Shown: positions 1-64,000 of the stretch, in pieces
Position numbering within the stretch: the stretch's first letter is position 1
How the letters are laid out: each line of letters begins with the position of its first letter
NCBI GenBank assembly: GCA_951406725.2
Contig: OX597834.1
Span: 26,784,001-26,848,000, forward strand
Direction of reading: 5' to 3'
Origin: Octopus vulgaris
Taxonomy: Eukaryota
Length of the DNA stretch: 64,000 nucleotides
Made by a program: the position numbers and the translations under genes
The notes under the pieces: generated by a model
Database searches by the model: none
The model's input: the letters and a program-made list of their open reading frames with translations, nothing else
What the model was told of the DNA's origin: nothing

Positions 1-96
1 TTACTTCATTTGAGCTATAACGGATAGAGAGACAGGTAAGCATAACGATATAAAAATGATGATGATGATAATATACATACATTCATATAAATTTTT

Positions 97-381
<285 letters not shown>

Positions 382-382
382 A

Positions 383-690
383 GGCGCAATGGCCCAGTGG
401 TTAGGGCAGCGGACTCCTCGCGGTCGGAGGATCGCGGTTTCGATTCCCAGACCGGGCGTTGTGTGTGTTTATTGAGCAAAAACACCTAAAAGGTCCACGA
501 GTCTCCAGCAGGGGCTGGTGGCGCCCCCTGTTGTACTCTTTCGCCCCAACTTTCTTTCACTCTCTCTCTTCCTGTTTCTTGAGTAACGCTGCAATGGACT
601 GTCGTCCCGTCCAGCTGGGGGTGGGGACACATACGCCACAGAAACCGGGAAACCGGGCCCATGCGCTTGGCTAGGCTTGAAAAGGGCGAC
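383..690 (+). mobile_element. tRNA-derived SINE, family B
   Basis: A-box TGGCCCAGTGG, B-box-like GTTTCGATTCC; head and body nearly identical to the copy at 21290. Confidence 0.8.
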
Positions 691-709
691 GTTTATCATT
701 TATATATAA

Positions 710-950
710 ATCAAAGAGGAAAAGGATCCCATCAACTTTAAACGGAGTCTGGATAGATTCCTTCAAGGAATACCAGATAACCCACCCATAATTGGATACA
801 ACTCACCTAACAAAAACTCGTTACTTGAATGGACCATAAACAAAACTTGACTTAAACAGGATTCAGATAATCCTATCAGGTGGTGCTATTAAGTTAGACA
901 TGGCCTGGATCAATCTTTGGTCGAAACATATCTAAGTTTATCTAAGTTTA
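710..950 (+). mobile_element. 5'-truncated CR1/L2-type LINE 3' end
   Basis: Frame from 710 reads IKEEKDPINFKRSLDRFLQGIPDNPPIIGYNSPNKNSLLEWTINKT* (stop 848-850), typical of the ORF2 C-terminus; short 3' UTR ending in a tandem ATCTAAGTTT tail. Confidence 0.7.
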
Positions 951-959
951 TATATATAT

Positions 960-1219
960 ACAATTGCAGCGTGGAAGGTGTTTATAAGCCATTTAAGAAA
1001 CACACAAAAGCCGTTCGATTCACTTCAACATTTAAGTTTAGAACAGGTCGCGGATTTTAGCGAGGAAAATATTTTGACAAATTAAACTTAAATGTTGAAG
1101 TGAATCGAACGGCTTTTGTGTGTTTCTTAAATGGCTTATAAACACCTTCCACGCTGCAATTGTTTTCGTTTCAGGACACGATCTCAGATCAAATTACTTG
1201 CTATGCGAGTACATCTCCG

Positions 1220-1222
<3 letters not shown>
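960..1222 (+). mobile_element. Penelope-like pLTR remnant with an 81-bp-arm inverted repeat
   Basis: 960-1040 is the reverse complement of 1083-1163; the spacer has TCGC-ggatttta-GCGA-g-GAAA (hammerhead stem II + GAAA remnant); flanked by (TA)n. Confidence 0.55.
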
Positions 1223-1312
<90 letters not shown>

Positions 1313-1399
1313 CAAGGAAAAATTGTAAAAATGCAGAATGCTCGATTGAAAGAAAATTTTAATGAAATGAGAAAATGAAAAAATATATAAATATATATT

Positions 1400-1441
1400 T
1401 ATTCAAATCGGTTTTCGTCATAGTTTGACTTATCAAGAATA
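1400..1441 (-). ncRNA. Degenerate minimal type I hammerhead ribozyme
   Basis: Minus strand: TATTC-TTGATAA-GTCAaactaTGAC-GAAA-ACCGAT-TT-GAATA; stems I and II pair; two substitutions relative to the CUGAUGA core. Confidence 0.55.
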
Positions 1442-1533
1442 GTTAGGTGAAAAAGTATATATATATATATATATATATGTACGCACGCACACACATATAT
1501 ATATATATATACATCATAAAATATTGTACTAAC

Positions 1534-1760
1534 CCAATGATAAATAGACCGGGCCCAAAGCTTGAGAATTCAAGGCTAGTTTTCCATGTGAGTGGTTTCT
1601 TGAAGACAACATTTGCTTCATCGGGGAAGGACTGTGGTACTTTTAGAATGAATTCGGTAATCTGCTTCAGCATCTGTTCGTTAATTGGTGTCAGCTGGAT
1701 CATCTTGCTCGTGCTGTCCGACAAGGACAGCCTGCCCGCTCGCTGCAACGCTTGGCCCAT
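1534..1760 (-). CDS. Probable first coding exon (exon 1534-1854) of a spliced gene continuing left of the window; 75 codons plus phase-2 Gly; product unidentified, weak resemblance to a Neuralized-homology/SPRY-like domain start
   Basis: Non-repetitive sequence; T-rich tract + TTTCAG acceptor ending at 1855; in-frame TAA two codons before gagATGG; MGQALQRAGRLSLSDSTSKMIQL...NVVFKKPLTWKTSLEFSSFGPGLFIIG; donor GG|GTTAGT at 1533. Confidence 0.6.
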
Positions 1761-1901
1761 CTCTTAGATATTCACAATTCCTAATTCGTCAAACCTGCTG
1801 CAAGTGCGTGTTTGTCCTTTTCTTCCTTGGATGTTTTATCCACACAGCTCTCGTCTGAAATATATAATAAACAAGAAAAATAATAAATTAATAAATATAT
1901 A

Positions 1902-2710
1902 GGCGCGGGCATGGTTGCGTGGTAAGAAGCTTGCTTCCCAACCACACGGTTCCGGGTTCAGTCCCACTGCGTGGCACCTTGGGAAAGTGTCGGGCCGACC
2001 AAAGTCTTGTGAGTGGATTTGGTAGACGGAAACTGAAAGAAGCCTGTCGTATATATATATATATATATATGTATATATGAGTGTGTGTGTGTTTGTGTGT
2101 CTGTGTTTGTCCCCCCCCCCAACATCGCTTGACAACCCATGCTGGTATGTTTACGTCCCCGTTACTTAGCGGTTCGGCAAAAGAGACCGATAGAATAAGT
2201 CCTAGGCTTACAAAGAATAAAACCTGGGGTCGATTTGCTCGACTAAAAGGCGGTGCTCCAGCATGGCCGCAGTCAAATGACTGAAACAAGTAAAAAAAAA
2301 ATAAATATATAGGCGCGGGCGTGGTTGTGTGGTAAGAAGCTTGCTTCCCAACCACATGGTTCCGGGTTCAGTCCCACTGCGTGGCACCTTGGGCAGCTGT
2401 TTCTATTATAGCCGCGGGCCGCTGTTTCTATTATAGCCTTGAGAGTGGATTTGCTAAACAGAAACTGAAAGAAGCCTTTCGTATAATATATATGTATGTA
2501 TTTGTGTGCTTGTCTCCCCGCCATTGCTTGAAACCGATGCTTGAGTGTTTATGTTCCCGTAAGCTAGCGGTTCGGCAAAAAAATTTCGATGGAATAAGTA
2601 CTATGCATACAAAGAATAAGTCCTGGGGTCGATTTTTGCGACTAAAACCTTTTAAGGCGGTACTCCAGCATGACCACAGTCAAATGACTGATACAAGTAA
2701 AAGAATAAAA
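1902..2710 (+). mobile_element. Two tandem family A SINEs (1902-2295, 2312-2710)
   Basis: tRNA-like head GGCGCGGGC.TGGTTG.GTGGTAAG...GGTTCAGTCCC, central (TA)/(TG) tract, 3' GACTGA.ACAAGTAAAA; both copies preceded by AATAAATATATA. Confidence 0.85.
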
Positions 2711-2919
2711 AATATAGATTCATGGCTGTGAACCTATAAGTCTCACTTTGCGAGCATGTGGTTTCGGGTTCAGTCTCACTGCGTGAAATCTTAGGCACGT
2801 TCTTCAATAGTCCCGGGGCAAGGAATAAGTGTTAGAGAATTTGGTATACAGAAACTCTGTGAATGTCCGTAGTGTATGCATTTAAGTATGTATATATATA
2901 TGTGTATATATGTATCTAT

Positions 2920-2966
<47 letters not shown>

Positions 2967-2967
<1 letters not shown>

Positions 2968-3358
2968 TAGCAGTATCGCCCGGCGTTGCTCGGGTTTGTA
3001 AGGGAAATAACTATACAGCATTTTTAGAGAGTTATAGCCAAAAAATAGCAAAAAAATGCGTTAAAAATGGAAAAAATATGATGGTAAATTTTTTTAAATC
3101 GTTGACTCATCGTAGACATTTTTAGAGAGTTACTTCCCTTTAAAAAAATATGCATGAAAATGGAAAAAAATGATGGTAAATTATTTTTAAAATCGTAGAC
3201 TCATTGTAGACAAGCGCTAATACCCAGAAGGGCTCGATATGAATCACGACTATAAGATACCCGGTTTTGGTTAAACTGCACCGCAAAATGTGGGAGTAGT
3301 TAGGAATCTAAATCGAAGGGGACAGACACTCATACAACTACAGTTTTATATATAAAGA
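2967..3358 (-). mobile_element. Non-autonomous Helitron
   Basis: Minus strand starts TCTTTATATATAAAA and ends with hairpin CCCGAGCAACGCCGGG followed by CTAG; inserted between A and T; no TSD. Confidence 0.8.
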
Positions 3359-3364
3359 TATATA

Positions 3365-3576
3365 GAACAATCTTACTTAGAAATGGATGCGTGCGTTCCG
3401 TCATATAATAAAATAATAAATAAAATAAAACATATGCATATATATATACATACATATATGTACGTACCTACCTCTACATGTATATATACATGCATATATG
3501 GGTACAGGACACCAAAAAAAAAAAAACGCCGAACACAATGAGAAACGAAAACATAAACACAAAACCAAGGAAATGG
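3365..3576. mobile_element. Dispersed repeat family (copies also at 17680-17921 and 25777-26085), probably a Penelope-like pLTR on the minus strand
   Basis: Shared ...atgtacgtacctac...gtacaggacacc...gaacacaatgagaaacgaaaacata... in all three copies, each next to (TA)n. Confidence 0.55.
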
Positions 3577-4236
3577 TTTTGGTGGCGCCCAGTTAGAATT
3601 ATCTCTAGGTCGAGTAGCCCATCCTGCACTAAAGGTCCTTGAATAAGGGTTGTTTAAGGATGTTGAACGAAACACCGATGTTTCCAGAGGTGAATTAATC
3701 AAACCCCAAGGAATTCTTCTCAACATATGGTTATGAAGCTTCTCCACTAATCCTGTTCCTGATTGGAGACGCATATATCATCAGTCAGTAAGGGACATAC
3801 TCAACTAGTTAAGGTCAACCAACAGATAAGCAAATCTGTGGTATTGAGCAGAATATTTGCAGTTGTCCATCTTTCACAAGACCAAACATATACATGTTAA
3901 CACCTCCAATTAGTTATGATCAGAAACCATGAGAGCCACTATCAATGTATGTATGTATGTATGTATGTATGTATGTATGTATGTATGTATGTATGTATGT
4001 ATGTATGTATGTATGTATGTATGTATGTATGTGTATGTGCACATACCCGACGTCTGCAAAAATGGGAAGCTCATATCTGGATTCCTGGTGGATCAGGACT
4101 GACCTGGTGTTAAACGATATCAAGACCAAAAAAAATAAGCGTTCCTGAATTAACGAACCTCTACGTGGTCACTGACCTGCTAAACATAACAATCAAATGT
4201 TCCCGAATTTCTAGTTACTCATGTCACTGCATCTAA

Positions 4237-4346
<110 letters not shown>

Positions 4347-4483
4347 ACACACACACAGACTAATATTCTTACTTAAACCTCTAATTATACGCACTCAAAT
4401 ACATATCAACGTACGAGTACCTGCGTATACTTCGAGGAAAATAAGGTATATAACTACATACCTACACGTGTCTAAGCATGCAG

Positions 4484-4545
<62 letters not shown>

Positions 4546-4783
4546 CATACATACATACATACGTGTGTGTATGTATACATATATATACATATATACCTTC
4601 CAATACATACATAGATATATATATATATATATATTGATACACGTATATCTACTAATCTATCTGTATATGTATATATGGGTATCTATCTACATATCTACGT
4701 GTATGAGTATGGGTGAATACCTACACACACACACACGTATATATGTATGTATATATGCATATATGTATATATATGCATATCTA

Positions 4784-4842
<59 letters not shown>

Positions 4843-4864
4843 ATACATATATATATCCTTAAAT

Positions 4865-4897
<33 letters not shown>

Positions 4898-4903
4898 TAT
4901 ATA

Positions 4904-4991
<88 letters not shown>

Positions 4992-5074
4992 GCTCAAACA
5001 AAATATACACATTGAACACACATGCAATCTTATACTTTTGTAAAGACAAATATATATTCCTACAGGTATACAGA

Positions 5075-5148
<74 letters not shown>

Positions 5149-5458
5149 CTTACATATACAAACACACCGACAGAAAGACACGCACTCACACACACACACA
5201 AAAACACGCACACACACGCCTGCACATCACACTAATTTTCTGAACACACGTATTTCCACCCCGCCCCTTTACACACACCTCCATCCACCTCTCACATATA
5301 TACACTAAGCACACAGCTGTTCATACACACATACAGTATAAATAAACATAGCCGGGTATGCAACCCTTTCCTACACAGTGTAAACACACACCCAGTTACA
5401 TATGTATACAAATATACTTATACATACATTCATATATATATTATATATATATACATAC

Positions 5459-5557
<99 letters not shown>

Positions 5558-5773
5558 TGTATGTATGTATACATGCATAAATACAAGTATACATATACAT
5601 ATAAATATGTATATAAGTATGTATATATATGCATATGTATGTATATATATATATATATATACGTATGTAGATGCACATTCTCACACGTTTTCTCTAATTA
5701 CAAATATATTCACAAGTTCCCCACCACACGCATACACACACACATACACCCCCACACACACACATACACATGC

Positions 5774-5843
<70 letters not shown>

Positions 5844-5845
5844 CA

Positions 5846-5962
5846 TTTTTTAACATTTAGCAGAAGTACCATAGTGACTCAAGGCCCGAGTTTCGTGCGC
5901 TGTCAACGCACGAAACTCTCGGGTCTTGAGTCACTTTGTTACTTTTGCTAAATATTAAAAAA
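5846..5962. repeat. Imperfect fold-back centred on a hammerhead stem II
   Basis: Arms 5846-5899 and 5907-5962; centre GTGCG-ctgtcaa-CGCAC followed by GAAAC-tctcgg-GTC; between (TA)n tracts. Confidence 0.7.
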
Positions 5963-6024
5963 TATATATATATATATATACTCATACTCTGACTTGTAGT
6001 TTTCCCGTTTGCATCAACAAATCT

Positions 6025-6070
<46 letters not shown>

Positions 6071-6124
6071 ACACACACTCACACACACACACACGTGTGT
6101 ATACAGACGTATATATACATATAT

Positions 6125-6354
6125 ATTCCTTTACTACCCACAAGGGGCTACACACAGAGGGGACAAACAAGGACAGACAAAGGGATTAAGTCGTTTACAT
6201 CGACCCCAGTGCGTAACTGGTACTTAATTTATCGACCCCGAAAGGATGAAAGGCAAAGTCGACCTCGGCGGAATTTGAACTCGGAACGTAACGACAGACG
6301 AAATACGGCTACGCATTTCGCCCGGCGTGCTAACGTTTCTGCCAGCTCGCCGCC
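6125..6354 (-). mobile_element. tRNA-derived SINE, family C
   Basis: Reverse complement of GGCGGCGAGCTGGCAGAAACGTTAGC...GAGTTCAAATTCC...GCCTTTCATCCTTTCGGGGTCGAT...GTAAAG. Confidence 0.85.
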
Positions 6355-6750
6355 TTATATATATATACATATATGTATACACACACGCATACATATATGT
6401 ATATATACAACACACACATGCACGGTCAGTACACACATGCACTGCAACCGATACGTATTTGTCGATTCGATTTACTTTATGATGTACGCTCTTGAAATCA
6501 TGCTTACCTTCGTGTGTCCGTAGGTACATACAAACACCTACACACACATATACCCATAAGCTCACATATGTTTTGAGAACAATATGGACGAAATCATAGG
6601 AAGGCATGTGCACGTATGCATCACATATATGTTTGTCTGTACGCGTGTGAATGTGTGTGTATGGTGTGTATATTGTGTGTGTGTGTCTCTGTGTATGTAG
6701 ATTTGAATATATGCGCATAAACAGATATGCTTGTAAATATGTATATACAG

Positions 6751-6799
<49 letters not shown>

Positions 6800-6947
6800 T
6801 AAAATAATTATATATATAAAAAACTTTTTGTATAAGTTTTTACCGAATATGGTCCTTTTCCATACCGAAAAACTACTAGGAGAAATTTGTTGATTTTATT
6901 AAATTAATAATTTTTCACCCTATATCTGTAACGATTATATCCATTAA

Positions 6948-7019
<72 letters not shown>

Positions 7020-7536
7020 AATTAAATTAGAGATAGAACCACTATTAAGGCAACTCAAACAGTGATAGACATAAACGAAAACATAAAAATAAATATAATT
7101 AATATATTATACAAAAAAAATATATGAAATATAAAATTTAAATTATTAAAATTTGAAATCTTAAAATTTATATTTATAAATTTTTATAGTTTTATATCTT
7201 AAATTTTAAATTGATAAATTTTTAAACATTTTATTTTTGAAGAAAGAATTATTTCAAAAAGAAAATCTTAGAAAAATATAATGATGCGAACATTTTCGTG
7301 GTGTGTATGTAAGCGCTTTCGTTCTTCAAGTTTTGTAACTCGGAGAGAATTTTCTCACACAGTTCCAGAACTCTAACTGAAACTTCGTGCCAATCTCTTT
7401 TTCTTATATAACCAAAGAATAAGTCCTGGGGTCGATTTGCTCGACTAAAGGCAGTACTCCAGTATGGCCGCAGTCAAATGACTGAAGCAAGTAAAAGAGT
7501 AAAGAGTAAGATATATATATATATATATATATATAT

Positions 7537-7950
7537 GAATAAATAAATGGAGTTTAACGCAGGTGTAATCAAATATTTTTACTTTCGACACATGTTTCGA
7601 AAATTCCACTGATACTATTCAAAAGAATAAATGGTATAAACAATGCAATCTTCTCCTCAGGAAAGTGAAAAAAACGAAACTCGTCAATAAGACATTTTAG
7701 CAAAAAATAATGGATTTGTATAGCGATTGACAGAACGCTATTAATATTGTTTAAAAAAAAACGTTATATGATATAACGTAGCTAACAGAAAGAGTAGGGA
7801 TATTAATAGTGAATGTTAAATGTAAAGGAAATTAAAGTTTAAATCATATATAATGATAGAGACTACTTATATGCACTAAATGTATGTTTTTGCCAAAATT
7901 TATTTATTTTTTCCGTGTTAATTGTTACTAAGGTAAAAATACACTCATCT
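7537..7950 (-). mobile_element. Penelope-like pLTR remnant hosting the 7581 ribozyme
   Basis: AT-rich insert bounded by (TA)n tracts, with the hammerhead near its 3' end. Confidence 0.5.
7581..7666 (-). ncRNA. Type I hammerhead ribozyme with intact core and long stem II
   Basis: Minus strand: ACTTTC-CTGAGGA-GAAGATTGCATTG...CAGTGGAATTTTC-GAAA-CATGTG-TC-GAAAGT; 6-bp stem I, about 13-bp stem II, GUC cleavage triplet. Confidence 0.8.
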
Positions 7951-7998
<48 letters not shown>

Positions 7999-8430
7999 GA
8001 GAAAAACGCGCCCCCTGTCCAATGAACGGTGCTGAGTTGTCAAACATTTAAACCCTTCAGTTCAAGATAATAATGAATGCGACAATAATCGCCTGGGTCT
8101 GATTGGTGCGTTTCTTGGAATGGGTCACACTGTTGCCTCTTTTCAAAGATAACAATAAATTTTGGAGATCACAGGGGCAAAGCATGGGGAATGATGTTTG
8201 AAGTTAGTTAAAGGAACATTGTGAGGGTTGGTGTGCTTGTTGGCTTAAAGCCGCAGATTGCATTTTATGGAAGAAGTGGGAAACCTGGTGCATTGTGAGT
8301 AATTAATCCTATGGCTAACCAGAACTCTGTGTGTGTGTGTGTGTTAGGTTTGTATGTGCACGCGTAAGTGCGCGCGCATGTGTATGTGTGTTTTGTAGAT
8401 TTTATATTAAAACTGAAACCGAGAACTTGT

Positions 8431-8471
8431 CCCACGACTCGAGTTTCACGTCACTGCGATCATCAAGCAGG
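8431..8471 (-). ncRNA. Degenerate minimal hammerhead ribozyme
   Basis: Minus strand: CCTGC-TTGATGA-tcgcagtgacgt-GAAA-CTCGAG-TC-GTGGG; palindromic stem III; weak stem II. Confidence 0.5.
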
Positions 8472-8731
8472 AATAATATCTATTGATTGATTGACTGATT
8501 GATTGATTGATTCAGTCATTCATTCATACAGCTATTACATGCATACATGTATACATGCATGCATACATACATGCATACATATATACATGCATATATGCAT
8601 ACATACATACATGCATTCATACATACACACATATATTAGGTATAAATCAGGAAGTACATAAGTGAATGAAAGGTCTTTAGTTTCGTGCCTGAGCATTTGT
8701 TAAAATTTCTGTTTGTATAACCTATCTTACC

Positions 8732-8797
<66 letters not shown>

Positions 8798-9140
8798 TAT
8801 ATATATATATATACACACATGTATATATATATGTAGATGTGTGTGTATAAATATATGCAAATTATGTGTATATGTGTATGTGTGAGTGTGTATATGTGTG
8901 CGTATGTGTGTGTATGAAAGGGTCATATACAATATATACTTACATAACAAAACATATTTCCAAATGAATTCTTCTTTAAACTAAATCACCAAGTCCTATT
9001 CATACTAATCAGGCACACACACACACATACTCACACACACAAACACTAATATGTACATATACGTACATCATCTTCAGAAACAGAAACTATATATGTATAT
9101 GCACATGTTTATATCTGTGCATATATTTGTGTATATATAT

Positions 9141-9259
<119 letters not shown>

Positions 9260-9292
9260 ATATATATATATATTATATATATATATGTATAT

Positions 9293-9353
<61 letters not shown>

Positions 9354-9775
9354 ATATATACAGCATATACACTAAAAGCAATGTCTACATACATTGTCAG
9401 TAATGAGCTAGTAGCTAGAGAGGCAGCACCCCAAGTTTTTTACCTCAGGGAAAGGAAATAACTGAAAGAACACTGCCATGGGGTAAGAGTAGAGAGAGAA
9501 AGATACAAGGGAAGAAGAGGAGAGAAAAAGGGAGAGAGAGAGAGAGAGAGAGGAAGAGAGGGAGATGATGAGCATGCATGCTGTGCATGTATGTATCTTT
9601 CTTACTTTCTTTCTCTCTCTCTCTCTCTCTCTCTCTCAATGTACACATCCACATGTGCCGCACGCGCACCACAGGCATACACAAAAGCCTGTTGAATAAG
9701 GGACAAAGAACGAGAAAAAGCGAAAGAGAGACAGGCAATAGAATTTGAAAGAGGCTTAGAGCTAGATAGATATAC

Positions 9776-9836
<61 letters not shown>

Positions 9837-9897
9837 ATACATATACATACATACATATATGTATATATGCATATATATATATGTATATATATACACG

Positions 9898-9937
<40 letters not shown>

Positions 9938-10067
9938 GTATATATATGTACATATGCGTATATATATATTGATATGTATATATATATACTCACGTATATA
10001 TATACGTTATATATATATATATATATGTATATATAAATACACATATATGTGTATATATATACATATA

Positions 10068-10119
<52 letters not shown>

Positions 10120-10126
10120 TATATAC

Positions 10127-10217
<91 letters not shown>

Positions 10218-10689
10218 TATATATATATATGGTGGGGTTTTCGGTGCCGGGGCAGGCTTAGTTTAGAATTTGAATGGAATGGTAAGTGGAAAATGAAACA
10301 CAGCGAAGAATACAGGTTGACAAGGAAACAAGGAACGTTTCTTTGATTGCATCAAGTCTTTAATTGTTTGTGTTTTTTCGCAGAGAAAAATCAGGTAATT
10401 TTTTGAAACACAAAGCGAAAAAAAGTTAAAAAAAAAACAAAACGAAAAAACAAACAAAAAAAATTGGTGAAATGAGGTCCAGGTATTTAGCTGCTATTGT
10501 GACGAAGGTCAGTGAATGCACAGTAACCTCTCCAAGATTATGCAGTTACCCCCCCTCCTATTTGCACATCTGCAGTTGCATATTGCATTGCACATACATG
10601 TTGATTTGTATGTCTGTGTGTTTGTATGTATTTATATATGTGTTTATATTTTTATGCATGCATGCTGTGTATGCATGCGTATATGCATG

Positions 10690-10721
10690 CATCTGTGTAT
10701 GTATGTATGTATGTATGTATG

Positions 10722-10752
<31 letters not shown>

Positions 10753-11561
10753 TGTATGTATGTATGTATGTATGTATGTATGTATGTATGTATGTATGTG
10801 TGTATGTATGTATGTATGTATGTATGTATGTATATAATGTATGTATGTATGTATGTATGCGTGTATGTATGTATGTATGTATGTGTGTATGTATGTATGT
10901 ATGTATGTATGTATGTATGTATGTATGTATGTATGTATGTATGCGTGTATGTATGTATGTATGTATGTATGTGTGTATGTATGTATGTATGTATGTATGT
11001 ATGTATGCGTGTATGTATGTATGCGTGTATGTATGTATGCGTGTATGTATGTTTGCGTGTATGTATGTATGTATGTATGTATGTATGTATGTATGTATGT
11101 ATGTATGTATGTATGCATGCATGCATGTATGCGTGTATGTATGTATGTATGCGTGTATGTATGTATGCGTATATGTATGTATGTATGCGTGTATGTATGT
11201 ATGTATGTATGTATGTATGTATGTGTGTATGTATGTATGTATGCGTGTATGTATGTATGTATGCGTGTATGTATGTATGTGTGTGTGTATGTATGTATGT
11301 ATGTATTTATGTGTGTATGTATGTATGCGTGTATGTATGTATGTATATATGTATGCGTGTATGTATGTATGTATGCGTGTATGTATGTATGTATGTATGA
11401 TTGCATGTATGTATTTATATATGTATGTGTAACTGTGTGTAAACATTTATATAAGTATGCATGCATGCGTGTGTGCATATATGTATGTGTTTGTAAGTAT
11501 GCATGTCTCTATGTATGTACGTACGCACGTATGTATGTATGTATGTATGTATGTATGTATG

Positions 11562-11592
<31 letters not shown>

Positions 11593-11700
11593 TGTATGTA
11601 CGTATGTATGTATGTAATGTATGTACGTATGTATGTATGTACGTACGCATGTATGCGTGGATGCATGCGTGCGAATGTATGTATGTATGTATGTATGTTT
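10690..11700. repeat. About 1-kb (TATG)n compound microsatellite
   Basis: Direct reading; includes recurring TGCG variant units. Confidence 0.95.
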
Positions 11701-11837
11701 GTATGTGCGTGTGTGTATGCGTGTGGATATATGTCTATGAGTGTCTGTGTTTTTTTTTATGTACGTATGTGTGTTTAAATGTACCATTGAGTGTATCCTT
11801 GGGAATATATACATATATACATATCCTACATTAGCTG

Positions 11838-11985
<148 letters not shown>

Positions 11986-12180
11986 CGAGTACCCCCTACA
12001 CACACATATACACGCATGCACATACATACATACACACACGTACACACGAATATATGACTAAAGAAATTAATTAACATTTTTCTTTTCTCCCTAGGGACAA
12101 ATATGAAAGTTAAAGGAAAACAAAATTATATTCATATATGTATATATATGTGTGTATGCATACATACATACATACATACA

Positions 12181-12214
<34 letters not shown>

Positions 12215-12256
12215 CATTCATGCAAGCATGCATACATACATACACATATACATATA

Positions 12257-12290
<34 letters not shown>

Positions 12291-12349
12291 CATTCATGCA
12301 AGCATGCATACATACATACACATATACATATATACACACATACATACAT

Positions 12350-12615
12350 ATATCTGGAAATCAGCTGCCCTCTGGACATGAATGTGGTTAGAAAAATACA
12401 AGGGAAAGGACATTTATGGACCATTGATATGGAGTTTGCAAATCCAGTATCCAGGGCACACTTTCAGATTTATACCTATTACTTTTGGACAAATAAGATA
12501 CATACTAACCTACCTGGAGCAAAATATGGCTGAACTTGGGATGTTGGGGAGAGAATGCAAATCCTTAATTCGTATGCTACAAATGATGATGATATCTGGG
12601 ATTACGTCTGCATGA
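12350..12615 (+). pseudogene. Fragment of the restriction-like endonuclease domain of an R4/Dong/NeSL-type non-LTR retrotransposon
   Basis: LEISCPLDMNVVRKIQGK / frameshift / DIYGPLIWSLQIQYPGHTFRFIPITFG matches the E-x-S-C-P...K..KY..L...PI..G pattern of REL domains. Confidence 0.65.
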
Positions 12616-13139
12616 ACTGCATATATAAAGGATGGTGGTTAAAACAAGATACTCTCCTTCAAAACCTTGCTTCCAAGTAGGTTGTTATTGTCGTTGTTTG
12701 TTCATTCTTGAGCCACGCCTGGCTCATAAGGGCCGGTTTCCCGGTTTCCTTGACGTATAGGTTCCCCACCTGCGACGGAACGCCGGTCCGTCGCAGGTGG
12801 GCTGCAAGATGCAGGAGGAAGGAGTGAGAGAAAGTTGTGGCGAAAGAGTCAGCAGAAGTTCGCATTCAAATTACTCTGACAAATTGCAAAGCTTATTTAT
12901 TTTAAATCAATCATTTATTATGTCACAGATTTGAAATTTTGATGATGTTCTTATTCTTTTACTTGTTTCAGTCATCTGACTGTGGCCATTCTGGAGCACC
13001 ACCTTTAGTCGAGCAAATCGACCCCAGGACATATTCTTTGTAGGCCTAGTACTTATTCTATCGGTCTCTTTTGACGAACCGCTAGTTCCCCTCCTCAAAT
13101 TGCCCTGCTCCTCTCATAATTCCTTGTCTTGTGAGATAC

Positions 13140-13442
13140 TTGGTAACCCTGCGAGTGTTAGTGCCACGTAGAAAGCACTAGGTCCACACTGTAAAGTGTT
13201 TGGCATTTGGAAAGGCATACAGCTGTAAAAATCATGCCAAAAACTAACCTCGCTTCTACTAGTGCCACGTACAGGGCACTGAGTGCACTCAGCAGAGTGG
13301 TTGGCGTTAGGAAGGGCATCCAGCCGTAAAACCCTACCAAAACAGACTCAAAAATTTTCTACCTGGCCGGCTTCTGTCAACCATCACACTCATGTAGGCA
13401 TGCATGGAAGACGGACATTAAACGATGATGATGACGACGATA
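13140..13442 (+). mobile_element. RTE-type retroelement 3' tail with internal duplication, ending in (GAT)n
   Basis: ggcgttaggaagggcatccagccgtaaaa...ggacattaaacgatgatgatg; tagtgccacgta repeated at about 13159 and 13260. Confidence 0.55.
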
Positions 13443-13481
13443 ATATTATATATATATGTATATATATATATATATATTATA

Positions 13482-13665
13482 CTTTATTTAAAAGCAGCAG
13501 AATTATAACAAAAGCTGTTACTCAGAGTTTCAAGAACGGGAACGTGAAACTCTGAGTAACAGCTTTTGTTATATTTCTGCTGCTTTTAAATAAAGCATAT
13601 TACTCTAGCTCTGGTATTTGAGTACTCTTTTTTCCACCTTGTTTCACATTTGCGTGCTTACTCCG

Positions 13666-13666
<1 letters not shown>
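13482..13666 (+). mobile_element. Penelope-like pLTR remnant with a 51-bp-arm inverted repeat
   Basis: 13482-13532 vs 13545-13595 (1 mismatch); right arm begins t-GAAA-CTCTGAG-TA-ACAG (3' half of a hammerhead); microsatellite flanks. Confidence 0.6.
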
Positions 13667-13746
<80 letters not shown>

Positions 13747-13791
13747 TATATATAATATTATATATATATATATAAATAATAGTATATATAG

Positions 13792-13893
<102 letters not shown>

Positions 13894-13971
13894 ATGTATG
13901 CATGTACATGGGTGTGCACGGGCGTGTCAATGTATCAGTGGGTGTATGGGCGTGTATGTATATATACGTAC

Positions 13972-14013
<42 letters not shown>

Positions 14014-14254
14014 TTGGTATATTTATGTATTTGTTGATTGGGTATCTGCGTGTATATTAGTTATGTACAGCCAGAACATAATTGAAGTCAATCTGCTGGC
14101 GTAAAATCGATTGCTTTATTAATGTATTGTCGTGTCGAAGCATGTCGACACAGTTGACGGCGGAATATTAAGATGAATAAATAAACGTATAAAACGATTT
14201 AATTTAATGGATCCAGTGAAGTGTCAGCTGATGAACCAATCAAAGAACCTACGA

Positions 14255-14259
14255 ACCAA

Positions 14260-14306
<47 letters not shown>

Positions 14307-14915
14307 ACCGACCGACCGACCGACCGACCGACCGACCGACCGACCAACCAGCCAACCAACCAGCCAACCAACCAACCAACCAACCAACCGACCGACCGAC
14401 CGACCGACCAACCAGCCAACAAACCAACCAGCCAGCCAGCCAACCAACCAACCAACCAACCAACCAGCCAACCAACCAACCAACCAACCAACCAACCAAC
14501 CAGCCAACCAACCAACACACTAACCAACCAACCAACTGATCGACCGACCAACCAACCAGCCAACAGACCAACCAGCCAACCAACCAACACACTAACCAAC
14601 CAACCAACCAACCAACCAACCAACCAACCAACCAGCCAACCAACCAACTGACCGACCGACCGACCGACCAACCAACCAATCAACCAACCAATCAGCCGAC
14701 CAACCAACCAACCAGCCAGCCAACCAACCAACTACCAACCAACCAACTACCAACCAACAGACCAACAGACCAACCAACAGACCGACCAACCACACACCTA
14801 CCAACCCACCCAACTAACCAACCAACCAACCAACCAGCCAGCCAGCCAGCCAACAGACCAACCAACCAACCAACCAACCAACCAACCAACCAACCAACCA
14901 ACCAGCCAGCCAACC
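14255..14915. repeat. (CCAA/CCAG/CCGA)n compound tetranucleotide repeat
   Basis: Direct reading. Confidence 0.95.
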
Positions 14916-14984
14916 AATCCCACAACCCATCAATATCGAGACACAATGTATCTGGTATCATTAAACAGAACAAATGAGACAGTC

Positions 14985-15385
14985 ATCGCTGATATGTGTC
15001 CGAGATTAAATAAGACAATTCAGCGAGACTTCATTGAAATATATGCCAGAAATTATAAAACAAACATCATTGGGATTTGCCGAAGATTAAGCGAGATAAA
15101 TAAGAAAATTATCGTTGGCGTTAGCCCAACATTAAAGAGGAAAACACGACAAATATCAAAATATCATTGTTGTTTGCCCAAGATTAAAGCAAGCAAATTA
15201 GAGAGACAACGTTGTCATGTTTTGCCTAAAATTAGACGGCAAACATTATTGGTGTTTGGCTGTGATTAAACGAGGCAAATAAGGAAATAAAAATTGGTGT
15301 TTGCCCAAAATAAAAGAGGATACATACGATAAACGTTATTGGTGTTTGCCAAAGAGTAAGGCAACATTAGGTGTTAGCCCGAACA
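14985..15385. repeat. Degenerate minisatellite, roughly 30-55-bp units
   Basis: Recurrent ATTGGTGTTTGCCCAAGATTAAA-like core, about 8-10 times. Confidence 0.6.
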
Positions 15386-15399
15386 GCATAGATCATATT

Positions 15400-15798
15400 A
15401 CTCTTTTACTTGTTTCAGTCATTTGACTGCGGCCATGCTGGAGACACCGCCTTTAGTCGAGCAAATCGACCCCGGGACTTATTCTTGTAAGCCTAGTACT
15501 TATTCTATCGGTATCTTTTGCCGAACACCTAAGTTACGGGGACGTAAACACATCAGCATCGGTTGTCAAACGGGGGACAAACACAGACACACAAACATAT
15601 ACACACACATACATATATATATATATACATATATACGACGGACTTCTTTCAGTTTCTATCTACCAAATCCACTCACAAGGCTTTGGTCGGCCCGAGGCTA
15701 TAGTAGAAGACACTTGCCCAAGGTGCCACGCGGTGGGACTGAACCCGGAACCATGTGGTTGGTAAGCAAGCTACTTAATACACAGTCACTCCCACGCC
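15400..15798 (-). mobile_element. Family A SINE
   Basis: Near full-length reverse-complement match to the other family A copies. Confidence 0.85.
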
Positions 15799-16345
15799 TA
15801 TTAAAAAAATTAATGGCGGTGCTTCATCCTGGCCACAGCCTCTGGGTGAAACCGAAAATGAAATATAATTTAAAAAGCTTGTGTAAGCGCATTAGCTCTT
15901 CCATGTCACTTGATCTGCTAGAAATAGCAGTCAAATATCACTCAAATAACACACACAGTTATGTTAAAAAGAGAAGGACAGATTGAATTATATAGACCTA
16001 GAAACATTATGTATAAAAATAACACGTGATCATCTTGGGTGGAACGCCTCTGATAACAGCCTTCATTAATCAAGTTTGAGCTAAAGAAAACAAGAATTAT
16101 AAAAAGCAAGGGTGGTGACAGGAGGTGGGGATTTCATAGAGCTGCAGCTGTGGGGAGGAAGGATTGGGTTCTGGAGTGAGGAAGGGGAAGAAAAATAGGG
16201 GAAGGAGGAGGAGAAGCGGGTGGGATATGTGTAGTCTGGGTGGATTAGGGAATGCAGTTAGCTATATCAAATGCGCAAAAGATGTTACAGGAGATTTAGC
16301 AGAGAGGTGGTTCGTAGGTGCATCAGAAGCAGAAGCAGCGGTAAC

Positions 16346-16403
16346 AGTAGTAGTAGTAGTAGTAGTAGTAGTTGTAGTAGTTGTAATAGTAGTAGTAGTA
16401 GTT

Positions 16404-16449
<46 letters not shown>

Positions 16450-16559
16450 CAGTAGTAATTGAAGTAGTAGTAGTAGTTGTTGTTGTAGTAGTAGTAGTAG
16501 TTGTAGTAGTAGTAGTAGTAGTTGTAGTAGTAGTAGTAGTTGTAGTAGTAGTAGTAGTT

Positions 16560-16593
<34 letters not shown>

Positions 16594-16600
16594 AAGAAGC

Positions 16601-16639
<39 letters not shown>

Positions 16640-17090
16640 TGTAGTAGTAGTAGTAGTAGCAGTAGTAGTTGTAGTAGTAGTAGTAGTAGCAGTAGTAGTT
16701 GAAGTAGTAGTAGTAGTTGTTGTTGTAGTAGTAGTAGTAGTAGTTGTAGTAGTAGTAGTAGTAGTAGTTGTAGTAGTAGTAGTTGTAGTAGTAGTAGTAG
16801 CAGTAGTAGTAGCAGTAGTAGTTGTAGTAGTAGTAGTAGTAGCAGTAGTAGTTGAAGTAGTAGCAGTAGTAGTTGTTGTTGTAGTAGTAGTAGTAGTTGT
16901 AGTAGTAGTAGTAGTAGTTGTAGTAGTAGTAGTTGTAGTAGTAGTAGTTGTTGTAGTTGTTGTAGTGGTAGTAGTAGTAGTAGTAGTTGTAGTAGTTGTT
17001 GTAGTAGTAGTAGTAGCTGTTGTAGCAGTAGTAGTAGTAGTAGTACTACTAGTAGTAGTAGTAATTGTAGTTGTAATAGTAGTAGTAGTT

Positions 17091-17127
<37 letters not shown>

Positions 17128-17130
17128 CAG
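16346..17130. repeat. (GTA)n/(GTT) trinucleotide array
   Basis: Direct reading; source of the poly-V/T/L/S ORFs. Confidence 0.95.
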
Positions 17131-17636
17131 CAGCAGCAGCAGTAGCAATAACAGGAGTAGCAGTAGAAATAGAAATAGTATTATATGTAAGCTCCATTAC
17201 TGATGCGTGAACAATGCTCAAGTTATAGATAACTTCTTGAGGTATAAGAGACAGAGAAGAGAGCGCAAGCTCTCACTGGTCTCCCAGGGCCCACAGAAGC
17301 TGCAGGCTCAGTAACTTTCCTCTAGACCAAAATCTTAAGGAACTAACAGCTCACGTGTTTGGCTGAGGAATAAATCGTTGCGTATCAGTATAATGTCCTT
17401 CTTGTGCATGTCGTACATATGTGGTCACTTCTGGTACAAATCCGAAGGAACACTTAGATAAGACGAGCTGGAATCCCCGAATATTCTAAAATATGATTTT
17501 TTAAATACGATATACGCCACGGTAGACATGGCGCAGTCCCAATGCATGGTTCTTTGGCCAAGTGTCTTCTACTATAGCTTGGGGACAACCAAAGCCTCGT
17601 GAGTGGATCTGGTAGACGGAAACTGAAAGAAGCCTG

Positions 17637-17681
<45 letters not shown>

Positions 17682-17921
17682 TAATAAATAAAACATATGC
17701 ATATATATAAACATATATGTACGTACCTACCTCTACATGTACATACACACGCATATATGGAGTACAGGACACCAAAAAGACTTCGAACACAATGAGAAAC
17801 GAAAACATAGACACAAACCCAAGGAACTGGACATTTTTTTAAACAACAAAAAAAAAAGAGTACAGGACAATTAACACAAAGAAAAAAACCCTTCTTCAGT
17901 CGCTATGGTTTCATCTACTCT

Positions 17922-17961
<40 letters not shown>

Positions 17962-18096
17962 ATCAAAATAAGCAAGAAGGATATCCTCTGGATATCCCTG
18001 TTTTATTTTGATTATAATCACCTTATTTTAAATTGTATGGATAATACTATACTAAATTCTGGTGCCTCAACTTAAGAACCATATTCATCTGAATCT

Positions 18097-18137
<41 letters not shown>

Positions 18138-18439
18138 GTGTGTGTGTGTGTACTTGTTTGTATGTATGTATATATGTAAGTATATGCATATATATATATA
18201 TACGTGTGTGTTTGTGTGTGCCATTGTACCTTTGTCTCCTACCACCACTTGACAACTAGTGTTGGTGTGTTTACGTCACCGTAACGTAGCGGTTCGGCAA
18301 ATGTGAACGATAGAATAAGTACCATGGTTAAGATAAGTACTGGGGGCGATTCGATCGGCTAAAAAAATCTTCAGGGCGGTGATCCAGCATGGTCGCAGTC
18401 TAAGACTGGAACAAGTAAAAGATATAAATCGGAAGAGGA

Positions 18440-18830
18440 AGCTGGTAATAAAACCGGACTTGCTGTCTTCAATTCGGTTTCCGTGCCTGTCCTCACCTAA
18501 AGCACCAAAAACAGGGTTCCTCTCAATGACCCCTGGAGTAATGTTACTCGACAGCGTGTGTACCTTGGAGATCAGGGAGTCATTCCAAGTTGAGCCGCTG
18601 CTTTTTGGCATTGAGAGGTCACATCTCTGGTATGACGGACATGTGATTAGAATGACAGGTTCTTCAAGCCAAGTCAACCAGCAGGAGACCTAGGGGTAAA
18701 TCAAGAAGAAGGTGGTTGTATTATATCCATTGTCTCACTCGGTCAGGCTTGAGAATCTAGCCGGAAAGTGTAATGACGGTTACTTCCATTAGGATCCTAT
18801 GGAGGAGGTACCTGAGGGATCTACTGCCGC
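18440..18830 (+). pseudogene. RTE-clade (Expander/Rex3-like) LINE 3' ORF fragment
   Basis: GVMLLDSVCTLEIRESFQVEPLLFGIERSHLWYDGHVIRM, then frameshifted RRPRGKSRRRWLYYI. Confidence 0.7.
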
Positions 18831-20158
18831 GGGGCTGGGGGACCCGGATAGAGGACTACAGAAAAGAAAATTAAGTCGGTTTAATATATCTTAGTAATCA
18901 CGGGCTCCCTCTTTTGGTTCATAAACTTTATTTATGTTACGCGTTTGGTATATCTGAATGGTGACAAAATTTCTAAATTGTGATCTGTTTTATGTCTAAA
19001 ACATACAATATAACGTTAATTAACTCGGTTTATTTCTCTTTTGTATTTAGCTTGTAAGATTCTTGATGTGAACTCGTGTGTTAAAACCTATTCCGTTGTA
19101 TCTCATAGGGTCATTGTACTAATAGTAAACACACGTAAAACAAATGACATACAACCAGTGCGTGTGTTTATTGGCATAACGACCCACCCCAAGATGCGAT
19201 AAAATGACTCAGTTTAATTGATCTTCGTTGTCATTATAATGTAAAATGCTGATGCCTTCGTAAATTGGGTGAATGTAGCAAATCGTTTCTTTGTAGGGTT
19301 CCCGTTCGTTTTGTACAGGAGATAGTTTTCTATGTACAGGTTCGACAAGTTTACATTTAAAAAGATAGACCTGCTTAATAATCAAATGGCAGACTTGTAT
19401 TTCGTTTTTGTATAAAGTTTGCAAGAGTCTTCATGTGAACTCCTATGTTGAAACAGATTTTGTTTTATCTCAGGAGGGTCATTAGGCCAATGATAAACAT
19501 GTGCACTGGTTCTATTTCACTTCTTTCATGAACATTATTGTTCAACAGTTAGACTAGTATACACTCTGAAATATTCTTTATGGTTTTGAGTTCGATCACT
19601 GTTCAAGACACATTGGGAAAATATTTCTGCTATATCTTTAGATCGACCAGTCAACACCTTAAGAGCGAAATCGGGAAATGGGAAATTGAATAAAAACACA
19701 CAGGGGAGGATGAGAATGATCTTGCCCCTGGGTGGTAGAGTTAATACATTGCTTGGTTTGAAACTACAACCACATGACTCTTGGGTGCAAGCATCAAGAA
19801 CGTATCTCTAGCCTAGAAGTAAGTTTTCGTTACTTCCACTATCATTGCGGAAGGCCCAGAAAAGGTGTCACAGGTGGAAAGTATAGAAAAAGTGCTGGGC
19901 CCTGATTTATATATTAGCTAAAAACAAAGAAATAAATAGAAACGAGCAAGTGAAGAAAATAAATAAAAACCTGTTATGTAAACTCTTTGGTCGAGAGATC
20001 GAATGCTGTGACCAGCAGAAATATTTCACAATAGGTGTGACATTGACTAATCGATCTCAGGTAGACAGAATGAAGTAAAATAAAACGAAAATGTTGTGAT
20101 TTCAAACAAATCGAAGTTCAATCATTAGAAAACACCAGATGTCAACACACACGCCTAT

Positions 20159-20240
<82 letters not shown>

Positions 20241-20380
20241 CTATACATATATTTGTGTGCGTGTATATATATATGTATATATATACACGCATGTATGTAT
20301 GTATGTATGTATGTATGTATGTATGTATGTATGTATGTATGTGTGTGTGTTTATGTATATATTTGTACAAACATGTATCA

Positions 20381-20429
<49 letters not shown>

Positions 20430-20648
20430 TGTATGTATGTATTTGTGTGTATATGCTTGTCCTCCCACCATCGCTTGACAACCGATGCTGGTGTATTTAC
20501 GTCCCCGTAAGCTAGCGGTTCGGCAAAAACTCCTGATAGAATAAGTCCTAGGCTTACAGAGAATAAGTCTCGGGGTCTATTTGATCGACCATAGGCGGAG
20601 CTCCAGCATGACCACAGTCAAATGACTGAAGCAAGTAAAAGAATACAA

Positions 20649-20687
<39 letters not shown>

Positions 20688-20907
20688 CACGTATATGTAT
20701 ATATATTCTAACGCAAATATATACATACAATTACACACATACACACACAAACACTCGTATATATGTATATACACATACAGACATACTTTACATTCACTAT
20801 ATACATGTATAGAAGCATAGATACAAGTATAAACACATACACGTATTTATAAATAGGTACATATACGTAAACACTCACAAACATACACACAAACGTACAT
20901 ACACCTG

Positions 20908-21277
20908 TGTTATATAGCTCCGACTTTCACCTGTAATTAAAGATAACTATGTTACTTACGGTCCTGTCTGTACGTACAGGTGAACAAAGATCAAAGGTAG
21001 ACACAGGTATGATATTAGGCGATCAGTTATAAAATCGAACGGCTAATCAATACGGTAAGACAATAACTACGGAATAGGATCTGAGATAGCGTCCACACGT
21101 CTCAATATTCGGTTTCCGTCGTTAAGGGACGTTGCTAAGCAAGGGAGGTAACTACCAGCTGTTGATATTGACCGCAACAAATAAATAAATAATAAAGGTT
21201 GTTTGTCTTACGTCAAGCGTAAGCAGTTACGATCGGACTTTTCTTGTCTCTCATTCTCTTTTCTCTCGTCTCTAACA
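20908..21277 (+). mobile_element. Candidate solo LTR
   Basis: TGTTATA...TCTAACA termini, TATAAAA at about 21028, AATAAA cluster at about 21180-21196; no matching TSD. Confidence 0.3.
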
Positions 21278-21289
21278 TTGTTATACCGA

Positions 21290-21668
21290 GTCGCAATGGC
21301 CCAGTGGTTAGAGCAGCGGACTCACGGTCGGAGGATCACGGTTTCGATTCCCAGACCGGGCATTGTGAGTGTTTATTGAGCGAAAACACCTAAAGCTCCA
21401 CGACGCTCCGGCAGGGGGTGGTGGTGAACCCTGCTGTACTCTTTCTCCACAACTTTCTCTCGCTCTTTCTTCCTGTTTCTCTTGTACCTGTATTTCAAAG
21501 GGCCAGCCTTGTCACATTCTGTGTGTCACGCTGAATCTCCTCGAGAACTACGTTAAGGGTACACGTGTCTGTGGAGTGCTCAGCCACTTGCACGTTAATA
21601 TCACGAGCAAGCTGTTCCGTTGATCGTATCAGCTGGGACCCTCATCGTCGCAACCGACGGAGTGCTCC
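21290..21668 (+). mobile_element. Family B SINE
   Basis: Same tRNA-like head as 383; tail shared with the 27402 and 41475 copies. Confidence 0.8.
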
Positions 21669-22007
21669 TACATTGTTATACATGTGTAGGCGCAGGCGTG
21701 GCTGTGTGGTAAGAAGCTTGATTTCCAACCGCATGGTTCCGAGTTCAGTCCTACTGCGTGGCACCTTGGGCAAGTATCTTCTATAGCCTCGGGCTAATCA
21801 AAACCATCTGAGTAGGTTTGGTGACGGAAAATGAAAGAAGCCCATCGTATATGTCTGTCTGTCTATCTATCTATACTTGCCCAAGGTGACATGTAGTGGG
21901 ACTGAAGCCTAAAACTACATGTTTGCAAAGTGAACTTCTTAAACACGCAGCCATATATATGTATATGTGTTGTGTGTATGTGTGTGTATGTGTGTGTGTG
22001 TATGTGA

Positions 22008-22050
<43 letters not shown>

Positions 22051-22051
<1 letters not shown>

Positions 22052-22459
22052 TCTTTTACTCTTTTACTTGTTTCAGTCATTTGACTGCGGCCATGCTGGA
22101 GCATCGCCTTTAATCGAGCAACTCGACCCCGGGACTTATTCTTTTGTAAGCCCAGTGCCTATTCTATCGGTCTCTTTTGCCGAACTGCTAAGTAACGGGG
22201 ACATAAACACACCACCATCGGTTGTCAAGCAACGCTAGGGGGAGACAAACACAGACACACAAACACACACATGCATATATATATATATATATATTTGTAT
22301 TTATATATATATATACACATACGACGGGCTTCTTTCAGTTTCCGTCTACCAAATCCACTCACAAGGCTTTGGTCTTGCCCAAGGTGCCACGCAGTGGGAC
22401 TGAACCCGGAACCATGTGGTTGGTAAACAAGCTACTTACCACACAGCCACTCCTGTGCC
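22051..22459 (-). mobile_element. Family A SINE
   Basis: Reverse-complement family A copy with a small internal deletion. Confidence 0.85.
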
Positions 22460-22522
22460 TATATACATACATATATATATATATACATATATACAAACAC
22501 ACAGGCATATAAGTGTATATAG

Positions 22523-22555
<33 letters not shown>

Positions 22556-22908
22556 CGGTGATGTCAACAAACCAACACCAGTTATCAAGCCGTGGTGGGT
22601 GACAAAGAAAAGCACAAAGTCATACACATATATATACATATATACATTATCTATATAAGTCTATATAAGACGGGTTTCTTTCAGTTTCTTATCAACTGAT
22701 AAGGTTATATATATATGGAAATCAACTAATGAGAAAAATCCGCTGCGAATATTCCTTGTATCATGTTTTGTCTCCTTTTTCTGTCCGTTATGTTTTCGCC
22801 AAGTTTTCATCTAAGTTTTCCCTTCGTTGTGTTCTTACTGCTTAACCCTTGGAATATCCATTGTAGCGCAACGCACGCCGTTTGTTGACACACAGACACA
22901 CACACACA

Positions 22909-23020
<112 letters not shown>

Positions 23021-23142
23021 AAATCTAATTCTCTTGTTCCATTCTCTTTAGATTCCTATCATTGATTTCAAATGCTACAGCTTTTAACGACCTCCAAGGA
23101 CTGGACGGTGGTGGTATTATGCAAGGTAATTGCTTAAGTCTA

Positions 23143-23300
23143 CCTATTTCTTTATTACCCACAAGGGGCTAAACACAGAGGGGACAAACAAGGACAGACA
23201 TAGGTATTAAATCGATTACATCGACCCCAGTGCGTAACTGGTGCTTATTTTATCAACCCCGAAAGGATGAAAAGCAAAGTCGACCTCGGCGGAAATTGAA
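23143..23300 (-). mobile_element. 5'-truncated family C SINE
   Basis: Matches the 3' two-thirds of family C. Confidence 0.8.
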
Positions 23301-24044
23301 GTCTACCACCCAAGAACGGGTAGAATCCAAGCGACAAAGTTCTGCACGATACCCGTATACTCCGATTTTATATTCAACTCCCAACACATGGATCGACCTG
23401 AAACTGTGACAGAGTAAAAACCACATTTTCAAGGTAATGTACGGTTGGTATGGAACCCGGTACCTCGATGATTACATGAGCGTTGTTGACGCAGGCAACA
23501 CTACTGACACTGGAAGAAGAGAAATGGGAAGAAAAGCAAAGGCGAAGCGAGGACGGAAAGCGGGGGAAGTTGCTGTCCTTCCAACCTTCCAAACGCAGTA
23601 ATGAAGGCCGTAAAGTTTCACCTAGCTTATACCTGTTAATTAATGGTGTGGGCGCCAAAAGTGACCTCCCTTTAAATGAAGTGGCTTTACCTTAACCGAG
23701 TGTTTGGATCCCTTGCCTCTTGTTAAGTTACAAGTTGAGGGGGAAGTGTTACACACGGCTTGCTGGTTGTACTATGAACATCATAAACCAACGAGGGAGC
23801 CACCAGTGTTGTTGCGGCTGCTAGAAGCAGCAGCCAAATTTCTCTGAAATTATATTTATAATTTACCTTATAGAACGATAACCTAGGCTAAAGTGATTTC
23901 GTCCAAAGTTCGTTGCACATACGAAAGAAGAAAAAAATAAAACCGATTGGATGGTCACGGCTTGAAGGCCTTTAATCAGAATTTTGATCGGTCAGAGCTG
24001 AATTGAAGACTAAATAACGACAACAATAACATCAAAGTAGCAAC

Positions 24045-24051
24045 AGCATCG

Positions 24052-24096
<45 letters not shown>

Positions 24097-24372
24097 ATAT
24101 CCTCCTCCCTTTCTCTTCATCACCGCCACCATAATCCTCATCGTCATCAACATCGTCGTCATCGCCATCATCATAATCGTTGTCTCCATCATCATTATCA
24201 TCATCATCATCATCAACTGCAACAGCAACAACAAGCAGCAACAGTAATAACAATATCATCATCATCATCATCATCCTGACTCCGCCCACCACCACCACTA
24301 CCATCACCACCACCACCATCACCGTCATCGTCATCATCGTCATCATCATCATCATCGTCATCGTCATCGTCG

Positions 24373-24409
<37 letters not shown>

Positions 24410-24627
24410 TAATATCGTCATATTAATCATCGCTGTCACTGTCGTCGTCGTCATCATCATCATCATCATCTTCCTCCTCCTCCTCCTCCTCCTCATCATC
24501 ATCATCATCATCATCATCCTCATCATCATCATCATCCTCATCATCATCATCATCATCATTATCATCATCATCATTAATATCGTCATATTAATCATCGCTG
24601 TCACCGTCGTCGTCGTCGTCGTCGTCG

Positions 24628-24669
<42 letters not shown>

Positions 24670-24680
24670 ACAACAACAAC
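24045..24680. repeat. (CAT/CGT/CCT)n compound trinucleotide array
   Basis: Direct reading. Confidence 0.95.
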
Positions 24681-25390
24681 TACAATAGCTATGAAAGCTA
24701 TTTGAAGTTGAATGTCGCGGGTTCGAATGAAACAATAGGTTACACTACAGCTGCTGGAAGCAACCGTGCTCTCACCTCGACACAAACACAAAAGCATCTG
24801 GCGGGGAGGATGGAGGGCGGGCGTGGTGGTTGGGGGTTGGGAAGGGTGGTTGAGGGTACAAGGGTGGATAATGGCGGTATTTATGGCTGACTCCTTAATG
24901 TGTTTGTTTGTTCCAGTTGGTCTCTTCTCGAAGTACGCCGCACCCAGGCATTAAGCATGGGTGGGGTTACCCCGGCATAATTAGCCGCTTAAACCTTTTC
25001 CTTATTGTCGCACAATCATTTACCACGCGACAATTGGCGGCGGGGGAGTAGGTGGCTTTTATGTCTATCTGCTCATTGAAACACACAAGCATTCATACAG
25101 CCACACACACACACAAAAACACATATACACACACATTTACTTACATCTATGTGTGTGTCTCTGCGTAATTATACAAACGTATATGTATGAATATGTGCAT
25201 GTATGTATGTGTGTGTGAATATATGCACATACAGACGCAAATACTTGCTAATCATTATATGTTATTATGAAACTTGTATCATGTAAATGTAATCTGCAGA
25301 GATATGTAAGGATGCAAGTATGTGCGCTATGTGTGACGCACGTATATATTATATATGTACACACATACGTATGCAAGCCCATATATGTGC

Positions 25391-25440
<50 letters not shown>

Positions 25441-25594
25441 AATTGAGTAGTTGAATTAATTATCTTGTTATGGATAATTCGGTTAACCGATACCTGGGTA
25501 GCAAACTCACAACAGAAAGAACACGGTTGAAGTTACGACCATAGGGCATATACTCCGTGCCTTAGTGCGGAAATTTGAAGTTTAATTTCATATA

Positions 25595-25735
25595 ATGAGT
25601 ATAGGAAAGAATGGAGCTGAGCGAAGATTTAACAAAATTCCTTTATTTTATTTTCGACATATGTTTCGAAACATATGTCGAAAATAAAATAAAGGAATTT
25701 TGTTAAATCTTCGCTCAGCTCCATTCTTTCCTATA

Positions 25736-25740
<5 letters not shown>
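25595..25740. repeat. Perfect 146-bp palindrome centred on TTTC|GAAA of a hammerhead 3' half
   Basis: 73-bp arms, no spacer, axis at 25667/25668; each arm reads GAAA-CATATG-TC-GAAAAT. Confidence 0.9.
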
Positions 25741-25776
<36 letters not shown>

Positions 25777-26091
25777 AGAACAAACTTACTTAGAAATGGA
25801 TGCGTGCGTTCTAAAATATAATAACAAAATAATAAATAAAACATATGCATATATACATACATATATGTACGTACCTACATCTATATGTATATATATACAT
25901 GCATATATGGGTACAGGACACCCAAAAAACGTCGAACACAATGAGAAACGAAAACATAAACACAAAACCAAGGAAATGGACATTCTTCTTAAACAACAAA
26001 AAAACAGAGTACAGGACATACAATACAAGGAAAATTCCCCTTCTTCAGTCGCCTCTGTTTCATCTACTCCGCGTTACGAAGGTCATATATA

Positions 26092-26308
26092 GAGGGTGGT
26101 GCAAAAGTAGGTATACAGTTATGAAAAAAAAAAGAAACACGTACAATACTCATTTCTATCAAAAGTGTTACCATAAAGGCATTATTATGATTAATGGCAT
26201 TGAAAACATCAAAAATGAGGCTAACTAATTTAATGTGCTAATTAATTTTATGGATTAAGTATTATAATGTTGATATGATACTTACCGTACACCTACTTTT
26301 GCACCCCT
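26092..26308. mobile_element. Tc1/mariner-type MITE
   Basis: TIRs GGTGCAAAAGTAGGT / ACCTACTTTTGCACC, TA flanks. Confidence 0.7.
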
Positions 26309-26375
26309 ATATATATATAATAGAAATATTAAAATTACTAAGTCTCTCTAAAGGAGATTACGGCAGCGTTACTGG

Positions 26376-26676
26376 ATATTAATAGTTAACGCCATACTAA
26401 TATGGCAGTCTAAATATAAGACTAAAGCTGTCGCTGATTAGCTCAAGAGGCCACCGCCTCTACCTAGCTATATGACACACGAACCTGCGTCCATTACAAC
26501 CTTCGAACAGATGTCTGACTAGCAAGGTGAAGCGGCTGACCTCCCCTGTTCGAAGGTTGTAATGGACGCAAGTTCGTGTGTCATATAGCTAGCTAGAGGC
26601 GGTGGCCTCTTGGAGCTAATCAGCGACAGCTTTAGTCTTATATTTATGGACTGCCATATTAGTATGGCGATAACTA

Positions 26677-26683
<7 letters not shown>
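26376..26683. repeat. Long inverted repeat (about 135-bp arms, 35-bp spacer)
   Basis: 26376-26510 vs 26546-26683, few mismatches or indels; (TA)n flanks. Confidence 0.85.
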
Positions 26684-26754
<71 letters not shown>

Positions 26755-26756
<2 letters not shown>

Positions 26757-26922
26757 AGATCGGTAGCCACTACACACATTTTTTTCTCTCCTTGTTTCTT
26801 TCTGTCGAACAGCGTAGGCTCGAAACGTTAAAGATTCTTTCAATTCCTGAGTGTTATACTAATACATCTGTTTGTTATCTACACCACCTGTCTTCGTCTT
26901 TTGTTTTTTTCGTGAATTCTCC

Positions 26923-26925
<3 letters not shown>
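26755..26925 (+). mobile_element. pLTR-like insert with variant hammerhead (related copies at 59480-59672 + and 27002-27114 -)
   Basis: CTTT-CTGTCGA-acAGCgtagGCTc-GAAA-CG-TT-AAAG at 26798-26833; downstream cctgtcttcgtcttttg shared with the 59.5-kb copy. Confidence 0.5.
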
Positions 26926-27003
<78 letters not shown>

Positions 27004-27401
27004 GTTAATCCAAAAATGAACAAGCAAGAAAAAACAAGAAGGCGAGGACGGAACAAGTACAGTGTTATTGGACTCTCAGGAAAGGAAAGAAAAGAAAGAG
27101 TATTTCACGTTTCGATTGGTCCCACCCTTCCCCAAAATTTCGGGCCTTGTGCCTAGAGTAGAAAATGATATTATCATTAGTAAAAGGTAGTGAACTGGCA
27201 GAATGATTAGCTCGCTGGACAAGATGCTTAGCGGCTTTTCTTCTCAGTTCAAATTCTGCTAGGGTCAACATTCCGGTTCCTCAATCCGGGGTCGATAAAA
27301 TAAAGTACCAGTGAAGTGTTATATTCATGTGCGTGTGTGTGTGAGTGTGTGCGTGTTTACAGAATAGCCAATGTAGGTTTTGCTTGTGTGGATAATTATC
27401 G

Positions 27402-27755
27402 TGGCACTCCGTCGGTTATGACGACGAGGGTTCCAGTTGATCCGATCAACGGAACGGCCTGCTCATGAAATTAACATGCAAGTGGCTGAGCACTCTTACC
27501 CTTAAGTTTACCCTTAATGTAGTTCTCAGGGACATTCAGCGTGATTCGGAGTGTGACAAGACTGGCCCTTTGAAATACAAGTACAACAAAGAACGTTGTG
27601 GTGAAAGAGTACAGTAGGGTTCGCCACCACCCCCTGCCGGAGCCTCGTGAAGTTTTAGGGGATTTCGCTCAATAAATACTCACAGCGCCCGGCCTGGGAA
27701 TCGAAGCCGCGATCCTAAAACCGCGAGTCCGCTGTCCTAAGCATTGGGCCATTGC
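27402..27755 (-). mobile_element. Family B SINE
   Basis: Reverse complement of the 21290-type element. Confidence 0.75.
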
Positions 27756-27929
27756 TCCTCCACGGATAATTATATATCTGTATGTAGGTGAATGCGTAAT
27801 GAAGGGGTGGGAGTGGAGAGAGAAGGCAGAGGGAGTGGGAGGATAAAAAGAGGGAGCGAGAGGGAAGTAAAAGAAATAAGAGCAGAAAGTGAAATATTGA
27901 TGAAGAAGGTGCAAAGAAAGATAATTGGA

Positions 27930-28542
27930 AAGAGAGAGAGAGAGAGGGGAGATGTGCGTTTGTAACAAGGAGAAAGAAAGAAGATTGAAAGATTGAAAGA
28001 AGAACCGAAAGAGAGAAAGAGAGAGAGAGTGAGAAGTAACGAAGAGAAATCAGTGTCTATGTTGAGAGAGAGAGAGAGAGAGAGAGAAAGCGAGAGAGAG
28101 AGAGAGAGAGAGAGGGGAGATGGGCGTATGTAACAAGGAGAAAGAAAGAAGATTGAAAGAAGAACCCAAAGAGAGAGAGAGAGAAGGGGGAGAGAAGGGA
28201 GATGTGCGTATGCACATTAGTTTGTGCGCGTATGTAACAAAGAGAAAGAAAGGAAGAGAAGAAGACTGAAAGAAGAATCGAAAGAGAGAGAGAGAGAGAC
28301 AGGGAGAGAGAGAAGTAAGGAAGAGAAATCAGGGTCTGCGTTGAAAGAGAGAGAGAGAGAGAAAGAGACAGAGAGAGAGGGAGAGAGAGAGACAGAGAGA
28401 GAGGGAGAGAGAGAGAGAGAAAGAGAGAGAGAGGGACAAAGAGAGAACGAGAAAGAGAGAGAGAGGGAGTGAGAGAGAGGGACAGACAGAGAGAGAGAGA
28501 GAGAGAGAGACAAAGAGAGAGAGGGACAGACAGAGAGAGAGA

Positions 28543-28574
<32 letters not shown>

Positions 28575-28644
28575 AAGAGGAAGTGAGAGAGAGGGACAGA
28601 GAGAGAGAGAGGGAGAGAGAGAGGGACAGAGAGAGAGAGAGAGT

Positions 28645-28675
<31 letters not shown>
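27930..28675. repeat. (GA)n-rich polypurine tract with internal duplications
   Basis: Direct reading; gggagatg.gcgt block recurs three times. Confidence 0.9.
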
Positions 28676-28678
<3 letters not shown>

Positions 28679-28962
28679 GGGATTGTATGCACATGTATCT
28701 ACGAATGTGTTTCTGCGTTTGTGACCCAATGTGCAGCAGCAAATGTGGGTGTGTGTTTGTTGAGGATGCATTAATAAAAGCCTACATGTGTTTACGTCAG
28801 TGTCTTCGTGAATTTGTGGGTGGATTCATGAATGTGTGTGTCTGGTAGTGGTGGTCGTGGTGAGTGGTGTGTGTGTGTGTGTGTGTGCGTGTGTGTGTGT
28901 GCATCAGTGAGTGATTGTATGTATGCGTGTATGTCTAAGAGTGGGTTTAATTCTGTGCGTCA

Positions 28963-29540
28963 TTGGCAGAATCGTTAGCACGCCGGGCGAAATGCGTAGC
29001 CGTATTTCGTCTGCCGTTACGTTCTGAGTTCAAATTCCTCCGAGGGTCGACTTTGCCTTTCATCCTTTCGGGGTCGATAAATAAAGTACCACTTACGCAC
29101 TGGAGTCGATGTAATCGACTTTATCCGTTTGTCCTCTCCGTTTAGCCCCTTGTAGGCAGTAAAGAAATAGGTATTTCGTCTGCCGTTACGTTCTGAGCTC
29201 AAACTCCGCCGCATCCTTTCGGGGTCGATTAAATAAGTACCAGTTCCGCACTGGGGTCGATATAATCGATTTAATCATCCATTTGTCTGTCCTTGTTTGT
29301 CTTCTCTGTGTTTAGCTCCTTGTGGGTAGTAAAGAAATAGGTATTTCGTCTGCCGCTACGTTCTGAGTTCAAATTCCTCCGAGGTCGACTTTGCCTTTCA
29401 TCTTCTCGGGGGTCGATTAAATAAGTACCAGTTACGCACTGGAGTCGATGTAATCGACTTAATCCCTTTGGCTGTCCTTCTTTGTCCCTTCTATGTTTAG
29501 CCCCCCCCTCAACCTCCGTGGGCAATAAAGAAATAAATAT
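28963..29540 (+). mobile_element. Family C SINE head-to-tail trimer
   Basis: Junction AAAGAAATAG|GTATTTCGTCTG at 29170 and 29340. Confidence 0.85.
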
Positions 29541-29604
29541 ATGTATGTGTATGAGTTTATGTGTGTGTTCCTGTTAGTTTGTCTGTTTCTGTCTCCCTCT
29601 GTGT

Positions 29605-29644
<40 letters not shown>

Positions 29645-30386
29645 AGGTCTGTGTATCTGTGAAGGTGTGTCTTTATATGTGTCTGTGTGACAATGTTGTA
29701 CGGTTAAATGTACGTTTGGGTTTGTGTGTCAATGTGTATTTTTATGTGAATGTACGTGTGTACGTACTGGTCTCTCTCTCTCTCTCTCTCTCTGTAGGTC
29801 TGTCTGCGGATGTGTGTGTGTGTGTGTGTATGCTTATATTCAAGTATGCATGTATTTGTTTGTGTGTGTATATGTGCATGCTTGAATTGGTATGTGAATT
29901 TCAGCATGAGTGTGTGTATGTATATGTTACACGGTTAAATGTTTTTGAGCTTGTGTGTTAATATGTGGGTGTATGTGCATGTTTTATACGTGCCAGTGTG
30001 TACGTACTTGTAGTTCTCTCTTTCTCTCTCTGTCTCTGTCTCTCTCTCTGTCTCTCTCTCTGTCTCTCTCTGTCTCTCTGGGTCTGTCTGTGAATGTGTG
30101 TGTGTGTGTTTATGCCTAAGTGTATACATGTGTTAGTTTGTTTGTTGTGTAGGTGTGTGTTTTTGAGTTGCTGTGTAAATGTGTGTTGTGTGTGTGTGTG
30201 TGTGTGTGTACGCGCCTGTAAGTCACTGTGTGTATATATATTTATCTATGTATGTGCCGCCTGTGTGTATGTGCCTGACATCCAACACGCACCATTCCAA
30301 TAAAAGACTCAACAATTAAGTAACTGAATCTTTGATATTCTAGAATTTCCCTTTAAATATCGACACATAATTGTCTACCTTCCTTA

Positions 30387-30443
<57 letters not shown>

Positions 30444-30480
30444 TACACACATACACACACACTAACACATGCACACACAC

Positions 30481-30524
<44 letters not shown>

Positions 30525-30632
30525 ACACATACTCATACATATGCACACTACGCCTGTCTGTTGCCTCTCTTTTGTTGAGTATATGCGCACGCACATATTA
30601 CTTTGCATGTATGTATGCTTTGGGTGGGTGTG

Positions 30633-30790
<158 letters not shown>

Positions 30791-31522
30791 GCATAAACAT
30801 ACTGACATACAAATATGCAAATACTTGTATGTCTGAGCGTGTATAAATGTACATATACATGCGCACACACACGCACACACACGCACACGCACACACACAC
30901 ACACGCAAATGCACAAACATACACATACACACACATGCTCTTTCTCTCACGAACACACATGCACTGATGCACACACACACATGCACACACACACACATAC
31001 GCACGCACACACACACATACGCACGCACATACATATATTACACAAAAAGCAACTTAGAACCACAGATAAACTTAGACAGATTTAGAGGTCAGAGTGGACA
31101 GAAAAGCTCTAGTTTTAAGGGTAACGCCTAAGAACTGCCTGTATTAATTTATCAGGTAACTCAGCAATTTCCGGCTTCTCTGTGTTGTTTGCTTCTACAG
31201 TTGTTGCTGTTGTAGTTGCTACTACTACTACTACTACTGCTGCTGTTGCTGCTGCTGTTGCTGCTGCTGTTGTTGTTGTTATTGGAGATTATTCAGAGAA
31301 AGAAGAGCAATGCGCCATTATCTTTTCCCAAGGTTTCCGAGTCTGGTGCGAAGAATTGCGGAAGTAATCCAGAATCTAAAAAACTCATTCAGATACTGAC
31401 TGCAGACTGAACGTCACTAAAGGACCCCCACTTCCTCGAGGACCAGGAGCTGGTAATAAACTCCGGCTGCCGAGTCGGGTAAGTCTACCACCCAAGAGTT
31501 CAGTACGTAAAGAGTTGGAGAA

Positions 31523-32149
31523 AATACCTATTTCTTTACTACCCACAAGGGGCTAAACACAGAGAAGACATAAACACGCACATACAAACAAACAAACAAA
31601 CAAACAAACGGATTAAGGCGATTATATCGACCCCAGTGCGTAACTGGTACTTATTTAATCGATCCCGAAAGGATGAAAGGCAAAGTCGACCTAGGCGGAA
31701 TTTGAACTCAGAACGTAGCGACAGATGAAATACCTATTTCTTTACTACCCACAAGGGGCTAAACACAGAGAAGACAAACAAGGAGAGACAAACGGATTAA
31801 GTCGATTATATCAACCCCAGTGCGTAACTGATACTTATTTAATCGACCCCGAAAGGATGAAAGGCAAAGTCGACCTAGGCGGAATTTGAACTCAGAACGT
31901 AGCGACAGATGAAATACCTATTTCTTTACTACCCACAAGGGGTTAAACCCAGAGAAGACAAACAAGGAGAGACAAACGGATTAAGTCGATTATATCAACC
32001 CCAGTGCGTAACTGATACTTATTTAATCGACCCCGAAAGGATGAAAGGCAAAGTCGACCTCGGCGGAATTTGAACTCAGAACGTAGAGGCAGGCGAAATA
32101 CCGCTAAGCATTTCGCCCGGCGTGCTAACATTTCTGCTAGCTCGCCGCC
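31523..32149 (-). mobile_element. Family C SINE head-to-tail trimer
   Basis: Same junction in reverse complement (GAAATACCTATTTC) at about 31727 and 31911. Confidence 0.85.
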
Positions 32150-32431
32150 TTAATAACAATGCGAGCACCACTATATAGTTGGTGGACTACCTAGATATAA
32201 CAGCCAAACTTCCCTCATAATCTAAAATTTTGTATCACAGTGTCACCGTAACGACCAGACAATCGGATGCTGCTATACATCGCTGGTCACAATGCGCTTC
32301 GTATTATTTATGCAGGTTAGGCGAGCAGGTCAACATTGCCCCGTTGCAGGATTACTCCATTTACAGCTGATTGGATTGGAACAACGTGAAATGAAATGTC
32401 TTTTTGCTGAAGAACAAAACATGCCATCCGA

Positions 32432-32468
<37 letters not shown>

Positions 32469-32626
32469 TTGCATACGTAATGCGTGGAGTTCGCAGAATC
32501 GCTAACACCACGGACAAAATGCTTAGTGGTATCTCTTCCGGCTCTTTTCGTTATGGATTCAAAACCCACCGTGTCTAAACTGCGCCTTTCATCCCTTTTA
32601 GGTCCATAAAAAAAAACGTACCAGTC

Positions 32627-33083
32627 AAATACTGGTAGCGGGGAAGTTCAACGCAATCGTTTTGATCTCTCCCCTCAAAAAAACTGTTAACCTTGAACTC
32701 CTCAGCCCTTCAAAGGACTGGCGTCCCGTTCTGGAGGGTCGTTGCGAACTCGGTCACCTACACCCCAAGGAAACCGGGTAAAATACTGGTAGCGGGGAAG
32801 TTCAACGCAATCGTTTTGATCTCTCCCCTCAAAACTGTTAACCTTGAACTCCTCAGCCCTTCAAAGGACTGGCGTCCCGTTCTGGAGGGTCGTTGCGAAC
32901 TCGGTCACCTACACCCCAAGGAAACCGGGTAAAATACTGGTAGCGGGGAAGTTCAACGCAATCGTGTTGATCTCTCCCCTCAAAACTGTTAACCTTGAAT
33001 TCCTCGGCCCTTCAAAGGACTGGCGTCCCGTTCTGGAGGGTCGTTGCAAACTCGGTCACCTACACCCCAAGGAAACCGGGTAA
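32627..33083. repeat. Three tandem copies of a 151-bp unit
   Basis: Near-identical units starting AAATACTGGTAGCGGGG; ORF starts offset by 151 nt. Confidence 0.9.
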
Positions 33084-34512
33084 CCGGCATTATTATAGAT
33101 TCAGTATTTCCATGCTCACTCAAACCAGATGAAGCTGAACAGAAGGCAATTCACTCTACAGAGAGTGAGATGGGGGTGGAGGTTGTAATGGTGAAGCGGG
33201 GGTGACAGGGGATGAGGAAATTGTTAAAGGGGGACCTTTGTTATGAAACTTCAACCTTCTTTTCAATGAAACCAATAATAACAAAAATAAACAGCATACG
33301 GTGCGAGGAAGACGAGAAGGAGGTGGAGGGAGGGTCGAAGAATCTCACCCCACTCCTCTTCCTCTCTTCTCTGTTCCCTCTTCTTTCACACTCTCTCCCT
33401 CTCCCTCTCTCTGTCTTTCGGTTTCTCGTTCTTTGTAAATATTTGTGAGGTTGTAAGAAATTGAGCGCGTACGTACTCCCTCATACGCAAGCATAGATAT
33501 ACACACACACATACGCGTGCACACACACACACACGCACACACATACACACATGTGTGTGTATGTAAGTGTGCGTGTGTGTATATGTGTATTGTGTGAGTG
33601 TGTGTTTGAACATGCATGTGTGTATTTATTCATAAGCAGCAGAGGTACCCGGCGTTGCTAGCATGCAGCAACAGTGTGATTTCCAAGAAAAAAACTAATG
33701 CTTCGTTCTTATATAGCAGACATGACTCTTGGTGTGAGGTTCTTTGACAACTCCACTAACCACACAAGGTGTGTTTCTCTGACGATTGCGTCAAACTTGA
33801 GGATTAGATGCTGAACAGACACCCAAAATTATAGCAATGGGGTTTATTGTCTTGCCGCAGGGTTACTGGAACTTGTTTACAGCTGGGTGGATTGGAGCGA
33901 TGTGAAGCGAAGTGTTTTGTTCCAGAACACAATGCACTGCCCAGTCCAGGAATCGAAACACTGTAATCACTAAGCCACAAGCCTTTACAGTTTCCCCAGT
34001 TATTACTGGAACGCATTGCCATCGCAGTTGACTGGAACAACATGAAATGAAGTGTTTAGCTCAAGAAGACAGCGTGCCGCCCAATCACAGGATCGAAACC
34101 GCGATCTCAGGTTACGATCGTGAGCGCAACATTCTAACCACTTCACCCACTCACCTTCACTTAGAAATAATGAGTAAATAAAGTTATAGACCTATACTTG
34201 ATACGAACTTGGAGCCCGCCGCTTCACAAGAGGATGTGCCGAGCCAACGAGACCATTTTTAACATTTTTTATTGGTTTCACTTAAAGTAAGAAGTTGTGC
34301 CCGTTGCCTTCCAAAGCTTTTCAAAACTGGCTTACAGAAATAGCTGCAAAAACCATTCTATGCTCTTTTAAAAATGGAAGAACACTTTGTTTGAAAAAGA
34401 ATTACACGAGTTGGGGGTCATTGTTCATGATGTGTGCCCTCAAAATCTTGATTCTTTATTCGGATTGTTAGGGTATTGGACAAAGTGCCTTGCAGTATTT
34501 TTTCCAACTCTA

Positions 34513-34632
34513 AGGCGGCGAGCTGGCAGAAACGTTAGCATGCCGGGCGAAATGCTTAGCGATATTTTGTCTGCTGCTACGTCCTTGTTTGTCTCCTCTA
34601 TGTTTAGCCCCTTGTGGGTAGTAAAGAAATAG
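34513..34632 (+). mobile_element. Internally deleted family C SINE
   Basis: Head joined directly to tail. Confidence 0.75.
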
Positions 34633-35029
34633 GTGCTCTCATTGTCTTATTTTTTTAATTATTTGTTTTGATGTTTGGAATATAGGTGTGGGTTTATTTC
34701 TTTGGCGTTGAAGGGGTGGTGTGTGTATTGAGGGTGGTCATCGAAGATAGGCGGAAATAGGGCGAGAGTGAGTCACTCGGAGTTTGAGCGGTGGGGTGGA
34801 GTTGAGGGAAATGATGAGTGCAGAGAGAAGGAACTAAGATAGATAACTGATACGTGTGTGTGTTTGAGTGTGTGTGTGTGTATGAGGGGGGGATGGAAGT
34901 GCATAAACACACACATACATGTGTGTGCATGGCAGTGTGTATATATATTATATATATACGCACATATACATATAGAAACATGATACCGTATACACACACA
35001 CGCACACATATGTATATACACACGTACAC

Positions 35030-35109
<80 letters not shown>

Positions 35110-35329
35110 GTGTATATATGTGTGTGTGTGTGCATGTGAAAAAAATATATGTGGGTGTGTTTGTATATATACATACACTCACACACTCATTCATAAGTAT
35201 ATGTCTGAATTTATATGTATATGCATACCTACATAGATACATACGTATCTGAGTATGTGTGTATGTGTGTATATACATATAAATACATGCACACATAAAC
35301 ACAAACACATATAAACATTCATGAATGCA

Positions 35330-35501
35330 TACAAACATACACTACATACATACACTACATACATACACTACATACATACATACATACATACACTACATAC
35401 ATACACTACATACATACATAAATACATACATACATGCACACAAACACAAACACATATATACATTCATGAATGCATACAAACATAAATACATACACATACA
35501 C

Positions 35502-35532
<31 letters not shown>

Positions 35533-35566
35533 CATACATACATACATACATACATACATACATACA

Positions 35567-35600
<34 letters not shown>

Positions 35601-35795
35601 AATACATACATACATATATACATACATACATACATACATACATACACATACATACATACATACATACATACATACATACATACATACATACATACATACA
35701 TAAATACATACATACATACATACATATATAAATACATACATACATACATACATACATACATACATACATACATACATACATACATACATACATAC
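35330..35795. repeat. (TACA)n microsatellite
   Basis: Direct reading. Confidence 0.9.
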
Positions 35796-36689
35796 ACTCG
35801 TCTCTCGTAGTCTTGGCTGAATAACGCTTTTATTCAGTAACAATGTCCTTTCTTGTAATGTTTGGTTGTACAGCAACGTAAACGTTTTAGTCCAAACAAA
35901 ACTTGGCGCTTGTGGCCAACGTTCTTTCAACGAGGAATAAATATTTAGAAGATCGGAGAGTGAGCTGCCGTGAAATATTTGCAAAAACTGGGTATCACGG
36001 TCAATTATTTTGAGCCGAGGTAGGGTTTAATACTTGAAACTGTGCCATGCTGTAGAATTTCGGAATGAGCCACGATGTATTAGATAGCAAATAGTATTTC
36101 CGTGTCGTAAAAATGACGGCATATTTCTTTCATAATTGGAAATAGTTCGTCCATTAAAGGGGAAAAGATTGGAAGTAAGAATAACAACCAATAAGAGACT
36201 TTCTCGTTGGTTCGATAGAATTTTTCTGGTGCTGTTAAACCATAGGTCATTCTAGATTGAGAAGATTCATAATCATCGATATGCCAGCTGTGATCGTGCC
36301 GGTTTTTTCAAGAGGGTACGGTGTGGTTTGAGGAATATTTGACTGCTGTTTCTAGAATCTTGACTCGATAGCACTTACCAACCAACCAACCAACCAGCCG
36401 ACCCACCAACCAACCAACCAACCAACCAACCAACCAACCAACCAACCAACCAGCCGACCCACCGACCAACCGACCAACCAACCAACCACTTATTGTTTAG
36501 CTATTGGCAGACCATGTTTGAAAGTATTCTAATAGGAGCGAGCATGGTTGTGTGGTTAAGACGCCTGCTTTGGACCCATGTAGTTTCAAGGTCAGGTCCA
36601 CCTTGAGAAAATGTCCTCTAATATATCCCGGATCGAATTTATGATTTTGGAGAAGCTGGAGGTTTCGAACCAGTTGTCCGTAGTTATCC

Positions 36690-36919
36690 GCTTCTTTACT
36701 ACCCACAAGGGGCTACACACAGAGGAGACAAACAAGGACAGACAAACGGATCAAGTCGATTACATAGACCCCAGTGCGTAACTGGTACTTAATTTATCGA
36801 CCACGAAAGGATGAAAGGCAAAGTCGACCTCAGCGGAATTTGAACTCAGAACGTAACGGCAGACGAAATACAGCTACGCATTTCGCCCGGCGTGCTAACG
36901 TTTCTGCCAGCTCGCCGCC
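36690..36919 (-). mobile_element. Family C SINE with 17-bp TSD
   Basis: GTTGTCCGTAGTTATCC at 36673-36689 and 36922-36938. Confidence 0.9.
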
Positions 36920-37076
36920 TTGTTGTCCGTAGTTATCCTTTTACTCTTTGATATTTGAGGAGATATTCGTATCACCAGGGCAGCTGACCTCCTTGATGTT
37001 ACACGGCTTTTCTTGTCTGTCCCAGATAACATTATCCGGCTTGTTTGCACTCGCTAGAAATTTTAATGGGAATATA

Positions 37077-37280
37077 CTGGCTTAGTGGTTAGAGTCTTGC
37101 ACTCATGAACGTATGATTGTGGTTTCGATTCCTGAACCGGGTGATGCATTATGTTCTTGAGCAAAACACTTCATTTCACGTTGCTCCAGTCCACTTAGCT
37201 AACAAAAATGAGTAATCGTGCGACGGCCTGGCATCTCTTCAGTGGGAGAGGATATATACCACAGAATCCAGGAAACCGGA
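37077..37280 (+). mobile_element. Degenerate family B-type SINE
   Basis: TGGCTTAGTGG...GTTTCGATTCC...CTTGAGCAAAACACTT. Confidence 0.65.
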
Positions 37281-37629
37281 ACGATGAAGCTATGGCTGGT
37301 TGGTTGGTCGGTTGGTTGGCTGGTTGGTTGGTTGGTTGGTTGGTCGGTGGGTCGGCTGGTTGGTTGGTTTGTCGGTTGGACGTGGATCGGCTGGTTGGCT
37401 GGTTGGTCTGTGGGTCACCTGGTTGGCTGGTTTGTCGGTTTGTCGGTTGGTTACCTGGTTGGTTGGTTGGTCGGTGGGTCGGCTGATTGGTTGGTCGGTC
37501 GGTTGGTTGGCTGGTTGGTTGGTTGGTCGGTGGGTCGGCTTGTTTGGTTGGTCGGTTGGTTGGCTGGCTGGTTGGTTGGTTGGTTGTATGTATGTATTAT
37601 GTATGTATGTATGTATGTATGTATGTATG

Positions 37630-37659
<30 letters not shown>

Positions 37660-37660
<1 letters not shown>

Positions 37661-37800
37661 GGAGGGATGTCAAGAAGGGCATCGCTCTTACACTTCCAGA
37701 TGGGAAGGGTCTTCCTATGATGCTGACATGCAGTATCTGTGCAAGACCCTGCTTCAGTAAAGCTGGTCTCAAGAGCCATCTTCGTAGTCATAAAGCGAGA
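37660..37800 (+). pseudogene. C-terminal C2H2 zinc-finger fragment of an RTE-type LINE
   Basis: LTCSICARPCFSKAGLKSHLRSH; isolated between microsatellites. Confidence 0.5.
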
Positions 37801-38010
37801 CAAATGAGTGACAACAGGGTGTTTTTGCATGTATGCATATGTGTAGATTTGTATGCTTTGTTTTATGTATGTCTTCTCATACATATAGTCCCATATCTAG
37901 ACATGCTTATATATACTTAAATTTCTGGAAAGTTTTACAGATTTTTACAGTTCCAGTGATGGATTGGATCTGTGGTCTTCAAATAACTTTTCCCCTTTCT
38001 GGTTTCGAGA

Positions 38011-38215
38011 ATGTATGTATGTATGTATGTATGTATGTATGTATGTATGTATGTATGTATGTATGTATGTATGTATGTATGTATGTATGTATGTATGTAT
38101 GTATGTATGTATGTATGTATGTATGTATGTATGTATGTATGTATGTATGTATGTATGTATGTATGTATGTATGTATGTATGTATGTATGTATGTATGTAT
38201 GCATGCATGCATGTA

Positions 38216-38246
<31 letters not shown>

Positions 38247-38275
38247 ATGTATGTATGTATGTATGTATGTATGCG
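38011..38275. repeat. (TATG)n microsatellite
   Basis: Direct reading. Confidence 0.95.
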
Positions 38276-38859
38276 TGTGTATATATATATGTATGAACGA
38301 ATATATGTATGAACGTATATATGCTCCAAGCTCTAGGCTACAGTTTTGCACCTACGTAGCAGCTCAAATATCAGATAGGGATATTTCTTTTCCCAGAGAA
38401 TCTCGTAGGTTATATGAATTCCGTGGACAGTTTTCATGTACCCAGGTAAGATCGGGTATTGCTGCTTCTAAACAACTGAAGGTCGCATGAACCAAAGTGT
38501 AATTCCTTCTATTATTTTTGAGAAAATGGAGGAGTGATATGATGGAAGAATTGGCTGATATTTCTAGCAAATCAATGCACCATGAAGAGACTTTCCTGCC
38601 CCTGGTTCAATCTAATCAAGACAACTAGGTAATGTGAGCGATTGATGGTGGCATCAGATAGAGAAGGGTACAGGAACGTGGTTGTCTCTGCCCAGAAGGT
38701 TTATCATCGCCATAACATCACTACCAACCGCCACTTCCGCCACAGGCGCCGCGACCAACACCAGAAAAGCACTCCTTCCGCCGCCACCACTATCATCACC
38801 ACCACCAACACCATCAGCTCCGCGACTATCGTCGAGTACGACCGCCAACACCACTACCA

Positions 38860-39365
38860 ACACCACCATAACCACAAACTACTACCACCACCATAACCAC
38901 AAACTACTAACACCACCATAACCACAAACTACTACCACCACCACCACCACCACCACCACCACCACCACCACCAAAACCACCATCCTCACCACCACCATCC
39001 CAACCACCACCACCATCCCAACCACCACCACCACCACCACCACCACCACCACCACCACCACCACCATCCACCACCACCATCACCACCATCCCACCACCAC
39101 CACCACCACCACCACCACCACCACCACCACCACCACCACCATCACCACCCCCACCACCACCATCTCCAACACCACTATTACCACAGCAGCCACCATCAGT
39201 TTCATTGTCAACACTACCCCTACCACGGACACCACCACCACCACCACCACCACAACTACCTCTACTACCACAGTTACCACAACCGCCATCACCAACTTCG
39301 CCATCATCGACATCTCCAACACCATCCCTGCCGCAACCACCACCACCACCACCACCACCACCACA
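38860..39365. repeat. (CCA)n trinucleotide array
   Basis: Direct reading. Confidence 0.9.
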
Positions 39366-39712
39366 TACACGTACATACCTTACATCCCACCCACCCACCA
39401 TTCCCTTATCTGCCGTTTCGCCCTCACCGTTTATTTACATCAAGTGTAGCTTTTGTTTTTGTTGTGGGGTTTCTGGGAAGAATCCCGGCGTTGGCAGCGA
39501 ACGGGATGGGTGGCGGCGGCGGTGAAAAGAGGGTGGGGGTGGGGGCGATGGACGAGGAGTGTATGAAGGAAGCGGGGGGGGTGGGTGGGAGGAGGAAATG
39601 TTTATTGAAATATATCTGCCATGTGTGTCTGTCTGTATGTGTGTATTTGTGTGCTCGTATCTGGGTGGATATGTGTATATATGTATGGTGTATGTGTGTG
39701 TTTTTGGTGTTC

Positions 39713-39743
<31 letters not shown>

Positions 39744-39797
39744 TGTATGCGTGTGTGAGCATGCGTCTACATGTGTATGTGTTTTTGTGTCTGTTTG

Positions 39798-39840
<43 letters not shown>

Positions 39841-39921
39841 ATGAGTATGTGTGTATGTGTGTGTGCATGTGCATATATATACATACATAGGTGTGTGTGC
39901 ATGTATATATATATGTATGTG

Positions 39922-39955
<34 letters not shown>

Positions 39956-39968
39956 TAATTATATATAC

Positions 39969-40066
<98 letters not shown>

Positions 40067-40119
40067 GTATGTATATATATACGTATATATATATGTGTGT
40101 ATATATATATATATGTATG

Positions 40120-40154
<35 letters not shown>

Positions 40155-40529
40155 AGATGAGTGTGCGTGCGTTTGGATTACAATGAACACACTAGATCGT
40201 TGAGTGAATTCATCATAGATAGTAACTTTATACTTCTCAATTAAAGGAATCACATTTACACATACAATGTACTCACATACACATATGCATACATTTATGT
40301 AAACAGGCAAACTCACACAAGCACACAAACACACAGCCATTCATATGTACAGACGGAAGGGAAGAGTATTCTGTAAACCATTCAGGTATTGTGGTTTTTA
40401 AAAATTTATCCTCTGATGATTTAGTGTTGAATTTATTTCATATAGTCGTAAGGCACGTCTGTGTGAAACTTTAAGTAATGCGCTTACAAATGTCTAATCT
40501 GTAAACCACGAATCAGTGAATGTAAAAAA

Positions 40530-40843
40530 AAGGTTAAAGACCCCCTTCGGTTATGAATGACCATGTGACTGCACCTCGAAAGTTCCCATCCGAGGTCGCC
40601 CATGCATGCTAGCCCCAACCCCGCCATCACTACGTCACCGATGTTATCCAAGGGATAGGCAAAGGGGCCAATACAGCTTTGCACCAGTGATGTTGCAACT
40701 CATTTCTACAACTGAGTGAACTGGAGCAACGTGAAATAAAGTGTCTTGCTCAAGAACACAACACACAGCTCAGTCCGGGAATCGAACCCACTATCTCATG
40801 ATTGTGAGCCCGACGCTCTAACCACTGAGCCATGCGCTTTCAC
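40530..40843 (-). mobile_element. Family B-type SINE with a distinct tail and 11-bp TSD
   Basis: tRNA-like head at the right end; CAGTGAATGTA at 40514-40524 and 40845-40855. Confidence 0.75.
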
Positions 40844-40857
40844 ACAGTGAATGTATA

Positions 40858-41090
40858 TACCTATTTCTTTATTACCCACAAGGGGCTAAACACAGAGGGG
40901 GACAAACAAGGACAGACAAACAGTTTAAGTCGATTACATCGACCCCAGTGCGTAACTGGTACTTAATTTATCGACCCCGAAAGGATGAAAGGCAAAGTCA
41001 ATCACGGCGGAATTTGAACTCACAACGTAACGGCAGCCGAAATACCGCTAAGCATTTCGCCCGACATGCTAACGATTCTGCCAGCTCGCC
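40858..41090 (-). mobile_element. Family C SINE
   Basis: Near full-length reverse-complement match. Confidence 0.85.
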
Positions 41091-41474
41091 TTTAAAGTTT
41101 CTGTGTCGCCGCGTTGTGTCACCTACATCGGGAGGGGGTAACACAGTAAGAGGAGAAAATGGCGAGGGGACACAGTGGCAAAATGATGAAATGGTAAGGG
41201 GACAAAATGAAAATTCAAATGTTTGAGGTGTTTCTGCATATTCAGACACAGTACCAAGATCAATGTTTCAAAAATAAGGTCTACCACCCCCACTGGGGCT
41301 TCAGCAACTGCTCATCCTCGACGGAAGTTACGGATACTACATTAGTCCACATTACTTTGTAAAGGGTCATAAGGCCGGTTTCCCAGTTTCTCTGGCGTAT
41401 ATCTACTCCTCCCTGGACGGGACGCCGGTCCGTTGTAGGATCACTCATTTTTACTTGCTGAGTCGACTTCAAAA

Positions 41475-41800
41475 GGAGCACTCCGTCGGTTACGACGACG
41501 AGGGTCCCAGCTGATACGATCAACAGAACAGCCTGCTCGTGAAATTAACGTGCAAGTGGCTGAGCAATCCACAGACACGCGTACCCATAACGTAGTTCTC
41601 AGGGAGATTCAGCGTGACACACAGTGTGACAAGGCCGGCCCTTTGAAATACAGGTACAACTCATTTTTGCCAGCTGAGTGGACTGGAGCAACATGAAATA
41701 AAGTGTCTTGCTCAAGGACACAACGCATCGCCGGGAATCGAACTCACGACCTTTACAATCGTGAGCCGAATGCCCTAACCACTAAGCCACGCGCCTTCAC
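41475..41800 (-). mobile_element. Family B-type SINE nested in an older SINE (41370-41925), 12-bp TSD
   Basis: GCTGAGTCGACT at 41457-41468 and 41801-41812. Confidence 0.8.
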
Positions 41801-42139
41801 GCTGAGTCGACTAGAACAACGTGGAATGACGAGTTTTGCTCAAGAACACAAACACAACACATCCCGGAATCGAAACCACAATCTTACGATCACGAATCAA
41901 ACATCCTAACAACCAACCCAAGCGTCGATGATTACAGATAACCGAGGCAGAAACCCCCCCCCCCCCCCCACCATTTGTTGAGCCTCAACCCTGACCCATT
42001 TATGATTCGAACTCGTATTCGTTGCACACAAAGCAATTATGTTAACGAGTGCATTACAGATCGTCTATCGCCACTATACAAGCAGAAAATTCTAGAAAGG
42101 AACCAAGTAATTGGATGCGGTAGGAAATCCAATCGTAAT

Positions 42140-42316
42140 TTCAGTGTTATCTACAAATCCATCATCTAATATTTTCTCTGTTAACTATTGCTTTCTTTTA
42201 AATGTGTTAGCTACAAAATTCATATAATATTTGTTGTTATCTACAAATCCATCTAATATTTTTCTCTGTTATCTTCAAATCCATCTTTTATTCTCTGCCG
42301 TTATCTACAAATTCAT
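42140..42316. repeat. Short degenerate minisatellite
   Basis: GTTATCTACAAATCCATC-like motif about 5 times. Confidence 0.7.
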
Positions 42317-42741
42317 CAGTGGTGGTGGTGGCTGAACGTTGCAACTTGAATTCATCTTGTGATTTGAAGAGGTTGAAGTGTGGGTCAGTGATATCAAGGA
42401 TGAAATATTCTAGAATTTTTAAGGATCTGTATAGTTAGGGGATGGGTATATCTGACCATACATCATTTGGGCTTTTGTTGGGTAATAAGATTGTTACAAT
42501 TTCACCCAGGTTTCATATCCTGGTTCTTTGCCTGCATTGGGTTGAGTTGTTGCCGGTGTTTTTGACGGCAGGGATTTCCGCAAAACGTTTTTGTTCCCAT
42601 GACAATTATTTTACCTTTCTGTATTTTGGATATCTGATGAAAACGAAACGTCAAAAGCCTGGTCTATCAGGTCATCCCATAAGTTCTGTCCGAATTTTGA
42701 ATAAAGAAAGCAAGTGATCAAATGTTATATTTAATTGAAAT

Positions 42742-43235
42742 TTAATCATCAACGTACTTTCCCTGATTATCTATGACTTCCTTTACAAGCTTTTTACAAG
42801 CTTTTTAATCCCATCAATGTAAAACTCTTTTGGTTTCAAAGCAAAGAACTCTGAAATGTCAGTTTCAACCTCCTGCTGGCTTGCGAAAGTTATGTGCCCC
42901 AAATGATTGTGTAAACTACGAAACAAATGGTAGTCTGAAGGAGCAAGGTCGGGAGAATAAGGTGGATGAAGAATTTTTTCCCAACCAACCTCTTCGATTT
43001 TCTGTGATGTGATCTTTGCAGTGAAGGGTCGCACATTATCCTGATGAAACATCACACCTTTTCGATGCACTAAAGTGGGTCATTTTTTCTTCAAAGCTTG
43101 GTTCAAACGCTCTAATTGCTGACAGTAGACTTGATCATTGATTGCTGCATTAGGTGGTAACAATTCAAAGTGAATTACTCCCTTGCAATCCCACCAAATA
43201 CAGAGAAGAAACTTTTTCGCATGAAGTTCCCTTCA
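42742..43235 (-). pseudogene. Mariner (DD34D-type) transposase C-terminal fragment
   Basis: LLCIWWDCKGVIHFELLP...YCQQLERL...*...FHQDNVRP...HPPYSPDLAPSDYHLF; internal stop and 3' frameshift. Confidence 0.9.
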
Positions 43236-43239
43236 TAAG

Positions 43240-43520
43240 AAAATTAGTGAATTGGGTTCACAGTAGTAAATTAAGAGGAAGTCATGAAAAAGCTTTGCTT
43301 TGGATGCATTTATTGAGACAATTAAAAAAGAGTTAAGTTTCTTTCTCTAACATTTTACATAGTTCATCCTACATAAGTTGATATGTGACACACAAAATAG
43401 GAATTTCGAAAGAAGTATCTATAAAACTAGTTTTTAAACAAACAATGGTTATGGAGGTCCACCAGAATAAAATAGTAATCAAAGGGGTCCGTAGATGATA
43501 AAAAGGGTTGAGAACCACTG
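43240..43520. mobile_element. Right end of a hAT (Charlie-like) non-autonomous element
   Basis: Ends AAAAGGGTTGAGAACCACTG; no left TIR seen. Confidence 0.45.
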
Positions 43521-43828
43521 ATCCGGATAAAAGGTTTGTGTATTTTATTTTTTGCTACTTTCTTCACGCAAAGAATCAAAATTTTGTGATCAGGGTGTTC
43601 ATAATGTCCTGGGTTCGATTTCTGAGTCTAGCAGTGTATTATATTCTGAGCAAGTTTCTTCATTTCCCGTTGCCTCACTCTTAATCTACTCAACAAATAT
43701 AATTACCAACCGAGTGCAGATGATGCCCTCTCTCCCTTCAGCCGTTTTCTCTTCCTCCGGTATCCAGGATATTCTGCTGGGTTACGAATGAGGTAGGCCG
43801 AGACGGTATCTATATCTCCTCTCTACTA

Positions 43829-44059
43829 GGCGGCGAGCTGGCAGAATCGTTAGCACGCCGGACGAAATGCTTAGCGGTATTTCGTCTGCCGTTACGTTCT
43901 GAGTTCAAATTCCGCCGAGGTCCACTTTGCCTTTCATCCTTTCGGGGTCGATAAATTAAGTACCAGTTACGCACTGGGGTCGATATAATCGACTTAATCC
44001 GTTTGTCTGCCCATGTTTGTCCTCTCTGTGTTTAGCCCCTTGTGGGTAGTAAAGAAATA
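43829..44059 (+). mobile_element. Family C SINE with 18-bp TSD
   Basis: TATATCTCCTCTCTACTA at 43811-43828 and 44060-44077. Confidence 0.9.
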
Positions 44060-44684
44060 TATATCTCCTCTCTACTACTCAAACACTTAAAACGATTAAC
44101 AAAACCATGCTACATGCTACCAACCTATATCCACTCGCGAGTAACGGTTGCTTATATTTCACTCAGTTCATGCGTTCTTTCTGCGGTTTTTCGTGACTGA
44201 ATTTCGAGAAATGTCTCGTAAGGGCGTTTGCTTGTTATTGCCGTGTGGGATGCAACATTTGAAGTTGTTATGGTGGCCCGAAGGCGTGCTGTGACCGATT
44301 TTGCAGTTAATTATTCTATATAATATTTCACAGTTAGTTTTTTCTGGTTTATGCTTTTATACAACCGTTTACGTAGTTTCAAATTTTTCTTTGGTTTATT
44401 CATTTATTTGTTTTGTTATTTCATTGATTCATTCTTTGATCTTTAGTCTTTAGTCTTTTGTCTCTTGTTTCAATCATTGGACTGCGGCCATATGAAGTAC
44501 CGCCTTAACAGGCTTAGACGACCAAATCGACTTCAGGACTAATCTAATTTTTAAAGGCCTGATACTTATTCTATCGTTCTCTTTTATCCCAACCGAAAAG
44601 TTACGCGGACGCAAACAACACCGGTTCTCAAGCAGTGATGGTGGGGTGGGGACAAACACAAAAATACACGTACATACATACATA

Positions 44685-44855
44685 GGCGCAGGAGTGGCTG
44701 TGTGGTAAGTAGCTTGCTAACCAACCACATGGTTCCGGGTTCAGTCCCACTGCGTGGCATCTTGGGCAGGTGTCTTCTGCTATAGCCCCGGGCCGACCAA
44801 TGCCTTGTGAGTGGATTTGGTAGACGGAAACTGAAAGAAGCCTGTCGTATATATG

Positions 44856-44888
<33 letters not shown>

Positions 44889-45107
44889 ATGTGTTTGCGT
44901 TTGTCCCCCTAGCATTGCTTGGCAACCGATGCTGGTGTGTTTACGTCCCCGTCACTTAGCGGTTCGGCAAAAGAGATCGATAGAATAAGTACTGGGCTTA
45001 CAAAGAATAAGTCCCGGGGTCGATTTGCTCGACTAAAGGCAGTGCTCCAGCATGGCCGCAGTCAACTGACTGAAACAAGTAAAAAGAGAAAAAAAGAGAG
45101 TAAAAGA
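44685..45107 (+). mobile_element. Family A SINE
   Basis: Full-length head, microsatellite and tail. Confidence 0.9.
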
Positions 45108-45579
45108 TATATGCATGCATACATACGTGCACGCATTCATAGATAGATACGACGGTCTTCTTTCGGTCTCTGTCTACTAAATCCACTGACAAGGCTTTGG
45201 TTGGCTCATGCCTATAGTAGAAGACACAATGGACTTCTTATCATACGGCCACGTCTGCGCCTATGATGACGTTGGGTTTCATTTCTGGTTGTGAGTAGTT
45301 TTTATGTATTACGATAGTCTTTATTTTATCTTTCTTATTTTCTATGAGTATCTTTCTCTTTTCTCTTTTATTTGCTTCAGTCATTTGACTGCGGCCATGC
45401 TGGAGCACCGCCTTTAGTCGAGCAAATCGACCCCGAGACTTATTCTTTGTAAGCCCAGTACTTATTCTATCGGTCTCTTTTGCTGAACCGCTAAGTGATG
45501 GGGACGTAAACACACCAGCATCGGTTGTCAAGCAATACTAGTGGGACAAACACAAATACACACACACACATATATATAT

Positions 45580-47001
45580 GTAGTAATTTCTGTATATTTA
45601 AGATGTTTGATATTTTATTACATTATTCCATTCATAATTTTTAAGTAATGTTCGTTTACCACGCGCGAAGAATTTTTAATTCCATATATTCCATTCATAA
45701 TTTTAAGTGACGTTCGTTTACATAGCGAGAAGACTTTTTATACATATGTTAGGTTCCTATGGTAACGTATTTTTGTTTGACGTTATAACGGCTAGAGTTT
45801 AATTTCACTTCATAAATTGAAACTGATTTGAAAGAATGTATATATTTTTTCTCCTTATGGTAATCTTGTTACTTATGATATTCTGGTTAATTATGGAGTA
45901 TTTTCTATATCGTATTATGTGTAATAATGTTGTTTTTCTTTAGAGTTTTTATGTATGCGTGAATGTGTGTGTGTGTGCGTATTTTGGTTGTGTAATTTAT
46001 TTATCTGTATGAGTGTGGGTGTGAACATATTGTTGTATATATCGAGTTTAGTACATATGTATATGTGAGGGGGTATACGTATATGTTGTGTGTGTGTGTT
46101 TTACGTATATGTATTTGTGTGTGAATGTATATATGGAGATTGCTATATAGGTATAATTGTGTATGGTTAAAGGGAGTTTTATCATTATATGTATATATGG
46201 GTTTCTTTTATCATGATGGTTTATTAATGTTTGGAGTAAATTTTGTATATTTACGTTGATTATATATTATTCCATTCATAATTTTTAAAAATACGTTCGA
46301 TCACCACGTGTAAAGAATTGTTTATTTTTCTTTTGAGTGTTTATGTATGTGTGAATGTGGGTGTGTGTGTGTGTGTGATTGTTTGCGTAATTTATTTATC
46401 TGTATAGATGTGGGTGTGAATATATTGGTGTATATATCGAGTTCTGTATGTATGTATATGTATGTGTGAGCGGGTATATGTATATTGTTTATGTATGTGG
46501 GTTGTATGTGTGTGTGAGGGAGTATGAATAAGTAATGCGTTGAAGTATTTGGCTATTTTATTTATTTATCGTTGCCTAGACGTTTTTATGTGTATGTATA
46601 GGGATATATATATAGGTGTGTGAGTTAGTGTATGTATTTAGATATGGTTATATATACTTAGTTATAAGTGTATGCGTATGTGTGTATATATAGTTTATTT
46701 ATCTTTTTGTTTTATATTTAATTGTTGATAGGGTTGATTTTAGATTATATATTGATTATATATGGACTATATATAGGTTATATATAGATTATATATTTAT
46801 ATTTTTTTATTATTTTAAAATTATTTTAAAATTATATTTTAATGTATTAATATTTTAGATCGGAAATCCACCTGAAGATTGTCATTGAGGACATGAAACA
46901 ATTGTAGTGGCGGTTTTTTTACTTTTTATTAAAATTTTATGTATTGATTAAGTCTTTCCTTGTTTGTTTTACAAAATAGTGGTTTTGTCTCTAATTAATA
47001 T
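45580..47001 (+). mobile_element. Non-coding hammerhead-bearing element (Penelope-derived or retrozyme-like)
   Basis: No ORF in the track; internal duplications; hammerhead about 90 nt before the 3' end; inserted in (TA)n. Confidence 0.6.
46868..46910 (+). ncRNA. Minimal type I hammerhead ribozyme with intact core
   Basis: CCAC-CTGAAGA-tTGTCattgagGACAt-GAAA-CAATTG-TA-GTGG; palindromic stem III; predicted cut after 46906. Confidence 0.8.
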
Positions 47002-47435
47002 TATATATATATACATATATATACGACAGGCTTCTTTCAGTTTCCGTCTACCAAATCCACTCACAAGGCTTTGTTCGGCCCGAGGCTATAGCAGAAGACA
47101 CTTGCCCAAGATGCCATGCAGTGGGACTGAACCCTGAACCATGTGGTTGGTAAGCAAGCTACTTACCACACAGCCACTCCTGCGCCTATATATATGCCTA
47201 TTTCTGATGACTATTTCGGGTTCTTTTAAGGAATACACTTTGGCAATGTTGCCATGATGGTGACTTCGTCGTTGCTGAATTCTAAAAGCCTCGATTCAGT
47301 TTTTTGATGATATTCGTTCACAGTTTGTGATTCTCTTTTTAATTCTATGAAATACATTTTAGATTCTTTATCAACGCGCAAATATCCTGTGGTGGTAATT
47401 GGTAGGTGGTCTGTGAAATGTTAACGAATTATTTA

Positions 47436-47665
47436 CCTATTTCTTTATTACCCACAAGGGGCTAAACACAGAGGGGACAAACAAGGACAGACATAGGTAT
47501 TAAGTCGATTACATCGACCCCAGTGCGTAACTGGTACTTAATTTATCGACCCCGAAAGGATGAAAGGCAAAGTCGACCTCGGCGGAATTTGAACTCAGAA
47601 CGTAACGGCAGACGAAATACCGCTAAGCATTTCGCCCGGCGTGCTAACGTTTCTGCCAGCTCGCC
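47436..47665 (-). mobile_element. Family C SINE
   Basis: Near full-length reverse-complement match. Confidence 0.85.
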
Positions 47666-47964
47666 GTTACCAAGAGCTAGCGGTAGTTAGGTGTGTAGAG
47701 AAGCAGGCGATGTCTGGGAAAGGAAGCGGGATATGTGTCTACGCTAGCGTCTGCCATACGAGCACCAACAATTTAACCTCTTTAAGTCCGATAAATCTGT
47801 CATTTTAATGAATTTTAATTATCTTTTTCTGATGATATCTGAACCCCCACCACTGCAATTTTAGCAAAACATATTAAGCAACACTAACAATAAATCAAAA
47901 GACATAAAAATAAACAAGCTTTTGACGGTTTTATAGATATTTCAAAATTATGATACTATGATGC

Positions 47965-47995
47965 TAGGTGTTTCCATTATTTTGTTCAACCTCTG
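47965..47995. mobile_element. Single Tc1-like terminal inverted repeat
   Basis: Reverse complement CAGAGGTTGAACAAAATAATGGAAACACC next to TA; partner TIR not found. Confidence 0.4.
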
Positions 47996-48343
47996 TATGT
48001 ATATGCGTGTGTGCGTGTGTTTTTCTCCTTCCACTATGACTTGATAACCGATGTTGGTGTGTTTACGTCCCGTAACTTAGTGGTTCGGCGAAAGACACCG
48101 ATAGAATAAGTACTAAGCTTACAAAGAATAAGTCCTAGGATCGATTTGTTCGACTAAAGGCGGTGCTGCAACATGGCCGCAATTAAGTGACTGAAACAAA
48201 TAAAAAAATAAAAGAATACAAGAATATATATGTGTGCGTGTGTGTGTGTGTGTGTGTGTTTGTGCATTTGTATACATATATATATATATAAATACACAAA
48301 CACACATTCACACACATACATATATATTTATACATGCATATAC

Positions 48344-48385
<42 letters not shown>

Positions 48386-48435
48386 TACACATACACACAC
48401 ACACATACATATATATGCTCAAACATATATATATA

Positions 48436-48840
48436 GGCGCAGGAGTGGCTGTGTGGTAAGTAGCTTGCCTACCAACCACATGGTTCTGGGTTCAGTCCCA
48501 CTGCATGGCATCTTGGGCAAGTGTCTTCTGCTATAGCCCCGGGTCGACCAATGCCTTGTGAGTGGATTCGGTAGACGGAAACTGAAAGAAGCCTGTCGTA
48601 TATATATATGTATGTATGTGTATGTATATGTTTGTGTGTCTGTGTTTGTCCCCCTAGCATTGCTTGACAACCGATGCTGGTGTGTTTACGTCCCCGTCAC
48701 TTAGCGGTTCGGCAAAAGAAACCGATAGAATAAGTACTGGGCTTACAAAGAATAAGTCCCGGTGTCGATTTGCTCGACTAAAGGCGGTGCTCCAGCATGG
48801 CCGCAGTCAAATGACTGAAACAAGTAAAAGAGTAAAAGAG
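48436..48840 (+). mobile_element. Family A SINE
   Basis: Full-length. Confidence 0.9.
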
Positions 48841-49293
48841 TATATGTATATACAAGCTTGGCTTTCTAGTGTAGGTTGCGTGGGTCTGTGTGCGATTTCA
48901 TGTGTGTGTGTATGCATGTGTTTCTCTATGTGAGTGTGTGTGTGGTTGTATCGGTGTCTGTGGGCGTGTGAAAGAGAAACAGAGTGAAAGAGTGAATGAG
49001 TGAGAGAAGGAGAGACAGGAAGTTCTTGTGGCTGTCGTCCTCGTTATTGCTTAACCACAGGTCAGTACTAATTGAGCAGACTGCATGATCAATAGCTTTC
49101 CAAAAACTGACCATCCCATCCCATCTTTTTGCATATCTATCAACACATTGATGTCCGATGTGTCCTTCCTGTCTTAAGAGGGTCGAGTGCGTTTTCAGGC
49201 AGTTTGACTGTTATATCTAGTATTTTATGCGTGTGTATACACACACACACACATACATACACACACACACACACACACGCTCACACAGACACA

Positions 49294-49337
<44 letters not shown>

Positions 49338-49424
49338 CATAGATACATATACATATACGTATATACATATATGTGTGTGTGTCTATGCGTGACTCATTCA
49401 CTCACCCTCTCTCTGTCTATCTGT

Positions 49425-49492
<68 letters not shown>

Positions 49493-49507
49493 CCAAAATA
49501 CAAAATA

Positions 49508-49569
<62 letters not shown>

Positions 49570-50321
49570 CATACATACACAGGCTGTCTGGTTGGCGAGC
49601 GTGTGTATATGGAATTTTGTATACATACATGTCTGTATAGTTTTACAGAACTTGCTTTTTCCTTTTATATGTGTATGTGTGTACGCCTGTATTTATGAGT
49701 GCATTTGAATGTGCTGAATGCACGCCTAGAAGTACAGAGACCTTATTCTCGTACTTCATAGTGTAGAGATACACACATACATACATATATGTATCTGCAT
49801 ATACTCACAGACATACACATACGCACTAATACATACAAAAATACGTATTGATACAAACTCACACAAGCATATATAATATTAGTAAACAAATGTCCACATA
49901 CATATATCTCCGCAGATTTTGGGCTGGGCATCCAATTGTTCATTCTTACATACAATAATTCATTTATTCACATAAACCCAGACACACACACACATTCACA
50001 AATATACACACTTCATGCACATACATACATACGTACATACATACATACATACATACATACATACGTAATACATACATGCATACGTACATACATACATACA
50101 TACATACATACATACATACATACATACATACATACGTACGTACGTACATACATACATACATACATACATACGTACATACCTACATGCATACGTACATAGA
50201 TACATACATACGTACGTACGTACCTACATGCATACGTACATAGATACATACATACGTACATACCTACATGCATACGTACATAGATACATACATAGGTACA
50301 TACATACATACATACATACAT

Positions 50322-50354
<33 letters not shown>

Positions 50355-50362
50355 TACATACA

Positions 50363-50396
<34 letters not shown>

Positions 50397-50602
50397 CATA
50401 CATACATACATACATACATACATACATACATACATACATACATACATACATACATACACACATATATATATATTACGTCATATGTAAACAAACATAAGTT
50501 TGTGTTTGAAGCGTTGAAATGTATTGTGGAAGAAGTAAAAAGATATATTTTTCCTCAACACATAAATGCTGAACAATATATATTCAGGATAAAATCCACC
50601 CC

Positions 50603-51026
50603 TTTTTTTTTAAGAGCAGAAAAATTTGTCGGCAACCAGCCATGAGGATCGAACTCCCATCCCTCTAATATCCGGTTAGAGAGCTCTACCTTTAATCTAA
50701 ACTGCCGATCAGCAATGCTTAGCGGTATTTCGTTTGTCTTTACGTTCTGAGTTCACATTCCGTCGATGTCGACTTTGTCTTTCATCCTTTCGGGGTCGTT
50801 AACTAAAGTACCAGTTGTGCACTGTGGTCGATCTAATCGACTGGCCCCTTCCCCCCCAAATTTCGGGTCTTGTGCCTACAGTAGAAAAGAGTAAATTCAG
50901 ATACAGAAAGAATTTGTTGGTTGGCAGTTTAGCTTAAAGGTCGAGCACTCTAACCGGATATTGGGGGAGTTTTAGTTCGATCCTCATGGCTGGTTGCCGA
51001 CATATTTTTCTGCTCGTAAAAAAAAA
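50603..51026. repeat. Inverted pair of tRNA-like sequences around a truncated family C-like SINE (50715-50890)
   Basis: 50603-50716 is an imperfect reverse complement of 50913-51026; TAGCTTAAAGG and GTTCGATCC boxes. Confidence 0.7.
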
Positions 51027-51900
51027 GAAGAAGAAGAAGAAGAAGAAGAAGAAGAAGAAGAAGAAGAAGAAGAAGAAAAAGAAGACGATGACGACGAAGA
51101 AGAAGAAGAAGAAGAAAAAGAAGACGACGACGAAGAAGAAGAAGAAGAAGAAGAAAAAGAAGACGATGACGACGACGAAGAAGAAGAAGAAGAAGAAGAA
51201 GAAGAAGAAGAAGAAGAAAAAGAAGGCGATGACGACGACGAAGAAGAAGAAGAAGAAGAAGAAGAAGAAGAAGAAGAAGAAGAAGAAGAAGAAAAAGAAG
51301 ACGACGACGACGAAGAAGAAGAAGAAGAGGAAGAAAAAGAAGACGATGACGACGACGAAGAAGAAGAAGAGGAAGAAAAAGAAGGCGATGACGACGACGA
51401 CGAAGAAGAAGAAGAAGAAGAAGAAGAAGAAAAAGAAGACGACGACGACGAAGAAGAAGAAGAAAAAGAAAAAGAAGAAGCAAAAGAAGAAGAAGAAGTA
51501 AAAGAAGTAGTAATAATAGTAGTAGAAGAAGAAGAAGAAGACGACGACGACGACGAAGAAGAAGACGACGACGACGACGAAGAAGAAGAAGAAGAAAAAG
51601 AAGACGACGGCGACGAAGAAAAAGAAGAAGAAGAAGAAGAAGAAGAAGAAGAAGAAGAAGACGACGACGGCGACGAAGAAGAAGAAGAAGAAGACGACGA
51701 CGACGACGAAGAAGAAGAAGAAGAAGAAAAAGAAGAAGAAGGAGAAGAAGAAGAAGAAGACGACGACGACGAAGAAGAAAAAGAAGAAAAAGAAGAAGAA
51801 GAAGAAGAAGGAGTAGTAGTAGTAGTAGTAGTAGTAGAAGAAGAAGAAGAAGAAAACCAACAACAACAACAGCAGCAACAATAGTAACAACAAGAGGAAA
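51018..51900. repeat. (GAA)n/(GAC)n compound array
   Basis: Direct reading; source of the poly-E/D/K/F/S ORFs. Confidence 0.95.
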
Positions 51901-52074
51901 AACAACAATGATGACAAACATAATAAGAGCAGGAACAAAACAATAGCAACTACAACGACAACAACAAGATGAACAACTAAATTGGTAAGTAGAATTTGGT
52001 AAGGAATACGACATCGACAGGGAAGACCAATGAAAAAGAGTTTGAGAAGAGTCTTTTCGAATGTTTCATGGATA

Positions 52075-52490
52075 CTCTTTACTCTTTACTCTTTTACTTG
52101 TTTCAGTCATTTGACTGCGGCCATGCTGGAGCACTGCCTTTAATCGAGCAACTCGATCCCGGGACTTATTCTTTTTTTGTAAGCCCAGTACTTATTCTAT
52201 CGGTCTCTTTTGCCGAACCGCTAAGTAACGGAGACATAAACACACCAGCATCGGTTGTCAAGCAATACTAGGGGGACAAACACAGACACACAAACAAACA
52301 CACATACATATATATTTATATATATATACATACGACAGGCTTCTTTCAGTTTCCGTCTACCAAATCCACTCACAAGGCATTGGTTGGCCCGGGGGCTATA
52401 GCAGAAGACACTTGCCCAAGATGCCACGCAGTGGACTGAACCCGGAACCATGTGGTTTGTTAGCAAGCTACTTACCACACAGCCACTCCT
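52075..52490 (-). mobile_element. Family A SINE
   Basis: Near full-length reverse-complement match. Confidence 0.9.
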
Positions 52491-52815
52491 GAGAGATCAA
52501 ATTGATATCATTACATTTCAAAGGATATCTACATACCATTGGATGAAGAAGAGGAAATCTCAAACTAGACAAAACTGATTCTAACCAAAATACAAAGGAA
52601 TTCTGCTGCAAATAACGGCAATAAATAGAAACGGAGATTCTCTGTGACTTCCTCTTCTTCTTCTGTAAAAGTTTAAAGAGTTTCGTTCATTTCGTAGAAG
52701 ATGTCATCAAGATATCAGCTTCCAGTGAGACAAGACGAGAAGCGAGAAACCATGGCGGAATGTACAGAGCACTGAATGGGTCTCTGTCTGTGTGTGTGTG
52801 TGTGTGTGTGTGTGC

Positions 52816-52855
<40 letters not shown>

Positions 52856-52976
52856 TTGTGTGAGCGCGCGCGTGTGTGTGAGCGCATGTGCGTGTGTACA
52901 TATATGTACGTCTATATATGTGTGTGTGTTTGTGTGTATGTGTGTGAACGCGTGTGCGTGTGCATATATATGTGCG

Positions 52977-53010
<34 letters not shown>

Positions 53011-53390
53011 CGTGTGTGTGTGAGCGTGTATGTGTGTGTGAGCGCGCGCGTGTGTGAGCGCGTGTGCGTGTGTACATATATGTACGTCTATATATGTGTG
53101 TGTGTTTGTGTGTATGTGTGTGAACGCGTGTGCGTGTGCACATATATGTGCGTATATATATATATGTGTGTGTGTGTGTATGTGTGTATGTATCTCTTCC
53201 CCTCTCTCCGTCTCCTCTTCTCTCTATATATTTGTATATCAACATATGTATGCGTGTAGGTGTGTATGTGTTTGCGTGTCTGTATATAAATGTGTGTACG
53301 GGCGTGTGGAAACTGGTATATGTATGTATACATATATATGTGTGAGTATGTGTGTATTTGTGTGTGTGTGTGTGTGTGAGTGTGTGTGTA

Positions 53391-53429
<39 letters not shown>

Positions 53430-53927
53430 ACTGAGGCGGGGTTTCGCTGTGAATAAAGTGCGGTTTCATGAAAAGGCAAGTTACAGAAGAACCTGTGAAA
53501 TATTCACCATAATACTAAATGGAAGAACATAAAAGAAAAAAAATGGAAAAGTAAAAAAGAATAAAAAAAATAGCAAGGGAAAAAGATACATAACTGACAT
53601 TGTTATTTCGGGGTTCGTGAAGTGGAGTTTGGAATCAGGTTTAGTAAATACAGGAACACAGGAATATTCTGTTACCAAAGTGAAGGAATTACTGGCAAGA
53701 AGATATTACTGAGGAGACAGAAAACAAACATATATTTCAGCATCACTAACAGATACGATGAAGCGAAATGGCTATATTTGATAAGGTGTGAGACGTTTTG
53801 GCACAAGCGTTTTGGCGTCGTCCATTTGGAATCGTTCATTCAAAGCAGACTTATTTGACAGTAGACGTTTTAATGCTTTTCTCGTACTCTGTTTCCTCTC
53901 TGTCTCTGTCTCTGTCTGTCTTTCTCA

Positions 53928-53989
<62 letters not shown>

Positions 53990-53998
53990 GTCTGTCTA

Positions 53999-54047
<49 letters not shown>

Positions 54048-54057
54048 CCGTCTGTCC

Positions 54058-54090
<33 letters not shown>

Positions 54091-54094
54091 CCTA

Positions 54095-54190
<96 letters not shown>

Positions 54191-54407
54191 GCCTGTCAAC
54201 CCACTGAAGCGAGCCAAATCCTTTCTGTTAACTTAGAAACGGGATCAGACCGATGAGTTTCACTGTTATTTGAACATTTATCATTATTCTCCTTTCTTAT
54301 GCACTGCTGTTGATAGCAGCCCTCACCTCAAGCCCTCAATCACTTGTGAGAGTCTTGGAGGCGCCGTAGTTATGACATACAGTATGTTTGGCGCATTCGA
54401 AGATTAA

Positions 54408-54640
54408 GGCCGCGAGCTGGCAGAAACGTTAGCACGCTGAGTGAAATTCTTAGCGGAATTTCGTCTGTCGTTACGTTCTGAGTTGAAGTTCCGCCGAGGT
54501 CGACTTTGCCTTTCATCCTTTCGGAGTCGATTAAATAAGTACCAGTTACGCACTGGGGTCGATGTAATCGACTTAATCCGTTTGTATGTCCTTGTTTGTC
54601 CCCTCTATGTCTAACCCCTTGTGGGCAATAAAGAAATAAG
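54408..54640 (+). mobile_element. Family C SINE
   Basis: Full-length. Confidence 0.85.
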
Positions 54641-55253
54641 CATCTGAAGATAGAGGAAAAGCCCATTATATTTTCAATCACAAACAGAACCCACAAACAG
54701 AACAGGCTTCTGCACAGTTTCCATCTTCAGTTTACTCACATGGTGTAGGTCGACTCGAAGCTATAAAGAATGATGTTCGCTCAAGATACCGCACAGTGGG
54801 ATCGAACTCTGTCTCATAGTTGTGAAGTGAAACGCTTAACCATTCAACCATACTACGCCAATAGGACACACGATGTACATTATATCTTTTATTTGTCAAA
54901 GTCTGGTGCTTCTACTATCGGTCTCTTTTGCCGATAACAGTTATGGGATATAAACAAACCAACACTGGTTATCAAGCAGTGTGTGTGTGTGCGCATGTGT
55001 GTGTGTGCGACATACACAATCATATAGACACATACACATATATACATACACACATTTACACACGCACATGCACAATGGGCTTCGACACAGTTTCCGTCTA
55101 TCGAATTCACTCACAAGGCATTGGTCAAATGGAGTTACGTTAAAAGGCACTTACCCAACATGCTGGGTAGTGGGTCAGAACCTGAAACCATTTGGCTGCA
55201 AAGCTCGATTCTTAACAACGCGGCCATGTCAGCGCCTATCTCAAAAAGGAAGA

Positions 55254-55327
<74 letters not shown>

Positions 55328-55628
55328 GAGAGAGACAGAGACAGAGAGAGACAGAGACAGAGAGAGACAGAGACAGAGACAGAGACAGAGACAGAGACAG
55401 ACAGAGACAGACAGACACAGAATGAGAGAGCAATCCTTAACAGTGGCGGTCAGAAATGCATTCTGTTCAGAGAGGCTTGCTAGATCAAGAAAGACCTGGG
55501 GCTAAATTACAGCAACACCACCACCACCACCAGCAGCAGCAGCAGCAGCATCTTCATCATCAGCAGCAGTAGCAACAGTAGCACTACATGACACTCTCTA
55601 AAAATCTATACTTGTTGATTTTCAGAAA

Positions 55629-55662
<34 letters not shown>

Positions 55663-55834
55663 AAATAATAAATATAACAAAATAAATTAATTTAAAATAA
55701 AATAAAATAAAATAAATTAAGCGCTTTTTGTTGATTCGATCTCCCATCGCGTGCTTGTGTGAGTGACAGCTCGATGTACAATCCTGTTCGTTAGTGGCCA
55801 GTGGAACACACACACGCATAACTATATATAAACA

Positions 55835-55948
<114 letters not shown>

Positions 55949-56329
55949 TACGTATTTATAACACTTACATATGTATATATATATATATACATATGGATAT
56001 ATTTATACACATACACAATTGTAGATGTGTGCACATATGGACCTATACGCAGGTAACTACGTAACGAACCGCCTCACACACATATACGTATACATGAACA
56101 CGTGTACACATACACATACATATATAAATATGCATATACATACATATATACATACATATATATATACATGCATACACATACACATACACGCACGCACACA
56201 TATATATGTATACATACATGCATATGTGGTTACAAACGCAAAACAGGAATGTCGCCAGTACCGGTGTGTATAAAGTGTGTGTCTTTCTTGGTCAAACACA
56301 CGCACGCGCGTACACACACAAACGCGCAC

Positions 56330-56385
<56 letters not shown>

Positions 56386-56496
56386 TCACGCACATAACCA
56401 CTTATACATACACATACTCATGCAGAGGAAAACAGCAAAAATAAATAAATAAAAAACCTTACATGCATGCATACATACAGATAGAAACCTATATAC

Positions 56497-56550
<54 letters not shown>

Positions 56551-56943
56551 TACATGCATTATATATACGTACATAGATACACACATACCTATATATATAT
56601 GTGTGTGTGTGTGTATTATGTATGTATGTATGTACCTACCAACACAGGCAGCAGTCAAAGCCAAGCAGACGATAGTGTTGTGTCGTCTGCTAGCAGTTTT
56701 TCGCTCTCTTTCTGTCAGGAGAACAATGGTTGCCGAACACGGCGTAATGTATTTGTGTTCTTTGAATCTTTTGTAGAGAGTTTGGAGTGGATGGAAGTAC
56801 GGTTTGTTGTTGAGCTTACTGATTACTGTATATAAACACTGTACTTCATACAACACTATAATGAATCCTATTTATTTCATCTCCCTCTGTCTCCATCATT
56901 TCTACTTCGCGTTCCTTTGGTTTCCACTTTCCAAACACGCACG

Positions 56944-57013
<70 letters not shown>

Positions 57014-57171
57014 TTGACAGACACATGTTGGTTAAAGAATAAGGGGAAAACCGTCGTTTAAAACGAAGTACTCAATACTTAAAGTAGAGTTGAATATATT
57101 TAATGAAATAATGACATTTATAAAAGTGGTTCTTGCTTCCAAGGTAAAGAGCACTAATTTTATCAAAAGAG

Positions 57172-57230
<59 letters not shown>

Positions 57231-57356
57231 ACACAGACACACACACACACATGTATGTTTAGGATATATATATGTGCATATATATATATATATATATACA
57301 TGCATATATGCATACATATGCATATATACACAGACATATAAATACATACACACATA

Positions 57357-58347
57357 CAGGGTGCGTAAGATATCCGAGGACAGATTTATATTTATAAAAG
57401 AAAAAACATATACAATAACAGATAATAACTTCATTTATCAAAAAATGCTATGAGAATAAAAACAAACCTTTTCTGTAATGTTATTTGTGTGTGTGTATCT
57501 GTGTGTGTGTGTGTGCTTCAACAACTGCTTCTATATGAGATCTAAGTCATCTACATGCTCAAATCAAGTTGTCCTGGTTCATTTTGGACATTACCCTGAC
57601 TATGGCAGCTTTCATAGAATCTTTGGTGTTATGGGTATGTTCACTAATCTCTCTCTTAACAACACTCCACAAGTAATAGTCCAATGGATTGAGATCTGGG
57701 GAATTAGGAAGCCAAATGTTAGGGGTTATGTGATCAGGAAAATTTTCAGCCATCCATTCCTGTGTTACTAGAGCCATGTGTGATAGTGCAGAGTCTTACT
57801 GAAACACATATGGCCTTCCGTTGCATATACTGTCTATCCAGGGCTTAACAATTATTCCCAGGACCTCAATGTAGGCGGCAGAGTTAACTCTAAGGCCTTG
57901 TGGAAAGAAGTAAGGAGGCATCTCATGTCCTTCATTGCAGACAACCCATAAAACCATGACCGTTGCAGGAAATTTTGAATGCATAACACTTGGAACTTCA
58001 GAAAGGTCAGCAATAACCATCTGTCGTTCCTTCTGTTAACATTTTGATTTTGGCCGAAGTTTTTTCTCGCTCGTGAAAAACCAAATCAAATCTTCGTCAG
58101 CTGGATTTTTCAGTTTATTTAGGAACCTTTTAGATCTCATCTCTTTCTCTTTTTTTATCTCTTTTACTTGTTTCAGTCATTTGACTGTGGCCATGCTGGA
58201 GCACCGCCTTTAGTCGAGCAAATCGACCCTGGGACTTATTCTTTGTAAGCTCAGTACTTTTTTGCCGAACCGCTAAGTGACGGGGACGTAAACACACCAG
58301 CATCGGTTGTCAAGCAATGCTAGGGGGACAAACACATACACACAAAC

Positions 58348-58382
<35 letters not shown>

Positions 58383-59010
58383 CATATATACGACAGGCTT
58401 CTTTCAGTTTCCGTCTACCAAATCCACTCACAAGGCATTGGTCGGCCCGGGGCTATAGTAGAAGACACTTGTCCAAGATGCTACGCAGTGGGACTGAACC
58501 CGGGACCATGTGGTTGGTTAGCAAGCTACTTACCACACAGCCACTCCTGCGCCTGTAGTGATTTTCTTTTACTTTTTCTGACAAATTGACCTTTCCTCAT
58601 CATATAAGACTTATATCTGATGTCTTCGTGAACAATATTTCTGACTGTTCCTTCTGCAACATGGAGATCTTTTGCAATTGACCTCATGGACTTTCTAGGA
58701 TTGTAATCAATGGTCTGTTGAACTTACTGGATAAACTCAGGTGTTCTGATGATTTCAGAGCGTTTAGAATGCTTTTTGTGCTTTGATATTGGTGATACGT
58801 TTCCATCTTCAGTCTCTAGCTCCTTACAAACTCTTAAAACTCGAAATATTTCTAAATCACTATGCTCAGCCTTTATAACCACAATAACACCATCACTCTT
58901 CGTTTCTTGAGTAAGTGAGGGTCTGCCATTATTATTTTCTGAAACAAAGATTATACAGTTATCAAAAAATACAGCAGTAAAAGGTGTCCTCAAATACATT
59001 ACACACCAGG
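57357..59010 (-). mobile_element. Decayed DD37D (maT-type) Tc1/mariner transposon
   Basis: TA-flanked imperfect TIRs (19/26 matches); transposase remnants WFFTSEKNF, KFPATVMVLWVV, YVFQ*DSALSH, WLPNSPDLNPLDYYLW with 37 residues between the last two Asp. Confidence 0.85.
58141..58553 (-). mobile_element. Family A SINE inserted in the maT transposase
   Basis: Interrupts the transposase frame. Confidence 0.85.
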
Positions 59011-59149
59011 TATATATACTTATACATATATACATACCCATCTATCTAAAAAAAAAAGACCCCCCCCCTTTTTTTACCCCCCAAAAGAAAAGCTCTACCT
59101 TGTAATTTGTCCTGTCTGTGTGCAGCCCTGTATGGCTAATAAAGAAACA

Positions 59150-59268
<119 letters not shown>

Positions 59269-60671
59269 TTTCATACATATGTACATGCATACATACATGC
59301 ATAAATACATGCATACATATATGTGTGTGCGTGTCTGTGTGTGTGTCTTTGTGTCTGTGTGTCACCATAACCGCTTGACAACCGACGTTGATTCAGTTTC
59401 GTCTCCGTAACTTACGGGTTCGGTGAAAGACCGATGGAATAAGTACTAGGCTTAAAAAAATAAGTCAAACCTTTGTTTTCCAACCAGTCGCCATGCTTGA
59501 CCGCTAAATCCACAAGTTTATTTCTCGCTGTTTGTTTTATCTTATTCCTTTCTGTTGTAGAGCGTAAACTCGTATCGTAAAAGACTTTCTCACTATCCCG
59601 AGCGTCAAACTAACACACCTGCTTGTAGTTGATGTACCTGTCTTCGTCTTTTGTTTTTCTGTAAATTTCAATTTAAAAAATAAGTAGAGGTTACAGCTGT
59701 TTTGTAATTTACTCCTTCTTACATCAACTTTGATGCAAATATAAATAAATATATGTATACATAAAACTTACACACACACACACACTCTCATATACGCATA
59801 AAGACAGACACCCAACAGGCACACATACTCCCACAAATACATGTATACATACATATACACAATATAGTCATATACATTCATATAGTCATGGAATGATGTG
59901 CAGAAGTGAGAAAATTATTCTTTAGACCGCATTCGGGAGTAATTTTTTTCTAAATAACAATGTTCTGGGGGTGGGGTGGGACATAAAGAAGAACAAAAAA
60001 AGCCACTAAGTTTTATAGATGACTTCAGCTATGATATAAAAACGAGTGTAAAGATTATTTTTTAAAAAATGTTCCCAAATGCATTCCAAGAAGAGACAAA
60101 TTCATTAAACCTTGAAAACACATTAAGTTAGATTTAGAATAGCGGAAATAGGATTAGAAAATGTCACGGTAAAACATTGACAAGAAAAGCTTCCATACCT
60201 ACACGGCCAATATTTGACAAGGCTAACCATAGAGGAAATAGATGAATAAAGTAACTTAGATTTGATGGCGAAGACTGAGGAAAAGGTTGAAGGTTTTTGA
60301 ATTTTTTGCTTCCTTCTTTTTTTCCTTCTTTCTTCCATATACTTTCATTTTTTTTTATCTTGGAATAAAGGCCAAAGATTTCCTACCAGAAACGATGATA
60401 TGCTTATACGGAAAAGAGCGCAAAAGGGCATGTGTGTACACATGCTCACACTCGCATAGATAGATACATAAATATTCATACGTCCACATGCACACACGTA
60501 CGCACGCACACATACACGCATGCGCAAACATACGCACACATACACACACACACACATACACACTCATAAAGTGAGTCCAAGAATGAAGGTAATAGTATTA
60601 CCTTTATTCCTTCATTACGATCGTTTCAACAACACATAGTTCAGGTATAAAGGATAGTGTAATATTACAAC

Positions 60672-61385
60672 ATACATGGAGGCACTTGGCTTAGTGGTTA
60701 GAATGTACGGCTCACGACCGTAAGGCTATGAGTTCAAATCCCCGGCGACGCGTTGTGTCCTTGAGCAAGGCACTTTATTCCAGCGGGCAAAAATGAGTAA
60801 TATTTCAAAAGACCGGCCTGGTCACATATTGTGTCTGGCTAAATCTCCATGAGAACTACATTAAGGGTAGGCGTGTCTGTAGGCGGCGAGCTGGCAGAAA
60901 CGTTAGCGCGCCGGGCGAAATGCTTAGCGTATTTCGTCTGCCATTACGTTGTGAGTTCAAATTCCGCCTAGGTCGACTTTGCCTTTCATCCTTTCAGGGT
61001 CGATAAATTAAGTACCAGTTACGCACTGGGGTCGATGTAATCGACTTAATCCCTTTGTCTGTCCTTGTTTGTCCCTTCTGTGTTTAGCCCCTTGTGGGAA
61101 ATAAAGACATATACATAGAGGCACTTGGTTTAGTGGTTAGAGTGTACCGCTCACGACCGTAAGGCTATGAGTTCAAATCCCCGGCGACGCGTTGTGTCCT
61201 CGAGCAAGGCACTTTATTCCAGCGGGCAAAATTGAGTAATATTTCAGAAGACCAGCCTGGTCACATATTGTGTCAAGCTAAATCTCCCTGAGAACTACAT
61301 TAAGGGTAGGCGTGTCTGTAGATTGCTCAGTCACTTGCACGTTAATTTCACGAGCAGGTTGTTTCGTTGACCGGATAAACTGGAA
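60672..61385 (+). mobile_element. Family B-type SINE with a duplicated 5' part flanking a family C SINE (60882-61107)
   Basis: 210-bp direct repeats at 60672-60881 and 61111-61320. Confidence 0.85.
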
Positions 61386-61609
61386 AGGGTGGGAGAGAAA
61401 AACAGAAAGGAAGAAGAACAAGAGGGCGAGATACATGTTTATATGACAACTTAGCACCCTACTCTCTACCGTCCTACAAAATACAATTTGGAATATCGGG
61501 GTCGTTCTGGATCCCAGCGTAGAAGCGGAAAACTGACGAAATGGTCATGTCCGGAATGTTTGATAAGAGATTTTGATTAAGCCTGGGGTTAAACGACAAT
61601 TATAAAAAA

Positions 61610-61824
61610 CAACAACGTTATCGTCACGGTCATCGTCATCAGCGACATCACCATCTTCTCCGCCACTATCATCATCATCATCAGCTTCCTCCTCAGCCTC
61701 CACCTCTTTTTCCTTCTCCTCTTCTCGTCATCAGTAGCATCATTGCCATCATCATCATTGTCATCTTGGTCGTCGTCGTCTTCGTCGTCGTCAACATCAA
61801 TACCATCATTATCATCGTCAAACA

Positions 61825-61858
<34 letters not shown>

Positions 61859-62274
61859 TCACCACCACCACCACCACCATCACCAACACCAGCATAATCA
61901 GTACCACTAGCAGCAGCATGACCACCATCACAACTATCCACAACTACTGCCACCATCACCACCACCACCGCAATCACCACAAACACCACTATAACCACTA
62001 CTATCACCACCACCATCACCACCAACAATGCCACTAACACTACCACCACCACCACCAACACCACTGCACAATACCACCACCACCACCACCACCACCATGA
62101 ACACCATTACAACCACCACCACTACCACCACCAACACCACTGCCAATACCACTAACACCACCACTAACAACAACAACAACCACCACCACCACCACCACCA
62201 TCATCATCATGACACTACCATCACTATTGATTGACCTCCGCCACCACCGCCTCCACCACCAACAGCATCATCAT

Positions 62275-62320
<46 letters not shown>
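61610..62320. repeat. Compound (CAT/CAC/CAA/CAG)n trinucleotide region
   Basis: Direct reading. Confidence 0.9.
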
Positions 62321-62324
<4 letters not shown>

Positions 62325-62714
62325 AAGCCAGAGACAGAGAAGGCGATCAGTGGAGTCCATTCTGCTGACGTTGACATTTCAATTGAGAAAAGGAACCGAG
62401 AAAAGACACAGCAAGCGTTTGACAACGTTCCGCGGTGTTTAAGACAAAGAAGAACGGTTTCCCCCAACGCTCTCTCTCTCTCTCTCTCCATCTCCATCTC
62501 TCTCTCTCCATCTTATACACACTAATGCACGCACGCACACACACTCACACACATACACAAACGCGCGTGCACACACACAACCAACAACCATACCACTGAA
62601 ATGGTTTTATTTAGTAGTAGTCTTCAACAATCTCATAAACTAACCACTTCGTTGTCTGAACAATGTCTTAATGAGGTTTGAATTGTGGTAACGAGAATGA
62701 TAGAAATATATATG

Positions 62715-62855
<141 letters not shown>

Positions 62856-62911
62856 ATATATTTATATATACATACATATATAAGCATATATATGTACATA
62901 CATACCTACAT

Positions 62912-62958
<47 letters not shown>

Positions 62959-63018
62959 CACGTATATGTGTGTGTGTTCGTGTGTGTGTTCGTGTGTGTG
63001 TGTGTATATGTGTGTGTA

Positions 63019-63085
<67 letters not shown>

Positions 63086-63262
63086 AAGTCTGTGCGTAGG
63101 TATACATGTTTGTATGTATCTATGTATGTGTTTATGTGTGTATATATATGTATGTATATATATATATGTATATATAAATACATGCTTATGCATATATGTA
63201 AGTATGTAAGTATATATACATGTGTGTGTGTGTGCATATATGTATAATATATATATATGTAT

Positions 63263-63884
63263 GTAATCCCCCGACTATCGCGGGGGTTACGTTCGAAAAA
63301 CCCCCGCGATAGGTGAAACTCCGCGAAGTAGAAACAGTACTGTATATTTATTATTATTATTTTTATAATTTGTATATATATATATACAAATACATAGGCG
63401 CAGGAGTGGCTGTGTGGTAAGTAGCTTGCTAACCAACCACATGGTTCCGGGTTCAGTCCCACTGCGTGGCATCTTGGGCAAGTGTCTTCTGCTATAGCCT
63501 CGGGCCAACCAATGCCTTGTGAGTGGATTTGGTAGACGGAAACTGAAAGAAGCCTGTCGTATATATGCATATATATATATGTGTGTATATATGTTTGTGT
63601 GTCTGTGTTTGTCCCCCTAGCATTGCTTGACAACCGATGCTGGTGTGCTTACGTCCCCGTCACTTAGCGGTTCGGCAAAAAGAAACCGATAGAATAAGTA
63701 CTGGGCTTACAAAGAATAAGTCCCGGGGTCGATTTGCTCGACTAAAGGGCGGTGCTCCAGCATGGCCGCAGTCAAATGACTGAAACAAGTAAAGAGTATA
63801 TATTTCATTATAAATGCAAAACAACACCACAGAGGAATCAACGTAAGCCAAAATAATAAACCGCGATATGGCGAGGGATTACTG
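63263..63884. mobile_element. Tigger/pogo-like MITE containing a nested family A SINE (63397-63797, +)
   Basis: GTAATCCCCCGACTATCGCGG ... CCGCGATATGGCGAGGGATTACTG followed by TA. Confidence 0.7.
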
Positions 63885-64000
63885 TACACACACACTCACA
63901 CACACTCACATTTGTAATATAGCATATATATCTATAATAATAAATGCTAAATATAGCATTTATTATTATATAAATATATATATTTATATATGAATGTATA

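Follow-up and report, generated by a model that had tools for sequence, protein, structure and literature searches.

A 1.4-kb non-coding insert in an Octopus vulgaris SINE carries a hammerhead motif like those of Hydra-clade Penelope-like elements

Results

An insert splits a young SINE at its central microsatellite

We analysed a stretch of 64,000 nucleotides from Octopus vulgaris (hereafter, the window), which is non-coding animal DNA rich in microsatellites and SINEs. Inside the central (TA)n of one of these SINEs lies a non-coding insert of 1,422 bp (Table 1). On the minus strand, the flanks of the insert read in the correct order as the two halves of this single SINE, and they are 94-96% identical to the closest intact copies. 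At nine other places in the window, the SINE halves are joined by the central microsatellite alone. A previous description of the locus, made from the letters alone (the sequence-only reading), had proposed that the insert splits the SINE at its central (TA)n and is younger than the SINE, which the identity and the order of the two halves bear out. Because the SINE is young and, apart from the interruption of its (TA)n, intact, the insert must have arrived later and as one piece. Both junctions fall inside pure (TA)n and the ends are fixed within a few bases; because both junctions sit in a TA run, no target-site duplication is readable. At 44850-45600, the 3′ half of this SINE lies 251 bases from an intact copy in inverted orientation, to which it is 87% complementary over 250 bp.

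Table 1 Features of the insert, its flanks and its relatives in the window.
Feature	Positions	Strand	Remarks
Diverged relative of the insert 3′ end	7017-7117	-	76% over 97 aligned bases, then directly (AT)33
(TA)n-bounded piece of another family	7535-7950	-	type I hammerhead near its 3′ end
SINE 3′ half with left part of the (CA)n(TA)n centre	45345-45579	-	up to 94.9% to intact copies
Insert, non-coding and T/G-rich; putative 3′ part of the RNA of a Penelope-like element	45580-47001	+	
Block a1, first copy of internal duplication	45582-45681	+	reaches the insert 5′ end; 18-mer at 45624
62-nt tandem duplication	45613-45740	+	2.1 copies, 83%; source of the second 18-mer (45687)
Block b1	45930-46201	+	TG/TA-rich; 81% like b2
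Block a2	46235-46326	+	third 18-mer, at 46268
Block b2	46322-46602	+	second copy of b1
Type I hammerhead motif	46868-46910	+	U·U-closed 4-bp helix II; palindromic helix III
Tail beyond the cleavage site	46907-47001	+	95 nt; 22-nt subterminal motif 46975-46996 in common with the relative at 7046
SINE 5′ half with right part of the (TA)n	47002-47190	-	up to 96.5% to intact copies

The insert is non-coding, strand-biased and internally duplicated

The insert contains no credible open reading frame (ORF): its longest stop-free stretch spans 76 codons of low complexity, and a six-frame Pfam search with stops read as X gave no family over positions 45580-46787, i.e. the first 1,208 bases. At least 1,290 nt without any coding trace precede the ribozyme motif described below. 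The plus strand has a GC content of 26.7%, a G+T fraction of 0.669, a GC skew of +0.50 and an AT skew of -0.28, a strand bias that is equalled in 2.1% of the 1,422-nt windows taken from the whole stretch. Decayed TG/TA repeats abound in the 5′ 1.3 kb, as they do in host non-coding DNA. An 18-mer is present in three exact copies, starting at 45624, 45687 and 46268. The lack of an ORF, the T/G strand bias and the triplicate 18-mer had each been pointed out in the sequence-only reading, and all three hold. The duplication that it gave as about 110 bp (45935 versus 46325) exists as well but turned out to be larger: block a1 matches a2 with 85% identity over 91 aligned bases, and block b1 matches b2 with 81% over 262 aligned bases (75-79% by blastn). 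Judging from these alignments, we regard the internal duplication as two old, diverged units. As their copies differ more (81-85% identity) than the SINE halves differ from intact copies (94-96%), the duplication is probably older than the insertion. The strand bias had also raised the idea of an inserted mitochondrial control region, which was dropped once the ribozyme and the related 3′ end appeared.

A hammerhead motif with an unusual helix II lies near the 3′ end

An intact-core hammerhead had been proposed near the 3′ end, a claim that stands with two qualifications. All core nucleotides are present: helix I pairs 46868-71 with 46907-10 (4 bp), the core CUGAAGA occupies 46872-78 and GAAA 46895-98, and helix III is an 8-nt palindrome (46898-46905) with cleavage predicted 3′ of 46906. 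However, helix II is closed by U·U and not by the usual G10.1-C11.1 pair, and Rfam at its gathering score returned no family match, hammerhead included, over the whole 64-kb window. Dinucleotide shuffles of the insert yielded any type I motif in one case out of 1,000 and one with a palindromic helix III in none out of 1,000. The insert contains this one motif only, and its first internal unit does not end in a second hammerhead. In the window as a whole, one further type I scan match (53709) lacks the palindromic helix III and was taken as chance, the rate in shuffled windows being 0.1 matches on average (60 shuffles). A metagenome scan with the ribozyme pattern gave 0 matches. The one match to the 3′-end pattern in the same kind of data was also assigned to chance, as it falls in an unrelated AT-rich, apparently coding stretch with neither TA repeat nor hammerhead in 801 bases.

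Folding predictions give the monomeric hammerhead -4.1 kcal/mol compared to -9.5 kcal/mol for the minimum-energy structure (MFE), with an ensemble probability of 1e-5; the unconstrained fold differs from the hammerhead (z 0.63). A dimer forming a double hammerhead reaches -19.4 kcal/mol versus -25.4 kcal/mol for an alternative dimer. The lone ribozyme is hence predicted not to fold or cleave unaided. Such inactivity would agree with the published behavior of hammerheads from Penelope-like elements (PLEs): single minimal PLE hammerheads did not cleave (PMC4209133), and the ribozyme of an anole PLE cleaves only together with its protein and is dispensable for insertion in vitro (PMC11167929).

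The 3′ end has a relative in a second TA repeat

The tail of the insert has a diverged relative elsewhere in the window (Table 1). The two share about the last 100 bases only, and the relative, too, ends in a TA-type repeat, (AT)33. Its version of the 22-nt motif, at 7046 ahead of the (AT)33, carries 2 mismatches, and 200 shuffled windows contained no such match. No hammerhead was found at the matching place of the relative (7017-7117). The longer piece around it (7017-7410, minus strand) has the same 3′ motif beside (AT)33, preceded by AT-rich short repeats, and core-like words near 7330 may represent a decayed hammerhead. A second near-identical copy of the insert was not found within the 64-kb window. 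We conclude that the 3′ end of the insert looks like the end of a family, while its 5′ end may be a mere truncation point.

Nearby, the (TA)n-bounded piece at 7535-7950 measures 416 bp, has (TA)n on both sides and is unrelated in sequence to the insert. Its hammerhead (7581-7666, minus strand) is closed by G-C and has a 55-nt helix II region and a 6-bp helix I; its full fold coincides with the predicted minimum-energy structure.

Parts of the insert recur in public sequencing runs

We compared 143 sampled 31-mers of the insert with 24 listed public runs. Of these, 16 contained 23-44% of the sample and none half or more; the 16 come from seven studies and carry four organism labels. Four rows with a share of 0.17 were left out of this evidence. 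Five of the 16 positive runs comprise just 62-187 million letters. Four runs of 61-95 million letters from the same sample or the same species contained 0-4%. Within the window, none of the 1,392 31-mers of the insert recurs; nine are microsatellite-like, and the words do not amount to microsatellite noise. The shares suggest a repeated sequence, of which either a part is conserved or the whole is about 95-97% identical between family members. No RNA run is listed among those with these 31-mers, and rows labelled as possible RNA were not counted as signs of expression.

The element appears undescribed in the literature covered, where octopus hammerhead elements occur only as Hydra-1_Obim; Repbase, Dfam and a curated O. 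vulgaris library may contain it.

The insert compares best with Hydra-clade PLEs

Like the Hydra-clade PLEs (Craig et al. 2021; Hydra-1_Crog, Penelope-1_HM and Hydra-1_Obim), the insert has a (TA)n target and a single type I hammerhead near its 3′ end on the sense strand. A (TA)n target is given for 26 of 27 Hydra families (PMC8557442). The ribozyme resembles Hydra-clade hammerheads in its extra U, its short helix II, the U before GAAA and its short helix III. By hand count, the U·U form (extra U, 4-bp helix II and U before GAAA) occurs in 14 of the 26 Hydra rows of File S2 of PMC8557442, which stand for 25 families as one was entered twice. In the general PLE alignment (PMC4209133), a single row among the 29 visible ones, that of Hydra magnipapillata, has this form, and helix II opens with G in 26 of the 29. 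Since the U·U form is common among the Hydra-clade rows of File S2, we dropped the idea that it marks a decayed ribozyme.

The position of the motif also agrees. From motif start to 3′ end we counted 87-210 nt by hand in 23 of 24 Hydra families and 425 nt in the remaining one (PMC8557442; two rows with an inverted and an upstream copy were left out), and 153 nt in the insert. Furthermore, Hydra-1_Crog has T-rich sequence ahead of its ribozyme, as seen here. An octopus Hydra family, Hydra-1_Obim from Octopus bimaculoides, has been described, without pLTR and with four copies sharing the same end site (PMC8557442); its 3′ part differs from that of the insert in a by-eye comparison. The insert was compared with published consensuses by eye and through five short motifs, none of which had a match in the accessible text of the PMC8557442 supplement, where line breaks can hide matches.

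The insert also departs from Hydra-clade PLEs. No ORF was seen, and at least 1,290 nt of non-coding sequence precede the ribozyme, whereas in new Hydra consensuses the distance from stop codon to hammerhead core is 53-178 nt (five of six, placed by hand; Hydra-1_Ajap could not be placed; PMC8557442). Described Hydra elements are short, below 3 kb, with short 3′ UTRs, which is typical of the clade rather than a strict criterion. Hydra-clade proteins combine a PLE reverse transcriptase with a C-terminal GIY-YIG domain that lacks CCHH. Altogether, the insert is likely a member of the Hydra group, as judged from ribozyme shape and (TA)n target rather than from a protein tree.

Among PLE hammerheads in general, the motif is similar to the minimal metazoan ones (Cervera and De la Pena 2014, PMC4209133), which are single and dispersed and have a 4-bp helix I. 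It also shares with them an extra nucleotide after A9, a palindromic helix III and a predicted need for dimers. In contrast to them, it lacks the G10.1-C11.1 pair, there called highly conserved, and its helix II has 4 bp versus 7-8 bp in the Schistosoma families (PMC4209133). No terminal direct or inverted repeat was seen at the locus, i.e. none of the pLTR, partial tandem or inverted 5′-truncated copy known from PLEs. Truncated copies usually lack such structures, and Hydra-1_Obim itself has no pLTR. Most PLE insertions are 5′-truncated and have one hammerhead.

Octopus Naiad PLEs (Naiad_Obim and Naiad_Ovul; PMC8557442 supplement) share the (TA)n target, and their 3′ UTRs, read by eye in the same supplement, are T/G-rich, about 1.0 kb long and internally duplicated. 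Naiads, which are characterised by an N-terminal GIY-YIG ORF, lack a canonical hammerhead, whereas the insert has a complete type I motif, and by eye it has no sequence likeness to the three octopus Naiads. Penelope annotation in O. vulgaris comprises 329 near-full-length insertions with 1,795,539 bp, or about 5.5 kb each (PMC13282606, Table 1); long octopus PLEs therefore exist, although tandem structure possibly inflates this average.

Discussion

We consider it very probable, given the sequence features at hand, that the insert was made by a PLE. Mobilisation by Penelope-like machinery, as already suggested in the sequence-only reading, is well supported because the type and position of the hammerhead, the (TA)n target and the occurrence of a relative of the 3′ end in another (TA)n all point in this direction. 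That reading had further called the insert retrozyme-like, which we do not uphold: over its 1,422 bp there is no tandem structure and just one ribozyme, and 95 nt follow the cleavage site.

Our preferred explanation, to which we assign a probability of roughly 0.5, is that an autonomous PLE with a long UTR left a 5′-truncated copy here. The insert would then be the last 1.4 kb of a Hydra-group PLE RNA, copied into the TA repeat of the SINE by the family's own enzyme. Following what is described for PLEs (PMC11167929, PMC8557442), a GIY-YIG endonuclease would nick the TA-rich DNA, and the reverse transcriptase would start at a fixed site shortly downstream of the hammerhead and so leave a clean 3′ end. 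Copying would halt in the long T/G-rich non-coding region ahead of any ORF, making the 5′ end a truncation point. The lone ribozyme would be expected to need either a second copy that pairs via the palindromic helix III or the protein of the element. Block a1 aligns to within 2 bases of the insert 5′ end, as expected if this end cuts through a longer repeat, which favours truncation. Against it, Hydra elements measure less than 3 kb with UTRs of 53-178 nt compared to at least 1,290 nt here, and the clade with long UTRs, the Naiads, is devoid of canonical hammerheads. An autonomous partner element was not seen in the window.

The main competitor, which we hold to be a serious though less probable option, is a family of non-autonomous Hydra-type PLEs. 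Its ORF-less RNA of at least 1.4 kb would keep the hammerhead and the 3′ tail and borrow the enzyme of an autonomous PLE, much as a SINE borrows from a LINE. The length of the non-coding part argues for such a family, being at least seven times any measured distance from stop codon to ribozyme in Hydra elements. So does the age of the duplication: as it seems to predate the insertion, the non-coding region would have evolved in a master copy. The presence of a substantial share of 31-mers in 16 of the 24 listed runs suggests repeated sequence, but the pattern would be the same for an autonomous element whose 3′ UTR is repeated. Non-autonomous PLEs are known from Chlamydomonas, yet the described Chlamys elements of this kind have a pLTR or head-to-tail repeat, which the insert lacks. 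In addition, the 5′ end of the insert falls within a duplicated block. On balance, the 3′ UTR of an autonomous PLE is slightly favoured over the non-autonomous family.

It is improbable that the insert is a solo unit of a non-LTR retrozyme. In that case, RNA from tandem arrays elsewhere would self-cleave to unit length and form circles, which a PLE enzyme would reverse-transcribe and insert. The insert does resemble animal non-LTR retrozymes in being non-coding and low in GC, in its type I hammerhead and in its likely mobilisation by PLEs; its palindromic helix III would suit dimers, and solo monomers are common in retrozyme families. Retrozymes are, however, tandem units with a ribozyme in each, reported as 150-450 bp (PMC7229834) or 51-972 bp (bioRxiv 10.64898/2026.07.22.740005), whereas the insert is longer, has no tandem repeats each bearing a type I hammerhead, and contains two internal units neither of which ends in a second ribozyme. 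Its ends do not lie at the cleavage site, and the hammerhead fold is predicted to lose against its alternatives as a monomer and as a dimer.

About as improbable is a one-off chimera, in which a short PLE 3′ end would have been joined to 1.3 kb of host DNA through a read-through transcript or a template switch. The resemblance of the 5′ 1.3 kb to host non-coding DNA with decayed TG/TA repeats is consistent with this, as is the relative at 7017, which matches about the last 100 bases only. Against it, many runs contain at least a quarter of the sampled words, equivalent to some 350 bases or more, which exceeds what the 134 nt of ribozyme plus tail could supply. An insert unrelated to PLEs, such as a derivative of a TA-targeting DNA transposon, with a hammerhead-like motif present by chance or as a passenger, is the least plausible: the Rfam result, the non-hammerhead unconstrained fold and the mariner remnants in the window would fit it, but no terminal inverted repeats occur among the 25 longest of 84 inverted pairs, the motif arose in only one of 1,000 shuffles, and ribozyme form, position and target agree with Hydra PLEs.

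Among ordinary insertions of its kind, the one unusual trait of the insert is its long non-coding part. If the insert is a truncated autonomous PLE, it is a routine case, like many other tails with hammerheads in TA repeats, and the sole addition would be a family of Hydra type whose UTR is unusually long. If non-autonomous, the insert would instead represent a long, dispersed parasite of PLEs in an animal. Comparison of the 3′ tail that it has in common with its relative would then point to the minimal RNA signal required by PLE enzymes, a question that has stood since internal priming by a PLE was shown in vitro (PMC11167929). We raise tentatively the possibility that octopus has a family of dispersed elements, at least 1.4 kb long and without ORF, that depend on the enzymes of Hydra-clade PLEs. 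Such a family would be a SINE-like partner of PLEs, distinct from tandem retrozymes and characterised by a single hammerhead of the U·U type together with a 3′ priming tail that is conserved; several tails with a (TA)n target within 64 kb hint that such elements could form a sizeable unannotated part of the genome. The U·U-closed hammerhead could also be used as a marker of the Hydra clade where no protein sequence is at hand.

Further repeats in the window

Two short pieces, each bounded by (TA)n, interrupt the central (TA)n of a second SINE (17534-18422). The piece at about 17670-17924 shows hammerhead core words on the minus strand with an incomplete fold, and that at about 17958-18100 forms an imperfect hairpin. 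Two young tandem repeats are present: one at 31604-32102 (184-bp unit, 2.7 copies, 96%) consists of SINE-like sequence, and the other, at 32627-33083, has a 151-bp unit (3 copies, 97%). A hammerhead scan of both arrays found none. The minus strand at 42870-43235 carries a broken remnant of a mariner-type transposase (PF01359, E 2.6e-20), beside which short diverged repeats of about 30 bp lie at 42145-42317.
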